Source: Obrimoposthia wandeli (lineage: Eukaryota). From it: 64,000 bases of DNA. Below, piece by piece: positions 1 to 64,000 of this stretch (positions are counted from its first letter, which is position 1; each line of letters opens with the position of its first letter). The translations under genes and the position numbers were made by a program. The stretch covers positions 186,001 through 250,000 of the forward strand of contig CDROCS010001089.1 of NCBI GenBank assembly GCA_977020255.1, in the 5' to 3' direction. A model generated the notes under the pieces. The model ran no database searches and had not been told where the DNA came from. It saw nothing but the letters and a program-made list of their open reading frames with translations.

Positions 1-90
1 AACTATACTCTTAAGCTACTACTAATAATCAATTACAGGTGCTGTTTTTGCTATTTTAAGCACCTGTTTACACCTATTTTAACATCTAGT

Positions 91-636
91 TCAACGCCAT
101 TTAATAGAACAACCCATGCTCGGCTTTTGAATTTTCGGCCCTTGCCCTGTCTCGGCTATTAGCTGCATCGCATTAACTAATTCAGCTACGCGGTTGCTAG
201 CATCTCCCATAGCGGCATCATCTAATCGGCCTCTATACTGTAGCTCTCCTCGGTGATTGAAACCAAAAAAATCAGGTGTACACACGGCGCCGTAAGCCTT
301 ACCTACTGTTTGCTCTTCATCAACTAAATACGGGAAACCAAACCCGTGCTCAGTGGAGAATTTTTGCATATTTGCTGGGGAGTCCGCATCAACGTGCTGG
401 TAATCGTTAGACATAATAGCAATAACATTAATCCCCTGCGCCATTAACAATGCGGTATCTTGGGCAAGGCGAGTTGCTATGGCTTTTACATAAGGGCAGT
501 GATTACATATAAAAGCGATCAACAATCCTTTATTACCCAGTTGTTCGGTTAATGAAAAAGACTCTGCCTGTGGCGTTTTTAGCGTGAACTCAGGCGCTTG
601 CCAACCGAAATCACAGATGGGTGTATCTAATAGCAT
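91..636 (-). CDS. Thioredoxin-fold protein, AhpC/TSA (peroxiredoxin-like) family
   Basis: FICNHCPYV CxxC motif, GAVCTPDFF and C-terminal SMGCSIKW are typical of this family. Confidence 0.88.
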   Translation of the reverse strand: MLLDTPICDFGWQAPEFTLKTPQAESFSLTEQLGNKGLLIAFICNHCPYVKAIATRLAQDTALLMAQGINVIAIMSNDYQHVDADSPANMQKFSTEHGFGFPYLVDEEQTVGKAYGAVCTPDFFGFNHRGELQYRGRLDDAAMGDASNRVAELVNAMQLIAETGQGPKIQKPSMGCSIKWR

Positions 637-683
637 AATGAGCTCCTTATAGACCAGTAAATGAAGATCTTTGCATATAATAG

Positions 684-837
684 CATTAGTGTCCGGTTTA
701 ATTTTTGTTGCTCTCTAACTCATTGATTTTACGTTAACGGAAAAAAATTCTTCAGCTAAAAAATATCCATTTTTCCATGATAGAAAACCACAAATCAATG
801 AGTTAGAGGGCTTACATTTTTTAACCGGACAGCAATG
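684..837. mobile_element. MITE family A, copy 1
   Basis: Ends CATTAGTGTCCGGTT / AACCGGACAGCAATG; internal inverted CTCTAACTCATTGATTT / AAATCAATGAGTTAGAG; perfect 9-bp flanking duplication ATATAATAG (675-683, 838-846). Confidence 0.9.
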
Positions 838-922
838 ATATAATAGCTTAATATAGCAACACACAAGCAAAACATAGTTGCGCGCTAATTATGGCTAACA
901 CATACAAAGATCACACTATGCA

Positions 923-1408
923 CTACTGATTAGCAGAATACCCAAAGATATCGTTATTATTGCTAGACTCACCTGTTATTTTTTCTTCAATATCCCAATG
1001 CTCTACAATTTTACCAGTATCATTAAAGCGAAAGATATCCATATAGCCAGTGCCTAAATCACCTTTTACATCTAAGTTTATTTGGCGAGAGTGTACTAAT
1101 ACCATATCTCCCATGGCGATGGTTATAAAAACGTACTTTGTTCTTAGCTACCAAGATTAATATGGATTAAATGTATTGATCAGCTACAGTAGTGTCTGAC
1201 GGAAACTGTAGCTAAAATAGAGTGTCTAATAGACATCAGTCTCCGGTAATTTTTCAGGTGCTTGCTGGTAGTGATCCCAATGTTCAACTAACTTACCACC
1301 TGCTACGCGCCAAACATCAACATAGACATACGTTTCACCACTAGAAGTGGTCCAAGCAGAGTGAATAGCAACATAATCGTCTTCGGCAATTGTGCGTAAT
1401 ATCTCAAG
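923..1408 (-). pseudogene. Fragments of a tandem SnoaL-like/NTF2-domain protein
   Basis: Two disconnected C-terminal halves: 1226-1408 (RTIAEDDYVAIHS...DVWRVAGGKLVEHWD) and 923-1114 (GDMVLVHSR...DIFRFNDTGKIVEHWD); N-terminal halves missing. Confidence 0.7.
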
Positions 1409-1570
1409 AGCACGCAGATAATAGCCCGAGAGCGTGACGATACAACATCTTCATAAACCCAGCGATTTTAATCGATATCGAATCCTCTGCCGTTGCATTA
1501 GACGTAAAGCCGCTTATTATTAATTAACAAGTTCAACAAGTCACTTTTTATTAGTGGCCGCCTTTTGCGC

Positions 1571-2488
1571 ATGTACGTTTACCAGCGCTTTAATTTTAAA
1601 CGTATTGCCTGGGCGCAGCATTGTGGCCACGCCAAAAGCTGATGAATTAAGCGGTTCTAATAGCACAAATGGTGACGCCCGATCAGCGCGAACAATGCAA
1701 AGCGGCAAAAAAGGCAACAAGCGCCACTGCATTTGCCAGGCCACACTATAATGCATTAGTGGATTTAATGAAGCAGATTTATTCCAAACCAGGCACTACA
1801 GTGCCCAGAAACAGTGATTTTTAGTTTTAAAATCACAAGGCCATGCGTGGTAGCCTATCTTTTCAATATGGTATTGGCGGGCGCCCGGGGGTTGCTGCCC
1901 ATAAATGGTTAAAAGAGCTATGATCCTAGTCAACCATAAATCACCTTAATAGAGTGAATGAATAAAGAGCTGCTTTGCGCTAGCGCCAGCGCTTTAAAAA
2001 TGCCATTGGGCCCGCGAACAATGCAGCATTTTTATAATGCTCATGAATGGTTCCATGCATTTGATCACTATCTGGCTGATAAAGTATTTAGCGATATTAC
2101 TGAAGTTTCTGCCACTAGCCTGTTTGCCTCTAATGCATGGTTAAGCGATGCCACCCCTATTCCACACTCGCTCAACGATAAACTTTATCAATGTTTTAAA
2201 AGCATCATGCTAAGTGAAGATGGCAAGCAGCCCAGTGCTCTGTTTAAAGCCAGCTCACAAATAGATCGCAAACTTAACAGCAATTATTATGCGAGACCTG
2301 AAGAAATATGCGCCCGCGCCTTTGAAGCTTTTATCGCAGATAGCATTCCTAACAATGCTTTTTTAGTGACAGGTACCATCAACAGCGAGGAAGCTAAACT
2401 AGGGCTTTACCCGCAACGCGAGCAACGCCAATTGATCAATCATGCGTTTAACGATTACTTTAGTTTGCTTGGGCTAGCGCTGGCGTAA
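1571..2488 (+). pseudogene. Frameshifted CLCA_X family / LPD1-like protein
   Basis: ORF 1958-2488 carries AHEWFHAFDHYL and YYARPEEICARAFEAF; the upstream family motif FQYGIGGRPGVAAH (~1861) and HYNALVDLM (~1742) are separated from it by stops and frame breaks; start approximate. Confidence 0.65.
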
Positions 2489-2578
2489 TAGCGGAATTTA
2501 TACGTATAAATTAGCATGTAGAGCCGGTTTTTAACGCATTATTATTGATTGCAGTCGTTATGCTGAGGTCTATTATGC

Positions 2579-4051
2579 TCAACGCACTACTTTATCCAGC
2601 CATTGCTGACGCTCATTCACGCACTCTCCCGCCAACACAAAGCCGAGTAACTGTCCCTGCTCATCAACGAACAAACCACGCATGCCTGACACTCCGTCAC
2701 AATTATAATTAGACTCTATCTGCCAACTTCCTTGTGCGAGCTGTTCAGGTAGTGGTGAAAGCAGTGTTATGGCAAAGGCAGGTGTTTTCACGATAACCGG
2801 CATCAATGGATACTGCGCCATGGTTGGCTTGCCTATTAAGCAATTTGCCAGCGCTTGAATGCTGTGGTTAATCGGCGCTATAAACGGCTGCATTCGCCCT
2901 TGTATTTGCGCGCAATCACCAAGGGCATAAATATCTGCTACATTGGTACGTAAACCACCGTTAACGATAATACCTGAGTCACAATTCACCCCTGCACTGC
3001 TGGCAAGCTCAGTGCGCGCTTTTAGGCCCACTGCGGATAGTACGATATCTGTTTTAAGCTGCAGCCCATCTGCTAATTTTAATAAATACCCTGGTTGCTC
3101 AACTAGTTTCTCGATAGTTTCAACACTATTCGCTAGATGCCAATCAACACCCAATGCGCTCAAACTCTGCTGAAATTGCTGACCAATCTCTTTAGGTAAT
3201 AAGCGATTCATCGCCCAATCGGCTAAACCAATCACTGCCACTTGATAGCCTTTACTGGCTAAGTCGTTAGCAAACTCACAACCTATTAGCCCACTGCCAA
3301 TAATGGTGACATGCGACTTTTTATGATTAAGTTCTACGCTGCTTTGCGTTTTATCAGTTTTATCGAGCAACTGCCTAAAGTGTCGATAATCTTGTAAATC
3401 ATTGACACTAAGCACATCACTGGCACCTGTGCCCTCAAAGCCCAAACGTATCGGTGCTGCTCCTTGTGCCAGCACCAATTTAGCGTATTTCACAACCCCC
3501 ATCGCCGTGTGTACTAAATGCTGCTGTTGATCAATGCTCTGTACTTGGCAGTTTGCGTATATTCGAATGTTAAGGCGCTGCTCTACTTCCATCAGCGTTT
3601 CGATGACTAAATTACCGGCTTCTTTATCACGCGCCAATGCATTGGAAAGTGCTGGTTTAGAATAATGATCACCATTATCAGTACTAAACATAATGATGGG
3701 TTGCTCAGGACTACGCTCACGCAACGCTTTTGCCAAGCCGTATCCTGCAAACCCGGTACCCACAATCACGATGGGTAGTAACTCAGTATTCACTGGATTT
3801 GGGTTTTGAGCTGCTGTTTGTAAAGTAGTTTGATTGGCCGAAGTTTGGTCAACTGACAGCTGCACAGGCTCTACTGCTTCAGTGATTTCCAACATCTCAA
3901 AATCTGCTTTGCCGACCCCGCAATCAGGACACACCCAATCATCAGCAATATCTTCCCAACGAGTGCCCGGCGCAATTCCATCACTAGGCGAGCCTTTAGC
4001 TTCATCGTAAATCCAACCGCAAATAATGCACAACCACTTCTTCATACACAT
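2579..4051 (-). CDS. Rubredoxin / rubredoxin-NAD(P)H reductase fusion
   Basis: N-terminal [11 protein letters not shown]...WVCPDCG rubredoxin, low-complexity linker, then FAD (IVGTGFAGY) and NAD ([11 protein letters not shown]) sites and DIYALGDCA. Confidence 0.88.
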
Positions 4052-4127
4052 CTATTCTCAACAATTATAAACACTGCTCAGTTTTTAGCTTTTTTTATCT
4101 TGTAGCTCGCAACTCGTAGCTTCTAAC

Positions 4128-5651
4128 TTATACCCGAATCGCCACATTTTTAGTTTGCACATAGCTATACAACGCCTCTTGGCCTTTCTCGCGCCCGTAG
4201 CCTGATTGCCCTACTCCGCCGAACGGAGTTTCTATGCCACCGGCATACCATTCATTCACGAATATTTGCCCAGCTTGCAGTGCTCTACTTGCACGCATCG
4301 CACGGCTCAAATCTTTGGTAAATACTCCTGCGACTAAGCCAAAGTCAGTGCCATTAGCCAGTGCCCACGCTTCTTCTTCGCTATCAAAAGCACTGATGGC
4401 CACCACTGGTCCGAATACTTCTTCATTAAATATTGCCATCTGCGCACTCACATCTGCAAACACGGTCGGCTCTACAAAATAGCCTTGCGTCGCGTTCAGC
4501 TGTTGCGTTTGGGGATCAACTAACTGGGTGACCGCTTTGCCACCTGTCACTAAGGTTGCGCCTTCACTGATCGCTTTCTCGCAACAGCTAAGTACGCGTT
4601 GCTGTTGAACGTCACTGGTTAGCGGCGTTAGCTGTGCATTTTGCATACCTGTTCCTGCTTGTAAGCTTTTTGCTAAAGCTGTTACACGCTCAACTACTTG
4701 TGGATAGATATCTCGGTGCACTAAAATACGCGACATCGCCGAGCACACTTGCCCTGCATTAAAGAAGATTCCCCATTGCACACTATCTAGAAACTGTTCT
4801 ATATCAGCATCGGCAAACACCACTGCGGCAGATTTACCACCGAGTTCCATCACACAAGGTACCGCTCTATCGGCTGCTGATTTTAAAATACTTTTTCCGG
4901 TTGCCACTGAACCTGTGAACACAATATGATTTACATCTGGGTGGGCAACTAACGCCGCACCCGCTTCATGTCCGATACCATTGATCATGTTCACGGCGCC
5001 TTTTGGGACACCTGCACGCTGGCAGGCAGTCATCAGCCAGGTCATCGCAAGCGGCGTTAGCTCAGGTGATTTAATCACTACTGCATTGCCTGCCGCTAAG
5101 GCAGGAGCCAATGAGCGCGCGCAGATATCCACAGGAAAGTTCCAGGGGACTATCTGTGCACAAACACCTAACGGCTCGTAATATGTGAAATCGACATAGT
5201 CTTCACCTAAAGGGATTGAAGTGCCTTCGATCTTATCCGCCATACCTGCATAGTATTCAAAGTAGCGCGCTGCGATTAAAAACTCATCCCTAGCATCGTT
5301 TAACGTTTTACCATTTTCTTGCACCAGCAAAGGCGCTGCTTCATCGGCAATGTTACGAATCTCAATGGCTATTTTTAGCAGTAACTGCGCACGCACCGCA
5401 GGTCTACATTTTGTTAATACGCCTGATTCAACACAGCTTTTAGCAGCCATTACCGCCTTATCCACATCTCTGCTATTTGCACAGCTGATGCTGGCAAATA
5501 CTTGATCCGTTGCAGGATCTTTCACTAGAGTATGTTGTTGTGAATCTTGCCACTGCCCATCAATAAAGTTTAGCCAGTGATTATTCAACGTTCGAGATAC
5601 AGATGAGCTCATAATTGCTTCCGTGTTACATAAGTTAACTTTTAAAGACAT
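4128..5651 (-). CDS. NAD(P)-dependent aldehyde dehydrogenase
   Basis: PWNFP, FTGS, MELGGKS, NAGQVCSA catalytic Cys, EEVFGPV; true start may be MSSSV about 39 nt in. Confidence 0.93.
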   Translation of the reverse strand: MSLKVNLCNTEAIMSSSVSRTLNNHWLNFIDGQWQDSQQHTLVKDPATDQVFASISCANSRDVDKAVMAAKSCVESGVLTKCRPAVRAQLLLKIAIEIRNIADEAAPLLVQENGKTLNDARDEFLIAARYFEYYAGMADKIEGTSIPLGEDYVDFTYYEPLGVCAQIVPWNFPVDICARSLAPALAAGNAVVIKSPELTPLAMTWLMTACQRAGVPKGAVNMINGIGHEAGAALVAHPDVNHIVFTGSVATGKSILKSAADRAVPCVMELGGKSAAVVFADADIEQFLDSVQWGIFFNAGQVCSAMSRILVHRDIYPQVVERVTALAKSLQAGTGMQNAQLTPLTSDVQQQRVLSCCEKAISEGATLVTGGKAVTQLVDPQTQQLNATQGYFVEPTVFADVSAQMAIFNEEVFGPVVAISAFDSEEEAWALANGTDFGLVAGVFTKDLSRAMRASRALQAGQIFVNEWYAGGIETPFGGVGQSGYGREKGQEALYSYVQTKNVAIRV

Positions 5652-5656
5652 CGCTA

Positions 5657-6838
5657 TTACAGTGCATCTCGCGCATATTTGTTAGCCACCCACTGGTGAA
5701 AATGATGTGTGGGCCCATCTAGTACTGGAGAAAAAGCACCTCCTTGATAAGCAGGAGAGTTGCGCCCATTTTGCATGCCTTCTACTGCAAACACATCTTC
5801 ACCAAACACTACTTTCCAACTTTCTAATACTGCAGATCTACAGGCTGCATATTCATCCCCTGTGGCTTCTTTACCCACATAAGCTAATTGCAATTTTTCG
5901 ATAGTTTGATTTTGGCTTTGCGGCATTAATAAAACAGTAAAAACATGATCCGCTTGTACGCCTAACAAAATGTTAGGATATAAAGAGATGTACTCCGCTT
6001 GGCGAATTTTATCCCCAGGCCAAGCACTGAATTGCGGCAGCTTAGTACCTGCGATATCAGACAAATTATAACTGTAGCTCCCCTGGCCCGACATATCATC
6101 ATTAACGATAAGATTGTAATGCTGATCCAGCGGAGAGTAGGTATTCAAGCTTGGATGCACCCAAGGCAAATGATAGGCTTCACAATAATTTTCAACTGCC
6201 AACTTCCAGTTAGACGCAACCGTTAATTCCATACTACTGCCTGTGGCTGGAACGGCTAACTGCTCAAAACCATGCTCACCGGTAAAGGCTTCCCAACGAA
6301 TAACTAGCGGCTGTATATAATCGGCAAAATCATTGGCATCTCCTGACAAATTTATAAACACAATGTCATTCCATACATCTGATCTAACGGCGCGCAGCCC
6401 ATGTTTTTCACACACAAACCCTGCTGCTTTATGTACACCCACGCCACCGATATGCGGCGTTCCTTTTAAGTTGCCATTCAAATCGTAAGTCCATGAATGA
6501 TAAGGGCAACGCACCATGCCTTCTACTTCAGTTTCTTCACGCAGTAAAATCATGCCGCGATGACTACACACATTGTGGAAAACTTTTAGCTCCCCTTCAC
6601 GATTACGCATCACCGCTAACGGTAACCCCATGAAATCGACCGGCTTGGCAAAACCATTTTTAGGCAGTTCGCTGGCGAATAACAAACCCGCCCATGTCGT
6701 ACCTAGTACATGATCTCTTTCATAGCTAAATAACTCGGGATCATTGTAAACAGCATTGGGTAAACCTTGGGCTTGCTCAATGGGCTGACGCACTGCATCT
6801 AACGTCAGCATCGGGATCTGGTGTTGTGGTTTTGTCAT
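5657..6838 (-). CDS. Rieske non-heme iron oxygenase alpha subunit (choline monooxygenase / quaternary-amine oxygenase-like)
   Basis: CSHRG...CPYHSW Rieske motif; NWKLAVENYCEAYHLPWVH mononuclear Fe site; ED...EGMQ. Confidence 0.9.
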   Translation of the reverse strand: MTKPQHQIPMLTLDAVRQPIEQAQGLPNAVYNDPELFSYERDHVLGTTWAGLLFASELPKNGFAKPVDFMGLPLAVMRNREGELKVFHNVCSHRGMILLREETEVEGMVRCPYHSWTYDLNGNLKGTPHIGGVGVHKAAGFVCEKHGLRAVRSDVWNDIVFINLSGDANDFADYIQPLVIRWEAFTGEHGFEQLAVPATGSSMELTVASNWKLAVENYCEAYHLPWVHPSLNTYSPLDQHYNLIVNDDMSGQGSYSYNLSDIAGTKLPQFSAWPGDKIRQAEYISLYPNILLGVQADHVFTVLLMPQSQNQTIEKLQLAYVGKEATGDEYAACRSAVLESWKVVFGEDVFAVEGMQNGRNSPAYQGGAFSPVLDGPTHHFHQWVANKYARDAL

Positions 6839-7021
6839 GGCGAAATCTCAGTTTTTATTATTAGCATGAATAGCACTGGTTATATTCTTAGCTCGGATAT
6901 TGCATGAATGCCGTGAGCATATTGATCTATAAGTGCCTTTTTTAGCCGTATGAAAGGCTTAGGTATTTTGATAGTACAGAGTTAGAAACTCACCTGACAA
7001 ACGACTTTTCAGCGCCAATCT

Positions 7022-7036
7022 ATGAGAAAAACTCAT
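7022..7036. promoter_or_regulatory. Candidate LysR (T-N11-A) operator between the divergent Rieske and M24 genes
   Basis: Inverted repeat ATGAG-AAAAA-CTCAT containing T-N11-A; a LysR gene lies at 8697. Confidence 0.45.
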
Positions 7037-7191
7037 CACCTTTGAAAACAAGCCTACAACAACAGCGATCGCCGACTTGTAAACTTGAGCTAAACGCATA
7101 GCCCAATGACTTTTTATCACTTTACATAACTGCCAATTCAACCCTTAATATCCTCAGGTTTTAATAGCATAGATAACTAGGGTAATAACGG

Positions 7192-8475
7192 ATGGCACAG
7201 AACAGTTTCGTATCTCTATCTAATAATAATCAAAATAATGAAGCGCGTTTTGAGCAGCACAGTAGCCAGCAACCATTGGCTAATCCGGTTAGTAATGAAG
7301 TTCATCAAAGGGCCTGTCAATATCGCTTACAGCGGGTAAAGTCGCAATTGCTCAAAGCTGATTGCGGCGCCATTTTACTCTATGATCCTGTCAACATCCG
7401 CTACTCAACGGATAGCAGTAATATGCAAATTTGGACTTTGCACAACTATGCGCGCTACACCTTAGTTTTCGCTCAAGGCCCTGTTATTCATTGGGAATTT
7501 CACAATTGCGAGCACTTACTTGACAAGAACCAGCAAATCGATGAAATTCGTACAGCCATTAGTTGGAGCTACTTTGGCGCTGGCTCAAGAGTGCAAGAAA
7601 AAGCGCAGCAATGGGCTTGTGAAATCATCGATACCTTAAAACAGCACTTGGGCTCGCAGCTGCGCTTAGCGGTAGACATTGCAGAATTTGAAGGTTTGGC
7701 AATGCTGCAACAGCAAGGTGCGCAGTTAGTCGCTGGGCACAGCATTATGGAACAAGCGCGTAAAATAAAATCAGCAGATGAACTAGCACTCATGCGTTGG
7801 ACGATTGATGTTTGCCAAAAAGGCATTGCGCGAATGCACAGTGAATTGCGCTCAGGCATCAGCGAAAACGAGCTTTGGGCGTGGCTGCATTATGAAAATA
7901 TTCGCCACGGCGGCGAGTGGATAGAAACCCGCCTACTCTCTAGCGGCCCGCGCACTAATCCTTGGATGCAAGAATCGAGTTCGCGCATTATGCAACAGGG
8001 TGAATTGCTCAGTTTTGACACTGATTTAATCGGTCCTTATGGCTACTGCGCCGATATATCAAGAGCTTGGACAGTTGACCATACCCCTGCTACTCCAGAA
8101 CAGCGCAGGTTATACAATCTTGCTTATCAACAAGTGCAAACTAATATGGCGCTGTTAAAAGCGGGCTTGAGCTATCGAGAATTCAGTGAAAATGCATGGA
8201 AAATCCCCACAGAGTTTTATCACAATCGTTACTGCTGCATTAGTCACGGGGTTGGTCTTGCTGATGAAAATCCGGCCATTGCTCATCAAGGAGCTGACTG
8301 GCAAAGCTCTGGATACGACGGGGTATTTGAAGAGAACATGGTGGTTTGTGTGGAAAGTTATATCGGTGCACGAGGAGGGTGCGAAGGCGTTAAGCTAGAA
8401 CAGCAAGTGTTGATAACTAAAGAAGGTATTATTGAATTATCTAATTACCCTTGGCAGCAAGATTGGCTTGATTAG
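7192..8475 (+). CDS. M24B metallopeptidase-fold protein, DddP (DMSP lyase)-like
   Basis: DPVNIRYSTDSSNMQIW, SFDTDLIGPYGYCADISR, RYCCISHGVGLADE, CVESYIG, VKLEQQ mirror DddP metal ligands. Confidence 0.75.
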   Translation: MAQNSFVSLSNNNQNNEARFEQHSSQQPLANPVSNEVHQRACQYRLQRVKSQLLKADCGAILLYDPVNIRYSTDSSNMQIWTLHNYARYTLVFAQGPVIHWEFHNCEHLLDKNQQIDEIRTAISWSYFGAGSRVQEKAQQWACEIIDTLKQHLGSQLRLAVDIAEFEGLAMLQQQGAQLVAGHSIMEQARKIKSADELALMRWTIDVCQKGIARMHSELRSGISENELWAWLHYENIRHGGEWIETRLLSSGPRTNPWMQESSSRIMQQGELLSFDTDLIGPYGYCADISRAWTVDHTPATPEQRRLYNLAYQQVQTNMALLKAGLSYREFSENAWKIPTEFYHNRYCCISHGVGLADENPAIAHQGADWQSSGYDGVFEENMVVCVESYIGARGGCEGVKLEQQVLITKEGIIELSNYPWQQDWLD

Positions 8476-8696
8476 AATCATCTAGAATCAATAGCCACGA
8501 TTTCCTACACTATTCACGACATTAGCGAACATAATTGCACACGGCGCAATAACTCTAAGTCGCGTTTACGGCTAAATAGTGATACAAGGAAATGCCTAGG
8601 TTTTATAATTTCAGCGTCGACATAATAAATTTTTCGGCACACTGCCAAACGCGACGATCTAAAATGATCAAATGCCCTGCCAGCGAAGGATAATCA

Positions 8697-9593
8697 ATGC
8701 TGATCAAACCACTACCACCACTTAACAGCCTTGTCGCGTTTGCCGCTGCCGCTAGGCACTTAAGCTTTACCAGAGCCTCACTAGATTTGCATGTCACTCA
8801 AGGGGCTGTGAGCAGGCAAGTTCGGCACTTAGAAGATTATCTTGGCCAGGCGTTATTTGTCCGTGATAAACGCGCGTTAACACTCACGTCTACCGGGGTT
8901 GAATACTACAGTAGTATTCAACAATCATTACAGATGATCGCGGCGGCAACGGGCGATATCTTACAACAGGAGAGTGACAAGCAAGTCACCATTATTACTT
9001 CCAATGCGATGGCTTCGTTTTGGTTACTGCCGCGTATTAGCGAATTTCAAGAATTACATCCGGATGTCGATTTACGCATTTTAGCCGTTGATTCAGTTGA
9101 TAGTGTCAGTAGCAGTCGTTTCGATATTGCTTTATTTTACTGTACAACTCCACCGCAAGGCCTAGAGGCATCGCCGTTATTTAGCGAAAAAGTGTTCCCC
9201 GTTTGCAGCCCTGCTTACCTTGAAAAAATCCCACCATTAAATGGCCCTAGTGATTTAACCAAGGCAACGCTTTTGGCATTAGAAGTGAATGAAGAATGGG
9301 TCAACTGGCAAGATTTATTTCGTGAATGTTCGATTAACTATTCGCACGACGCTTATCGATGGATCAATATAAACAATTACCCTTTAGTTATTCAAGCGGC
9401 CCTTAATGGCCAAGGCTTAGCCCTTGCTTGGGAGAACTTAGTGGATGATTATATCGCCAGCGGCTTACTGGTACGCCCAATAAGCACTACCTTGGTGACT
9501 CGATCACAGTTTTATATGTTACAGCCACCTAAGCCTTTGTATCCAAAGCAAGGCGTTGCATACTTTAGGCAGTGGCTGTTATCAATTATTTGA
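8697..9593 (+). CDS. LysR family regulator (GcvA-like)
   Basis: LPPLNSLVAFAAAARHLSFTRAS...VTQGAVSRQVRHLE HTH; GQGLALAW. Confidence 0.93.
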   Translation: MLIKPLPPLNSLVAFAAAARHLSFTRASLDLHVTQGAVSRQVRHLEDYLGQALFVRDKRALTLTSTGVEYYSSIQQSLQMIAAATGDILQQESDKQVTIITSNAMASFWLLPRISEFQELHPDVDLRILAVDSVDSVSSSRFDIALFYCTTPPQGLEASPLFSEKVFPVCSPAYLEKIPPLNGPSDLTKATLLALEVNEEWVNWQDLFRECSINYSHDAYRWININNYPLVIQAALNGQGLALAWENLVDDYIASGLLVRPISTTLVTRSQFYMLQPPKPLYPKQGVAYFRQWLLSII

Positions 9594-9632
9594 TAGCTAA
9601 ACTTGTATAGTTTGGCTCACCGCTCAACCTAG

Positions 9633-9791
9633 GAGCCTGTCGGATTTAACGCTAATCTACTGCGAAAAATCGGAATTTGGCCATATTCCCCGCTCTTTCT
9701 CGTTAGATAGCCCGCTATTCGCCTCAAAATATCAGAAAATCTGCCTAAAATTTACTTTTTCTCACTACGATCGGTCAAACCCGACAGGCCC
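9633..9791. mobile_element. MITE family D (IS5-family-like), single copy
   Basis: TIRs GAGCCTGTCGGATTT / AAACCCGACAGGCCC (13/15), flanked by CTAG at 9629-9632 and 9792-9795; non-coding, between convergent genes. Confidence 0.75.
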
Positions 9792-9864
9792 CTAGAGCCG
9801 GCTAAACATGTCTACATTCCTAACCTCACCAAACAGTAAGGCTTAGGATAGTGCATGGCGCTAA

Positions 9865-12800
9865 CTATAAGCCCATCAAACTCTCTGCTTCACCTAACAC
9901 CTGATCCATCACTTGCAGAATCATCTCTACATCGTTTTCTTCGATGGTCAGCGGTGGTCTTATTTTTAGAATATTATCCGCAGGCCCTTCTGTGCCCATC
10001 AAGATACGATGCTCGCGCATACGGTTTTTAACGTAGTCAGAAGCGGCGGTAGCAGGTGCTTTGGTCTGCCTATTTTCGACTAGATCTAAGCCAACAAACA
10101 AACCGCAACCACGCACATCACCAATTAAAGGATGATGCTCTTGCAATGCTTTTAAGCCATTTTGCAACTTAGCGCCCATCAGCTTAGCATTTTCCATCAG
10201 GCCTTCATCATCAACAATGTCCAGTACTTCTTTACCAATGCGGCAAGAGAGGTTTGAACCGCCAAAAGTAGAAAAGTACTCAGGTCCTTGCGCAAAGCTC
10301 TTTGCTATTGCCTTAGTTGTCACTAACACACCAATAGGATGACCGTTGCCAATAGGTTTACCCATCACCACGATATCAGGCACTACTTGTTGCTGTTCAA
10401 AGGCAAAGTAGTAATCACCTAAGCGACCCAGTGCTGTTTGCACTTCATCGGCAATACACACACCACCAGCATCACGAATACGCTGATATACGCCTTGTAA
10501 ATAGCCTTTAGGAGGGATAATTTGCCCACCAACACTTGGGAAGGTTTCTGCAATAAAGCCTGCTAATTTACCGCCATGCGCATCAATATTGGCAATAGCG
10601 GTATCCACTAAAGCGGCGTATTTTTCAGCTCTTTGTGGATCATCACTTTGAAAGCTACCGCGATACTCATCGGCTACTTCAACTAGTTGCACCCAATCCG
10701 CTTGGCCTACTCCACCTTTCGCATTGAACTTGTAAGCTGATACATCGATGCAGCCTGTGGTGTTGCCGTGATAACCATGATCTGGAGTGACCATATCTTT
10801 GCCGCCACTATGTGCACGCGCTAAGCGCAAGGCTAGCTCGTTGGCTTCAGTACCTGAGTTAACAAAGAAGCATACTTCTAAGGAGTCAGGCATTTTTGAT
10901 AAGATTTTGTCAGCAAAAGCAGTTTGCGAAGGATGTAAATAACGCGTGTTCGAGTTCATACGCTTTAGCTGATCAGCCGCCACGGCTTGGATACGTGGAT
11001 GGGCGTGGCCTACATGAGGTACATTGTTATAGCTATCTAAATACGGGCGGCCACTTTCATCAAATAAATGATGGCGCCAGCCGCGCAAAAACATCACCGG
11101 ATCAGCATAGGTAAGTTTAAGGTTTTCACCAAACTTCGCTTTACGCTGCGCCAGTACTTGTGCCTTTTGCGTACCGACATATTCAGTCTTATCAGCGGCT
11201 AAATTCATCAATGCTGCAGGGTTAGGGCAAATTGCATTGAAAAGCGCTAACTCATCAGGGTCTACAGCGCCAGGCCAGTTATTACCCACACCTTGTGTGG
11301 TTAGCGCTAATTGGAAATGTAGATGAGGGTTCCAGCCGCCATTGCTATTTAAGTTACCCAATGTGGCAATCACTTGGTTTTTCTCAACTGCTTGGCCAAC
11401 TTTTAAGGGTGCGATTGAATCGCGATCAAGGTGGCCATAAAGAGTGTAAAAAGTGTCTTCTTCATCTGTTTGATGAGACAGAATCACCATCCCGCCATAA
11501 TCTAAATAACTGCTGTGATACTCTGTGAATTCAACCTTACCCGCAAGCGGGCTATGCACTTCGTGACCTGCTGGTGCAAATGCATCAACGCCTAAGTGCA
11601 CGGTACGACGATTACTCGCTTTGTAAGGCCCATTACTAAAGGCAGGATCTGTGTAAGCAAGGCGTGGCTCGTTATAATACCCCAGCCAAATACCTTCTTC
11701 GGGATCGTAGTCTCCGCCTATTTCAGCGGCTTCTTTAGCACTTAAATCAAACGGGTTTTGTGGGCTAGTGCAGTTTTCAACTGACAAACTACGCAGCGGT
11801 GCATTACTTAAATCAGCGCCTAAGATGGGCGCAAAGTTGCCAGATTGTGCAGCTAACCATGTTTGAATACGCGCTGCACTTTCATTTATTTCAAACCCAC
11901 AGACCACTCTTAATCGTATATTGAGCAGTTCTACATTGATGTTGTTTTCTAATAAGAACTTCCAAGCAGGTGCTTGAGAGATAACAATATAAGGATCGTT
12001 CGGGTTATCCAGCGCCATTAGTGTTGAGTTAACAACGCTCACCGCCAAACGCATGCGCAGCAATGGCCACAGCATATCAAGCTCTTGAGTTGTCAAAGGA
12101 TATTGAGCGTGATATCCACGCACAATCGCCTCTAACACTTGCTCAGGGTTTTGTTGATCTAGCACCATATAAGCGGCGCAAATTGCCAAGTTACAAATAC
12201 GTGGGCCAGCACACATATCTCCTAAATCAATCAGGCCAGTTACCCGCGCAGCGGTGGTTAAAGAGCCATCAACAATTAAGTTGTAATCATTCACATCGTT
12301 GTGAATCGCTTGTTGAGGCATCGCTAATAACGCTGGTTTTATCGCTGCGAACTGCTGGCTAATATCATTAATGACTGCCTTTTTTTGTGCATCTTTAATA
12401 ACAGCACTTTCTTTGGCAACCCAATCACCTTGGCACAAATTCCACTTAAAATCGCGCGCTAACGCAGGATGTGTAAAATCGGCCCACGCCTTATCGACAG
12501 CCCCCACAACTTGGCCTATATCTTCAATCAGCGCAGTGCTTTGCGGCTTAAATTTGGCATAGGTTTTGCCTTCAATTTTTTCTAATAGCCACACAACCCG
12601 GGCTTCGCCATCTGGGCCAGTCACTGTAGTGTATAACTCGCCTGCAATGGTATTAATAATGCTAGGGGCTGGAATATCAGGCGCATTAATCGATAGGTGA
12701 GCAAAGGCACGACACTGCAAATCGATAAAGCTAGTTTCACAATCTGCACGCATCACTTTCAATACCGCAGGCTGCTCGCCATTGACTAAGAAATTGAGAT

Positions 12801-12879
12801 CATACTCACCATCTAATTGCGTTAACGTCGCGTCTATTTGCCAAACTTGTTTTAAAATACCAGCCCAAAATGCAGTCAT
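9865..12879 (-). CDS. Three-domain fusion: APH/hydroxylysine-kinase-like + M23 peptidase + class III (PLP) aminotransferase/phospho-lyase
   Basis: IHNDVNDYN and LIDLGD kinase motifs; HLGVD, YGH, PHLH M23 motifs; YNNVPHVGH, ADEVQTALGR, MGKPIGNG class III motifs. Confidence 0.88.
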   Translation of the reverse strand: MTAFWAGILKQVWQIDATLTQLDGEYDLNFLVNGEQPAVLKVMRADCETSFIDLQCRAFAHLSINAPDIPAPSIINTIAGELYTTVTGPDGEARVVWLLEKIEGKTYAKFKPQSTALIEDIGQVVGAVDKAWADFTHPALARDFKWNLCQGDWVAKESAVIKDAQKKAVINDISQQFAAIKPALLAMPQQAIHNDVNDYNLIVDGSLTTAARVTGLIDLGDMCAGPRICNLAICAAYMVLDQQNPEQVLEAIVRGYHAQYPLTTQELDMLWPLLRMRLAVSVVNSTLMALDNPNDPYIVISQAPAWKFLLENNINVELLNIRLRVVCGFEINESAARIQTWLAAQSGNFAPILGADLSNAPLRSLSVENCTSPQNPFDLSAKEAAEIGGDYDPEEGIWLGYYNEPRLAYTDPAFSNGPYKASNRRTVHLGVDAFAPAGHEVHSPLAGKVEFTEYHSSYLDYGGMVILSHQTDEEDTFYTLYGHLDRDSIAPLKVGQAVEKNQVIATLGNLNSNGGWNPHLHFQLALTTQGVGNNWPGAVDPDELALFNAICPNPAALMNLAADKTEYVGTQKAQVLAQRKAKFGENLKLTYADPVMFLRGWRHHLFDESGRPYLDSYNNVPHVGHAHPRIQAVAADQLKRMNSNTRYLHPSQTAFADKILSKMPDSLEVCFFVNSGTEANELALRLARAHSGGKDMVTPDHGYHGNTTGCIDVSAYKFNAKGGVGQADWVQLVEVADEYRGSFQSDDPQRAEKYAALVDTAIANIDAHGGKLAGFIAETFPSVGGQIIPPKGYLQGVYQRIRDAGGVCIADEVQTALGRLGDYYFAFEQQQVVPDIVVMGKPIGNGHPIGVLVTTKAIAKSFAQGPEYFSTFGGSNLSCRIGKEVLDIVDDEGLMENAKLMGAKLQNGLKALQEHHPLIGDVRGCGLFVGLDLVENRQTKAPATAASDYVKNRMREHRILMGTEGPADNILKIRPPLTIEENDVEMILQVMDQVLGEAESLMGL

Positions 12880-13090
12880 TGTGATGTCTCTAAATATTTT
12901 ACGACGAAAGTGAAAGAGGAGTTAGCGTAACCCCAATTAAAAATTCTGAATTTAGCATAATAGAGAGAACAGGTGTTGATAGATAATAATTTTTTTATGC
13001 TGCGGCTATCGGTATAACCTATAGCTCAAGGTTTTGCGCTATAGGTTATGTGTTGCGAGTGCAGCTTAAATTATTAAAAGATATGAAAAG

Positions 13091-14563
13091 TTAAGATAAG
13101 GTAATCGAAAATGATTGCGCAAAATCTTTTACGGGTAAGTGCTTTGCACCCGCTCGTTGTCGAATACGCCAGGCATCTGCGCTTAACTGCAATTTACCAT
13201 CGTTTAGTTTAGAAAAACCAACGGTCATAAAGTGCTCACTAGTGCGCGCTTTAGGGTAAGCTGAAAACCAACGCCCTTCCTGCGTAGAAACCATATACGA
13301 TGCATCGTATTGCACATCGCTACTAGCGAAACCTGGAATATCAATAGAGCGCGGTGGAAACTGTCGCGGCTCTGCTTCTGGCGTAGCCGTGGCTATACCG
13401 TTAAGCCCGGTTAAATTAGACATTGGAGAAGAGATAATCTCTACTAATTTATTACCGTTACTGCCCAAGCTTACTTGTGAAATACGCCCGAAATGCACAT
13501 CGCCACTGAGCACTACAATATCGTGATCACACAAGCTCATCGCCTGTAATAGTGCTTTGTATTGTTTGTCATAGCTCCTCAAGTTTTTCTCTTGGCTATT
13601 TTCATTCACAATTAAAGGCTGGGGAATCACTAATACTCCAGGGCTTTGTAAGTCCCTAACCCATGTAAGCAATTTAGCCATGCCAGCTTCTGGTATGAAA
13701 CGTTGCTCGCTTCGATAACTGCGCAAATCTGCTAAACAAAAACTGATGTCACTGCCAATATTAAAAACTTCAATCTGTTGCGCTTGTTGGATATTCAAAA
13801 CCGCATCTTTTGCAGCACGTGTCCAAGTAGTGCGCACTGACTTTAACCGCAACGCCTGTAATGTAGGAATATTGGTTCTATAGTTCGGGTAATCGTTCCA
13901 ATACTCATGATCGTCGGGGATCATCCAAGTTGCACCATGGGTAAAAATGCTACCTAATGCTTGCCAATGCAGTGCATAATCATCGGCGATTCGCTCACGA
14001 ATTTCGCTAGATATTAAGGATAGTGAATCAAAACCGATATCTAAATACACTTGATCGCCGGTTAAAAAAGTAACATCTGGTTGATACTGCTCGCCACCAT
14101 TCACAAACAGTGCTTTATAAGCCGCAGCGGCTCTACCCCCATCGCGATGATTATAAAAACAGCTGCCAAGACCAATCGTAAAAGGCTTCTGTGTATCCCT
14201 TGGCAGTTGATTTGGCAGCGTACTAAACTGCGCTTTTTTTAGCGATTGCCAATTTACAGCAGATTCTTGATCTGAAGAATTTCTGGAAAACTCAACTTTG
14301 TAGCTGGCATCAGCACTTAAGTTTTCAAAAGTAACTACTTTATAAAAACGCTTAGCATGATTGCGAAACGGACGCTGCCAATCATCTAACCCAATGGTGA
14401 TGGTCTGTAATACTTGATTTTCACCAACGATTAAATCCACTTTCGCATTTGCTGGTTTTTTCAAAGTAGGAAACAAGGTTCCCACCCAAATTTGTACACT
14501 GGTTTGCGATACTCTCTGCACGACCAGTGACCACTGGGCGGTAGATGTTGTAGAGTCTGTCAT
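13091..14563 (-). CDS. PhoD-like metallophosphatase (alkaline phosphatase D family)
   Basis: GDQVYLD, PDDHEYWND, DLRSYRS, LSGDVH motifs; no signal peptide visible. Confidence 0.8.
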   Translation of the reverse strand: MTDSTTSTAQWSLVVQRVSQTSVQIWVGTLFPTLKKPANAKVDLIVGENQVLQTITIGLDDWQRPFRNHAKRFYKVVTFENLSADASYKVEFSRNSSDQESAVNWQSLKKAQFSTLPNQLPRDTQKPFTIGLGSCFYNHRDGGRAAAAYKALFVNGGEQYQPDVTFLTGDQVYLDIGFDSLSLISSEIRERIADDYALHWQALGSIFTHGATWMIPDDHEYWNDYPNYRTNIPTLQALRLKSVRTTWTRAAKDAVLNIQQAQQIEVFNIGSDISFCLADLRSYRSEQRFIPEAGMAKLLTWVRDLQSPGVLVIPQPLIVNENSQEKNLRSYDKQYKALLQAMSLCDHDIVVLSGDVHFGRISQVSLGSNGNKLVEIISSPMSNLTGLNGIATATPEAEPRQFPPRSIDIPGFASSDVQYDASYMVSTQEGRWFSAYPKARTSEHFMTVGFSKLNDGKLQLSADAWRIRQRAGAKHLPVKDFAQSFSITLS

Positions 14564-14688
14564 AATAACTTTCCTTGTTTAGTTCTCGTCTACTGGGTTT
14601 TATGTTGCGACATGAGTCATAGTTACTACACTGATGACGCTATTGATTTCCTACCATGGATTGAGTATTTATATCATTTACTTAGCGT

Positions 14689-15018
14689 CTACGATTCCGC
14701 TGGAGGCACGTAATTGAGGGCGCCCGCTTTTTTCATTGCCTCAACACCGTCTTCAAACGACATTAATGGCGTCATATGAAAGTCCTTTAAAGCACCTCCT
14801 GCCATTGCCGCCATCGAAAACGCTTTAGCGCTAACGTTATCCGGCATTTCAATAATAGCCGCTGAATCGTATTCACCAAAAGAAAGCCAAGAGCCTACAA
14901 ACGAGCCTCCTAATGCCTGTACCACAGGAATAACTTTTTCTAACCGGTTCTCAGGGGTTGCCACCAATTTTGCAATTGCATCTGCAGTAAATGATATTTG
15001 TACTAAAAAATGTGCCAT
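14689..15018 (-). CDS. GYD domain protein
   Basis: LGG...WLSFGEYDSAAIIEMPDN pattern; start placed at MAHF (ORF track extends to 15039). Confidence 0.75.
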   Translation of the reverse strand: MAHFLVQISFTADAIAKLVATPENRLEKVIPVVQALGGSFVGSWLSFGEYDSAAIIEMPDNVSAKAFSMAAMAGGALKDFHMTPLMSFEDGVEAMKKAGALNYVPPAES

Positions 15019-15036
15019 GTATATTCCTATTCGTTT

Positions 15037-15059
15037 CATTGCTGAGCGGTTAAAAAACG
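15037..15059. repeat. Isolated degenerate end of MITE family A
   Basis: CATTGCTGAGCGGTTAAAAAACG versus family end CATTGCTGTCCGGTTAAAAAACG. Confidence 0.5.
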
Positions 15060-15148
15060 AGCGCTCTGGTTAATATTCTTTGTTCAAGCCAATCGTTAGG
15101 TAAACGGTGCTGGGGATATTTTGAGCAATAAAGTTGCATACCTAACTA

Positions 15149-15307
15149 GTGCCCATCCAAAAACGAATGCCTACTGCGAACGCATCACTAACTCAATCTA
15201 CCCACTACAAGATCTAGTTATTTGGAATAACAAAACGCCCATATCTAGTAGTACGTATCTTGAATCATTGAAACGCTCTCGCGACGACCCCGTTTCAAGA
15301 TGAGCAC
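15149..15307. mobile_element. MITE family B, copy 1
   Basis: 159 bp, ends GTGCCCATCC / GATGAGCAC, TAACTA on both flanks; near-identical to 41935, 57755, 62878. Confidence 0.88.
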
Positions 15308-15388
15308 TAACTACCGCTAAGTTAGCAGGTTTTAAGATGTTAACGAAATTGATAACGGTTTAAAGCGACCATTTAGCACCTGCTGAGT

Positions 15389-15540
15389 CATTAGTGTCCG
15401 GTTTAAATTTTGTTGTTCTTTAACTCATTGATTTTACATTAACGATAAATGTTATTCGGCTGAAAAAAATCCAATTTACTATGCTAGAGAACCACAAATC
15501 AACGAGCAAAGAGCTTACACTTTCTAACCGGACAGCAATG
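15389..15540. mobile_element. MITE family A, copy 2
   Basis: Family A ends; flanks CTGCTGAGT / TTGCTGAGT (8/9). Confidence 0.9.
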
Positions 15541-15886
15541 TTGCTGAGTAAAACAGTTAATTGCGCTTTAAATTCTCTAATATCTAACCTAGTGCTTTAT
15601 CGAAAGAACCATTATTAAACACTGATTGTAAAATCAGCGTTATTTCAGTTTTACACAATAATCGTGCGTGTTTACACATTAAACTTTAATTTCTCTGCTC
15701 GTTCACACTAGTAACTTTATAGAAACTGGTGCAATATCAACTGTATAAATATGAACAAACATAAATAACGAGACCCACGTTATTTTTACAAACGCGCATG
15801 CGCGTTTAGCCAAGGACGGTTTTTGTAAAATGGATATTATCTTAAGCAAGTTAACTACTTACCCATCTTTTCTACAAACTATTTCC

Positions 15887-15924
15887 ATGTGTAAACGCGC
15901 ATGCGCAGTATTGAGCTGTTAGCT
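15887..15924 (+). other. Candidate integron attI site
   Basis: GTTAGCT (GTTRRRY core, 15918-15924) 34 bp before the first cassette ORF, with no attC hairpin upstream; preceded by AAACGCGCATGCGC, which recurs as a perfect palindrome at 15790-15807. Confidence 0.55.
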
Positions 15925-15957
15925 TTACAATTCCGACAATGGAGAGCTTGAACAATA

Positions 15958-16704
15958 ATGTCTAATTTTCCGGTTGAAAGTGATTTCGACTATCAAGCAT
16001 TGCCAGCTGAAGACTCTAGAAGAATTCAAGAGTTATTTAAATTCGCTGAAAAACTATTTTTGCTCCGTAAAGACTTTGGGGTAGCGGGTCATGGATCAAA
16101 ATTTAACTATTCATTTGGTAAGCGAAGATTTATGTCTTGGTTAACTCAATATTGTAGCTGGTCAAAAGAAAACTTAAATATGGTCGGGTGGGAAAGTTTA
16201 GAATTACACCTTAAATACGAAAATGCTATGCCAATGGGAAGTGGTTATGGCACTAGTCGACAGATGGTTGAAACAGTTTTTATTCGTCCATTTGAAGAAC
16301 GAATTCATTCAGAGATTTTAGACATAGCAGATGGTGTAAAACCTATTATTGTTAATGAGCATAACGAAATGACTAACCTAAAAGAACAAAGTGCCTTAAA
16401 AAGTGCACCTGCGGGTGTTACCAATATTACTATTACGGGTAATCATGCAAAAGTAAATCAAAACTCGGTAGACAACTCTACCAATATTATTAATTCTAAC
16501 GATATTAGTGATTTGTTAGTCAAGTTACGCAGTGAAGCTCTACATCACAATTTATCAAACGATAACATTGAAATTATCGATGCTATAGAAGCGAACGTAA
16601 CATCAGATAAACCAAGTAAAGTGGTTGCTAAAACACTAATTGATTCATTACCCAATCTTGGTTCAATAGCTTCTATCGGTTCTTTTATCTTAGGATGCCT
16701 GTAA
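15958..16704 (+). CDS. Integron cassette 1, hypothetical protein (248 aa)
   Basis: AT-rich ORF whose stop is followed directly by attC; Asn-rich linker and small C-terminal helical domain. Confidence 0.75.
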   Translation: MSNFPVESDFDYQALPAEDSRRIQELFKFAEKLFLLRKDFGVAGHGSKFNYSFGKRRFMSWLTQYCSWSKENLNMVGWESLELHLKYENAMPMGSGYGTSRQMVETVFIRPFEERIHSEILDIADGVKPIIVNEHNEMTNLKEQSALKSAPAGVTNITITGNHAKVNQNSVDNSTNIINSNDISDLLVKLRSEALHHNLSNDNIEIIDAIEANVTSDKPSKVVAKTLIDSLPNLGSIASIGSFILGCL

Positions 16705-16802
16705 AGCTAACAAGCTAATTAATAAGGACAAAAAACAGTTGGCTGTTTTCGTTCCTCAACATTTTAGCCAACAATTTTTTGCCCATTATTAGGGCGTTAA
16801 TA
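16705..16802 (+). other. attC site 1
   Basis: R'' AGCTAAC, R' GTTAATA, long imperfect palindrome (CAAAAAACAGTTGGCT / AGCCAACAATTTTTTG). Confidence 0.88.
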
Positions 16803-16944
16803 CATTACACAGGTTGTCTCATGAATTGCAAAAGGTTTGTTTGCTCTAGTTTCGTGTTAATTGGTTTTGATTGCAGAGGACTAAATTACCCACCTTCAGA
16901 TTACCGCCGTTCTTTGGTATCACACATTACGCTATTTAATAAAT

Positions 16945-17145
16945 TAACGAAGCGGAGCGACATGATGTCGCGTAGAGTGAGTGGGCCATGGATGGCCCTG
17001 TCGAACGGCCGTTCATTTGGTAAATAGTGGAGGAATCTTTCGGTGATCGTGGGTGGCCTTTCGGTTTCTTTTGGCCACACAAAAGAAATGAACTCGACGA
17101 AGTCGAAACCGATTTTAATCTTTTGATTTTAAACTTTAAAAAATA
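16945..17145. repeat. REP/MITE-like multi-hairpin element inside cassette 2
   Basis: Hairpins GCGACATGATGTCGC (16957-16971), GGGCCATGGATGGCCC (16983-16998), TTTCTTTT-N8-AAAAGAAA (17065-17088), TCGAC-GAA-GTCGA (17094-17106); GC-rich against flanks; boundaries approximate. Confidence 0.6.
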
Positions 17146-17213
17146 AATCAGTTAAAAGTGTTCATATTAAGAATGTTTCGTTACCCTCACTGAATAAACA
17201 GCGAGTAATATCG

Positions 17214-17296
17214 TATTAACAAGTGCAGTCAGCAGGAATTTTTAACAGGCACTTCGTGCCTAAACGGTTAAAAATCCTCTGCTGCAAGCGTTCTAT
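17214..17296 (+). other. attC site 2 (R' partly degenerate)
   Basis: TATTAAC-AAG...GCAGGAATTTTTAACAGGCAC-TTC-GTGCCTAAACGGTTAAAAATCCTCTGC...GCGTTCTAT. Confidence 0.78.
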
Positions 17297-17466
17297 TGCT
17301 AACGAGATATGGAGATATGGAGATAAGTCGTCGTGGGTGCTTGGGGAATAAATCTCGATCAAAATGATACTTACCCTATATTTAATTTGGCTTTTCCTTT
17401 CTAAGTTTTGTGATCGTTAGTCCATTTATTATAAATTTTTTGCCAAGTTTAAGCTTGTATGTTGGC

Positions 17467-17541
17467 ATTTAACAAGAAACGGTTCAGCGAGCAGTTTGCG
17501 CTGCTTCGCGCTCCAACTGCCTCGTGCGTTTGGCGTTAGCA
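17467..17541 (+). other. attC site 3
   Basis: R'' ATTTAAC, R' GTTAGCA, internal GAGCAGTTTGCGC / GCGCTCCAACTGCCTC pairing. Confidence 0.85.
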
Positions 17542-17556
17542 TTCAAGGAGAAATAG

Positions 17557-18027
17557 GTGTATCAAAATAGACAAGCTTTAGCATTAGGTTCATTACTTCT
17601 TATTATCATAGTAGGAGTCTTATCAATAGTTTTGGCTTTTTGGGCATGGCCGAAATATAACGTATATAAGATGGAATTGAATGGACAAGCAGCTCTGAGA
17701 GAAGCGCGATGGTCTAAGCAAATCCTCATTGAAGATGCAAAAGCAAGGGAAACAGCATCTTTAATGCAAGCCAAAGCTAGAGTAATTCTCGCGGAAGCAG
17801 AGGGTAGAGCAAAAGTTGTACGTGCCAAAGCTGAAGGTTTAGCTGATATCGAGAGGGCTAAAGCTGCCGCAGAGGCTAATCGGATTATTGGGAGCTCACT
17901 AAAAAACAATGAAGAGTACTTGCGTTACCTATGGATCAAAGGGCTACATGATGGTAAAGGGGAACGAATTTATATACCTACTGAAGCTGGTTTACCTATT
18001 CTGGAAGCAGGTAAAGCTGGCAACTAA
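17557..18027 (+). CDS. Integron cassette: short SPFH-like ('membrane protease subunit') protein
   Basis: N-terminal TM helix, Ala/Glu-rich coiled coil, C-terminal YLRYLWI...IYIPTEAGLPILEA; AGGAG RBS just after attC3; GTG start. Confidence 0.75.
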   Translation: MYQNRQALALGSLLLIIIVGVLSIVLAFWAWPKYNVYKMELNGQAALREARWSKQILIEDAKARETASLMQAKARVILAEAEGRAKVVRAKAEGLADIERAKAAAEANRIIGSSLKNNEEYLRYLWIKGLHDGKGERIYIPTEAGLPILEAGKAGN

Positions 18028-18128
18028 TGCTAACCAGGGCAAGCAATCTGATAATATTACGTCACGGCTTTTGCAAATATACCGCAAAACCCGCGCCGTG
18101 CCCTCTGCAGTTTTCGCCGGCATTAGCT
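18028..18128 (+). other. attC site 4 (R' mutated GTT to ATT)
   Basis: TGCTAAC immediately after the stop; CACGGC-TTTTGC / GCAAAA-GCCGTG arms; GGCATTAGCT end. Confidence 0.7.
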
Positions 18129-18203
18129 TTCTTACTAGCTGCGTTTAACTCATAATTTATCGGATAAAATTGCCTAAACACATAAATAAATTGCAGGGTA
18201 ATA

Positions 18204-18497
18204 ATGAATAAAACAAAGCCCGAATTCTCCATTTTTTCATTTGTTTCAATTTCCTGTCCTTTTTTAGGCGTTGCTATTCTTATTTTGAGTCTTTATTTCG
18301 ATTTACTTTCCAGCTTGGCTACAGGAAATGAGGTTTTAGCTGTTGCGTTTATATTTTTGTGTGGGTTTATTATTGTTGGTTTATTATCAGGAATTTACGC
18401 TAGAAAAAGAAAAGAGAATTTTCTAGTATCAACGCTAGGGATATCAATAAATGTTGGAGTTATAATACTGTCAACCTACCTTATCTTTGGTTTCTAA
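18204..18497 (+). CDS. Integron cassette: small membrane protein (about 3 TM)
   Basis: Hydrophobic 97-aa ORF between attC4 and attC5. Confidence 0.7.
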   Translation: MNKTKPEFSIFSFVSISCPFLGVAILILSLYFDLLSSLATGNEVLAVAFIFLCGFIIVGLLSGIYARKRKENFLVSTLGISINVGVIILSTYLIFGF

Positions 18498-18504
18498 TTT
18501 AAAA

Positions 18505-18599
18505 AGCTAACAAGGAAAATCAATGGACGCTAACAGCTGTTACGTTTTTTGCTAAAATAAAAAGCGCCAATTTACGCGCTACTGTTTGCGGCGTTAACT
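18505..18599 (+). other. attC site 5
   Basis: R'' AGCTAAC, R' GTTAACT, imperfect palindrome with TTTTTT/AAAAA core. Confidence 0.78.
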
Positions 18600-18612
18600 A
18601 TGCAAAGGGAAT

Positions 18613-18996
18613 GTGATGAGAATACTAACTAATATATGTTCTGACAATTTACAAAAAAGTAAAGAGTTTTACGTAGATCTTCTCGATTTCCAAGTCAAGT
18701 ACGATAGTGATTGGTACGTACAGCTATGTTCTCCAGAAGACTCAAAAATTGAGTATGGTATTATTCAAAGAGACCACGAACTAGTACCCAAAGAATACCA
18801 AAACACTCCAAACGGAATGTATGTAACATTTGTGGTTGAGGACGTTGATATTGTCTATAGCCGGGCAATAGATATGGGTATTACTATTATTCAAGAACTC
18901 CGTAACGAGTTTTATGGCCAACGCCGTTTTTTAGTTAAAGACCCGAGTGGCTGCCTAATTGATATATGTTCTCCTTGGCAATCAGAGTCCAGCTAA
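18613..18996 (+). CDS. Integron cassette: VOC / glyoxalase-bleomycin resistance family protein
   Basis: SKEFYVDLLDF, TFVVEDVD, EFYGQRRFLVKDPSGCLIDI; stop overlaps the R'' of the next attC. Confidence 0.88.
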   Translation: MMRILTNICSDNLQKSKEFYVDLLDFQVKYDSDWYVQLCSPEDSKIEYGIIQRDHELVPKEYQNTPNGMYVTFVVEDVDIVYSRAIDMGITIIQELRNEFYGQRRFLVKDPSGCLIDICSPWQSESS

Positions 18997-19065
18997 CAAG
19001 TTACAGCACTTTAGCCCAAAGGAGCTTGGACGCGTTTCTCGCGCCCGTGTGCAAAGCGCTTGTTT
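18991..19065 (+). other. attC site 6 (R' degenerate)
   Basis: AGCTAAC-AAG, GGACGCG-TTTCT-CGCGCCC hairpin, ends GCAAAGCGCTTG instead of GCGTTR. Confidence 0.65.
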
Positions 19066-19101
19066 CTATAATCATTCACAAATTCACTATAAGGAGATGT
19101 A

Positions 19102-19581
19102 ATGATTACTTTTAGAGAATTGGAGCCTGAAGAGTTTACAAACTATAGAAATATTTTTGTTAAAGACTACAGTGAAGATTTATTAATAAATCACGGTTAT
19201 AAAATCCACGAAAGTATCAAAATAGCTGAGAGTTCGTTTCAGACCAGTTTCCCAAATAATGTTCCAATATCAACTGACAAAATTGTTTGTATCGTAACGG
19301 CTTCATCCACTGTTGGGTATCTTTGGTATAGCATCAATAAGAGTAACTCTAAGGCATTTATATGCGATTTTTTTATATTCGAAGAATGTAGGAGTAAAGG
19401 TTATGGCAAATCGGCAATAAATGTCCTGGAGTCTGAACTTTCAAAACAAAATATCAATTATCTAAGTCTTCGAGTTGCCTACAACAATCCTAGGGCATTA
19501 GAGCTGTACAAAAGTGTTGGCTTTAATGTTTCAGGTTATAACATGAGCAAGAGAGTCATACCATCTTGCTCCAAAACATAA
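19102..19581 (+). CDS. Integron cassette: GNAT acetyltransferase
   Basis: VGYLWY, RSKGYGKS motif A, LRVAYNNPRALELYKSVGF. Confidence 0.9.
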   Translation: MITFRELEPEEFTNYRNIFVKDYSEDLLINHGYKIHESIKIAESSFQTSFPNNVPISTDKIVCIVTASSTVGYLWYSINKSNSKAFICDFFIFEECRSKGYGKSAINVLESELSKQNINYLSLRVAYNNPRALELYKSVGFNVSGYNMSKRVIPSCSKT

Positions 19582-20140
19582 TCGTGTAGCTGAAAGTCTC
19601 TAACCCTCAGCCCCCACAACACCCTGCATGCCCTCTTTTCTGATATTGAACACAGGGCGTCACTCAGAATGATGAAGCTTAATCCAACCATCACGCAATG
19701 CATATAACTCCTGACGCTTTAAATAATCATTAGACAGCGCTTGATACTTTTTATACTTAGGAAAGCGGGAGTTTTAGAGCTACGCCATGGGCCTTTACTG
19801 GTTATTCCACAAGCAACTGCCGCTTGTATTCTAACGCCCAATCTCATCAAACTTCTTACTTTGGTACGCAGCTTCGCCATTGCCGCACCTCCTCATCCAA
19901 AGTAAGCGCCATAGGCACTCTTCGTCTAATCCGGTGATCCAGATCGACGCAAAGTTGATAGCAATTGGCGATACCAAAATAATTAATCCAGCCTCGTATA
20001 AACTGGCTGGTTTTGTAAAGCTGATATTTCATTACTCATTTTTTAAAGAAAGCCCCTTGTTTCTATTCGTTAAACGACGTACTTGACCACAACAACTCTC
20101 TGCTTAAATGCAAGCTAAGATTTCGCGCTCGGTTGAATAC
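19581..20140 (-). mobile_element. 3' remnant of a group IIC intron (frameshifted maturase/domain X plus domains V and VI)
   Basis: Minus strand encodes IRGWINYFGIANCYQLCVDLDHRIRRRV / KVRSLMRLGV..AAVACGITSKGPWRSSKTP / QALSNDYLK..LRDGWIKLH (stop 19660-19662), then CGCCCTGTG..CATGCAGGGTG (DV) and GGCTGAGGGTTAGAGACTTTCAGCTACACGAT (DVI, bulged A, 3' AT); far boundary approximate. Confidence 0.85.
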
Positions 20141-20321
20141 CACCAGCCCTAAAGGTAATTTGGCTAAAATATTATGCTAGTCAAAGCTGCTTAAATAACA
20201 GCCTGAATACCTTACTTGATGGTCCGCATTGTGTCATAGCAGTCATTTTTATATGCATAAACACCATTCATCCTGTATGAAATTTTATTAATCGACTGCC
20301 ATAGAACTGCATATTAAGCCG

Positions 20322-20720
20322 TTACCTCAAACTTAAGTGCATCTGTGCATTTAAGGTGTTACTCACGGTACAAATAGCTTTCGCCGCTTTTAACACGCTG
20401 GCTGCCTGCTCTGGATTTTCAGTAAAACTGCCATCCACCGCAATATTCACTGTGCCAACGCGTATCGGTAAATCAGCAGCACTTTCTCCACTTACCATTA
20501 CAGTGAAAGGTTGCACTGTTACTTTTTTTGACTTTGCTGCTATTAGTATCGATTTGGCAATACAAGCGCCGGCTGCATAAAGCAGTAATTCGGCTGGGGA
20601 ACAAATCGGTGGCGATTGTGAGCTAATGCTACTTTCTTCATTGCCAAAACTTAATTCACCAGCAGTGTCACAACGAATAAAAGCTGGGCCATAAGTTTTC
20701 GATTTTACTTTGACACTCAT
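20322..20720 (-). CDS. OsmC/Ohr family protein
   Basis: SPAELLLYAAGACIAKS and AKAICTVSNTL, two-Cys pattern. Confidence 0.85.
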   Translation of the reverse strand: MSVKVKSKTYGPAFIRCDTAGELSFGNEESSISSQSPPICSPAELLLYAAGACIAKSILIAAKSKKVTVQPFTVMVSGESAADLPIRVGTVNIAVDGSFTENPEQAASVLKAAKAICTVSNTLNAQMHLSLR

Positions 20721-20768
20721 TTTTCTACCTCTTTAGCATGCTTGCTTAAGTTGCTATTATTTGTTTTG

Positions 20769-20821
20769 ATTTATTTTAATTTCTTTCATTTATTTTAATT
20801 TCTATTATTTATTTTAATTTC
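20769..20821. repeat. Three 15-bp direct repeats at 19-bp period
   Basis: ATTTATTTTAATTTC at 20769, 20788, 20807. Confidence 0.8.
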
Positions 20822-20847
20822 AATTACTCGAAATAGTGATGAAGACA

Positions 20848-20876
20848 TTGACAACTTAAACCGAGCATCATAAATT
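20848..20876 (+). promoter_or_regulatory. Sigma70-type promoter for the leader/ABC-F transcript
   Basis: TTGACA (20848-20853), 17 bp, TAAATT (20871-20876). Confidence 0.65.
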
Positions 20877-20980
20877 AGTGTAGAGATGTTTAGTTACAAG
20901 TTATTTTTTTACACATTACTATTGTTACTTATAAAAAGGTTACTTATACCAATGTTACTGACACAAAAGGAGGATTTCTG

Positions 20981-21049
20981 ATGTTTTTAGAGCAGCTCGC
21001 TACTGCGCTTGTTTTATCTGATAAAACAGCTCCGTCTTATCGCCACTAA
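20981..21049 (+). CDS. Putative leader peptide (22 aa, MFLEQLATALVLSDKTAPSYRH) upstream of ABC-F
   Basis: AGGAGG at 20968-20973, 7 nt before the ATG; hairpins overlap and follow the stop; too short for the ORF track. Confidence 0.6.
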   Translation: MFLEQLATALVLSDKTAPSYRH

Positions 21050-21211
21050 CTGGATGTATAACAGACGGACTTAAAACTTAACACCCTGATTTTACGATAA
21101 TGTATTGCCAATTATCACTCAGTAAAATCAAGCAGCTACACCTCCCAACCTTATTCATCGCAGTTTAACTTCACCGTTAAATACCTGCAGGATTACTCCT
21201 GTCTTGAGAAG

Positions 21212-23008
21212 ATGAATTTTATGAATACTTTATTACAACTTATCAATCTTGGTTTTGCTTTTAACAGCCAATCGCTATTTAGTGACCTTAATTTAAACAT
21301 TAACAAAAACGATAAAATTGGCTTAGTGGGCCACAACGGTTGTGGAAAAAGCAGCTTACTTGCACTTATTAATCAAAAACTAACGTTAGATAAAGGCGAA
21401 ATACGCAAACCTCATGCGGTCACAACGGCAACAGTAGAGCAGTTTGTAGCGCAATCATTGTTACCGCTAAGCTTAGCTCGTGCTGTGAGTAGCGCTTTAC
21501 CCACGCAAGATCCTGCAGCCATTCAATGGCGCGTACAAGCTATTTTAATTGAGCTGGGTTTTAACGATCAACAGTTTGATATTACAGTACAAGCTTTAAG
21601 TGGTGGGCAGCAAAACTTGATGCTGCTCGCGCGTGCTTTTATTCAAGAACCTGATTTACTACTGTTAGATGAGCCGGGTAACCACATGGATATCTTGGCT
21701 ATGACTAAATTGCAGCACTTTCTTAAATTTAACTGTCGCTGTGCGTTTATGATTATCTCTCATGATCGATATTTACTAAATGAGGTGTGTAACAAAACGG
21801 TTTTTCTAAGAGATGGACAATGTCAAAAATTCGAGCTACCTTTTGATGCAGCAAAAGTAAAACTAGCAGAGCAAGATCAACAAAGCCAACAACGCTTAAA
21901 CGTTGAGCAAAAGGAAATTGCGCGCCTCAAAAGTAGCGCTAAGCGCTTGGCTATTCTGGGTAGAGAAAACGACAATGAAAAACTATCAAGGCAGGCTAAA
22001 TCGATCGAAAAAAGAGCACTTAAATTAGATGCCCAAAAAACCCATTTAGTCGCGCAATCGCCGCTAAAGCTGCAAATGAAATCGTTGGAGAAAAACGCAC
22101 TACACGCCAAAAAGTTACTAAGCATCATTAGTTGTAGCGTTCAGGTACCTAACTCCAGCAAAAAGCTATTGCACATCAATGAGCTAATCATAAAACCTGG
22201 GGAGCGTATTGCTTTGCTAGGTATTAATGGTGTGGGTAAATCTTCCATGTTAGAGCTAGTAAGAAAAGCTTATCACCAGCAATTTGCAAATCAAAAGGAA
22301 GCGCTAGTTAAAGCTGATCTTGTCCAAAATCAAATAACATTCAACCCACAAGTGACCTTCGGCTATTACGATCAAACACTACAATTGCTGAATAAAGCGC
22401 AATCGCGTATTGATTGGCTAAGAGAGCATTCAAATGCCACTGAAGAGCAAATTAAAAGCGCACTCATAAAAGCCGGCATTCACTATTTAGAGTTCGATAG
22501 GTTAGTGAACAGCCTCAGTGGTGGCGAAAAGTCACGCATGATGTTTTTAACCTTTACGCTTAATCAGCCTAACTTTATTGTTTTAGATGAACCCACTAAC
22601 CACATTGATTTAGCGGGTAAAACTCAGCTCTCGCAACAGCTAGTGCAATCGGGCGCTACGCTTTTTATCACCAGCCACGATCGTTACTTTTTAGAGCACA
22701 TCGCCACGCGCTGGTTACTGATTAAAGAAGGTGCTTTAGTTGAGCTTAATAGCGCTGACATTTTTTATCAGCAATTAATGCAGCCCCAAAATGACAAGGC
22801 AACATTTTCTAATCCTACTCATAACACCCTTAACAATTTCCATACAGAACAAGCAGTACCAAACATGAATGAACAACATCTACTTGAGCGTATTGAACTT
22901 CTCGAAAAGAAATTAGCCTTAGAGAAAGCACAAAAACGCACGCGCCAAAAACCAGCACTACAGCAAGCGCTGCAACTAGAATTAACCGAACTTTGGAGCT
23001 TAATGTAA
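21212..23008 (+). CDS. ABC-F family ATPase (ribosome-associated)
   Basis: Two NBDs (GHNGCGKS / LSGGQ / LLLDEP; GINGVGKS / LSGGE / IVLDEP), helical linker, no TM domain. Confidence 0.92.
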   Translation: MNFMNTLLQLINLGFAFNSQSLFSDLNLNINKNDKIGLVGHNGCGKSSLLALINQKLTLDKGEIRKPHAVTTATVEQFVAQSLLPLSLARAVSSALPTQDPAAIQWRVQAILIELGFNDQQFDITVQALSGGQQNLMLLARAFIQEPDLLLLDEPGNHMDILAMTKLQHFLKFNCRCAFMIISHDRYLLNEVCNKTVFLRDGQCQKFELPFDAAKVKLAEQDQQSQQRLNVEQKEIARLKSSAKRLAILGRENDNEKLSRQAKSIEKRALKLDAQKTHLVAQSPLKLQMKSLEKNALHAKKLLSIISCSVQVPNSSKKLLHINELIIKPGERIALLGINGVGKSSMLELVRKAYHQQFANQKEALVKADLVQNQITFNPQVTFGYYDQTLQLLNKAQSRIDWLREHSNATEEQIKSALIKAGIHYLEFDRLVNSLSGGEKSRMMFLTFTLNQPNFIVLDEPTNHIDLAGKTQLSQQLVQSGATLFITSHDRYFLEHIATRWLLIKEGALVELNSADIFYQQLMQPQNDKATFSNPTHNTLNNFHTEQAVPNMNEQHLLERIELLEKKLALEKAQKRTRQKPALQQALQLELTELWSLM

Positions 23009-23071
23009 GTGATTTACGCTGTAATTAAAGAGCTAATACTGCTATTAGGCAGCTTGATAGATGCATTAAAT

Positions 23072-23221
23072 CATTGCTGTCCGGTTAAAAAACGTAAACA
23101 CTCTAACTCATTGATTCGTGGTTTTCTAGCGTAGCCAATTAACATTTGTGGTTAACGTGAAATCAATGAGTTAAAGAACTAAGGACCCAAGGAACAACAA
23201 AAATAAAACCGGACACTAATG
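23072..23221. mobile_element. MITE family A, copy 3 (reverse, internally rearranged)
   Basis: CATTGCTGTCCGGTT...AACCGGACACTAATG; flanks GCATTAAAT / TTATTAAAT. Confidence 0.88.
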
Positions 23222-23535
23222 TTATTAAATAAAGGATTATTTGTAATTTAGGCAACCGTTTCCAACCCTCTAGCTGCCTCGCGGCAAACATTCTCAAAGC
23301 GCATCAATAGTCCGGTGCAATCTTTAGAATAGATCGCTAAATGGTCAACCCCTTTGTCATAACACTGATAAAGGGCTGGCCATTGACTTCACATCTAGCG
23401 CGGGTTTTAACTGCTTAATTCTCCATAGCAAACTTCTTGGACCTAATGCGCTACTTCTCTGACCTAACCAATGCTCATTGCTTCGCTAATGCCTTCCTTT
23501 AACTGCTATCATCATGTTTATACCTTACCTCCATT

Positions 23536-24432
23536 GTGAGTTTTATGAATATGAGAAAATTACCTGCGTTGCATTCTTTACGTGCATTTGAAGCCACCGC
23601 TAGATTAAAGGGTGTGCACAAAGCAGCACAAGAGCTCTGCGTGACTCATGGAGCCGTGAGTCGCCAACTCAAGCAACTAGAAGCTTGGTTGGGAGTTACT
23701 TTATTTGACCGAAGTGGTAGGACTATCAGTTTAAATAGCCAAGGCACAATCTATTTAAAAAGCATTAGTGCGGCCTTAGATTTAGTTGAACAAGCCAGCC
23801 ACAATATGCAGCATACTGCACCAACAAATGCTTTGGGTATTAGCACTACTCACTCGATTGCCAGCAAATGGCTCGTTGATAAATTAAAACTTTTTTCCCA
23901 ACATTCAACTACAGAAGTTTGGTTGGATCTTGAACAACGATGTATTGATTTCAATCGATCATCTGTCGACATTGCACTGCGAATGGGTTCAGGACCTTGG
24001 CCTGATTTACACTGCATCCCACTGTTAACTGATAAACTTATCACCGTAGCTAGCCCTAATCTTATCGCAGCGCCTTTAAAATGCATCACTGATTTAGCAC
24101 ATTTTAAACTGCTTCACGATCAAGACCCTTGCAGCCAATGGCTACGTCTATTTAATGAAAACCAATTACCATTGATAGATCTAACTAAAGGGATGCGCTT
24201 TAGCAGTAGCGATATTTTGCTAAGTAGTGCTATTGATGGTCAAGGTGTTGCCTTGGTAAGTGAGCGACTGGCGAGTAGTGATTTGGCACAGGGAAAGTTA
24301 ATTCAAGTAACGGCGCATACCATTAACTTAGGTAACTATTTTTGGTTAGTAATGCCCCGAGAAGCCTATTTAAAACCAAGGGTACGTGAGTTTTGTGACT
24401 GGCTGCAAAAAACGGCTGGAGCAACGTCGTAA
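23536..24432 (+). CDS. LysR family regulator (GcvA-like)
   Basis: LPALHSLRAFEATAR...VTHGAVSRQLKQLE; GQGVAL. Confidence 0.92.
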   Translation: MSFMNMRKLPALHSLRAFEATARLKGVHKAAQELCVTHGAVSRQLKQLEAWLGVTLFDRSGRTISLNSQGTIYLKSISAALDLVEQASHNMQHTAPTNALGISTTHSIASKWLVDKLKLFSQHSTTEVWLDLEQRCIDFNRSSVDIALRMGSGPWPDLHCIPLLTDKLITVASPNLIAAPLKCITDLAHFKLLHDQDPCSQWLRLFNENQLPLIDLTKGMRFSSSDILLSSAIDGQGVALVSERLASSDLAQGKLIQVTAHTINLGNYFWLVMPREAYLKPRVREFCDWLQKTAGATS

Positions 24433-24444
24433 GTCGTTTTTAAT

Positions 24445-24584
24445 CATTGCTAACGGCTAAAAGGTATAAATTCTCTAACTCATTGATTTATGATTAAAAT
24501 AGCGTTCTTCAGTGAAACAATACTGGCCGCTAACCAGCAGTCAATAAATTAGGAAGGCACAAAAAATCAAACCGCATAGCAATG
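24445..24584. mobile_element. MITE family A, copy 4 (degenerate)
   Basis: CATTGCTAACGG..., CTCTAACTCATTGATTT, ...AAACCGCATAGCAATG. Confidence 0.7.
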
Positions 24585-24650
24585 ATTTTTCACGATAGAT
24601 AAAAGCCCCAAAACGGCTAAAAATAGCAGATTGGGGCGCTAGGTATCAAT

Positions 24651-25394
24651 TTAGAAAGTGTAACCGAAACCGACGAAAGACGTCCAAGTGCTACTCTTAT
24701 CTACGATAGATGAGTCTTTAATCTCTGAACTTAATTTAGTAAAAGTAGTACCGTGGATTATTTTCATTTGCTTATTGATCGGATAAACAAAGCTATACTC
24801 TATATAAGGATTAACTGCGCTACCCGCCTCGTATGCGGCACGCGTTGTAGTCGCTTCATTTGCACGTACACCATAGTAATAATCGGCAAATTTAGCGCTT
24901 TGAAATTCCAACCCAACTGCCGGTTGCAAATAACCACCTAGCATAGGCATATTGTAATTGTAGTTCACATCAAAGGTATAACCCCTATGTGTAGAGGATA
25001 CATCGCCCATTAATGTGGCTTCTAACGCAGCTGCTTCGCCCATAGCATATTCCACCTGCAAACCAAGGTCGATGCTTGAGTCACGATCTTTTAGGCCTGC
25101 GAACGCTTTTGAATCATCTTCATCAAAGCCACTGCCATTTACACCGAGCACCGCTGAAAGCTTAACCGGTGATTGCTCATTATTAATCAAATCAACCTTA
25201 AGGCCAGAAACCCCAACACTAAATCCATCTCCTTCATATTCAACTATCGGTAAAGCGCCTGATTCATCTTTAAAATCGGTGTATGGAGATTTAGAGTTGT
25301 ATCCACCAAAACCTAAAGTAAAATCGCCTGCCTGAATTTGTGTAGTCATTGCTATAGGTAAAATAGCTAGAGCAACTAAGTTATTTAATTTCAT
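24651..25394 (-). CDS. MipA/OmpV family outer-membrane protein
   Basis: Signal peptide, ALPIVEYEG, YADYYYGV, C-terminal GFGYTF; start set at MKLNN behind GAGGTGA (ORF track starts 25445). Confidence 0.85.
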   Translation of the reverse strand: MKLNNLVALAILPIAMTTQIQAGDFTLGFGGYNSKSPYTDFKDESGALPIVEYEGDGFSVGVSGLKVDLINNEQSPVKLSAVLGVNGSGFDEDDSKAFAGLKDRDSSIDLGLQVEYAMGEAAALEATLMGDVSSTHRGYTFDVNYNYNMPMLGGYLQPAVGLEFQSAKFADYYYGVRANEATTTRAAYEAGSAVNPYIEYSFVYPINKQMKIIHGTTFTKLSSEIKDSSIVDKSSTWTSFVGFGYTF

Positions 25395-25463
25395 AATATT
25401 TCTCACCTCATAAGTTAATGAGGCTATGGTACTTAGTTTAAACAACAGACAATATCGCTGCTT

Positions 25464-25477
25464 TGTATCTTTTTGTA
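25464..25477 (-). promoter_or_regulatory. Candidate RstA-type box (TACA-N6-TACA) upstream of the mipA-like gene
   Basis: Minus strand GATACAAAAAGATACAAAG; RstA/RstB-like pair adjacent. Confidence 0.5.
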
Positions 25478-25485
25478 TCCTGAAT

Positions 25486-25635
25486 CATTGCTGTCCAGTT
25501 AAAAAATGTAAGTTATTTACTCATTGATTTATGGTTTCTAGCATAGTTAATTGGATTATTTCAGCCAAATAACACTTATGGTTAACGTAAAATCAATGAG
25601 TTATAGAACAACAAAAATTAAACCGGACACTAATG
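25486..25635. mobile_element. MITE family A, copy 5
   Basis: Family ends; flanks ATCCTGAAT / ATCTTGTAT (7/9). Confidence 0.88.
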
Positions 25636-25644
25636 ATCTTGTAT

Positions 25645-26922
25645 TTACACTTTTAAGGGTAAATAAAGACAAACCGAAGCTCCGCCTAATTGGGATTGAG
25701 AAATAAAAACTTTGCCTCCATGCTGATGTACTATACCGCGAACAATTGATAGACCTAGACCATGCCCCCCAGAGCTGCGAGTACGTGCATCATCTAAACG
25801 CTCAAAAGGCTCAACAATACGACTGCGATCAGCTTCTGGAATGCCACTTCCATCATCATCAACACAAATAACAGCGTAATTGTCACGGGTAAAATAGCGG
25901 ATTTGAATTTGATTATTAGCGTGTATATCGCCATTGCGCACTAAATTACTTAAGGCGCGCATCAATAGCCGAGAATCAAACTGTAGTGCTATTTTTTCCC
26001 CAATTTCTAAGGATAGTGACTTTTTACAGCAGCGCTGTAAAATAATTCTATGATCATTTAACCAATTACCTAACTCGTAATTTTCTGGTACAAAAATTTC
26101 TTCATTAAGCTCCATTCGAGCATAACTGAGCATTTCATCTACGAGTAAATCAAGCTCTGATAAATCTTCTTCAATTCCGTCAATATATTGATTGTGCTCA
26201 GTTTCTTCTATTCCATATTCTAAAAGCTCTGCTTGGCAGCGCAGTCTAAAAATGGGTGTGCGCAGTTCGTGTGCTACCGCATTTGTTAAGCGTTGGTGGC
26301 TGCCAATTAGCTGCTCTATTCGCTCGGCCATTTTATTAAACGCAGCATTTAACCCCCCTACTCTGTTCCTGTAATGCACCGGTACGCGGGTGGTGAAATC
26401 CCCATTGGCAATTTTGATCGCCGATAGCTCCAATACCTTTAATTTACGATGTAAAAAGTACACCCACAGCGCAATGATAAAGGCGATGGTAAAAAAGAAA
26501 CCTGCCATATAGATATTACCCAAGGTACGCTCTGCCTGCCAACGCCTTGATTCTTTATCCGGCTCTACACTGTATATTTTTCCTAGCATTGTAAAATACA
26601 CCGTAAAATCTTTACCAAATTTGGATTCAACATAAGTATCTTTATCTGCTAATTGCGGCAAATCACTATTTGGTGAGCTACTAAATTCTTTAAGAATAAG
26701 ATCTTCTTCAGCCAGTGCTTTGTACAATGATTCAAGCATTACTTTTTCACCGGCAATGCGGTGTATTACTGTGGCTAGCTCTGAATAAGCTTTAGTCGAT
26801 TTAGTAATACTTTCTATTTCTACATCGTAGTAGCTTTTGCTGGTCACATAATCGATAGCAAAAAAAATGCCAAACACAGCACCGATAATAGTGAGATATA
26901 ATGTAAAAAATAAACGTGCCAT
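25645..26922 (-). CDS. Sensor histidine kinase (RstB-like)
   Basis: Two TM, HAMP, AVAHELRTP H-box, NLVRNG, DDDGSGI, GHGLGL. Confidence 0.92.
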   Translation of the reverse strand: MARLFFTLYLTIIGAVFGIFFAIDYVTSKSYYDVEIESITKSTKAYSELATVIHRIAGEKVMLESLYKALAEEDLILKEFSSSPNSDLPQLADKDTYVESKFGKDFTVYFTMLGKIYSVEPDKESRRWQAERTLGNIYMAGFFFTIAFIIALWVYFLHRKLKVLELSAIKIANGDFTTRVPVHYRNRVGGLNAAFNKMAERIEQLIGSHQRLTNAVAHELRTPIFRLRCQAELLEYGIEETEHNQYIDGIEEDLSELDLLVDEMLSYARMELNEEIFVPENYELGNWLNDHRIILQRCCKKSLSLEIGEKIALQFDSRLLMRALSNLVRNGDIHANNQIQIRYFTRDNYAVICVDDDGSGIPEADRSRIVEPFERLDDARTRSSGGHGLGLSIVRGIVHQHGGKVFISQSQLGGASVCLYLPLKV

Positions 26923-27160
26923 ACTAGTTTGAACCTATTTTTTGAATAGTTATGAGCTGTAAATAGCAAGTTGCTACAATGCTACATATTACTAGTTTCG
27001 CACAGCCATGTTGAAAAATCAGTCTATGAATGTATCGGTTTGTATGCTCTGTTTGTGTATAGAAGGTAAGTTACTTGCAAGCGAAAATCTTGGTGAAGTC
27101 GGTATTATTTAACATTACTATTCGTTTAAAAATGTAAGCTGTACTTGGCTAGCACGCCAA

Positions 27161-27886
27161 TTACCATTCGTTCGCCACCAGTAAATAACCTTTGCCACGC
27201 AAAGTAACAATGCGTTTAGGGAAAGCGGGATTGTCTTGCAATTTTTTACGCAGCAGTACAATTTTATTATCGATGGTGCGGTCAATACCGTCGTAATCAA
27301 TACCGCGGGTTAATTTAACTAAGTGTTCTCTAGATAATACTTGATCAGCATGCTCTACCAAAATAAGCAGCAAATCAAACTCACTTGGCGTAAGACTCAT
27401 CAACTCGTCATTGAGATAACAACGCTTGGTTAGTTTGTTTAAAAGTAACGCACCCAGTTGTGTGTGGTTGGGGTCTACGGCGGTGTCAACACTCTCTTGA
27501 TTAGCATTTGAATTAGCGGCTTGCTCCTTACGACGCAACAACATGCGGATTCTAGCTAGCAGCACGCGAGGTTGCAGAGGCTTGCAAACGAAATCATCAG
27601 CGCCCATTTCCAGCGCGGCCACTTGATCCATATCGTCATCGCTGGCAGTTAAGATCAGAATCTTACCTTCAAAATCAGCACGAATCTCTCTACAGACACT
27701 CAAGCCATCCATTTCGGGCAACATCAAATCTAAAATAAGCAAATCAGGATTATGGCTCTGCAATAGCCCTTTGGCATCAGTGCCCTTATGGCCAACTTCC
27801 ACAGAAAAACCATTGCGCGTTAAGTATAAACTGAGCAATTTAGTGAGTTTTTCATCATCTTCTATTAATAAAATCTTTTCTGACAT
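27161..27886 (-). CDS. OmpR-family response regulator (RstA-like)
   Basis: LIEDD, LDLMLP, GADDFVCKP, winged helix RTID...TLRGKGY. Confidence 0.93.
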   Translation of the reverse strand: MSEKILLIEDDEKLTKLLSLYLTRNGFSVEVGHKGTDAKGLLQSHNPDLLILDLMLPEMDGLSVCREIRADFEGKILILTASDDDMDQVAALEMGADDFVCKPLQPRVLLARIRMLLRRKEQAANSNANQESVDTAVDPNHTQLGALLLNKLTKRCYLNDELMSLTPSEFDLLLILVEHADQVLSREHLVKLTRGIDYDGIDRTIDNKIVLLRKKLQDNPAFPKRIVTLRGKGYLLVANEW

Positions 27887-27963
27887 TACACTGACCTGAT
27901 GCGTTATGTTGCTATTGCTAACGATTAATTAAGACGGATTGTATTAAAGGAGCAGCGAACCAG

Positions 27964-28323
27964 TTAAATCATTACTTTTTGGTAGCTTTCACGATCAATA
28001 TCTAACACTTCCACCGATAAACTTAAAGCTTGGTGGCGCGGCGGTTGTTGTTGCAAAAACAGCGTAATAGCCGATAAAACGCTGGCAGATAAGTGTTTCT
28101 TTTGCGCCCCATCGCGCCCACTAAGAATTTTAAGCTGCACGTGTACTCCACTGTTTTTCGTATAGCCTATGCGCTGCTGATCCACGGTAATTATACGAAC
28201 TTTAATATCATCTGCGCTGAATAATTCGCTAGCCAGTGCTGCATCAAAGCAGGTATCTATCAATTGTTGTGAGTTGATGTGAGCTAAAGCTTCAGATGAA
28301 CATTCTATAATACAATGCGGCAT
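27964..28323 (-). CDS. 5-carboxymethyl-2-hydroxymuconate isomerase (CHMI) family tautomerase
   Basis: N-terminal MPHCIIE catalytic Pro, DIKVR, HVQLKILSGR. Confidence 0.85.
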   Translation of the reverse strand: MPHCIIECSSEALAHINSQQLIDTCFDAALASELFSADDIKVRIITVDQQRIGYTKNSGVHVQLKILSGRDGAQKKHLSASVLSAITLFLQQQPPRHQALSLSVEVLDIDRESYQKVMI

Positions 28324-28477
28324 TGCAACTTTCCTTATCCATGATAATAGCAGATCAGCATAGTGAGTTGCTTAAAACAGGTCAAGCGATGCTTGCTAAG
28401 CCCGTTATTGTTAAAAATCATCTTCCTAGGTTTAAATAATACTAAGGAAGATGATGAATTTAATAGCTAATTTTTAC

Positions 28478-29899
28478 TTAACTGCCCTTTAACTGAAGTC
28501 GCGAGCGTAATATTTTTATCGTTTTCAGTAATAAATCCGCGATGATAAATAAAGCGATAGCCACCCCTGTTAAAGGCAATAGCACTGATATTAATATCAC
28601 AGCCACTACACCAAATTTCCAAATAGGGCTGTTACTAATAACAACAGGTGGGTTCAGGCTTAGGCGCTTCTCAGGTTTTCTTGCCCACCACATCAACACC
28701 GCGGTGACACAAATTACGATCATTATCAAACAAATCAGCGTATTCACTAACAGGTTAATAATGCCTAATCCTCCTTGATGTAAACCTATGCCTGCCGCCA
28801 TGAATTTAGCCATTGGTGAGTATTCATCCCAGCCGATATCAGCAACAACTTTGCCACTATATTGATCAATATGTACTGTGCGATCTAATCTTGGATCACT
28901 AATATCACCGCCCATTGTACTAGCTGATAAGGTATAAACTGCACGCTCACTTAACGGCATCCGCACTTGGTACTGCTGCATTGCTAAAGAGGATGCCAGT
29001 GCCGCTATTTGATCAATACCAATTTTTTTAGGCGCTATTTGAGCGTTCAATGGTGATGATTCGGGCAAGACCGTTTGTTCTAAATTCCAAGGAATTTCCT
29101 CCATAACCCCTTGGTTCAAACTGCTATGAGGCAAGGTAGATAAGGGCACACTTGCAGATTTTAACATTGGAAAGCTACTCCAAGGCTGCACTATTTTTGA
29201 ACCCCAAACTCCTGTCCAAGATAAGCCACTGATGATAAAAAACAATAGAATCAAGCTTGAATACAAACCTAATACACTGTGTAACTCCCTATAAAAGAAG
29301 CGTTTCCCTTTATTGCGCTTTGGCCAAAACACTGCTCGTTTACTACTGTTGTTGCTAGGTAGCCACATATATAGCCCACTAAGCAGTAATAGCACCATCA
29401 GCCCTGCTGCCACTTCCAGAAGTCGATCACCCGTATCACCAATCAGCAAACTACCATGGATATCGTTAGCCCAAGCATAGAAGCTATCATCACGATTTAT
29501 TTGCACAAGCAGTTTTCCACTATATGGGTTTACCGCGATATGCAACGTTTCTTGCCCTTGCTTTATCACCACAAAGCTCGCTAAATCTATCCCTTTAGCA
29601 GGTATGTATTTTTTAATGACCGCTTGCGGGTATCGCTTTTGCACTGCTGCTAACAGCATAGAGGGAGCAATTGTTATTTCAGCAGTATTTGTAGTGGGAG
29701 AAACCACTTCACTGTTGTAACGCAGTGTTTGTATTTGTTCATCGTAGAGCATCACCATACCGCTCATTGATAATACCAGAAGAAAAGGAATAACGAATAG
29801 CCCTGCGTAGAAATGCCAGCGCCACGCAAGCTGGTAACAGGCCCGATTAAAAGTAGTCATTTTTGCTGAATAAGTAGAGTTTTTCACAGTTTTGTCCAT
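28478..29899 (-). CDS. PepSY-associated TM helix domain protein
   Basis: WRWHFYAGLF, VNPYSG, IHGSLLIG, LHSVLG, IDQYSG, LHQG. Confidence 0.9.
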   Translation of the reverse strand: MDKTVKNSTYSAKMTTFNRACYQLAWRWHFYAGLFVIPFLLVLSMSGMVMLYDEQIQTLRYNSEVVSPTTNTAEITIAPSMLLAAVQKRYPQAVIKKYIPAKGIDLASFVVIKQGQETLHIAVNPYSGKLLVQINRDDSFYAWANDIHGSLLIGDTGDRLLEVAAGLMVLLLLSGLYMWLPSNNSSKRAVFWPKRNKGKRFFYRELHSVLGLYSSLILLFFIISGLSWTGVWGSKIVQPWSSFPMLKSASVPLSTLPHSSLNQGVMEEIPWNLEQTVLPESSPLNAQIAPKKIGIDQIAALASSLAMQQYQVRMPLSERAVYTLSASTMGGDISDPRLDRTVHIDQYSGKVVADIGWDEYSPMAKFMAAGIGLHQGGLGIINLLVNTLICLIMIVICVTAVLMWWARKPEKRLSLNPPVVISNSPIWKFGVVAVILISVLLPLTGVAIALFIIADLLLKTIKILRSRLQLKGS

Positions 29900-29906
29900 T
29901 TAGAAT

Positions 29907-30057
29907 CATCGCTGTCCGGTTTTATTTGTGTTGCTCTTTAACTCATTAATTTCACAGTAGCGAAAAATTCGATTATGTTAGAAATACATCTATAGCCATG
30001 ACTGATAACAACCAGCCAATGAGTTTCAGACCTTACATTTTTTAACCGGCAGTAATG
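29907..30057. mobile_element. MITE family A, copy 6
   Basis: Family ends (diverged); flanks ATTTAGAAT / ATTTTGAAT (8/9); 7 bp from the PepSY start codon. Confidence 0.85.
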
Positions 30058-30189
30058 ATTTTGAATGTTATAAATAGCACTATTTCCACAGCCGTCTTCA
30101 CTCGTTTTTCATATTTAATAAATGAACGAATTTGACTGTAGTAACTGGAATAGTAACTAAAGAAAGTGCTTAATAGTGGTTAACAAACA

Positions 30190-30540
30190 TTAACTAAACG
30201 GTGGTGCTCGGGGAGTTTGCAGTAAGAAGTTATAATTAAGTGGGTAATAAATATAAGCACCGCTATCGCTTATACTTTCAGGGAAAAACGGCTGTGCAAC
30301 GACATGATAGTGATGGGCTATTGATTGGCCGGTGCAAGGGCAGTCAGTACTTTCATGCCCTTCAGTCGCGACTGTTCCTAGCGCAATCAGCTTGATACCA
30401 GCGATGGTACAAATGGCTACTTGCTGATTGTTATTGTTCGCTATTTTTAGCTGATTAAAAATTGGGATATAAAATAAAAACACCCAGCAGAGCAAGCTAA
30501 CGCACTGTAGTATTGGGTTGTTTTTAATAGAAGCTATCAC
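30190..30540 (-). CDS. DUF2946 family protein, CruR-like upstream ORF
   Basis: N-terminal hydrophobic helix, ICTIAG, H...CPC, C-terminal PRAPP; upstream of PepSY-TM on the same strand. Confidence 0.78.
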   Translation of the reverse strand: MIASIKNNPILQCVSLLCWVFLFYIPIFNQLKIANNNNQQVAICTIAGIKLIALGTVATEGHESTDCPCTGQSIAHHYHVVAQPFFPESISDSGAYIYYPLNYNFLLQTPRAPPFS

Positions 30541-30634
30541 TTGTTATCACGTAATCTTAGCAAACTTATATCCACTTTTTTTGAGTGACATAGCACTGTA
30601 GTTTTTACACCAAAGAACAATTTAAGCTTTATTG

Positions 30635-30886
30635 TTAAAACCAAATAAAGCGTTTTTTGGGTGCTACATATCGATGAATATCAATGTGGCCATAGACAAA
30701 GATAGGTTCAACCATATCAATTTCCCGCTTAGACAAAGTACCCATTTTTATTTTTTCTATCATTATCGATTGTTGACTGATAGCCGGTTCAACTTGGCAA
30801 GCAGCGCCAAACTCATCTTGATACATTGATATTAATTCAATATACAATGCCGCTAGCTGCTTGTTATTCACTTTTCGTACACCCAC
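30635..30886 (-). CDS. Hypothetical protein
   Basis: 83-aa ORF in an otherwise intergenic region; no motif recognised. Confidence 0.4.
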   Translation of the reverse strand: MGVRKVNNKQLAALYIELISMYQDEFGAACQVEPAISQQSIMIEKIKMGTLSKREIDMVEPIFVYGHIDIHRYVAPKKRFIWF

Positions 30887-31252
30887 ACAGCAGCGGGTTA
30901 TTAATTTTTTGTAACATGCTTAAAAATTCACCTTATCTCTTTCTTTTAATCACTTGATTGTACAATTTACATCTGTGAGCAAACAACAAACGCCACTCAA
31001 CACCAGCATTGCGTTATTTGCGGAAAATAACTGCTGCAATTTTAACACTGGTATTGAAAACGTAAATTGTTTTCTTATATGTTTACAAAAAATTCTTAGT
31101 TTTTACCGTTTAAACAAGCGCAATTAGCACCAATTGGCAAGGTTAATGCAAATAATAGAAAAGAGGAAGGTAAGATGGTTAAGTAGAAAAAACTGTAATG
31201 CCAGAGTCAGCCAGCGCTACAGCTATTAAACGTAAGGCATTTATAAATTTTA

Positions 31253-32314
31253 TTAACGCAATCGCTGCTCACTTTCCACATCAAAAAACATTAGCTGTTG
31301 TGGATCAAAATCAATCTGCACTTTTGCACCACTTAAAGTGTTAGATTTACCACGTGCTTCTACCACTACACGCTCTCCATTGGCAGCAGTTAGATACACA
31401 TAAGCAACCCCACCTAGTTCTTCGGTGATATCAACACTTAAACTGCCTTCGCCTACGCTCATGTTCAATACTTGTGGGCGCACTCCAACAATAACTCGCT
31501 GCCCATTTGCTGGTAATTTAGTTTCAGTAGCCACTAATATGTCGTCAAGCGCACCTATACGCACTTGTCCATCTTCAACAACCCCTTTTACAAAGTTCAT
31601 ACTGGGTGAACCAATAAAGCCAGCTACAAACTTATTATCAGGGTCATCGTACAATTCAAGGGGTGATCCTACTTGTTCGATTCTTCCATCTCGCAGCACC
31701 ACAATTTTATCTGCCAAGGTCATTGCCTCAACCTGATCGTGAGTCACATAAATCATGGTTGCGCCTAACTCTTTATGTAATCTTGCAATTTCGACGCGCA
31801 TATCCACTCTTAGCTCAGCATCTAAGTTAGAAAGGGGCTCATCAAATAAGAATACTTCAGGGCCACGTACAATCGCACGGCCAATTGCTACTCGCTGGCG
31901 CTGACCACCTGATAATGCTTTGGGCTTGCGTTTGAGATAATCATCTAACTTAAGAATATTAGAGGCTTGAGCCACTTTTTCTTTGATGAGTGATTTATCG
32001 ACTTTGTTCATCTTTAAGCCGAAGCCCATGTTCTCTTCCACTGTCATGTGTGGATAGAGTGCATAGGTTTGAAATACCATAGAAATGCCACGTTCAGCAG
32101 GATCCATGGTTGTGACATCGCGCTTGCCTATATGCATCTGGCCACCAGTCGTATCTTCCAGACCTGCAATCATGCGCAGTAAAGTAGACTTACCACAGCC
32201 TGATGGCCCGACAAACACACAAAACTCTCCAGCCTCTACTTCTAGATCAACGCCGTGGATAACTTGTAGATCATCATATTTTTTAATTATATTTTTTAAT
32301 CGTACGCCGGACAT
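31253..32314 (-). CDS. Carbohydrate ABC transporter ATP-binding protein (MalK/UgpC-like)
   Basis: GPSGCGKST, LSGGQRQRVAIGRA, FLFDEPLSNLD, TOBE C-terminus. Confidence 0.95.
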   Translation of the reverse strand: MSGVRLKNIIKKYDDLQVIHGVDLEVEAGEFCVFVGPSGCGKSTLLRMIAGLEDTTGGQMHIGKRDVTTMDPAERGISMVFQTYALYPHMTVEENMGFGLKMNKVDKSLIKEKVAQASNILKLDDYLKRKPKALSGGQRQRVAIGRAIVRGPEVFLFDEPLSNLDAELRVDMRVEIARLHKELGATMIYVTHDQVEAMTLADKIVVLRDGRIEQVGSPLELYDDPDNKFVAGFIGSPSMNFVKGVVEDGQVRIGALDDILVATETKLPANGQRVIVGVRPQVLNMSVGEGSLSVDITEELGGVAYVYLTAANGERVVVEARGKSNTLSGAKVQIDFDPQQLMFFDVESEQRLR

Positions 32315-32336
32315 AACTGCTCCAATTTAACTATAT

Positions 32337-33125
32337 TTACGAATTTGTTTCAGGAAAATGCCAAGACTCAGCAAGTGAGCCTATTTGACGTGCAGTTTCT
32401 AGCAGATCAGGTTTAAATTTTTCCAATTGCGCCAACGAATATCGCGCGGTGGAAGTAGTAATGGATAACCCACCAAACACTCTTTTTGAGCTAGAAAGAA
32501 TAGGCGCTGCGATACAAATTATATTAGGCTCGTGCTCTTCCCTATCATAAGCCACTTGCTGCGCTCTAATTTCGATGAGTTCTTCACAAAGCGCTTGTAC
32601 ACTAACTAAAGTGTTGGCGGTGTACCTATGATATGACTGCTGCTGTACTAACTTTTCGCGTTGTTCTGATGGTAAATAAGCTAACATCGCTTTACCTATA
32701 CCAGTGCAATAACCTGGGCCTATTTTTCCGGCATCAGAAAACATCGTTAGTGGCGCAGCAGGGTTGCGTTTATCTACATACAGTACTTGGCCATGATCTA
32801 ATTGTCCCAAGTGAATAGTTTCACCTAGCTTAAGCGATAATTCATCCAATAAAGGCCTAGCGATTGGGGCAAGCGATGATTGTTGCCAAGCGGCGTGTGC
32901 TAAGCGTACTAACCTCACACCCATACTATATAGCTGCCTTTCATTGTCATAACCGAGCATTCCTTGATTGGTTAAGGTTTGCAGTAATCGATATAAAGTT
33001 GCCTTGGGATGCTCACTTTCTGCCAAGAGCTCACTAAAGCGCACCGGGCGACCCACAGCAGCCACTTTATCTAATAAATCCAATGCTTTACCAACTGTTC
33101 CGTCACTATTTTTTACGGTTGTCAT
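32337..33125 (-). CDS. IclR family regulator
   Basis: TVGKALDLLD HTH, PKATLYRLLQTL, CTGIGKAMLA, YDREEHE; start set at MTTVKN (ORF track extends to 33206, across the promoter). Confidence 0.92.
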   Translation of the reverse strand: MTTVKNSDGTVGKALDLLDKVAAVGRPVRFSELLAESEHPKATLYRLLQTLTNQGMLGYDNERQLYSMGVRLVRLAHAAWQQSSLAPIARPLLDELSLKLGETIHLGQLDHGQVLYVDKRNPAAPLTMFSDAGKIGPGYCTGIGKAMLAYLPSEQREKLVQQQSYHRYTANTLVSVQALCEELIEIRAQQVAYDREEHEPNIICIAAPILSSSKRVFGGLSITTSTARYSLAQLEKFKPDLLETARQIGSLAESWHFPETNS

Positions 33126-33159
33126 CACTACTCTCTGTATAAAAATCACCCTAAAACTG

Positions 33160-33218
33160 TTGACAAGTATTCGGTAAAAGGTGCATATTGTCAATAGTTG
33201 AAACATGGTTTCACTATT
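33160..33218. promoter_or_regulatory. Overlapping divergent promoters and IclR operator candidate
   Basis: TTGACA at 33160-33165 (+) and 33189-33194 (-); palindrome TGAAAC-ATG-GTTTCA (33199-33213) within AATAG...CTATT. Confidence 0.6.
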
Positions 33219-33321
33219 TGGAACGAAATAACCATAATATTCACACTTTGTTAACTCTCATTTTAAATGCATTGTTAGCAGCTATATATACCTATAATTA
33301 AAATCAAAGAGAGAGCATCAA

Positions 33322-34566
33322 ATGAAAAATAAAAAGAAGCTACTCAAGCAAAGTTTAGCCACTATGCTGCTAGCAACTGTCTTTAGTTCATCAGCTTTTG
33401 CTGGCAACTTAGTGATCAACACTGATACTTCAGATCCTGCGCCCAAAAAAGCCTTCGAAGATCTTATCAAGGGATTTGAAGCGGCTAACCCTGATGTAAA
33501 AGTGACATTAAATTTGTTTGATCACGAAGGCTATAAAACCTCTATCCGTAACTTTTTGACCGCCGATGCACCTGATCTTGCCACTTGGTACGCGGGCAAC
33601 CGTATGTTGCCTTACGTTAAAGCCGGATTGTTCGAAAGTGTTGATGATGTTTGGAATAACAATGGCTTAAATACATCTTTAGCCTCTGCTGCTGCCTCTA
33701 TGACCATCGATGATAAAAAATGGGGTGTGCCATACACTTATTATCAGTGGGGTGTTTATTATCGTAAAGATTTATTCGCCGCCAACAACATTGCCGTACC
33801 CACTAACTGGGAACAATTTAAAGCAGCTGGCGCCACACTCACCGCTGCGGGTATCACACCCATTACTATCGGTACTAAATTCCTGTGGACTGCCGCGGGT
33901 GTTTTCGATTACTTGAACTTACGTACCAACGGTTATGATTTTCATATGGCGTTAACCAAAGGCGAAATCGCGTGGACAGACGAGCGCGTTGTTAAAACCA
34001 TGAACAACTGGAAAGAGTTAGTCGATGCTGGTTTCTTCCTTGAAAACCACGCAGCATACAGCTGGCAGGAAGCATTGGCACCGATGGTACAAGGCAAAGC
34101 GGCTATGTACGTAATGGGTAATTTTGCAGTAGCACCGCTGCGTGAAGCAGGCTTAACTAAAGATCAGCTAGGTTTCTTCCAGTTCCCTGAAATTACACCA
34201 GGTATCGAAATGGCAGAAGACGCGCCTACCGATACATTACATATCCCTGCAAATGCGAAAAACAAAGTGGATGCTAAAAGATTCTTAGCTTACTTAGCAC
34301 AGGCAGAAGTACAAACCCAAATGAATGAGACGCTGGGTCAGTTACCTATCAATGCTGATTCTATTGCCGGTGATGATGAGTTTTTGCAAGCAGGCTTCAA
34401 AATGCTTTCAAATACTTCACAAATCGCCCAGTTCTTTGACCGTGATGCACCCGCAGAAATGGCCAAAGCAGGCATGGAAGGTTTCCAAGAATTTATGGTT
34501 AAGCCTGATCGCTTAGATAAAATATTGAAGCGTTTAGAAAAAGTACGCAAGCGCGCTTACAAGTAA
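33322..34566 (+). CDS. Sugar ABC transporter substrate-binding protein
   Basis: Signal peptide; DHEGYKTSIRNFL, WYAGNRM, QFFDRD. Confidence 0.92.
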   Translation: MKNKKKLLKQSLATMLLATVFSSSAFAGNLVINTDTSDPAPKKAFEDLIKGFEAANPDVKVTLNLFDHEGYKTSIRNFLTADAPDLATWYAGNRMLPYVKAGLFESVDDVWNNNGLNTSLASAAASMTIDDKKWGVPYTYYQWGVYYRKDLFAANNIAVPTNWEQFKAAGATLTAAGITPITIGTKFLWTAAGVFDYLNLRTNGYDFHMALTKGEIAWTDERVVKTMNNWKELVDAGFFLENHAAYSWQEALAPMVQGKAAMYVMGNFAVAPLREAGLTKDQLGFFQFPEITPGIEMAEDAPTDTLHIPANAKNKVDAKRFLAYLAQAEVQTQMNETLGQLPINADSIAGDDEFLQAGFKMLSNTSQIAQFFDRDAPAEMAKAGMEGFQEFMVKPDRLDKILKRLEKVRKRAYK

Positions 34567-34582
34567 TTAATTATAGCATTCG

Positions 34583-34652
34583 CTTGTAACTTGTAACTTG
34601 TAACTTGTAACTTGTAACTTGTAACTTGCAACTTGCAACTTGCAACTTGCAA
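34583..34652 (+). repeat. Heptamer tandem array (CTTGTAA)6(CTTGCAA)4
   Basis: Read directly; 16 bp after the SBP stop. Confidence 0.97.
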
Positions 34653-34734
34653 CTCAGTATCAGCATTACCCCCTAAATTGCACTCATTGTTTACATCTAT
34701 GTGCTGCAGTTTAGGTTTATTTTAGGATTTAAGC

Positions 34735-35622
34735 ATGCGATCTTTCTGGAAGTCCAATCAGATAAAATTGGCTCCTTGGTTGTTTTTATCGCCAGGTATT
34801 TTTGTCTTTTGCGTATACGTCATCTTTCCTGTCTTTCAATCAATCAGTATTTCTTTTTACGATTGGGATGGTTTAGGCACCAAAGAATATATAGGTTTTG
34901 ATAACTATGTAGAACTCGCTGATGATGAAGCTTTTTACACTGCGTTAAAAAACAACATCATATGGCTGCTGCTGTATATGTTAGCGGTACCCGCAGGCTT
35001 ATTTGTTGCTTTATTTTTAAACCAAACAGTGCGTGGCATTCGCATTTATAAATCGTTATTTTTCTTCCCGTTTGTTATTTCCCAAGTAGTGGTGGGTTTA
35101 GTTTTCTCTTGGTTCTACGATCCTACTCACGGCCTAATGAATATTTTACTTAACGCGATCGGTATTGAATCTATCGCCGTTTTAGCAGATGAGCGCTTCG
35201 TCACTTACGGCATCATCGTGGCAGGCTTATGGCCACAAACCGCTTACTGCATGATTTTATATTTAACTGGATTAAACGCCGTAGACCCCGAGCAAATAGA
35301 AGCCGCAAGGCTGGATAACGCCAAAGGTTGGCGCTTGCTTTGGTACGTTATTTTACCGCAGCTAAAACCTGCTACGTTTATCGCCATTGTCGTCACGGTG
35401 ATTGGAGCACTGCGCAGTTTCGATTTAATTTCTATTATGACCAACGGCGGCCCCTGGGGTTCTAGCCGAGTGCTTGCCTATTACATGTACGAGCAAGCCT
35501 TCTCAGAATACGGTTTTCGCATGGGTTATGGCGCGGCAATTGCCGTGGTACTTTTCTTAATTATGATGATCTATATCGCCGGGTTCCTCTACAAAATGTA
35601 CCGCGACGAGCGAGGCCAATAA
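34735..35622 (+). CDS. Sugar ABC permease 1
   Basis: TM helices; EAARLDNA EAA loop. Confidence 0.93.
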   Translation: MRSFWKSNQIKLAPWLFLSPGIFVFCVYVIFPVFQSISISFYDWDGLGTKEYIGFDNYVELADDEAFYTALKNNIIWLLLYMLAVPAGLFVALFLNQTVRGIRIYKSLFFFPFVISQVVVGLVFSWFYDPTHGLMNILLNAIGIESIAVLADERFVTYGIIVAGLWPQTAYCMILYLTGLNAVDPEQIEAARLDNAKGWRLLWYVILPQLKPATFIAIVVTVIGALRSFDLISIMTNGGPWGSSRVLAYYMYEQAFSEYGFRMGYGAAIAVVLFLIMMIYIAGFLYKMYRDERGQ

Positions 35623-35623
35623 T

Positions 35624-36472
35624 ATGTTTCCGATGCCTATTGAAAAAACCAAACCGAGTATTCAATTGCTCTACAAAGTCGCTTTGCCTATCGCACTGAT
35701 ATTGTGGTTACTGCCGTTAATTGCGGTGGCTCTTACTTCTATTCGCTCAGCGGGGGATATTACCTCTGGTAACTATTGGGGCTGGCCAACCTCCTTTAAT
35801 ATGCTTGAGAATTACACTGCCGTTTTTACAGATTCGCCAATTGGCAAATACATTTTCAACAGTTTTAAAGTCACTATACCCACCGTTATCGGCACGCTAA
35901 TTTTATCGTGCATGACAGGTTTTGCATTAGGTGTGTATAAGTTTAAAGCCAACATGCTAGTGTTTTTCATGTTTGTTGCTGGCAACTTTATACCCTTTCA
36001 AATACTGATGGTGCCAGTACGTGATTTAACGATTTCTATGGATATGTACAACACCACTGCTGGTTTGGCGATGTTTCACATTGCCTTTCAAACTGGCTTT
36101 TGCACCTTATTTATGCGCAACTTTATCAAGGCACTGCCGCGAGAGTTAATTGAAGCGGCGCGGGTGGAAGGCGTGAGTGAAATACAAATATTTTGGCACG
36201 TTGTTATGCCATTGATGAAACCTGCTGTTGCGGCTTTATCAGTACTGATCTTTACTTTTATTTGGAATGATTATTTCTGGGCCACAGTGCTTACACAAGG
36301 CGCTGATACACAGCCGGTTACCGCAGGATTATATTCACTTAACGGCCAATGGGTAGCTTCTTGGCACTTAGTCTCAGCGGGATCAATCGTCGCTGCAATG
36401 CCGCCGGTATTAATGTTTTTTGCCATGCAAAAGCACTTTATTGCAGGTTTAACTTTAGGCGCCGTGAAATAG
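35624..36472 (+). CDS. Sugar ABC permease 2
   Basis: LPRELIEAARVEG; FIWNDYFW. Confidence 0.93.
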   Translation: MFPMPIEKTKPSIQLLYKVALPIALILWLLPLIAVALTSIRSAGDITSGNYWGWPTSFNMLENYTAVFTDSPIGKYIFNSFKVTIPTVIGTLILSCMTGFALGVYKFKANMLVFFMFVAGNFIPFQILMVPVRDLTISMDMYNTTAGLAMFHIAFQTGFCTLFMRNFIKALPRELIEAARVEGVSEIQIFWHVVMPLMKPAVAALSVLIFTFIWNDYFWATVLTQGADTQPVTAGLYSLNGQWVASWHLVSAGSIVAAMPPVLMFFAMQKHFIAGLTLGAVK

Positions 36473-36560
36473 GCAGATAATATTTTCTAGTCATGCTCAT
36501 AACAGCATCACACAACAACATTTTCACAGGCGTTTAAGTAACGCCCTAAGGCAGCAAAAT

Positions 36561-38276
36561 ATGACGGATAAAAAAAACCGCCGCTCCCAAGCTTGGTACG
36601 GTAAGCAAGATAAAGACGGTTTCATTCATCGCAGCTGGATGAAGAACCAAGGGTTTCCCGATCACGTATTTGACGGGCGCCCTATTATTGGTATCTGTAA
36701 TACATGGTCTGAACTAACACCCTGTAATTCAGGGTTACGCGCCCTCGCTGAAGTGGTGAAACGCGGCGTATGGGAAGCCGGTGGCTTTCCTGTAGAATTT
36801 CCGGTGATGTCTTTAGGTGAGACACAAATGAAGCCCACTGCCATGCTGTTTCGTAACTTATTAGCCATGGATGTAGAAGAAAGCATTCGCGCTTACGGTA
36901 TCGATGGCGTGGTATTGCTAGGCGGTTGCGATAAGACCACTCCCGGCCAATTAATGGGCGCGGCAAGTGTGGATTTACCCACCATTGTGGTGTCATCAGG
37001 GCCAATGCTTAACGGCAAATGGCAAGGGCAAGATATTGGCTCGGGTACTGATGTATGGAAATTTTCTGAAAGCGTGCGCGCTGGCGATATGACCTTGCAA
37101 GATTTCATGGCCGCTGAATCTGGCATGAGCCGCTCAGCCGGTGTTTGCATGACGATGGGCACCGCCTCAACCATGGCTTCAATTGTAGAAGCAATGGGGC
37201 TTTGTTTACCAACTAACGCAGCATTACCTGCGGTAGATGCACGCAGAGCTGCACTCGCCCATTTAACCGGCAGACGTATTGTTGAAATGGTTGAAGAAGA
37301 TTTATGCCTGTCTAAAGTAATGACCAAAGAGAGCTTTAAAAACGCGATTATCGCCAATGCAGCCGTTGGTGGGTCAACCAATGCTGTCGTGCATTTATTA
37401 GCCATTGCTGGGCGTGCTGAGATCGATTTAACCTTAAAAGATTTCGAACTAGGCGGCGAAATTCCACTGCTGGTGAATTGCATGCCATCAGGTAAATATT
37501 TAATGGAAGATTTCTGTTATGCAGGTGGTATGCCAGTGGTATTAAAGGAATTAGCAGATAAGCTAGTGCCAGCCAATACCGTGCTCAATAAAGATATTTC
37601 TGCTTATCATGAAAACGCACAATGCTTTAACCAAGACGTGATTTATACCTACGACAAACCGCTTAAACCCGCTGCTGGTTTGCGCGTTTTAAGAGGTAAC
37701 TTGGCACCGTTAGGCGCTATTATCAAGCCTTCTGCCGCCTCTGATCACCTATTAGAGCATCGCGGAAAAGCGTATGTATTTGAAAATATCGAAGATCTAA
37801 AAGCCAAAATAGATTTACCCGACTTACCGGTTGATGAAAATACTATTTTGGTGCTAAAAGGCTGCGGCCCTAAGGGCTATCCGGGTATGCCTGAAGTAGG
37901 TAATATGCCGATCCCACGCTGCCTAGTAGAGCGTGGCATCACCGATATGGTACGTGTTTCTGATGCACGCATGTCGGGAACCGCTTTTGGTACTGTGGTA
38001 TTACATGTGGCACCAGAGGCCAATGCAGGCGGTAATTTAGCCTTAGTCCAAACTGGCGATATTATCCATTTATCAACCGCTAACGGCATTCTTGAACTAG
38101 AAGTAAGCGAGCGTGAATTAGCAGAGCGTCGCAAACATTGGCAGCCTGAAGCTCCCCACTACTCACGCGGTTACGCTAAGCTTTATATCGACCATGTGAT
38201 GCAGGCAGATACTGGCGCTGATTTAGACTTTTTAGTGGGTAAAGATACGCGACTTGTCACCAGAGAAAGCCATTAG
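36561..38276 (+). CDS. IlvD/Edd family sugar-acid dehydratase (galactonate/L-arabinonate-type)
   Basis: PIIGICNTWSELTPCN, GCDKTTP, GVCMTMGTASTM, DARMSGTAFG. Confidence 0.88.
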   Translation: MTDKKNRRSQAWYGKQDKDGFIHRSWMKNQGFPDHVFDGRPIIGICNTWSELTPCNSGLRALAEVVKRGVWEAGGFPVEFPVMSLGETQMKPTAMLFRNLLAMDVEESIRAYGIDGVVLLGGCDKTTPGQLMGAASVDLPTIVVSSGPMLNGKWQGQDIGSGTDVWKFSESVRAGDMTLQDFMAAESGMSRSAGVCMTMGTASTMASIVEAMGLCLPTNAALPAVDARRAALAHLTGRRIVEMVEEDLCLSKVMTKESFKNAIIANAAVGGSTNAVVHLLAIAGRAEIDLTLKDFELGGEIPLLVNCMPSGKYLMEDFCYAGGMPVVLKELADKLVPANTVLNKDISAYHENAQCFNQDVIYTYDKPLKPAAGLRVLRGNLAPLGAIIKPSAASDHLLEHRGKAYVFENIEDLKAKIDLPDLPVDENTILVLKGCGPKGYPGMPEVGNMPIPRCLVERGITDMVRVSDARMSGTAFGTVVLHVAPEANAGGNLALVQTGDIIHLSTANGILELEVSERELAERRKHWQPEAPHYSRGYAKLYIDHVMQADTGADLDFLVGKDTRLVTRESH

Positions 38277-38279
38277 ATT

Positions 38280-38334
38280 CGAGTTATGAGTTACGAGTTA
38301 CGAGTTACGAGTTACGAGTTACGAGTTACGAGTT
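38280..38334 (+). repeat. Heptamer tandem array (CGAGTTA) x about 8
   Basis: Read directly; one TGAGTTA variant and a final CGAGTTT; 3 bp after the dehydratase stop. Confidence 0.97.
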
Positions 38335-38369
38335 TATTAAATATTAGCGTTAGGTTGGAGCAAGCTTGA

Positions 38370-39140
38370 ATGTCAGAATTTGTTAGTTTTCATGATTTAA
38401 AAGATAGCAGTGTTTTCATTACTGGTGGCGGTGCAGGTATTGGTGCAGCGCTTACTGAAGGCTTTATTGCGCAAGGCGCTAAGGTGGCTTTTGTACAGCG
38501 CTCAGATGCTAGTGAATTTGTGGCGCAAATGCAGCAAAAATACGCAATAACACCGCTATTTATTCAATGCGATATTAGCGATATCACAGCGCTACAACAG
38601 GCGATACAGCAAGCTGAAAACGCACATGGCGCTATCACGACATTAGTTAATAATGCCGCGAATGATGCACGCCATTCGCTGCAAGATTATAGCCAAACAC
38701 AATGGGATGAAGGAATGGCCGTTAACTTGCGTCCACACTTTTTTACTGCGCAAGCGGTTAGCCCTGGTATGCAAAAATTAGGTTACGGATCGATCATTAA
38801 CTTTTCTTCAGTTTCTTATTTAATGGGCAATGCAGGCTACCCAGCTTATGTGGCCTCTAAAGCTGCAATTACCGGTTTAACCCGCGCACTAGCTCGCGAA
38901 TTAGGCCCTGATAATATTAGAGTTAACACTTTGCTACCAGGTTGGGTATTGACTGAAAAGCAGCTAGCAATGTGGGCGACAGAAGAAGGTTTAGCCGCAC
39001 ATATGCAGCGCCAATGTATTAAAGAGCATTTATCACCGCAAGATATTGTCGACAGCACACTCTTTTTAGCCTCTAAAGCCAGCCGCATGATTACCGGCCA
39101 AGCAATCGCGGTAGATGGCGGAGTGGTTGTTACAGGATAA
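38370..39140 (+). CDS. SDR family aldose 1-dehydrogenase (galactose/xylose/arabinose dehydrogenase-like)
   Basis: TGGGAGIG, NNAANDARH, YVASK, IRVNTLLPGWV. Confidence 0.85.
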   Translation: MSEFVSFHDLKDSSVFITGGGAGIGAALTEGFIAQGAKVAFVQRSDASEFVAQMQQKYAITPLFIQCDISDITALQQAIQQAENAHGAITTLVNNAANDARHSLQDYSQTQWDEGMAVNLRPHFFTAQAVSPGMQKLGYGSIINFSSVSYLMGNAGYPAYVASKAAITGLTRALARELGPDNIRVNTLLPGWVLTEKQLAMWATEEGLAAHMQRQCIKEHLSPQDIVDSTLFLASKASRMITGQAIAVDGGVVVTG

Positions 39141-39223
39141 ATTGCAAGACTGATTAACAAATACCTAGTATGAAAAGTTGCTCGCCAGACAAGCGAAACA
39201 AAGGTTAAAGGATAAAAGATTCA

Positions 39224-40204
39224 ATGAGCCATAAAACAAAGCGTCATGAAACCAATAGCTTGCAGCAAAATCAAGAGACTTGGATAGCCGTTGACTGGGG
39301 AACAAGCCGGCTGCGGGTTTGGCATATGAGTGTACAAGGAGACATTCTCGAGCATAAAAGCTGCGAGCAAGGCATGAATAGCTTACAACCTGATGCTTTT
39401 GAAGCGGTATTACTATCCCAAATTAACACTTGGCTAAACCCACAATTGGCCACTACAGTGCTCGCTTGTGGCATGCTCGGATCACGCCAAGGCTGGATGG
39501 AAGTTAGCTATGTTGCAGCACCTTGTTTAGCCACCACCACTGCTGTACGAACGCTCACCCAAGATCCACGTATACAAGTGTATATTTGCCCCGGGATTAA
39601 GCAGCTCGCGCCTGCGGATGTAATGCGCGGCGAAGAAACACAAATAGCCGGTTTTATGGCACAAGAGCCTGAGTTTAACGGTGTTATTTGTCTGCCTGGT
39701 ACTCATGCGAAATGGGTACAAGTGCAAGACGCTAGAATTATTCAGTTTCAAACCTACTTAACGGGCGAACTTTACGCTTTGCTCGCTAAGCAATCAGTAT
39801 TGCGCCACTGTTTAGATACCACCACTTGGGATGACGCAGCTTTCGCCGCTGCCATAAAACAAAGCATTGAAAGCCCTCAAAGTATCAGCGCCAAATTGTT
39901 TTCACTGCGCGCCCAAGCACTACTTAACGATTTAGCGCCAAGTAGCGTCAATGCGGCGCTTTCGGGTTATTTAATTGGTTTAGAACTCGCTAGTTGCCAA
40001 CACTTTTGGCGGCAGCCTGAATCAGCACAACAGTCGCAACTACTATCACCACAGCCAAAAATAATAATTATTGGCGATGCTACATTAAGTAAAAGATACG
40101 CCCAAGCGCTCTCTCTACTGGACATCAGCAGCCGCCAACAAAATAGTGAAAGCCTCACTTTACAAGGGCTTGCACTCGCTCATCAACAATTATCAATCCT
40201 ATAA
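39224..40204 (+). CDS. dgoK: 2-dehydro-3-deoxygalactonokinase
   Basis: AVDWGTSRLR, CGMLGSRQGW, DVMRGEETQI, LPGTHAKW, TYLTGEL. Confidence 0.9.
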   Translation: MSHKTKRHETNSLQQNQETWIAVDWGTSRLRVWHMSVQGDILEHKSCEQGMNSLQPDAFEAVLLSQINTWLNPQLATTVLACGMLGSRQGWMEVSYVAAPCLATTTAVRTLTQDPRIQVYICPGIKQLAPADVMRGEETQIAGFMAQEPEFNGVICLPGTHAKWVQVQDARIIQFQTYLTGELYALLAKQSVLRHCLDTTTWDDAAFAAAIKQSIESPQSISAKLFSLRAQALLNDLAPSSVNAALSGYLIGLELASCQHFWRQPESAQQSQLLSPQPKIIIIGDATLSKRYAQALSLLDISSRQQNSESLTLQGLALAHQQLSIL

Positions 40205-40215
40205 CGGAGCCAAAG

Positions 40216-40827
40216 ATGCAACAGCGCCAACTTATCGCCATATTACGCGGTATAGAACCTAATGATGCTATCGATATCGCACAAGCACTAATAAGCAGTG
40301 GTATCACAAAAATTGAAGTCCCTTTGACTTCTCCCGATGCACTGACCAGTATTAAACTAATGGTAGAGCACTTTGTTAATCAAGCCATTTTTGGTGCAGG
40401 AACAGTACTAAACTGTGAACAAGTGATTGCAGTAGCAAGCACTGGCGCTAGCATGATTGTCTCGCCAAATTTTAACCAAGATGTGGTACATCGAACCAAA
40501 GCACTCGGTATGCTCTCCTACCCTGGCGTATTAACCCCAAGTGAGTGCTTTGATGCAATTGATGCAGGTGCTGATGGTTTAAAAATATTTCCAGCCTCTA
40601 TTATTGGCCCAGCGGGTGTGGCCGCTATGTCGGTAGTGCTACCCAAAACGACACCTATATTTGCAGTGGGCGGTGCAAGTACTGAAAACTTTGGCGATTG
40701 GTTAAACGCTGGAGTGCAGGGCTTTGGTATAGGCTCAGCGCTCTATAAACCCGGTTATAGTGTGGCTCAAGTAAGGGCTATTGCGCAAAAAATGGTTGCG
40801 GCTTTTGACGCTGCGATTAGTAATTGA
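40216..40827 (+). CDS. dgoA: 2-dehydro-3-deoxy-6-phosphogalactonate aldolase
   Basis: LIAILRG, IEVPL, FGAGTVL, VSPN, LKIFPA, AVGG; follows dgoK. Confidence 0.88.
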   Translation: MQQRQLIAILRGIEPNDAIDIAQALISSGITKIEVPLTSPDALTSIKLMVEHFVNQAIFGAGTVLNCEQVIAVASTGASMIVSPNFNQDVVHRTKALGMLSYPGVLTPSECFDAIDAGADGLKIFPASIIGPAGVAAMSVVLPKTTPIFAVGGASTENFGDWLNAGVQGFGIGSALYKPGYSVAQVRAIAQKMVAAFDAAISN

Positions 40828-40833
40828 CAGTTG

Positions 40834-40972
40834 GAGACCTTTGCACAATTACTGCACTCAGTGATACGGCGTTAAAAACAAGCTCAAAATCCTCATTTAT
40901 AGGCATAAATTCCGGTTTTTCGCTTGTTTTTGCCTTGTCTCACTGTCGCTCGCTACTTTGTGCAAAGGTCTC
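40834..40972. mobile_element. MITE family C, copy 1
   Basis: 139 bp, TIRs GAGACCTTTGCACAA / TTGTGCAAAGGTCTC; 5-bp flanking duplication AGTTG. Confidence 0.9.
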
Positions 40973-41053
40973 AGTTGATATTAAAAGATAATAATTTCTA
41001 GCCGTTTACAGCTAGCATACAACTTAAAGCCGTAATATAAATTAGGTGAATCT

Positions 41054-41917
41054 ATGCGTATTTTTGATGACACTGCTTGTGAATTAGGTGAAGGTCCGCT
41101 GTGGCATCCTGTGAATCAAGAATTATATTGGTTTGATATATTGGCTAAAACTTTGTTTTGCAAAGGCCTTGATGATACTCAAGTTAGGTGTTGGCAGTTT
41201 GAGGAGCATGTTTCTGCTGCAGGTTGGATAGATGAAACGCATTTGCTGATTGCCAGTGAAACTGCATTGTTTAACTTTAATTTAGTGACACAAGAGCAAC
41301 AGCTTGTTTGTTCCCTAGAAGCAAATAAAACTAACAATAGATCTAACGACGGCCGTGCCGATCCTTGGGGTGGTTTTTGGATAGGCACGATGGGTAAGCA
41401 GGCAGAAGCGAATGCTGGTGCTATTTACCGTTATTATCGCGGAGAACTAAAACAGCTTAAATCGAATATCAGCATTACTAACGCTATTTGCTTTTCCCCC
41501 AACAAAGAATATGCCTATTACACAGACACTGCTGAGCAAACTATTTGGCGCCAGCCCTTGGCAATAAATGACGGTTGGCCGGTAGGTACCGCTCAAGTGT
41601 TCATCGATTTACGTGAACATAATCTCAACCCTGACGGCGCCGTAATTGATGCCGCAGGTAATGTGTGGGTAGCACAATGGGGAGCGGCACGCGTTGCGCA
41701 GTATTCGTCAAATGGTGAGTTCTTGCAAGAAATTAGCGTACCCACAGCACACACAACCTGTCCTGCATTTGGTGGGCATAACCTTGGGCGTTTATTTGTC
41801 ACTAGTGCGAAAGCAGGGCTATCAAGGGAACAACTTGCTCAGCAGCCTGCTGGAAAAACTTTTTACATTGATATGGATTGTCGTGGTATAGCTGAACCTA
41901 AAGTGATTATTCGCTAA
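41054..41917 (+). CDS. SMP-30/gluconolactonase family lactonase (galactonolactonase candidate)
   Basis: LGEGPLW, RSNDGRADPWG, ITNAICFSP, PDGAVIDAAG, TCPAFGG. Confidence 0.9.
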   Translation: MRIFDDTACELGEGPLWHPVNQELYWFDILAKTLFCKGLDDTQVRCWQFEEHVSAAGWIDETHLLIASETALFNFNLVTQEQQLVCSLEANKTNNRSNDGRADPWGGFWIGTMGKQAEANAGAIYRYYRGELKQLKSNISITNAICFSPNKEYAYYTDTAEQTIWRQPLAINDGWPVGTAQVFIDLREHNLNPDGAVIDAAGNVWVAQWGAARVAQYSSNGEFLQEISVPTAHTTCPAFGGHNLGRLFVTSAKAGLSREQLAQQPAGKTFYIDMDCRGIAEPKVIIR

Positions 41918-41934
41918 ATACAAATATTTAACTA

Positions 41935-42093
41935 GTGCCCATCCAGAAACGGATGTCTACTGCGAACGCCTCACTAACTCAATCTACTCACGACTAGATC
42001 TAGTTGTTTGGAATAACCAAACGCCCATATCTAGTAGTACGTATCTTGAATTATTGGGGCGCTCTCGCGACGACCCCGTTTCAGGATGAGCAC
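41935..42093. mobile_element. MITE family B, copy 2
   Basis: 159 bp, GTGCCCATCC / GGATGAGCAC, TAACTA both sides. Confidence 0.9.
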
Positions 42094-42165
42094 TAACTAA
42101 GCGCAATAACCTTCAGAACAACTCGTTTTATGAGCTGTTAATTACCCGCTGTCATATTTGCTCAT

Positions 42166-42927
42166 TTATTTGTAGTTTGAAAAACCGTGTTTAGCGAGAA
42201 TGCTAGCGAAAGTGCCATCCGCACGGATTTTAGCTAACCCACGATTAAAATCTGCTAACAGTTTTTTGTTACTTGCATCAACTCGGTTGAACATTAAATA
42301 TAAAGGCTTACTCTCAAGCAAAGGTTGCAAAACCACGGTACCAGTGGCTAATTCAGGTTTTAAAAGATTAATTTCATGTCGAAAAACAGGGATCGAAGCC
42401 GCGACAATATCTACGCGCTTCGCAAGTAACATTCTGACCCCAGTTATTTGGTTGATAAGGACATGCTTATCAAGAAACTCAGCTTGATCAAACTCTTGTG
42501 TATACACCCACCCGCGCATAACGCCAATTTTATAAGGTTTTAGGCTCTCTAATTGTTCATACTTTAATATTCCAAGGCTCTTTAAAGCAATCAAGCCAAC
42601 ATCAATGGAAAAAATGGGGTCGCTATAATAAAATTTTTCATTGCGCTCTTTAGAATAATACGCGCCCATTACAACCTCTGCTTCTCCATAAGCGGCTATT
42701 TTTAAAGCTCTCATCCATGGATACCAACTCACCTTCGCCTGATGATTCTCTCTTTGAAAAGCAGCTTTAGCTATCTCTGTAATCACGCCTTCCGCGGGGA
42801 GGTTTGAAGAAAAAAAAGGCTCCCACTGAGTTGTTACCATAGATACTTTTTGCGCCCAAGCATGGCTGCTCAATAGCAGTAATAAACTCACAAAAAAACG
42901 TAAAAAAGTTATTTTTAAAAAAAACAT
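42166..42927 (-). CDS. Periplasmic substrate-binding protein, family 3-like
   Basis: Signal peptide, WEPF, PWMRAL, IGVMRGWVY, FNRGLAKIRADG. Confidence 0.85.
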   Translation of the reverse strand: MFFLKITFLRFFVSLLLLLSSHAWAQKVSMVTTQWEPFFSSNLPAEGVITEIAKAAFQRENHQAKVSWYPWMRALKIAAYGEAEVVMGAYYSKERNEKFYYSDPIFSIDVGLIALKSLGILKYEQLESLKPYKIGVMRGWVYTQEFDQAEFLDKHVLINQITGVRMLLAKRVDIVAASIPVFRHEINLLKPELATGTVVLQPLLESKPLYLMFNRVDASNKKLLADFNRGLAKIRADGTFASILAKHGFSNYK

Positions 42928-43153
42928 TTTACACTCCTTTTTCCCTGCTTTTTGCTACCGTCAATTTTCAGTTAGCAATTGATCCTGTCACCGTTTTATC
43001 AGTACTAACATCTCTAAAACTACAACAAGTTATTATCGACTGTATAAAAGGAATCTAAGAGATTAAATTTATACAGTCGTGTCTAGTAAACGCTCATTAA
43101 TCACACAAGTCCAATTTATTATATTTAGCAGCGATACATTCTACCATTGAATG

Positions 43154-43306
43154 CATTAGTGTCCGGTTAAAAAATGTAAGCCCTCTAACTCATTGATTTG
43201 TGGTTTTCTATCATGGAAAAATAGATATTTTTTAGCTAAGGAGTATTTTACGTTAACGTAAAATCAATGAGTTAGAGAGCAACAAAAATTAAACCGGACA
43301 CTAATG
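43154..43306. mobile_element. MITE family A, copy 7 (no target duplication)
   Basis: Perfect 15-bp TIRs CATTAGTGTCCGGTT / AACCGGACACTAATG; flanks unrelated. Confidence 0.88.
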
Positions 43307-43530
43307 ACCTGACGTAGAAAAAGACGACATAAAGTATGACCTATTTTGGATAATGTTCACTTTTAAATCTGAGCACTTATGCCGTTCACCAAGAAAATTA
43401 GATATTATCTAATAATGAGAAAAACTTTGCGACGCAACTCATTTTACCGGCTGTTTTCGCAATATTTCTTTATCTATTTGTGAAATACACATACAATAGA
43501 ACGATCGTTCAGTTATAAAAAAGAGCCACT

Positions 43531-43853
43531 ATGATTAAAACGGTTAATTATGATCAACAGCAAGTTGTGGATAAAGCAAAAGACTTGTATTGACAAAAGG
43601 TTTCCATGCGACATCAATGCGTAGGCTTATTGTCGATACATAACGCGGTTCGCCTAACTGTATTTGCATGCTAGCCAAAACAGTCGCGGAGATGACCAGC
43701 GATAATCAAGCATTACTCGATGGGGCAAGAGCTCCTTTTCTAGCAGTAGAAAAAGCATTTGAGGCATTGATTATCGAAGCGCAGCAAAAGGTGAAGTTGA
43801 TCAAGCTAAAGAACCATATGAGTGCTTCCAATCTTATACAGATGATCAGCTAA
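43531..43853 (+). pseudogene. TetR family regulator pseudogene
   Basis: MIKTVNYDQQQVVDKAKDLY*QK[G]FHATSMR (TGA at the usual Trp, frameshift), deletion, then CMLAKTVAEMT C-terminal part. Confidence 0.78.
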
Positions 43854-43913
43854 GTATTTGCACACCACTCTTTTTAAATTATTATTTTTTATCAGCTTAT
43901 CTAGGAGTATTAA

Positions 43914-44528
43914 ATGAGCGCGTCTACGTTATTCTATGTGCATGACCCAATGTGCAGCTGGTGTTGGGGCCATCGACCACAGTGGCAGAAATTACAAGCA
44001 TCTTTACCTAAAGGTGTTGAAGTCAAAAACGTTGTAGGGGGGCTGGCACCAGACAGTGATGAAGTTATGCCGCAAGCACAGCAGCAGGCAATAGCTGGTT
44101 ACTGGAAAAATATACACAACTTATTAGGTACTGAGTTTAACCACAATTTTTGGCAGGATAATAAACCGCGTCGCTCAACTTATCCGGCGTGTCGTGCAGT
44201 GATTGCAGCGCGTTGGCAAGACCGAGAAGAAGATATGATCAACGCATTGCAAGAGGCGTATTATTTAAACGCTAAAAACCCTTCAGATGTTGAAGTACAT
44301 TTGGATTTGGCCTCTGAACTTGGACTAAATATAGAGCAATTCACCGCTGATTTAGCATCACAAAAGTTAAAGGCAGCGTTTTACGAAGAGCTACAATTCG
44401 CACGTAGCCTGCCCATTAACGGTTTTCCGTCAATGGTGCTGGTCCATAACGAGGAAGCCTACGTTATCCCATTAGATTACAAAGACTGTCGTGGTGCGAT
44501 TGACACAATTACAGATATTATTGCATAA
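43914..44528 (+). CDS. DsbA family (FrnE-like) protein
   Basis: DPMCSWCWG, STYPACRAV, INGFPS. Confidence 0.9.
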   Translation: MSASTLFYVHDPMCSWCWGHRPQWQKLQASLPKGVEVKNVVGGLAPDSDEVMPQAQQQAIAGYWKNIHNLLGTEFNHNFWQDNKPRRSTYPACRAVIAARWQDREEDMINALQEAYYLNAKNPSDVEVHLDLASELGLNIEQFTADLASQKLKAAFYEELQFARSLPINGFPSMVLVHNEEAYVIPLDYKDCRGAIDTITDIIA

Positions 44529-44540
44529 GGGTACATATTT

Positions 44541-45470
44541 ATGAGCGAGATTATTTTTCATCATTATCCACCTTCACCTGTGGCGGAAAAAGTTCGAGTA
44601 GCTTTTGGTATTAAACAACTTAGTTGGCACAGTGTGATTATACCTAGAATCCCGCCTAAGCCTTTATTGATGCCATTAACGGGTGGCTTTAGGCGCACAC
44701 CGATCATGCAAATTGGTGCGGATATCTATTGTGACAGCCAATGTATATTACGTGAATTACAAAAGCGCTCGCCTGAACCTTCGTTGTATTCATCAGCGTC
44801 AGGTGACATTTCATGGGCCTTAAGCCGTTGGTCAGATACAACCTTGTTTGAACTTTGCGCTAAAATCATATTAGCCATTGCTGCGCCTGACATGCCAGAA
44901 GAGTTCAGCCGAGATCGCGGCCGCTTATATTTCGGCCCTAACTATGATTTTGCCAAGATTCACGATGAGTTACCGCACTTGATTAGTCAGTTGAGAGCAC
45001 AGTTGGGCTGGGTTGATCAGCAACTATCGGGCAGTGATGATTTCATGCAAGGTGAGCGCGCTACGCTACCTGATGCATTAATCTATTATCTGGTATGGTT
45101 TTTACGTGGTCGTTGGGTACAAGGGCCTAACTTTTTGGCTCAATTTCCAGCAATTGTTGAATGGGAGCAACGTGTTAAAGATATTGGACACGGCAAATCA
45201 ACAGATATGGATGCACAAGAGGCACTTGATATCGCCAAACGAGTAGAGCCTATGACACCTGCGTTTGTTGCTGAAAATGATCCGCAAAACTTAGCCCTAG
45301 GCATGAAGGTTTCGATTGCGGTTGATGAAGATAGTGGCGAACAACCAGTGGTTGGCGAGGTACGCTTTGCTGATCGTGAGACTATTGGTTTGCTATTGAG
45401 CAATGATCAAGTCGGGACTGTTTGCGTTAATTTTCCACGCGTAGGTTATCTTATCAAAATATGCGAATAG
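44541..45470 (+). CDS. Glutathione S-transferase family protein
   Basis: HHYPPSPVAEKVR, FRRTPIMQIGADIYCDS. Confidence 0.9.
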   Translation: MSEIIFHHYPPSPVAEKVRVAFGIKQLSWHSVIIPRIPPKPLLMPLTGGFRRTPIMQIGADIYCDSQCILRELQKRSPEPSLYSSASGDISWALSRWSDTTLFELCAKIILAIAAPDMPEEFSRDRGRLYFGPNYDFAKIHDELPHLISQLRAQLGWVDQQLSGSDDFMQGERATLPDALIYYLVWFLRGRWVQGPNFLAQFPAIVEWEQRVKDIGHGKSTDMDAQEALDIAKRVEPMTPAFVAENDPQNLALGMKVSIAVDEDSGEQPVVGEVRFADRETIGLLLSNDQVGTVCVNFPRVGYLIKICE

Positions 45471-46162
45471 ACATGTGATACGATATTTTTCCACAAAATG
45501 CCAAGGTTTAGTGGTTCATATTGCCTACAAATAAAAATATAGGCCTTGCTGGTTATCTTAGCAGCGAGCGGTTCCGGGCCTTACTTGATAGAAAAGCTAG
45601 GCCCGTGATATGTTGTTTATCGGTTACAAATTATAGATGGGTCACACATTAGACCGTTTATTGAGTCATATTGTAATGAACAAGCGCAAACCAATTTGAG
45701 TAAGCAAGCGATTAAAACCGCAGAGGATAGTGAGGCTTACTCAAGTCGAGTCGCAAAGTTTACAGATTACGCAAAAGCACTGATCTATAGATGATGTTCA
45801 CGCAGTATCTGATCCCACATATTTTGCACAGCGACTACAACTGATTCACACTAGAACAGATAGTATAAGCGGCTCCATTCAAATTGATAATATGGACACA
45901 TTGCAAGTCGTCGATGTCACCTTTCATGGTTTTCAAATTGCGCGATCAAGAGTTACACCTGACACTTTTCCCCGCTAAATATCGCTAAACAAGCTGCCGT
46001 TAAATCCAAACAATTCTATCTACGAAGCCGTACAACCACTTCGAGCACTGCAGGATCAAAGGGCTAAGAGATTTAGTCAAACTTTAGAAGCATCTCCATC
46101 AGCTCCTAGCGTGTTATCAATATCCAAAATGACTGATTTATATTTCGGCCCCTACACCACCA

Positions 46163-46564
46163 TCATTTTAAGCTATTTATAATATTTGTTTTTTGCAGAC
46201 TATCAAATCCGCGCAATGGAATTTGATAACGGGATTCATCGCTGGCAATTGCAGTGATATAGTTCGCATCTTTGATACCTTTGGTACCCTCGAGCTCAAA
46301 TCGACAGCCTTCTTTTTTAATCACCTGCATCGCACTTTTGCGATAACCATAGGCAACTTGTTGAGGTGTAATAATCACTTTTAAGAGATTGTAGCGATAA
46401 AAAAAGTAACTAATACTGATACCTATAAGTAGCACATTACCGACATTCTTACCTGCTGATGACATTTGTAAGTAATACTCAAACACTGCTAACAAAACCA
46501 ATATTGCAATCAGTGTTTTAAATGAAAATCGGCTCTTTGCAATAAACTCAACGGACTCCGTCAT
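46163..46564 (-). CDS. Hypothetical membrane protein (2 TM plus small soluble domain)
   Basis: ORF with two hydrophobic helices, downstream of the MmcQ gene. Confidence 0.6.
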   Translation of the reverse strand: MTESVEFIAKSRFSFKTLIAILVLLAVFEYYLQMSSAGKNVGNVLLIGISISYFFYRYNLLKVIITPQQVAYGYRKSAMQVIKKEGCRFELEGTKGIKDANYITAIASDESRYQIPLRGFDSLQKTNIINSLK

Positions 46565-46616
46565 TGATAACCTCTACTCTCTTGTGATAGTGCTTTAGCT
46601 TTTAGCTCGTCACTGA

Positions 46617-46982
46617 TTATTGCTGATTCAAACCTAATTCTTTCTGCTTCTTCTTGGTTAAGCCAAGGGAAACAATACGATAAGATTCATTGAGATAATA
46701 TTGCAGCGCATCATTCTTTTCTGCACTGTCATCGGTTTGCTGAATCCATTTCATCCCACGACTCGCCAAATAAGGTGCAGGCTGATAACCATCGCACTCC
46801 CCTAAAAAATCAAAGTTTTGATCTGAAGTTTTAAATGTAAATGCAGGTTGCTTACCCTTTCCCCAGCCTCCCACTGCAAATACTTTGCCGCCTACTTTCC
46901 ACACATGAGAGTTTCCCCATTGCATAACATGCGTCGTCTCTTTTAACGCTGCGCAGAATTGATTGAATTCATCGTATGTCAT
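46617..46982 (-). CDS. MmcQ/YjbR family DNA-binding protein
   Basis: QWGNSHVWKVGGKVFA, PAPYLASRGMKWI, SYRIV..GLTKKKQ. Confidence 0.9.
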   Translation of the reverse strand: MTYDEFNQFCAALKETTHVMQWGNSHVWKVGGKVFAVGGWGKGKQPAFTFKTSDQNFDFLGECDGYQPAPYLASRGMKWIQQTDDSAEKNDALQYYLNESYRIVSLGLTKKKQKELGLNQQ

Positions 46983-47823
46983 GCCACTCTCCTGTTCTCT
47001 AACTCAATAAAAATAACATAGTGATCATTGGTTTTCACTAGTAACAAAAGCTGTGCCGAGACTAACCAAAGGGTTCAGTACAAGTTGTGCTGGGTATAGC
47101 TCAGATCCGAACTCAACTATCAAGCCACACAACCTTTTGCAGAGCAACAGGCAGACTCTTACTCCCGGATAAATTGAAGTATCTACATTTATGAAGGTAA
47201 AGAGCGTGAGCTGAGCACGGGAACTTCATTATAAAATAATAGGATTAACGTAAACGCAGCGTTTAAAATACTGTTGGTACAAAGGAATTAGAAAACTCGA
47301 GAAAATGAGTGTTTTTAGAAAACTTATAAACGTAGAAGTAATGAGAAAGGAAAGTTAGCTGATCAACAATATTAGCAAATTATTATTATTTTTTTTGCTT
47401 CGTGTTGACTGCGACCAGCTGTTTATAGCCCGAAAATCTTATTATTTTTATGAGAGGACTTATTTATCTGTTATTTAAATAACAGGGTCTATTGCTCTAC
47501 ATTATCTCTTATTATTTTTATTAGTGATTATGCAGTTGTTACATTTTATTTTTATTATAATCTTATTATTGCACTTGCTGTGCCAATTACATTAACTAAC
47601 TGATAAATATGATTTTTAAATTATTTTCATCATCTTGCCACACAAGAGTGTTACCTTTATATCGCAAAGTGCTACCTATGGTAACCCTAGAAAGGGGTAT
47701 ATGGTAACACCTAGAAACAGTAACAGAATCAAGTGCTATCGATTTGGGATAGAAGCACCTTAGTTGCCGATGTCTCTAGTAGGTATAGCGCAGTAATTAG
47801 TAGGTTAAACTTTAATCTCAACT

Positions 47824-47972
47824 CATTACTGCCCGGTTAAAAACCCGACTCTTTACTCATTGATTTGTGGTTTTCTAGCATAGGTAATTGGATTTTTTTA
47901 ACCAAATAACACTTGTGGTCAATGTAAAATCAATGAGTTAAAGAACAGCAAAAATTAAACTGGACACTAATG
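47824..47972. mobile_element. MITE family A, copy 8
   Basis: CATTACTGCCCGGTT...AAACTGGACACTAATG; flanks diverged. Confidence 0.85.
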
Positions 47973-48055
47973 ACTCAGTTTCATTAGTTAATGGTATTGA
48001 TATTAATTCTCATTAAAAGTACTCTATAACTAAGTCAATTACTTATAGTAACCTC

Positions 48056-49324
48056 ATGAAAGATAACTCCATATCGCGTGTTAAACAGGCTTTTTTTCAA
48101 AATTCAGCGGCGACTATCGCTAGCATCATTATTGGCCTTTCATTCAAAATTTGGCTAGCTCATGAATTAGCTAAAAGTGATTTAGCACTTTTTAACACTG
48201 TTATAGATGTCATCTTATTAGCATTAATATTGATGACGGGTTTTAGATCTTCAATGGTGGTTACTTACTCACAAATTAAGAATGATCGAGATATTATTAA
48301 CGTGTTCCGTTTCAGCTTGTTAATAATGGTACTGTTCACTTGGGGCATTGTTTTACCCTATATAAAACACAAAATGCATTTAGATATAAGCTATTTTCAA
48401 TTTGTTGCCATTATTCTAGCGATAGGTCTTAAAGTATATTTTACCAATTTAGTCGCTATGTATCGCCTGTATCCCATTTCAAATAAAGTTACCTGGCTAG
48501 AGCCTGTGAGTAATGTAATATTTTTTATTTTTTGTTACTTCTTACTGGGCTTCCCTCCACTAAAGTCCTTATTCCTAGGCTTAACGCTATCGTCTTTGTT
48601 TGTGGCTGGGTTCATGTACAGACACCGCAATAAAACAATTTCAACAAGATCGCTGAATACAGTGACACTCAACCCTGAAATCGTAGGCTTTATTAAAAAG
48701 AGCTTTATTGCAGCTTTGGAAGCTGCGAGCAGTATTTTAATGATATATATAACGATTTTATTAACGGTTCAGCATTTTAGTATTGATGAATTAGGTGACT
48801 TTCAAGTAGTGGTACGCCCTATTTTCACTTACCTTACTTTGTTACTGGTCTTCCCTATTTACAAATTTGTATTACCAGAATTAGCTGTTTGTGTGCGTAA
48901 CAACGATATTGATCAAATAAAACAAATGAAGTTCTGGGTTTATAAATTAGCCATAAGCTTTAGTCTATGTTTTTTTATTATTATGCTCTTTTTTGCTGAC
49001 ACTATTGTAGGAGTGCTTTTTTCAACAGACTATATAGGCGCAGTGCCTGTGTTGATTCATTTTTCAGTTTTCTTTGTTTTTATGATGCTAAACGCCTTTC
49101 AACTAGCCTACATAAAAGCCAATGGTTTTTTCTTACGTAGCCTAATGATACGTCTAGTGGGGATAGTAACGTTGGTTAGTTCCTTCTACTTTTATATGCA
49201 GTTTACGCAAAACGTAGTCTCTATTATTAGCGCTTTAGGTACTGGATACCTCACTATGTTTTTATTTTCCTCAGCCGTTGAAAGGAACATTCTGAAGGGT
49301 AACAGTCAAAAAATAACTCCTTAA
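48056..49324 (+). CDS. Wzx/MATE-like polysaccharide flippase family membrane protein
   Basis: About 12 TM helices, ELGDFQVV mid-protein repeat, DYIGAVPVL; no adjacent glycosyltransferases. Confidence 0.7.
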   Translation: MKDNSISRVKQAFFQNSAATIASIIIGLSFKIWLAHELAKSDLALFNTVIDVILLALILMTGFRSSMVVTYSQIKNDRDIINVFRFSLLIMVLFTWGIVLPYIKHKMHLDISYFQFVAIILAIGLKVYFTNLVAMYRLYPISNKVTWLEPVSNVIFFIFCYFLLGFPPLKSLFLGLTLSSLFVAGFMYRHRNKTISTRSLNTVTLNPEIVGFIKKSFIAALEAASSILMIYITILLTVQHFSIDELGDFQVVVRPIFTYLTLLLVFPIYKFVLPELAVCVRNNDIDQIKQMKFWVYKLAISFSLCFFIIMLFFADTIVGVLFSTDYIGAVPVLIHFSVFFVFMMLNAFQLAYIKANGFFLRSLMIRLVGIVTLVSSFYFYMQFTQNVVSIISALGTGYLTMFLFSSAVERNILKGNSQKITP

Positions 49325-49472
49325 GCGCAAATTAACCTCCAGAACAGTCACTTATTTACGCTAGTCTGTAATCAAGGGATTTAAACATTTCATATGGAGG
49401 GAAACATGGGATAATAGCGCCCTTATTTTGCGCACCGCGCTGTTTTTATTATTGAGTTGAGGGAATTTATAC

Positions 49473-49805
49473 ATGCATGATTTATATTACAAAGGGCGCA
49501 TTCATACGCGTGTTAACCATGTAAATGCAGGTTACAATACAAATCGTGATGTTCAATTGGGTACTACGAAGTCTCCTTTAGCGTTAACAGTAACTAATGA
49601 AAACAGAAAAGCTGAGGTTGAATCATTACTGAGTGAACATCAGCTTGTGGCCAACATAACAGTTGATGAAACAGCAGCTGAAAACATTCATGATTTGACC
49701 GCTATTATCGATAAGCCTAGCCCTGTTACGGTTGAAAAAAAGCCTGAGCGAAATGATCCTTGCTCATGCAATAGCGGTAAAAAATACAAGAAATGCTGCG
49801 GCTAG
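49473..49805 (+). CDS. PBPRA1643-type SEC-C motif protein
   Basis: [12 protein letters not shown]-terminal part; C-terminal [18 protein letters not shown]. Confidence 0.85.
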
Positions 49806-49963
49806 TTTCGCAAATTTCAAATTCCTCAATGATGATGTGAGCTTTCATTTAGTAAAAACGGTTCTGAAAAACCTTACTACTAAGACTAAGCTGCGCATTT
49901 TGTTTAATTATTGGCGCAGCTTTGGTTGAAATTATAAACCCATCAATGGCTTTTTTCTCTTCA

Positions 49964-50400
49964 TTATTGAGTAATAACGCTCATCTGCTCATCGCTCCAA
50001 TTAATAGCACGACGATAACAACTTGCGATATCCTCTAGCTTGAGCGACAAACTTTCGCTAACTGCTTCTAACTCAGACCAATCACCTTCCTCATAACTCA
50101 TTGTTATTGCATCAAATTGGGCTAACTCCCCCTCTTTTAGCAACAAGGTTGCGCTGACTTGCTCTCCTGCGCGAATTATCGCCAATGCTTCACTAAACTT
50201 TGCGCGTAGCAATGACATCGCCAATAACTCGGTAGATTTTCCTCTTGAGCTTTGGGCAGTGAAGAGAATCGTCACGAATTTAGTCAATTCTTCTTTTCCT
50301 AAACTGATAATTGCCTGCTTAATCGAGGAGATTTCTACCTGGCGTTTAAACAGCGCCGAATTACTGTAACGCAGCAGTTTGTATGTCAAATTCACATCAG
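49964..50400 (-). pseudogene. Truncated HDOD domain of an EAL-HDOD protein
   Basis: DVNLTYKLLRYSNS...ISSIKQAIISLG, RAKFSE, then an internal deletion; in-frame stop just upstream; EAL part missing at MITE C copy 2. Confidence 0.72.
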
Positions 50401-50455
50401 CTTGAAATAGTGTTTTACACTATTAATGAGGATGATTAAGCCCAACTGTTTCTAC

Positions 50456-50594
50456 GAGACCTTTGCACAATTACTGCACTCAGTGATACGGCGTTAAAAA
50501 CAAGCTCAAAATCCTCATTTATAGGCATAAACTCCGGTTTTTCGCTTGTTTTTGCCTTGTCTCACTGTCGCTCGCTACTTTGTGCAAAGGTCTC
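50456..50594. mobile_element. MITE family C, copy 2
   Basis: Near-identical to 40834-40972; flanks TCTAC / TCTAT. Confidence 0.9.
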
Positions 50595-50681
50595 TCTATA
50601 TTTTTTTAATTGCTGTTACTACTAGCTTTCACGCTAATCAATTCGTAGACTAGTGCCTCCAGAAACCCAGATGTTACAAGC

Positions 50682-51770
50682 ATGAAGATAAGCAGTATAT
50701 ATAGTGTAATCAATCATAAGAAAGTCTTTATTTTTTTCGGCTTAATATTACTGTTATTCATGTTTGAGTCGCAAATGGTTAACGCTGCTACTTTAAACAA
50801 CAAAACCAGCAACTCGCTTAAAACTAGCAAGCATATCACTTTACTTACCCCTAATACCGTGATGAAGCACATTAGAAAACAAAAAAACAAACCGTTAGTA
50901 GTTTTGTTTTCTTCTTTCGATACCGCTTGTAATCAGTGTTCTAAGGCGAACCAAGCCTTTTATAAATTAAGTGTAGGTAAGAAACGTGAGTTTGAGTTTG
51001 TCTTTGTAAATACACACCCGTGGTTAAAAAAAGAATTGGAAACCAGCCTTTATTATAAAGTTAATATCAAATCTCCAGTTACTCTAGTACTTTTTAAAAC
51101 AAAAGTGCTTAGAAGATTAGTGGGTAACCAATATTCTAAAATGCCTAATTACCTAAATGCTGTTAAACAGGATATTCGCCAAAATAAGCTCGCACTCTAT
51201 AGCGAAAAGCTAACAGCTGGCAATTTTAGCGCCATTGTTATTTCTGATAAGTATCAACAAGTGCTCAGTAAATATTTAGCGGCTGCTGATGATTATAAAG
51301 CGCTTGCGGTGGCCTCTAATAAGCGTAATGGTTGGACAGCTAGCCGAAAAATGGGCTATTTGTCACAGCAAGCAGCTAACTCCCAAGCGTTGAAGCAATG
51401 TAATGATCGCTGGCATACTAAAGGCTACAAAAACAACTGTAAGTTGTATATGATCAGCAATCAGTACGTTTATAACAAGTCAGCCACCCAAATTAAAGCG
51501 CTCACCGCTTCGCTGACAGGCTTGACCACACGTATAGACAAGCATGCTTTAAAGCTTAAAAGTAAGCACAAAAACACCGCACTCGCTTATTCTGTAAGTC
51601 GCTCAGGTAACTGGACGTCAAGTTATGTGTTTAATCAAAAAAGCGAGAAGAACGCGGTAAATACGGTGCTAAAAAACTGCGAAAAGCGCCGCCTTAAAAA
51701 GAACTTAAACTCTCCTTGCAAATTGTATTTCGTGAATGATAAATTTGTCACTAACCGCTCAACGCTCTAG
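50682..51770 (+). CDS. Secreted/membrane-anchored basic protein: thioredoxin-like CxxC domain plus two DUF4189-like repeats (tentative)
   Basis: N-terminal hydrophobic segment, ACNQCS, two modules (YKALAVA...ALKQC...CKLY; TALAYSV...VLKNC...CKLY). Confidence 0.55.
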   Translation: MKISSIYSVINHKKVFIFFGLILLLFMFESQMVNAATLNNKTSNSLKTSKHITLLTPNTVMKHIRKQKNKPLVVLFSSFDTACNQCSKANQAFYKLSVGKKREFEFVFVNTHPWLKKELETSLYYKVNIKSPVTLVLFKTKVLRRLVGNQYSKMPNYLNAVKQDIRQNKLALYSEKLTAGNFSAIVISDKYQQVLSKYLAAADDYKALAVASNKRNGWTASRKMGYLSQQAANSQALKQCNDRWHTKGYKNNCKLYMISNQYVYNKSATQIKALTASLTGLTTRIDKHALKLKSKHKNTALAYSVSRSGNWTSSYVFNQKSEKNAVNTVLKNCEKRRLKKNLNSPCKLYFVNDKFVTNRSTL

Positions 51771-51900
51771 CAATTTTCCTAACAATCGATCTAACAAAAA
51801 ATAAATAATTATTAGTAGCTTATAACCTTTACTCTAAACACTCTTGAGCCAATCTTAGTTACTTTTATCAGCACTTAATTTGCTCTATTAAGAGCGGTAC

Positions 51901-52848
51901 TTGCAGGAAGCACTTATCATGAAACAAATGCGTGAAAATATAGCTCAAAACGCCAATTTAAGCGGCATTATTTATATGCTAGTTGCGATGTTTTCTTTGG
52001 CAACTATGGATGCATTGGCAAAGTTTTTAGTAAAAGACAATTATGATCCTATTCAAATACTGGCGATGCGTAGCTGGATCATTTTAGCGGCAATGCTCAC
52101 TTATTACGTTGTTCGAAAAAAATTGCACAAACTGCATACCACCAAGCCTCTCGCTCAGATAGCGCGTGGCCTTTTTGGTTTTTTAGCGCCTTATTGCTTC
52201 TTCAAATCTCTACAAACATTGCCGCTTGCTGATGCGACGGTGATTTTTTTCAGCTCTACATTTATGATTACCGCTTTATCTGGCCCGCTATTAAAGGAAA
52301 AGGTTGGTTTGTACCGCTGGTCAGCTGTGGTGCTTGGTTTTGTCGGGGTACTTATCGCTATGGATACACAAGGAGATGGTGCGCTAACAAGTTATGCTTA
52401 TTGCTTAGCGGGTAGTTTCTCATACTCTATTTTGTTTATTTCAGGGCGCTGGTTGGCGCGTACAGAGTCCGTTGATTCTTTGGTATTTTTCTTTAATTTA
52501 TGCATGGTTATTATCGCAACCAGCTTAACGCCTATGGTTTGGAATGCTGTGGCCGTGGCGGATTACGGCCCTATTGTGCTCTTTTCTGCTTTGGCTCTAA
52601 TTGGCCACTTCTGTGTCACTCATGCTTTTAGCCGGGCCAGTGTTGCAGTGATAGCGCCTCTGGAATATACCGCACTCATTTGGGCGGTACTTTGGGGCTA
52701 TGTAATTTGGGCTGAGGTTCCAGGAGCACGAGTTATCATCGGCGGAGCAGTTATCATTTCATGCGCTTTATTTGTGGTGTATCGCGAGACCCATAACGCG
52801 CGAAAAGCTAGGAGAGCCAAGAAAAACATTGCACAAACGCCTCTGTAA
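51901..52848 (+). CDS. DMT/EamA family transporter
   Basis: LPLADATVIFF, LLKEKVGLYRW, APLEY..LIWA. Confidence 0.9.
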   Translation: MQEALIMKQMRENIAQNANLSGIIYMLVAMFSLATMDALAKFLVKDNYDPIQILAMRSWIILAAMLTYYVVRKKLHKLHTTKPLAQIARGLFGFLAPYCFFKSLQTLPLADATVIFFSSTFMITALSGPLLKEKVGLYRWSAVVLGFVGVLIAMDTQGDGALTSYAYCLAGSFSYSILFISGRWLARTESVDSLVFFFNLCMVIIATSLTPMVWNAVAVADYGPIVLFSALALIGHFCVTHAFSRASVAVIAPLEYTALIWAVLWGYVIWAEVPGARVIIGGAVIISCALFVVYRETHNARKARRAKKNIAQTPL

Positions 52849-53003
52849 TAAATATTATTACACGTACAAAAGGGCGTAAAGATGCCTCTGCTGAAGGCCT
52901 ATTTTCAGATACCACGTTCTTTTTACATCCGCCATCTTGAATATATTCATCGTTGTTTAAAATACATTAATATGAAAATCAACCAATCTGAAAGAGTGTT
53001 TAA

Positions 53004-53435
53004 ATGAGTTCAGTCAGTTTCAACTGCACTAAGTGTAATACAACTAATCGCATATTACTCTGTGATATTGAAGATGCTACTAGCTGTAAAAAGTGCAAGC
53101 ACGAGCTGCTCGATGGTGTTGTGATTGAACTACTGATGCATAATTTTCAAGCTTTAATCAACAGTAGTAAGCCTCTATTAGTGTTTATGTCCGGGCCTAA
53201 TTGCAGTATTTGTAAAACTTTTACGCTTACCTTTAACGCCTTTGCTCAACAAAAAAATGCCAAGGTTAGATTTGCTCAAGCTTATTTGCCCAAAAATAAA
53301 GGGTTAACTAGTAAGTACAAAATAAGAGGCGTGCCAACGGTTGCCCTTTTCGCTAAGGGAAAATTACAAGCCATCGTGCATGGTGGGATGCGTAAAAGTG
53401 AACTAGTGCAGTTTGTTAAGAAAAATGTAGCTTGA
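53004..53435 (+). CDS. TrxC (Trx2)-like thioredoxin with divergent active site
   Basis: N-terminal CTKC...CKKC Zn ribbon; NCSIC in place of WCGPC; IRGVPT. Confidence 0.72.
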   Translation: MSSVSFNCTKCNTTNRILLCDIEDATSCKKCKHELLDGVVIELLMHNFQALINSSKPLLVFMSGPNCSICKTFTLTFNAFAQQKNAKVRFAQAYLPKNKGLTSKYKIRGVPTVALFAKGKLQAIVHGGMRKSELVQFVKKNVA

Positions 53436-53485
53436 AATAGTTATTCACAATTAGCCAATTAAATGGTGAATAACTTTTATGATTA

Positions 53486-53637
53486 CATTAGTGTCCGGTT
53501 TAGTTTTTGTTGTTCTTTAACTCATTGATTTTACGTTAGCCACAAGCATTATTCGGCTGAATAAAACTAAACTAATTATGCTAGAAAACCACAAATCAAT
53601 GAGTAAAGAGCTTACACTTTTTAACCGGACAGCAATA
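53486..53637. mobile_element. MITE family A, copy 9
   Basis: Family ends; perfect 9-bp duplication TTATGATTA. Confidence 0.92.
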
Positions 53638-53643
53638 TTATGA

Positions 53644-53940
53644 TTAATGCTGTTGTGGCGATTTCTTTTTATCTTCAAAATATTTAATGTGTTGGTCTAA
53701 GTTTTCTTCCAGCATTTCATTGTACTGACTAGAAAACCAAGCGAGCGCGTCGTTGCGCTCTGCTGCTAAATCCTTTGCTTTGAAAGCAGCTTCATGGGCG
53801 TTAAAACGCGCTGCCGCATAACGTATCGCAGCTCCAACCTCACCGATTTCTTTACCTTCTTGTTCAACCAAGCGATTGGCAACATTAATAAATTCATCAG
53901 CCATTTTAAATAGCGCCAATGCAGTTTCTTTATCTGACAT
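53644..53940 (-). CDS. DUF3144 family protein
   Basis: MADEFINVAN...VGAAIRYAAARFNA...QYNEMLEENL. Confidence 0.82.
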   Translation of the reverse strand: MSDKETALALFKMADEFINVANRLVEQEGKEIGEVGAAIRYAAARFNAHEAAFKAKDLAAERNDALAWFSSQYNEMLEENLDQHIKYFEDKKKSPQQH

Positions 53941-54125
53941 AATGTAATGCTTCCTAATTCTTTTTTATCCACAAGCCCAAACTTGCCTAGTGCCACAGCA
54001 TACGCTGTTATAAATTGATATAAAAGCGAGCGAGCGACAACTTTTAACTCTGGCCCAAATCAGCGCAATAACTGGTGCTATTACCGACTTTGTAAAGTAA
54101 ATAAGCAACTATGGAGATTACAGCT

Positions 54126-54264
54126 CATTTGAATCTTTAATCTAATGTAATTCATTGATTTCGCTCTAACTAAGAACATTGATTGGTTGAAAAATAGCTA
54201 TTAAGCAAAACAGGTAGCCACAAATCAATACATAAGAGCTTACATTTTTCACTGGAAAGCGATG
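54126..54264. mobile_element. MITE family A, copy 10 (highly degenerate)
   Basis: TTCATTGATTT, CCACAAATCAAT, GAGCTTACATTTTTCACTGGAAAGCGATG match the family right arm. Confidence 0.6.
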
Positions 54265-54610
54265 AACTTTGGATTAATTATTTCATAACACCCTATATGA
54301 TGCCTCCAAATTACTATACCCCTACAGCTACGCAAGTGACTCATTGGGCGTTTTATATTTTCACTTTAAAACACTTGTTATTGAGAGTAATGCAGAGCCT
54401 TAATGGGCGTTATTTTTTAATTTGAACATGAAATCTATTCAACACCGAACTATCAACTATGCGTAAAAATTGGAGATTTATTTAATAAAAAAAGAAGCTT
54501 GTTTGCCAACCCTAGTTTCACTTATCATGCTTGTCCCTTTACTTAGTTGAACTGGCTTATATTTTTTAGCTGGACAGCTATATAGTGATTTATAGAAGGC
54601 CTACACATTT

Positions 54611-55363
54611 ATGGACATCTCAGCGCTCGACATTCTTTTGCTATTAACCGCTGGATTATTCGGCGGCATCATCAACACTTTAGCAGGAGGTGGGTCAAAC
54701 TTAACCATGCCCGCCTTAATGGTAATGGGCCTACCAGCGGATGTGGCAAATGCCACCAATAGGTTAGGTATATTTTTACAATCGCTCACCGCTGTCGCCA
54801 AATTCCACCAGCAAGATAAGCTGCCGAAGGATGACTTAAAAGGAGTGCTTATCCCCAGCATAGCTGGTGGCTTAATTGGCGCTATTGGAGCCGCATGGGC
54901 GCCTGTATGGCTATTGAAGCCGCTTTTATTGGGCACTATGCTAACAGTGGCTGGCATCATGCTTTTTTGGCCTTCAGCTATCCCCGATGAAAACAGTCAA
55001 GCATACAAAGTAAGTGAGCGCCGCTCAGGCTTTTGGGGTCTATTACTGGCAGGCATTTACGGAGGCTTTGTACAGGCAGGTGTTGGCTTCATTCTGCTAA
55101 CAGTACTGGCCAGCAGCTTGCGTTATGATCTAGTACGCGCTAACGCCCTTAAGCTGTTGTGCTCTTTAGGGTTCACCGCTATCGCTTTACTAGTATTCAT
55201 CAGCCAAGGTTTGGTCAATTGGCATTATGGGTTAATTCTATCAGTAGGCTTTATCGCCGGGGCTTTCTTCGGTGTTAAACTCGCGATTAAAGCCAGCGCC
55301 AAAACAATGAAACGCGCAGTATTTTTACTAACGCTCTTCGCCTGCATCGCCGCCTACTTTTAA
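54611..55363 (+). CDS. TauE/SafE family (sulfite exporter) membrane protein
   Basis: GIINTLAGGGS, ANATNR, GIYGGFVQAGVG, ANALK. Confidence 0.9.
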   Translation: MDISALDILLLLTAGLFGGIINTLAGGGSNLTMPALMVMGLPADVANATNRLGIFLQSLTAVAKFHQQDKLPKDDLKGVLIPSIAGGLIGAIGAAWAPVWLLKPLLLGTMLTVAGIMLFWPSAIPDENSQAYKVSERRSGFWGLLLAGIYGGFVQAGVGFILLTVLASSLRYDLVRANALKLLCSLGFTAIALLVFISQGLVNWHYGLILSVGFIAGAFFGVKLAIKASAKTMKRAVFLLTLFACIAAYF

Positions 55364-55478
55364 GTGTTCTTTAATGGGACTTATTGAATAGAATCTACGC
55401 AATAGGAGCGCTAAGATAACATCTTATCACTCCCGTTTTTAGTTCGTAGTTTCTAACTCTTAACTCGAAGCTTTTATC

Positions 55479-56219
55479 TCAGAGTAACTCCCACAAAGTA
55501 TTAAAAATAATTTGTTGCGCTGCCGCCACTTCTTTAGCCTCAATCACCACCGCAGTAGGATAATTGTTGGATGCAAGCGAAATAATAGCCACTTTAGGTG
55601 GGTAAATCGCAATATAAGCGGCATCTACTTGTCCTTCTGTTTTTAACCATTTACGCTGGGATAACTCAGCCTCCTCTCCCCCGTCGCCGATCGCGATTAC
55701 GCGCACTCCAATCTCTTTTTTAATGCGCAAATTCGTGTAATTAGGAAAAGGGCGATATAAGTGAGAGCGGATGGGCTTAGATGAGAATACCGCATAATCT
55801 TTATTTTGCGATCTCTGCACAGTACTCAGTATATCGCGCAGTACGAACTCTATCCCCTCATCCCCTTCAAAGAACTGCACTTGGGCACTGGCGAAATCTG
55901 GTTTTAAATGCTGCAAATCCGGAATTACCGTTGATTTCAGTTGCTCGATAGCGGTGTCTAAGTCAGCTTGCTTTTTTTCGGCAATTTGCAACAGTACCTC
56001 GGGATCGCGTGGCGCAAATAACTTGCGCCTTCCCCTGGGTAAGTAATTGACCACACCTTTTTGCAGTAAGCTTTTTAAACACTCGTGAGTAGTCCCTCTA
56101 TTAATGTCCGATTTTTCAGCCACTGTTCTAATTGGACTAGGCCCCAATGACAATAGTGATTGATAAATGATAGCTTCTTTAGCACTAAGGCCTAATTTTT
56201 CTAATGTTTTATTATGCAT
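55479..56219 (-). CDS. TrmB family transcriptional regulator
   Basis: LEKLGLSAKEAIIYQSLL...INRGTTHECLKSL HTH; QFFEGDEGI; IYPPKVAIIS...AVVIE C-terminal domain. Confidence 0.85.
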   Translation of the reverse strand: MHNKTLEKLGLSAKEAIIYQSLLSLGPSPIRTVAEKSDINRGTTHECLKSLLQKGVVNYLPRGRRKLFAPRDPEVLLQIAEKKQADLDTAIEQLKSTVIPDLQHLKPDFASAQVQFFEGDEGIEFVLRDILSTVQRSQNKDYAVFSSKPIRSHLYRPFPNYTNLRIKKEIGVRVIAIGDGGEEAELSQRKWLKTEGQVDAAYIAIYPPKVAIISLASNNYPTAVVIEAKEVAAAQQIIFNTLWELL

Positions 56220-56220
56220 A

Positions 56221-56241
56221 TTGTCAACTTTTTCCTGACAA
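56221..56241. promoter_or_regulatory. Palindromic operator candidate between the trmB-like gene and glmU
   Basis: TTGTCA-N9-TGACAA, 1 bp from the regulator start codon. Confidence 0.5.
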
Positions 56242-56336
56242 GTGGTATTGTTTATTTTTATTATTGCTTTAAATTAGCGTCTATTGAAAGCAATATTTTT
56301 AACAAACGGATAAAGCTAGTTTAAAATGGAGAATAC

Positions 56337-57716
56337 ATGAGCACAGATGTCATTATTTTAGCAGCAGGGAAAGGCTCGAGGATGCGCTCATCACTGCCAA
56401 AAGTGTTACATAAAATTGGCGGCAAACCAATGGTACAACATGTTATAGATCAATCTAATACATTGGATATTAGCCAGCACGACATCACTACACATGTGGT
56501 TGTTGGTCATCAAGCCGCTATGATGCAAGAGACATTAACTGGCCAAAACATCATATTTTCACTACAAAGCGAGCAACTAGGGACCGGCCATGCCGTGGCT
56601 CAGGCATTAAAGAATGTTAGCAACAATGGCGTTAGTTTGATTTTATATGGAGATGTTCCTTTAACGCAAAGTAACACTATGCAAATGCTGCTAGATACGG
56701 CCAACAGCGACCAGGTAGGTCTGTTAACAGTGAATCTAGCCAACCCTATGGGTTATGGCCGAATTGTGCGCGATGCAAACCAACACGTCAAAGCGATTGT
56801 AGAGCAAAAAGATGCTAGCGCTGAGCAGCTTAAAATAAGTGAAATAAACACCGGAATTATGGCGGTTCCCAATAAATTCTTACGCAAATGGATAGCGCAG
56901 CTAAACAATAACAATGCTCAAGGCGAATACTACCTCACCGATATTATTGCCATGGCAGCGGCCGATAATGTTGAAGTTATTACCCAATCGCCCAACGCTG
57001 AACAAGAAGTGCAAGGTATTAACGATAAAGTGCAACTTGCCCAATTAGAGCGTTATTTCCAACTACAAAAGGCTCAAGATCTGATGATAGCAGGCGCCAC
57101 TTTAGTTGACCCAAGTCGTTTAGATATTCGTGGTAACGTGACTATCAAAGGCGAAGTTGAAATTGATGTTAATGTCATTTTTGAGGGTAATGTAGTGCTG
57201 GGCGCTGGCGTGAAAATTGACGCTAATTGCATCATCAAAGATGCGGTGATTGGCGATAACGTACATATTAAAGCTAACTCAATGATCGAGCAAAGCATCG
57301 CGGCAGATAACTGCGAAATAGGCCCTTTTGCACGCTTGCGCCCTGGTACTGAGCTTGCAGCAAAAGCGAAGGTTGGCAACTTTGTTGAAACTAAAAAAGC
57401 GATAATCGGTGAAGGTTCAAAAGTGAATCACTTTACCTATTTAGGTGATGCAGTATTAGGCGCAGACGTTAATGTCGGCGCAGGCACTATCACTTGTAAC
57501 TACGATGGCGTTAACAAATTCAAAACGCAAATTGGTGATGGCGCTTTTATCGGCTCTAACTCTTCGCTGGTTGCACCCGTTAAAATTGGTGCGGGTGCCA
57601 CTATTGGCGCTGGATCTACGGTAACGAAAGAAGTAGCTGATAATCAACTTGCCGTTGCACGTGGCAAACAAGTTAATCTGACTAATTGGCAACGACCGGC
57701 AAAAAACAAGCCGTAA
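56337..57716 (+). CDS. glmU: Bifunctional UDP-GlcNAc pyrophosphorylase / glucosamine-1-P acetyltransferase
   Basis: ILAAGKGSRMRS..PKVLH, EQLGTGHA, QGEYYLTD, hexapeptide repeats, TITCNYDG. Confidence 0.98.
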   Translation: MSTDVIILAAGKGSRMRSSLPKVLHKIGGKPMVQHVIDQSNTLDISQHDITTHVVVGHQAAMMQETLTGQNIIFSLQSEQLGTGHAVAQALKNVSNNGVSLILYGDVPLTQSNTMQMLLDTANSDQVGLLTVNLANPMGYGRIVRDANQHVKAIVEQKDASAEQLKISEINTGIMAVPNKFLRKWIAQLNNNNAQGEYYLTDIIAMAAADNVEVITQSPNAEQEVQGINDKVQLAQLERYFQLQKAQDLMIAGATLVDPSRLDIRGNVTIKGEVEIDVNVIFEGNVVLGAGVKIDANCIIKDAVIGDNVHIKANSMIEQSIAADNCEIGPFARLRPGTELAAKAKVGNFVETKKAIIGEGSKVNHFTYLGDAVLGADVNVGAGTITCNYDGVNKFKTQIGDGAFIGSNSSLVAPVKIGAGATIGAGSTVTKEVADNQLAVARGKQVNLTNWQRPAKNKP

Positions 57717-57754
57717 CCGTAGCTATACCCTGTTTGATACAACACTCTTAATTA

Positions 57755-57913
57755 GTGCTCATCCTGAAACGGGGTCGTCGCGAGAGCGCCCCAATGATTC
57801 AAGATAGGTACTACTAGATATGGGCGTTTGGTTATTCCAAACAACTAGATCTAGTCGTGAGTAGATTGAGCTAGTGAGGCGTTCGCAGTAAACATCCGTT
57901 TCTGGATGGGCAC
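57755..57913. mobile_element. MITE family B, copy 3 (between glmU and glmS)
   Basis: Reverse orientation, TAATTA both sides. Confidence 0.9.
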
Positions 57914-57949
57914 TAATTAGTAAACAACATTCAATTTTAAGGAAGAACT

Positions 57950-59773
57950 ATGTGTGGAATTGTAGGAGCGACAACAGAGCGCTCAGTAGCACAAATATTA
58001 ATAGAGGGATTACGTCGTCTTGAATACCGTGGTTATGACTCTGCAGGTATCGCGATTTACGATGGCGAACAGCTACAAAGATTACGCCGCCAAGGCAAAG
58101 TACAGATGCTTGCTGATGCACAGGAGCAAACGCCTCTGCAAGGCAATGCAGGTATTGCCCACACTCGTTGGGCCACACACGGAGCACCTGCTGAACGCAA
58201 TGCCCACCCGCATATGTCAAACCAGCGTATTGCTGTGGTTCACAATGGCATAATCGAAAATTTCGAAGTATTGCGTGATGAATTAATCAGTAATGGCTAT
58301 GTATTCGAATCGGAAACTGACAGTGAAGTAATTGCTCACTTACTTGATAGAGCAATTGAAAAAGGCCTAAACCTACTTAGCGCGGTGCAAGAGTGCACAA
58401 AACTGCTCAAAGGTGCGTTCGCCTTAGGGATTATGTTAAAAGATTACCCTGCACAATTGATTGCGGCACGTAAAGGCAGCCCTCTTGTAATAGGCGTGGG
58501 TATTGGTGAAAATTTTATTGCCTCTGACCAGCTCGCATTGCTGCCAGTGACCGATCGGTTTATGTTTTTAGAAGAAGGCGATATAGCATTTGTTGACCGC
58601 AACAATATTGATGTATGGGACATTGATGGTAACAGAACAGATCGCAATGTTAGCCGTTATGAATATGGTACTAACGCGGCTGATAAAGGCGGCTATAAAC
58701 ACTATATGCTAAAAGAGATTTACGAGCAGCCCAAAGTAACCGAAGCCGCTTTTAAACAACGAATATTAGCTGGCTTAGTTGATGAAAGCTGTTTTGGCGA
58801 AAGTGCTGCCGCTATCTTTGATAAAGTAAAGCAAGTACACATCATCGCTTGTGGCACTAGTTATCATGCTGGTTTAGTGGCTAAATATTGGATGGAATCA
58901 ATCGCCGGTATACCTACATTAGTTGAAGTTGCCAGTGAGTATCGCTACCGAAAAGTTGTTATTAGTGAAGGCACCCTTTTCGTCTCCATTTCCCAATCTG
59001 GCGAAACCGCAGACACTTTAGCTGCACTACGCGATGTGAAAGAACAAATTTTAGCTAATCTAGCTATTTGTAATGTTGCTGGTAGCTCACTAATACGTGA
59101 ATCAGATATCCACCTACTCACCAATGCCGGTCCTGAAATTGGTGTCGCTTCAACCAAAGCTTTTACCACTCAACTCGTGTCGCTGCTGTTAACCACATTA
59201 GTACTAGGGCGCAGGTTTGCACTCTCTAATGAACGTGAGCGCGAGATAGTCGCTGATCTTGAAAAGCTACCCGCTATTATTGAAAAAGCGCTACACATGG
59301 ATACTGATATTGAAACCATGGCGGGTCATTTTGCTGAAAAAAACCACTCGTTATTTTTAGGCCGTGGCACCCTTTACCCTATAGCGATGGAAGGTGCACT
59401 AAAGCTCAAAGAAATCTCTTACATTCATGCAGAAGCCTACCCAGCAGGAGAGCTAAAGCACGGTCCATTAGCCTTAGTAGATAAAGAAATGCCTGTTGTC
59501 GCCGTCGCACCTGACAACAGCATGCTAGATAAACTAAAAGCCAATTTACAAGAAGTACGTGCCCGCGAAGGACAGCTATTTGTTTTTTGTGGCAGCGATG
59601 CCATCACCACAAATGAAGGCTACAACGTATTGCGCATGCCCCAAATGCCGGAAATTTTAGAAGCCATTGTTTACACCATTCCTATGCAACTGTTCTCTTA
59701 TCATGTGGCTGTTTTGAAAGGCACTGATGTAGATCAGCCAAGAAACTTGGCTAAATCGGTGACCGTTGAGTAA
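57950..59773 (+). CDS. glmS: Glutamine-fructose-6-phosphate aminotransferase
   Basis: MCGIVG, LEYRGYDSAG, HTRWATHG, SQSGETAD, ELKHGP, PRNLAKSVTVE. Confidence 0.99.
   Translation: MCGIVGATTERSVAQILIEGLRRLEYRGYDSAGIAIYDGEQLQRLRRQGKVQMLADAQEQTPLQGNAGIAHTRWATHGAPAERNAHPHMSNQRIAVVHNGIIENFEVLRDELISNGYVFESETDSEVIAHLLDRAIEKGLNLLSAVQECTKLLKGAFALGIMLKDYPAQLIAARKGSPLVIGVGIGENFIASDQLALLPVTDRFMFLEEGDIAFVDRNNIDVWDIDGNRTDRNVSRYEYGTNAADKGGYKHYMLKEIYEQPKVTEAAFKQRILAGLVDESCFGESAAAIFDKVKQVHIIACGTSYHAGLVAKYWMESIAGIPTLVEVASEYRYRKVVISEGTLFVSISQSGETADTLAALRDVKEQILANLAICNVAGSSLIRESDIHLLTNAGPEIGVASTKAFTTQLVSLLLTTLVLGRRFALSNEREREIVADLEKLPAIIEKALHMDTDIETMAGHFAEKNHSLFLGRGTLYPIAMEGALKLKEISYIHAEAYPAGELKHGPLALVDKEMPVVAVAPDNSMLDKLKANLQEVRAREGQLFVFCGSDAITTNEGYNVLRMPQMPEILEAIVYTIPMQLFSYHVAVLKGTDVDQPRNLAKSVTVE
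59738..59773 (+). other. attTn7 (TnsD site in the glmS 3' end), unoccupied
   Basis: Conserved glmS terminus; no Tn7 end or tns genes downstream. Confidence 0.6.
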
Positions 59774-59791
59774 GGTTTTAGATAGCTGGAG

Positions 59792-59818
59792 AAGGTGATT
59801 TTTATAATCGCCTTTTTT
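59792..59818 (+). terminator. Rho-independent terminator of glmS
   Basis: AAGGTGATT / AATCGCCTT stem followed by a T run. Confidence 0.7.
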
Positions 59819-60083
59819 GCTTATAATTTGACAGAAAACGAAGGAAAAGCTGCAGGTAGCTCTAAAGGTGCAATTGAGCATAAAATATAGGTCTCTCATG
59901 TATTCTATTAGGAACAGATCGTACTCTTCACGTATTAATTTATACTGAACGTAAACAACCTTCTCCCTTTTCATTAATTTCATAGAGACTGACTGCTTAA
60001 TGCCACTGAGGCTCTATTCTCTGAACGCATAACTCAATATCAAGTTAGCGCTGTTAAATAGAGCTAGTGGCCGGCTATCTGCT

Positions 60084-61082
60084 TTAAACTCTGCTTAGAT
60101 CCGCGATTTTATCCAGTAGCGCCTGCGGCACTTCAACACCTTCACGCTGATGTAGTTCGCGCAGCTGTTGGCGTCTTGCACCGGGAATGCGCACTTCATT
60201 ATCATCTGTTAAAGCACTGAACATGCTCTCTAAATGCTCAAGGTAGTCTGCACTGTAAAACTCTGGATTGAAGGCAATGATAGTTTGACCCACATTAGGA
60301 GGACCGCCATCGTTAGTTGAAAACAACGAAGCCTCGTGCGAACAGTTACTACCGGTAAGCGCACCGCCTAGCAGATCAACTATCAATCCTATACCAAATC
60401 CTTTAGCGCCACCAAAAGGTAGCTGGGCGCCTTGCAAAGCCGCTGCCGCATTCGTGGTGGGTTGGCCATGAGCATCTATCGCATGGCCAATCTCGATTTC
60501 TTCTCCCTGCGCCGCAGCTTTCACAATATTGACACGTGCGGTAGACGAAGTCGCCATGTCGACCACAAGCGGTGCCGCATCTTTGCGCGGAGAGCCAAAA
60601 GCGAAAGGGTTAGTGCCAAAAAAAGGGACTTTGCCACCGTGAGCTGCCACCGCCTTTGAAGAGTTTGCAAACATCAATGCCACCAATCCTTGTTGTGCTA
60701 ACCTGCGCACAAACCAGCCTAGCACGCCTGCTGAATAAGAATGTTGAATTGCCATCATCGCTACACCTTCGCGACGCGCATTATCGATTAAAGACTGTTC
60801 ACCGTGCAGGTAAGCGGTATGGCAAAAACCATGCTTGGCATCTATCAGCGTCGCAGCAGCACTTTGGCGCACAATTTCAGGTTTGACATCACCGCGTACT
60901 TTATGGCACTTAAGGTGATTGAGGTACAAGTGAATGTAACCGAGACCTACATTGCGAATCCCCTCTGCCTCAGCGTCCATCAATTCTAACGCTACCGCAC
61001 TGGCGTGTTGCTGATTAGCGCCACATCGCACTAGAGCGTCAAAACACAATTGCTGAATTTGTTCGAGTGTTAACACTGCCAT
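60084..61082 (-). CDS. Ldh_2 family (type 2 malate/L-lactate) oxidoreductase, ComC/DpkA-like
   Basis: IDAKHGF, FFGTNPFAF, VDMATS, PFGGAKGFG, VRIPG. Confidence 0.88.
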   Translation of the reverse strand: MAVLTLEQIQQLCFDALVRCGANQQHASAVALELMDAEAEGIRNVGLGYIHLYLNHLKCHKVRGDVKPEIVRQSAAATLIDAKHGFCHTAYLHGEQSLIDNARREGVAMMAIQHSYSAGVLGWFVRRLAQQGLVALMFANSSKAVAAHGGKVPFFGTNPFAFGSPRKDAAPLVVDMATSSTARVNIVKAAAQGEEIEIGHAIDAHGQPTTNAAAALQGAQLPFGGAKGFGIGLIVDLLGGALTGSNCSHEASLFSTNDGGPPNVGQTIIAFNPEFYSADYLEHLESMFSALTDDNEVRIPGARRQQLRELHQREGVEVPQALLDKIADLSRV

Positions 61083-61789
61083 AGGTACGTTTCCTTCTAG
61101 TAAGTTACTTGCATTTCAGTCGGCAGGCTTTTTTTAACCGATCTGAATAGCTGTAAATGATGATATGTGCGGGTTCATTAGATAATAGTGGTTAGCGAAG
61201 GTAAGTTACAATCGATACCATATGCTAAAAAGCATCGCTTCGATGTAAGCCCAACACAGCACGATCTAGCTATATGTTAGCAGTCGCAGTTATGTACTCA
61301 GAGAATATTGAATGACCTTATGATCTTCAGAAACTCTCCTATAGGCAAGTTAATAGTTCCTATTAAACAATAAGTTTTATTTATGATCATCTGTGTCCCG
61401 CTCCACTGCTGTTGCTCTGTAACTCATAGATTCTCCGATAGCTACAGGTACCGTTTCGCTGAAAAGTGTCATTTCAATTCTGCTAGAAACCGCGAGTCAA
61501 CGCACTAAAGTAACTACATTTCTTAGCCAGGCATTAATACAATGCATTATGAAAATTCAATCTTGCAAAAATTCACTCACTATCAGCAACAACTTTTGCC
61601 ATCTACATAACAACAATGGCCACTCATTCTAATGCTCCATACAAAGCTTCAACGACAGTGCGCAAAAATTAGACTGATTCTTTTAATTGAAGCCTTATAC
61701 ATAATTCCAAAAAAACGATAGAAAACACTCGATAAGGCCGAGCAGAGCCATTACCATGTCGTCAGATTAACCTGAAGAAGTGATATACC

Positions 61790-62122
61790 ATGTCTCTACC
61801 TAGCTGCCCAATATGTGAATCCCAATTCGTTTATCAAGATCAAGAACAACTTATCTGTCCTGAATGCGCCCATGAATGGAATCCATTAGAGCCTGATGAG
61901 GATGCTTTTATTGCCAAAGATGCGAACGGTACACCCTTAGCTTCAGGTGATAAGATTACACTTGTTAAAGACCTTAAAGTGAAAGGTAGCTCCTTAGTAC
62001 TTAAGATAGGCACTAAAGCTGTGATTAAGCGCATAATAGAAGGGAAAGATCACGAGTTAGACTGTAAAGTAGACAGTGCTGGCGAAATGATGGTGACAGC
62101 GAAGTTTGTGAAAAGAGCTTGA
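61790..62122 (+). CDS. phnA: PhnA/YjdM zinc-ribbon protein
   Basis: CPIC...YQD..LICPECAHEW, KDANGTPLASGD, KDLKVKGSS. Confidence 0.9.
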   Translation: MSLPSCPICESQFVYQDQEQLICPECAHEWNPLEPDEDAFIAKDANGTPLASGDKITLVKDLKVKGSSLVLKIGTKAVIKRIIEGKDHELDCKVDSAGEMMVTAKFVKRA

Positions 62123-62162
62123 GAATCAAATCATAATAAGTTCCGTATTTTTTAGTTAGGCC

Positions 62163-62314
62163 CATTGCTGTCCAGTTAAAAAGTGTAACCCCTCTAACTC
62201 GTTGATTTGTGGTTTTCTAGCATAATAAATTGGATTTTTTCAGTCGAATAACACTTGTCGTTAACGTAAAATCAACGAGCTAAAGAACAACAAAAATTAA
62301 ACCGGACACTAATG
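62163..62314. mobile_element. MITE family A, copy 11
   Basis: Family ends; perfect 9-bp duplication AGTTAGGCC. Confidence 0.92.
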
Positions 62315-62328
62315 AGTTAGGCCCAGCA

Positions 62329-62781
62329 ATGAATTGGTTATTTCCCGAAAAAAAACGTCATATAGCTGCTAAGCGCAGTTTAAGTTTAGCACTGCGCACC
62401 TTACACCTTATTGGTATTGCTGGGCTCGCAGGGGCTTTTTTGTTTGCCTTACCCGCCAATCAATGGCAAGAGTATCTTTGGTTAACGCTCGCAAGCGGTG
62501 GCCTAATGGTAGTAAAAGAAATTTATACTGATGGCATTTGGCTAGTGCAACTCAGGGGCCAAGTGATCCTCGCTAAAATACTCATTTTAGGTTTTGCATG
62601 GTTTTACTTGCAAGTATTAGACAGCTGGATTTACCTGCTGTGTATTGTGCTATCAGGTATTATTGCCCATGGGCCGGGTAAGCTTCGATATTATTCTCTG
62701 TGGCATCGTAAGGTATACACCGCAGATGTTCGCAAAGGTAAACCTCTAGGAATTGTTAAAAATAGCGGAGAGAGTGAATAA
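62329..62781 (+). CDS. Hypothetical membrane protein (about 4 TM)
   Basis: LRTLHLIG...WLVQLRG...GIIAHGPGKLRYYS. Confidence 0.7.
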   Translation: MNWLFPEKKRHIAAKRSLSLALRTLHLIGIAGLAGAFLFALPANQWQEYLWLTLASGGLMVVKEIYTDGIWLVQLRGQVILAKILILGFAWFYLQVLDSWIYLLCIVLSGIIAHGPGKLRYYSLWHRKVYTADVRKGKPLGIVKNSGESE

Positions 62782-62877
62782 TTTGCTCTTTTAAATAGCT
62801 ACTTAGATTCATATCAAAACTAGAATATTGAGCACTCGCCAAATCAATTGCATCAAAACAGAATATTCAACTAGTTA

Positions 62878-63036
62878 GTGCTCATCCTGAAACGGGGTCG
62901 TCACGAGAGCGTCTCAATGATTCAAGATACATATTACTAGATGTGGGCGTTTGGTTATTCCAAACAACTAGATCTAGTAGTGGGTAGATTGAGTTAGTGA
63001 GTGGTTCGCAGTAGACATCCGTTTCTGGATGGGCAC
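62878..63036. mobile_element. MITE family B, copy 4
   Basis: Reverse orientation, TAGTTA both sides. Confidence 0.9.
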
Positions 63037-63169
63037 TAGTTAGTAGCTAGCACTCTTTTATAACTTTATACTGGAAAAATAACCCTCCACTTTTCTCACT
63101 CATTCCTAAAATAACCTATACCTGTGCGAATAGCTGAAACCCTCCCTTGCAGCCATACTCTTTAAAAAA

Positions 63170-63286
63170 ATGATCTATATCATCTCCTAAATAACTACTA
63201 TCTATCTTTTACGGCTAAGTTGACTTAGATCATATTAAATTTTCAAACCTACTTTACTATTGCCAAACGTATTTAATGTGCGTCAA
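63170..63286. promoter_or_regulatory. Three FNR/DNR-like boxes (TTGAT-N4-ATCAA variants)
   Basis: ATGAT-CTAT-ATCAT (63170), TTGAC-TTAG-ATCAT (63220), TTAAT-GTGC-GTCAA (63273); each 8/10. Confidence 0.5.
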
Positions 63287-63313
63287 TGAATTTAGTTGGA
63301 TTGAGGATATACC

Positions 63314-63628
63314 ATGCACGCTTTTTTGAAACGTTACTTATTACTGGCCATGTTCATCACCGCTCTGCCAATCGCTGCATTAGCTCAAGGTGAAAATAAA
63401 CATAGCATGACTGTTGTGACGACGGGTGTTATTAAAAGTGTCTTGACTGAGAGCAAACAACTAAAAATACAGCATCAAATGATCCCCGAATGGAACATGA
63501 AAGCCATGCAAATGAAATTTAACCTAGCCCCTACGCTTAAAATTGAAAGCTTTAAACAAGGGCAAACTATCAAATTTCGTATGCAGCATAAGAATATGAT
63601 GAAATTTACTGTACTGGAAATTCTGTAG
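63314..63628 (+). CDS. CusF-like periplasmic copper-binding protein
   Basis: Signal peptide; IQHQMIPEWNMKAMQMKF (His/Trp/Met-x-Met pattern). Confidence 0.82.
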   Translation: MHAFLKRYLLLAMFITALPIAALAQGENKHSMTVVTTGVIKSVLTESKQLKIQHQMIPEWNMKAMQMKFNLAPTLKIESFKQGQTIKFRMQHKNMMKFTVLEIL

Positions 63629-63704
63629 TTAGATATTTTTGTTAACTGTGCATAAACAATAGCCGAACTTATCAATTTTCGTTTACCAATACCGAGATAA
63701 CCCA

Positions 63705-64000
63705 ATGATTAATCCCTCAATTAGTAACTTTGTAGCACGCTTTAGTGCTTTTACAATTTGCTTAATTTTAGGCTTTATTAATCTAAATGCCCAAGCCATG
63801 GTGCCTGTTTCATCGCTGCAACAGTTAGAAACCGTTCGTATAGCCTTTCCCAGCGCAGATAAAATTAGCGATAAGTACCCGTTAGAAGGTGAGCAAGTCT
63901 TAGTTCGCAAGATATTAGCGGGAGAGGAAATACTAGGCTACGCTTTTAATACCAACGATGTCGTTGATATTCCCGCTTATTCAGGCAAACCGATTAATAC
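63705..64000 (+). CDS. NosR/NirI-like FMN-binding protein, 5' part (runs off the window)
   Basis: Open frame from ATG 63705: signal/TM then LGYAFNTNDVVDIPAYSGKPIN; absent from the ORF track because it has no stop. Confidence 0.7.
   Translation, partial: MINPSISNFVARFSAFTICLILGFINLNAQAMVPVSSLQQLETVRIAFPSADKISDKYPLEGEQVLVRKILAGEEILGYAFNTNDVVDIPAYSGKPIN

What the first reader, a model, noticed from the sequence alone, without database searches (positions are those of the whole stretch)
2579..6838. Rieske oxygenase apparently wired to a rubredoxin-reductase fusion
Seen: the Rieske alpha subunit, ALDH and rubredoxin::reductase fusion are co-oriented; the Rieske-ALDH gap is 5 bp and the ALDH-fusion gap 76 bp. 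No FNR-type/[2Fe-2S] reductase, ferredoxin or beta subunit, and no AlkB, is present in the window. Known: Rieske oxygenases (CntA/B, GbcA/B, Stc2/4) use flavin/[2Fe-2S] reductases, whereas rubredoxin/RubB chains serve AlkB and flavodiiron proteins. Inference: an undescribed electron-transfer pairing for oxidation or demethylation of a methylated amine/onium compound, with the ALDH removing the aldehyde product. This is the strongest candidate in the window for a new metabolic system.
Basis: partly seen in the sequence, partly recalled or inferred. Interest (0 to 1): 0.72.

Follow-up and report, generated by a model that had tools for sequence, protein, structure and literature searches.

The report
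Rieske oxygenase operon with rubredoxin-reductase partner
A marine bacterium carries a three-gene operon in which a quaternary-amine-type Rieske oxygenase and an aldehyde dehydrogenase are followed by a single protein that fuses rubredoxin to its NADH reductase. The same arrangement is kept in dozens of other genomes, so this fusion is very probably a so far undescribed electron supplier for this class of oxygenase.

Summary
On the minus strand lie a Rieske alpha subunit (5657-6838), an ALDH (4128-5651, 5-bp gap) and a rubredoxin::RubB-type reductase fusion (2579-4051, 76-bp gap). I found no FNR-type reductase, ferredoxin, beta subunit or AlkB in the window.

- Of 71 genome loci with enough flank, 50 keep Rieske, then (in all but one or two) the ALDH, then the fusion. 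They form two well-supported clades spanning Oceanospirillales, Halomonas, Pseudomonas, Acinetobacter, Vibrio, Pseudoalteromonas and Thauera. Two further look-ups added Pseudomonas jessenii and Paraburkholderia.
- The median ALDH-to-fusion gap is about 20 bp.
- One locus has a stand-alone rubredoxin after the Rieske gene. One has Rieske then fusion with no ALDH.
- Loci without the fusion carry no recurrent conventional reductase.

The oxygenase is a group V (quaternary-ammonium) enzyme. Its best folds are CntA and Stc2, it has a bridging Glu220, and Tyr218 sits at CntA's cation-pi position.

The usual operon also holds a BCCT transporter, a LysR regulator with a conserved operator, a DAO-type flavoenzyme and a small cupin. 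The window's lineage lacks the BCCT, DAO and cupin genes.

The substrate is unresolved. No paper describing the operon was found. Rubredoxin genes beside Rhodococcus Rieske dioxygenases are a partial precedent. I rate it a new variant of a known kind.

The parts
5657..6838 (-). Rieske non-heme iron oxygenase alpha subunit, 393 aa, group V (quaternary-ammonium type). Rieske ligands C91/H93/C111/H114; bridging E220; Fe ligands H223/H228/D348; Y218 at the CntA Y203 cation-pi position.
   Evidence: Pfam; alignment to CntA and Stc2; invariant columns; AF2 model pLDDT 81; best folds CntA Z 33.6 and Stc2 Z 33.3.
4128..5651 (-). NAD(P)-dependent aldehyde dehydrogenase, 507 aa. It starts 5 bp after the Rieske stop. 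It is nearest to betaine-aldehyde and aminoaldehyde dehydrogenases but below every curated cut-off.
   Evidence: PF00171 512 bits; BADH TIGR01804 430 bits against a cut-off of 669; PDB hits; directly follows the Rieske gene in most loci.
2579..4051 (-). Rubredoxin::rubredoxin-reductase fusion, 490 aa.
   Evidence: Pfam; P. aeruginosa RubB 2V3A 252 bits and Rubredoxin 2 2V3B_B 88 bits; AF2 pLDDT 88, pTM 0.83; Foldseek 2V3A TM 0.94.
3899..4039 (-). Rubredoxin domain (residues 5-51) with Fe(Cys)4 ligands C8, C11, C41 and C44.
   Evidence: Translation; the four Cys are invariant in 35 homologs.
3776..3886 (-). Flexible Q/T/N/P-rich linker (about residues 56-92) between rubredoxin and reductase.
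   Evidence: Residues 59-85 have pLDDT below 50; linker length varies among homologs, whose total length is 453-487 aa.
2582..3775 (-). RubB-type FAD/NADH reductase module with a C-terminal rubredoxin-binding domain. FAD motif G98-x-G100-x-x-G103; NAD motif G252-x-G254-x-x-G257.
6971..7000 (-). Sigma-70-like promoter (TTGTCA, 18 nt, TACTAT) pointing at the Rieske gene. It lies in a block conserved among close relatives.
   Evidence: Pattern scan; alignment of intergenic regions. This is a consensus match only.
7022..7036 (.). Palindromic LysR-type box ATGAG-N5-CTCAT (T-N11-A type), just upstream of the promoter-like site.
   Evidence: Single match in the window against 0.04 expected. ATGA-N7-TCAT occurs 93-290 bp upstream of the Rieske start in 41 of 79 loci, nearly all of them fusion-bearing.
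7192..8475 (+). Divergent M24-family gene, DddP-like (DMSP-lyase-like), 427 aa. It is a recurrent but not constant neighbour of the operon.
   Evidence: NF043017 DddP 394 bits against a cut-off of 600; 318 bits to R. lacuscaerulensis DddP 4RZY, with the blocks I recall as holding DddP's metal and catalytic residues aligned and kept; present near the operon in about 20 of 80 loci.
8697..9593 (+). GcvA-like LysR-family regulator, the probable regulator of the operon.
   Evidence: Pfam and NCBIfam; orthologs at 48-70% identity flank the operon in most fusion-bearing loci.

Best explanation
The three genes form one operon for a two-protein Rieske monooxygenase system plus its follow-up dehydrogenase. 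The fusion takes two electrons from NAD(P)H onto FAD in its RubB-like module. It passes them one at a time to its own tethered rubredoxin domain through the C-terminal rubredoxin-binding domain. The rubredoxin, on a roughly 35-residue flexible linker, then docks on the alpha3 oxygenase and reduces the Rieske [2Fe-2S] cluster. From there the electron crosses the subunit interface via Glu220 to the mononuclear iron (His223, His228, Asp348). The oxygenase binds a small cationic onium compound against Tyr218 and other aromatic residues. This compound is most likely a trimethylammonium compound, possibly a dimethylsulfonium one, and in most genomes it is imported by the neighbouring BCCT transporter. 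The oxygenase hydroxylates a carbon so that an aldehyde is released. The chemistry is either CntA-like (C-N cleavage giving trimethylamine plus an aldehyde) or choline-monooxygenase-like (alcohol carbon to aldehyde). The ALDH then makes the acid. A GcvA-like LysR regulator acting on an ATGA-N7-TCAT box controls the operon. What is shown: gene order, domains, cofactor ligands, fold, and conservation of synteny and operator. What is inferred: the electron path, the aldehyde-forming chemistry and the substrate class.
For: Domains and ligands are intact. The reductase module is RubB-like and the N-terminal domain matches P. aeruginosa Rubredoxin 2. The triad is in the same order and strand in 50 of 71 assessable loci; two clades have SH-aLRT 98-99 and carry the fusion in 15 of 16 and 34 of 35 members, and there are only 5 state changes on the tree. 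The median ALDH-stop to fusion-start gap is about 20 bp in 48 loci. Pairwise distances of Rieske, ALDH and reductase are correlated at r = 0.89-0.93, so the genes were inherited as a unit. The same operon occurs in soil Pseudomonas jessenii and in the betaproteobacterium Paraburkholderia saeva. Minimal forms point to the Rieske-rubredoxin link: L073 has a stand-alone 57-aa rubredoxin right after the Rieske gene, and L016 has Rieske then fusion without ALDH. A different Rieske oxygenase (VanA_C type) in Thalassomonas sits next to another Rd::RdR fusion. The Rieske enzyme is the only gene product in the operon that needs an external reductant. No FNR/[2Fe-2S] partner is present in the window or recurrent in fusion-less loci. 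Group V membership and Tyr218 equal to CntA Y203 come together with PMC7948474. The ALDH is the most constant neighbour of the Rieske gene.
Against: There are no biochemical or expression data: no RNA run holds the stretch. Four Rieske clades of the same family work without an adjacent fusion, and L078 keeps Rieske-ALDH-DAO without it, so another reductase can evidently serve. From my own knowledge, rubredoxins usually have more positive midpoint potentials than the Rieske clusters of oxygenases, so the step would be uphill unless the potentials are tuned here. More distant relatives (46-49% identity) sit beside DMGO-like or sarcosine-oxidase-like flavoenzymes. That would fit an N-demethylase producing formaldehyde better than an aldehyde-releasing enzyme. 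A single Tyr is a thin basis for predicting regiochemistry.
Confidence: 0.62

Rival explanations
1. The electron chain is the same, but the oxygenase is an N-demethylase of the GbcA/Stc2 kind. It would remove a methyl group from a betaine as formaldehyde. The DAO-type or sarcosine-oxidase-type flavoenzymes found in most relatives would continue the demethylation or deamination, and the ALDH would act on an aldehyde made later in the pathway rather than by the Rieske enzyme.
For: The best sequence hits in the PDB are the stachydrine demethylase Stc2 and a second entry (4QUP) with an essentially identical alignment (103 bits). A DAO-family gene follows the fusion in most loci. SoxBDAG-like genes follow the Rieske gene in L007, L018, L019 and L028. 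A 46%-identical relative is followed by a DAO-FAO_M-GCV_T protein with dimethylglycine-oxidase architecture.
Against: The window's lineage keeps Rieske, ALDH and fusion but has no DAO, cupin or Sox gene anywhere in 64 kb. The Rieske-ALDH pair is the most conserved pair, with a gap of a few bases. Tyr218 occupies the position that is aromatic in the C-hydroxylating group Va enzymes and is Asn in Stc2 (PMC7948474). The GbcA equivalog model scores 123 bits against a cut-off of 670.
Confidence: 0.2
2. The fusion is not the oxygenase's partner. It would be a general NADH:rubredoxin module that merely travels with the operon, serving for example an alkane hydroxylase, a flavodiiron protein or oxidative-stress defence. 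The Rieske enzyme would be reduced by a reductase encoded elsewhere.
For: Rd::RdR fusions with two rubredoxin domains occur in contexts without any Rieske gene, next to ALDH and acyl-CoA dehydrogenase genes. Several clades of this Rieske family have no adjacent reductase at all.
Against: The fusion lies immediately downstream, on the same strand, and is co-inherited with the Rieske gene across Gamma- and Betaproteobacteria. No AlkB or flavodiiron gene lies in the window, and none was seen among the flanking genes that were scanned with Pfam or listed in the fetched loci. A stand-alone rubredoxin follows the Rieske gene in L073. An unrelated Rieske oxygenase is also paired with such a fusion.
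Confidence: 0.08
3. The window's copy is a decaying remnant of the five-gene operon and is no longer functional. It has lost the BCCT, DAO and cupin genes and has an LPD1/CLCA_X gene inserted downstream.
For: DAO, cupin and BCCT are absent from the whole window. The closest full relative, L001, has all of them.
Against: All three ORFs are intact with every cofactor ligand conserved. The same three-gene form with M24 and LysR recurs in related metagenome contigs at 85-96% protein identity, so it is a stable lineage form. The promoter block and LysR box are conserved.
Confidence: 0.07

Closest known systems
Carnitine monooxygenase CntA/CntB (Acinetobacter baumannii; PDB 6Y8J and related entries)
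   Same: Alpha3-type group V Rieske oxygenase without a beta subunit. Best structural match (Z 33.6). It shares the bridging glutamate, the Fe triad and the cation-pi tyrosine position. In Acinetobacter it lies in a catabolic cluster with a BCCT transporter, a LysR regulator and an aldehyde dehydrogenase (PMC6562126, PMC11353897).
   Different: Only about 20% identity. CntA's partner CntB is an FMN/[2Fe-2S] FNR-type reductase, whereas here the partner is a rubredoxin::RubB fusion. CntA's Cys206-x-x-Cys209 pair is absent. The polar pocket residue Tyr225 of CntA aligns with an invariant His240 here. The substrate is unknown.
Stachydrine demethylase Stc2 and glycine betaine monooxygenase GbcA/BmoA (group Vb)
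   Same: Best sequence hit in the PDB (Stc2 3VCA, 103 bits). Equal structural score (Z 33.3). Same overall theme of betaine catabolism.
   Different: Stc2 has Asn where this family has Tyr218. The GbcA equivalog model scores far below its cut-off (123 against 670). These enzymes use flavin/[2Fe-2S] reductases and release formaldehyde.
Plant choline monooxygenase plus betaine aldehyde dehydrogenase
   Same: IMG/KEGG auto-annotation calls this family and its relatives 'choline monooxygenase'. A Rieske enzyme is followed by a BADH-like ALDH. According to PMC7948474, CMO is group Va with a tyrosine at the cation-pi position.
   Different: No plant sequence was available to compare, so orthology is untested. 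Plant CMO is reduced by chloroplast ferredoxin. The DAO and cupin genes of the bacterial operon have no counterpart.
Rubredoxin / rubredoxin reductase of Pseudomonas aeruginosa (RubA2/RubB, PDB 2V3A and 2V3B), electron chain of AlkB
   Same: The reductase module matches at 252 bits and TM 0.94. The rubredoxin domain matches at 88 bits. The rubredoxin-binding C-terminal domain is present.
   Different: The two proteins are fused into one chain through a flexible linker. The gene sits in an operon with a soluble Rieske oxygenase, and no AlkB is nearby.
Rhodococcus naphthalene and o-xylene dioxygenase clusters with rubredoxin genes (rub1/rub2 with narAaAb; nidABEF of R. opacus TKN14)
   Same: Rubredoxin genes are associated with a Rieske oxygenase. 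Rubredoxin is reported as needed for activity in TKN14 (as cited in PMC5209329; gene maps in PMC5006600).
   Different: Those are alpha-beta aromatic-ring dioxygenases of Actinobacteria with separate small rubredoxins. There is no fusion to the reductase and no link to quaternary amines.
GR-type ferredoxin reductases of class II/III Rieske dioxygenases (BphA4, TodA)
   Same: Same fold and superfamily as the reductase module (TM about 0.78-0.80). So the system resembles a three-component Rieske chain.
   Different: The carrier is an Fe(Cys)4 rubredoxin instead of a [2Fe-2S] ferredoxin, and it is covalently attached to the reductase.

Membership tests
Rieske non-heme iron oxygenase, alpha subunit | Rieske motif C-x-H ... 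C-x-x-H | tested here: met
   C91-S-H93 and C111-P-Y-H114 are invariant in 15 homologs. PF00355 scores 66.6 bits.
Rieske non-heme iron oxygenase, alpha subunit | 2-His-1-carboxylate mononuclear iron site in a Ring_hydroxyl_A/SRPBCC catalytic domain | tested here: met
   H223, H228 and D348 align with CntA H208, H213 and D323. PF00848 scores 125.7 bits.
Group V (quaternary-ammonium) Rieske oxygenases | Bridging glutamate between the Rieske cluster and the iron site; alpha-only enzyme | tested here: met
   E220 aligns with CntA E205. No beta-subunit gene is in the window. Top folds are CntA and Stc2.
Group Va (CntA, CMO, OxyBAC) as defined in PMC7948474 | Aromatic residue at the CntA Y203 position for the cation-pi contact | tested here: met
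   Y218 is conserved in at least 90% of the family; Stc2 has Asn at this position.
Group V subset with a Cys pair (CntA, Stc2; PMC10952381) | C-x-x-C next to the iron ligands | tested here: not met
   The local sequence is Y218-C219-E220-A221-Y222-H223-L224. The positions of CntA C206 and C209 hold A221 and L224.
Carnitine monooxygenase CntA/CntB | FNR-type FMN/[2Fe-2S] reductase CntB as partner, and close sequence similarity | tested here: not met
   About 20% identity. No such reductase is in the window or recurrent in related loci.
Glycine betaine monooxygenase GbcA | NCBIfam equivalog NF058607 at or above 670 bits | tested here: not met
   It scores 123.4 bits, over the N-terminal half only.
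Plant-type choline monooxygenase | Orthology to characterised CMO; choline to betaine aldehyde activity | not testable with these tools
   Only automatic IMG names are available.
Rubredoxin | Two C-x-x-C pairs binding one iron | tested here: met
   C8, C11, C41 and C44 are invariant. PF00301 scores 74.9 bits.
Rubredoxin-NAD(+) reductase (RubB type) | Two-dinucleotide-fold FAD/NADH reductase with a rubredoxin-binding C-terminal domain | tested here: met
   PF07992 177.9 bits and PF18113 72.3 bits. 2V3A matches at 252 bits and TM 0.94.
NADH:flavorubredoxin reductase NorW | NCBIfam equivalog NF003437 at or above 392 bits | tested here: not met
   It scores 291.9 bits. No flavorubredoxin gene is nearby.
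Betaine-aldehyde dehydrogenase | NCBIfam equivalogs TIGR01804 (669 bits) or PRK13252 (593 bits) | tested here: not met
   It scores 430 and 416 bits. This is the nearest family, but the protein is not a member by the curated cut-offs.
DMSP lyase DddP (for the neighbouring M24 gene) | NCBIfam equivalog NF043017 at or above 600 bits; binuclear metal ligands and the catalytic Asp | tested here: inconclusive
   It scores 393.9 bits, below the cut-off. It matches DddP 4RZY at 318 bits, and the FDTD, HGVG-x-D-E and C-V-E blocks are kept in the alignment. The residue roles are from my recollection of the DddP structure papers and were not re-checked here.

The most novel reading that the evidence does not exclude
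The operon may encode an unknown oxygen-dependent route for an abundant marine onium osmolyte. The most striking version is oxidative C-S or C-N cleavage of DMSP, or of its nitrogen analogue beta-alanine betaine, giving DMS or TMA plus malonate semialdehyde. It would be powered by a rubredoxin chain and would work alongside the recurrent DddP-like lyase. That would be a new source of climate-active DMS or TMA in many marine and soil Proteobacteria.
Probability: 0.08. Interest if true: 0.88.

Novelty: new variant of a known kind. Interest (0 to 1): 0.66.

Why it matters
To my knowledge, the usual classifications of Rieske oxygenase systems sort them by their electron-transfer partners, and those partners are FNR-type or GR-type reductases with [2Fe-2S] or [3Fe-4S] carriers. 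A conserved, fused rubredoxin plus RubB module serving the quaternary-amine group of Rieske enzymes would add a new type of chain. It would also be a compact two-protein system, which is convenient for biocatalysis.

The operon is widespread. It occurs in Oceanospirillales, Halomonas, Pseudomonas, Acinetobacter, Vibrio, Pseudoalteromonas, Thauera and Paraburkholderia. It is tied to BCCT transporters and so to the turnover of osmolytes such as choline, carnitine-type betaines or DMSP. No curated family model or paper that I could find assigns it a function.

Public annotations often start the fusion gene after the rubredoxin domain, which hides the feature. The hypothesis can be tested directly in culturable strains.

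Tried and rejected
- **Literature.** Ten full-text searches combined Rieske, rubredoxin, BCCT, betaine, choline monooxygenase, CntA, trimethylamine, glycolaldehyde, homarine, trigonelline and DMSP. None found a description of this operon. The homarine operon paper (PMC13236597) has no occurrence of 'Rieske', so it is a different system.
- **Expression.** No RNA run holds the stretch.
- **Link to plant CMO.** The exhaustive representative search gave 339 clusters at E <= 1e-30. Names of ten clusters gave only automatic 'choline monooxygenase' labels on metagenome proteins, so relation to plant CMO could not be tested.
- **Substrate from the ALDH.** NCBIfam and PDB ranks are too flat to decide between cationic and acidic aldehydes.
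- **Substrate from the DAO gene of relatives.** No PDB relative at E <= 1e-8. The best NCBIfam hit is L-pipecolate oxidase at 126 bits against a cut-off of 600.
- **Trimethyllysine idea.** It is attractive for this genome, but the operon is autonomous in other genomes and I could not test the idea.
- **Domain docking.** The AF2 model of the fusion shows good domains but gave no usable inter-domain geometry, because coordinates are not exposed.

Full report
**What is in the window**

Three co-oriented minus-strand ORFs occupy 2579-6838.
- The first (5657-6838, 393 aa) has a Rieske [2Fe-2S] domain and the catalytic domain of ring-hydroxylating alpha subunits.
- The second (4128-5651, 507 aa) is a full-length aldehyde dehydrogenase.
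- The third (2579-4051, 490 aa) carries a rubredoxin domain at residues 5-51, a pyridine-nucleotide-disulphide oxidoreductase core at 94-387 and the rubredoxin-binding C-terminal domain at 413-487.

No terminator-like site lies in the 76-bp gap.

A DddP-like M24 gene (7192-8475) and a GcvA-like LysR regulator (8697-9593) lie divergently upstream.

A six-frame motif scan of the whole window found no credible plant-type or Rieske-type ferredoxin, no FNR signature and no second rubredoxin. Pfam on ten ORFs of the size expected for an FNR-type reductase or AlkB found neither.

**The individual proteins**

*The fusion.* The reductase module matches Pseudomonas aeruginosa rubredoxin reductase RubB (2V3A) at 252 bits. 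The N-terminal domain matches its partner Rubredoxin 2 (2V3B chain B) at 88 bits.

The four iron-binding cysteines (C8, C11, C41, C44) and both GxGxxG dinucleotide motifs are invariant in 35 homologs.

An AlphaFold model has pLDDT 88 and pTM 0.83, with a disordered linker at residues 59-85. Its best structural match is RubB (TM 0.94). Next come the GR-type ferredoxin reductases BphA4 and TodA of classical Rieske dioxygenases, and putidaredoxin reductase.

The module is thus a genuine rubredoxin reductase. It is also a cousin of reductases already known to serve Rieske enzymes.

*The oxygenase.* It reaches no curated equivalog; GbcA scores 123 bits against a cut-off of 670. Its closest solved relatives by sequence are stachydrine demethylase Stc2 and carnitine monooxygenase CntA. 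By fold, CntA (Z 33.6) and Stc2 (Z 33.3) are tied at the top.

In the alignment to CntA:
- E220 matches the bridging E205.
- H223, H228 and D348 match the iron ligands H208, H213 and D323.
- Y218 matches Y203.

PMC7948474 shows that Y203 makes the cation-pi contact with the trimethylammonium group, and that an aromatic residue here marks the C-hydroxylating subgroup Va (CntA, plant choline monooxygenase, OxyBAC). Stc2 has Asn there. W341 and F345 align with CntA's pocket residues Y315 and F319. CntA's polar Y225 aligns with an invariant His240. CntA's Cys pair is not present.

**Comparative genomics, the decisive test**

A scan of one genome per species returned 80 loci with relatives at 58-84% identity. 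tblastn with the window's proteins and a maximum-likelihood tree gave the following.
- Of 71 loci with at least 4.5 kb downstream, 50 have the fusion downstream of the Rieske gene on the same strand. In all but one or two of them the ALDH lies between.
- These loci fall into two well-supported clades. The first is Oceanospirillales, including Marinobacterium, with the fusion in 15 of 16 members. The second holds Halomonas, Modicisalibacter, Pseudomonas, Thauera, Vibrio, Pseudoalteromonas, Zobellella, Oceanimonas and Acinetobacter, with the fusion in 34 of 35 members. Thiolinea carries it as well.
- The presence or absence of the fusion changes only five times on the tree.
- The median distance from the ALDH stop to the fusion start is about 20 bp.
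- Pairwise distances of the three proteins correlate at r = 0.89-0.93, so they were inherited together.

Looking from the fusion outward, the same five-gene operon appears in Pseudomonas jessenii and in the betaproteobacterium Paraburkholderia saeva.

Three variants are informative.
- L073 has a stand-alone 57-residue rubredoxin immediately after the Rieske gene.
- L016 has Rieske followed directly by the fusion, with no ALDH.
- In Thalassomonas a different Rieske oxygenase (VanA_C type) sits divergently next to a 547-residue Rd::RdR fusion.

Longer fusions with two rubredoxin domains sit without a Rieske gene, next to ALDH and acyl-CoA dehydrogenase genes. The architecture itself is therefore not exclusive to this operon.

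**Loci without the fusion**

Four clades lack it: SAR92/Porticoccaceae; Leucothrix/Arenicella; a sarcosine-oxidase-linked group; and an uncultured group of 14. They do not carry conventional reductases instead.
- Ten adjacent genes scanned with Pfam were unrelated to electron transfer.
- Motif scans were negative.
- A Pfam scan of 76 ORFs of 280-430 aa within 6 kb in 21 such loci showed no recurrent FAD_binding_6, NAD_binding_1 or Fer2.

These clades do show that another reductase, encoded elsewhere, can serve this family. This tempers the claim that the fusion is obligatory.

**The full operon and its regulation**

In most genomes the unit has two parts. A LysR regulator and a BCCT transporter lie on one side. 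The other side is Rieske, ALDH, fusion, a 440-residue DAO-family flavoprotein and a 117-residue EutQ-like cupin.

The window has no DAO, cupin or BCCT relative anywhere in its 64 kb. Related metagenome contigs at 85-96% protein identity share the trimmed three-gene form, with an LPD1-domain gene downstream. So this is a stable lineage variant, not an assembly accident.

The divergent intergenic region holds a conserved block. It contains a palindrome ATGAG-N5-CTCAT at 7022-7036, which is unique in the window. It also contains a sigma-70-like site at 7000-6971 pointing at the Rieske gene. The looser form ATGA-N7-TCAT lies upstream of the Rieske gene in 41 of 79 loci, nearly all of them fusion-bearing. 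This fits control by the neighbouring LysR protein.

**How it most likely works**

The Rieske oxygenase is the only product of the operon that needs an external reductant. I therefore infer the path NAD(P)H, then FAD, then tethered rubredoxin, then Rieske cluster, then (via Glu220) the mononuclear iron.

Three things argue that the oxygenase releases an aldehyde from a small onium compound: the constant and tight pairing with an ALDH, the group Va tyrosine, and the BCCT transporter. The chemistry could be C-N cleavage as in CntA, or oxidation of an alcohol carbon as in plant choline monooxygenase.

The main alternative chemistry is N-demethylation, as in GbcA or Stc2. It is supported by the flavin amine-oxidase genes that accompany most relatives. 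It is weakened by the window's own lineage, which keeps the ALDH but not the flavoenzyme.

I could not identify the substrate. Candidates are choline or its less methylated relatives, carnitine or gamma-butyrobetaine-type betaines, beta-alanine betaine and DMSP. That would supply trimethylaminobutyraldehyde and gamma-butyrobetaine, but I did not test this link.

**Comparison with what is known, and novelty**

Rubredoxin genes beside Rieske dioxygenases are on record for Rhodococcus (rub1/rub2 with narAaAb; rubredoxin required in R. opacus TKN14, cited in PMC5209329 and PMC5006600).

None of my ten searches found three things: a fused Rd::RdR as the dedicated partner of a group V Rieske oxygenase; this operon; or its regulator box. 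No NCBIfam equivalog covers the oxygenase, the ALDH or the fusion. Public names are generic or automatic, such as 'choline monooxygenase' from IMG. Several NCBI and UniRef records start the fusion after the rubredoxin domain, although the reading frame is open through it.

I rate it a new variant of a known kind. All parts are known families. The wiring and the operon are not described.

**Limits**

- Nothing here is experimental.
- No RNA data exist for the stretch.
- Plant CMO could not be compared.
- From my own knowledge, rubredoxin potentials are usually higher than those of oxygenase Rieske clusters, which is a real mechanistic question for the bench.

Noticed in passing
window 7192-8475 (+): The M24-family protein matches the crystallised DMSP lyase DddP of Ruegeria lacuscaerulensis (4RZY) at 318 bits, roughly 50% identity by eye. 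The blocks that I recall as holding DddP's metal and catalytic residues are aligned and kept, yet it scores below NCBIfam's DddP cut-off (394 against 600). Relatives at 48-76% identity recur next to or near the Rieske operon in about 20 of 80 loci, including Pseudomonas and Oceanimonas. It may be a functional DMSP lyase or act on a related onium compound.
   Followed up: partly
window 9865-12879 (-): A 1004-aa fusion of a phosphotransferase (APH) domain, an M23 peptidase domain and a class III aminotransferase domain (PRK06148, 1432 bits). From my own knowledge this resembles kinase plus phospho-lyase pairs that break down hydroxylysine or amino alcohols to an aldehyde. It is not found in any of the 80 related loci.
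   Followed up: no
window 1958-2488 (+); L090 3038-3805: An LPD1-domain / CLCA_X-family gene sits where the DAO and cupin genes lie in other genomes. The same replacement is seen in a related MAG, so the trimmed operon is a lineage feature.
   Followed up: partly
L085 6437-9644 (Thalassomonas sp. M1454): A different Rieske oxygenase (Rieske plus VanA_C) is divergently adjacent to a 547-aa rubredoxin::reductase fusion. This suggests that such fusions serve more than one Rieske family.
   Followed up: no
L073 4571-4741: A stand-alone 57-residue rubredoxin lies immediately downstream of the Rieske gene in an uncultured gammaproteobacterium, with no reductase gene following on that strand.
   Followed up: partly
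L090 1462-1708; proteins P0121, P0164, P0169, P0175, P0178, P0183: Public gene calls for the fusion often start after the rubredoxin domain (405-431 aa products). The rubredoxin coding part is nevertheless in frame and open upstream; this was checked in L090, and L002 has one continuous reading frame through both domains. The fusion is therefore invisible in those annotations.
   Followed up: yes
L092 1137-4744; unnamed 5.28-Mb contig: Rieske relatives at 46-49% identity have other partners. One is followed by an 809-aa DAO-FAO_M-GCV_T protein with dimethylglycine-oxidase architecture. Another lies among two MR/MLE racemase-like genes, two M24 genes and a 2OG oxygenase. The wider family seems devoted to N-methylated compounds.
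   Followed up: no
L007 12620-17689; L019 7741-12885; L028 2763-7922; L018 4771-9946: In four loci the Rieske gene is followed or preceded by a four-gene set with the sizes and similarity of heterotetrameric sarcosine oxidase (SoxBDAG), in place of the fusion, DAO and cupin.
   Followed up: partly
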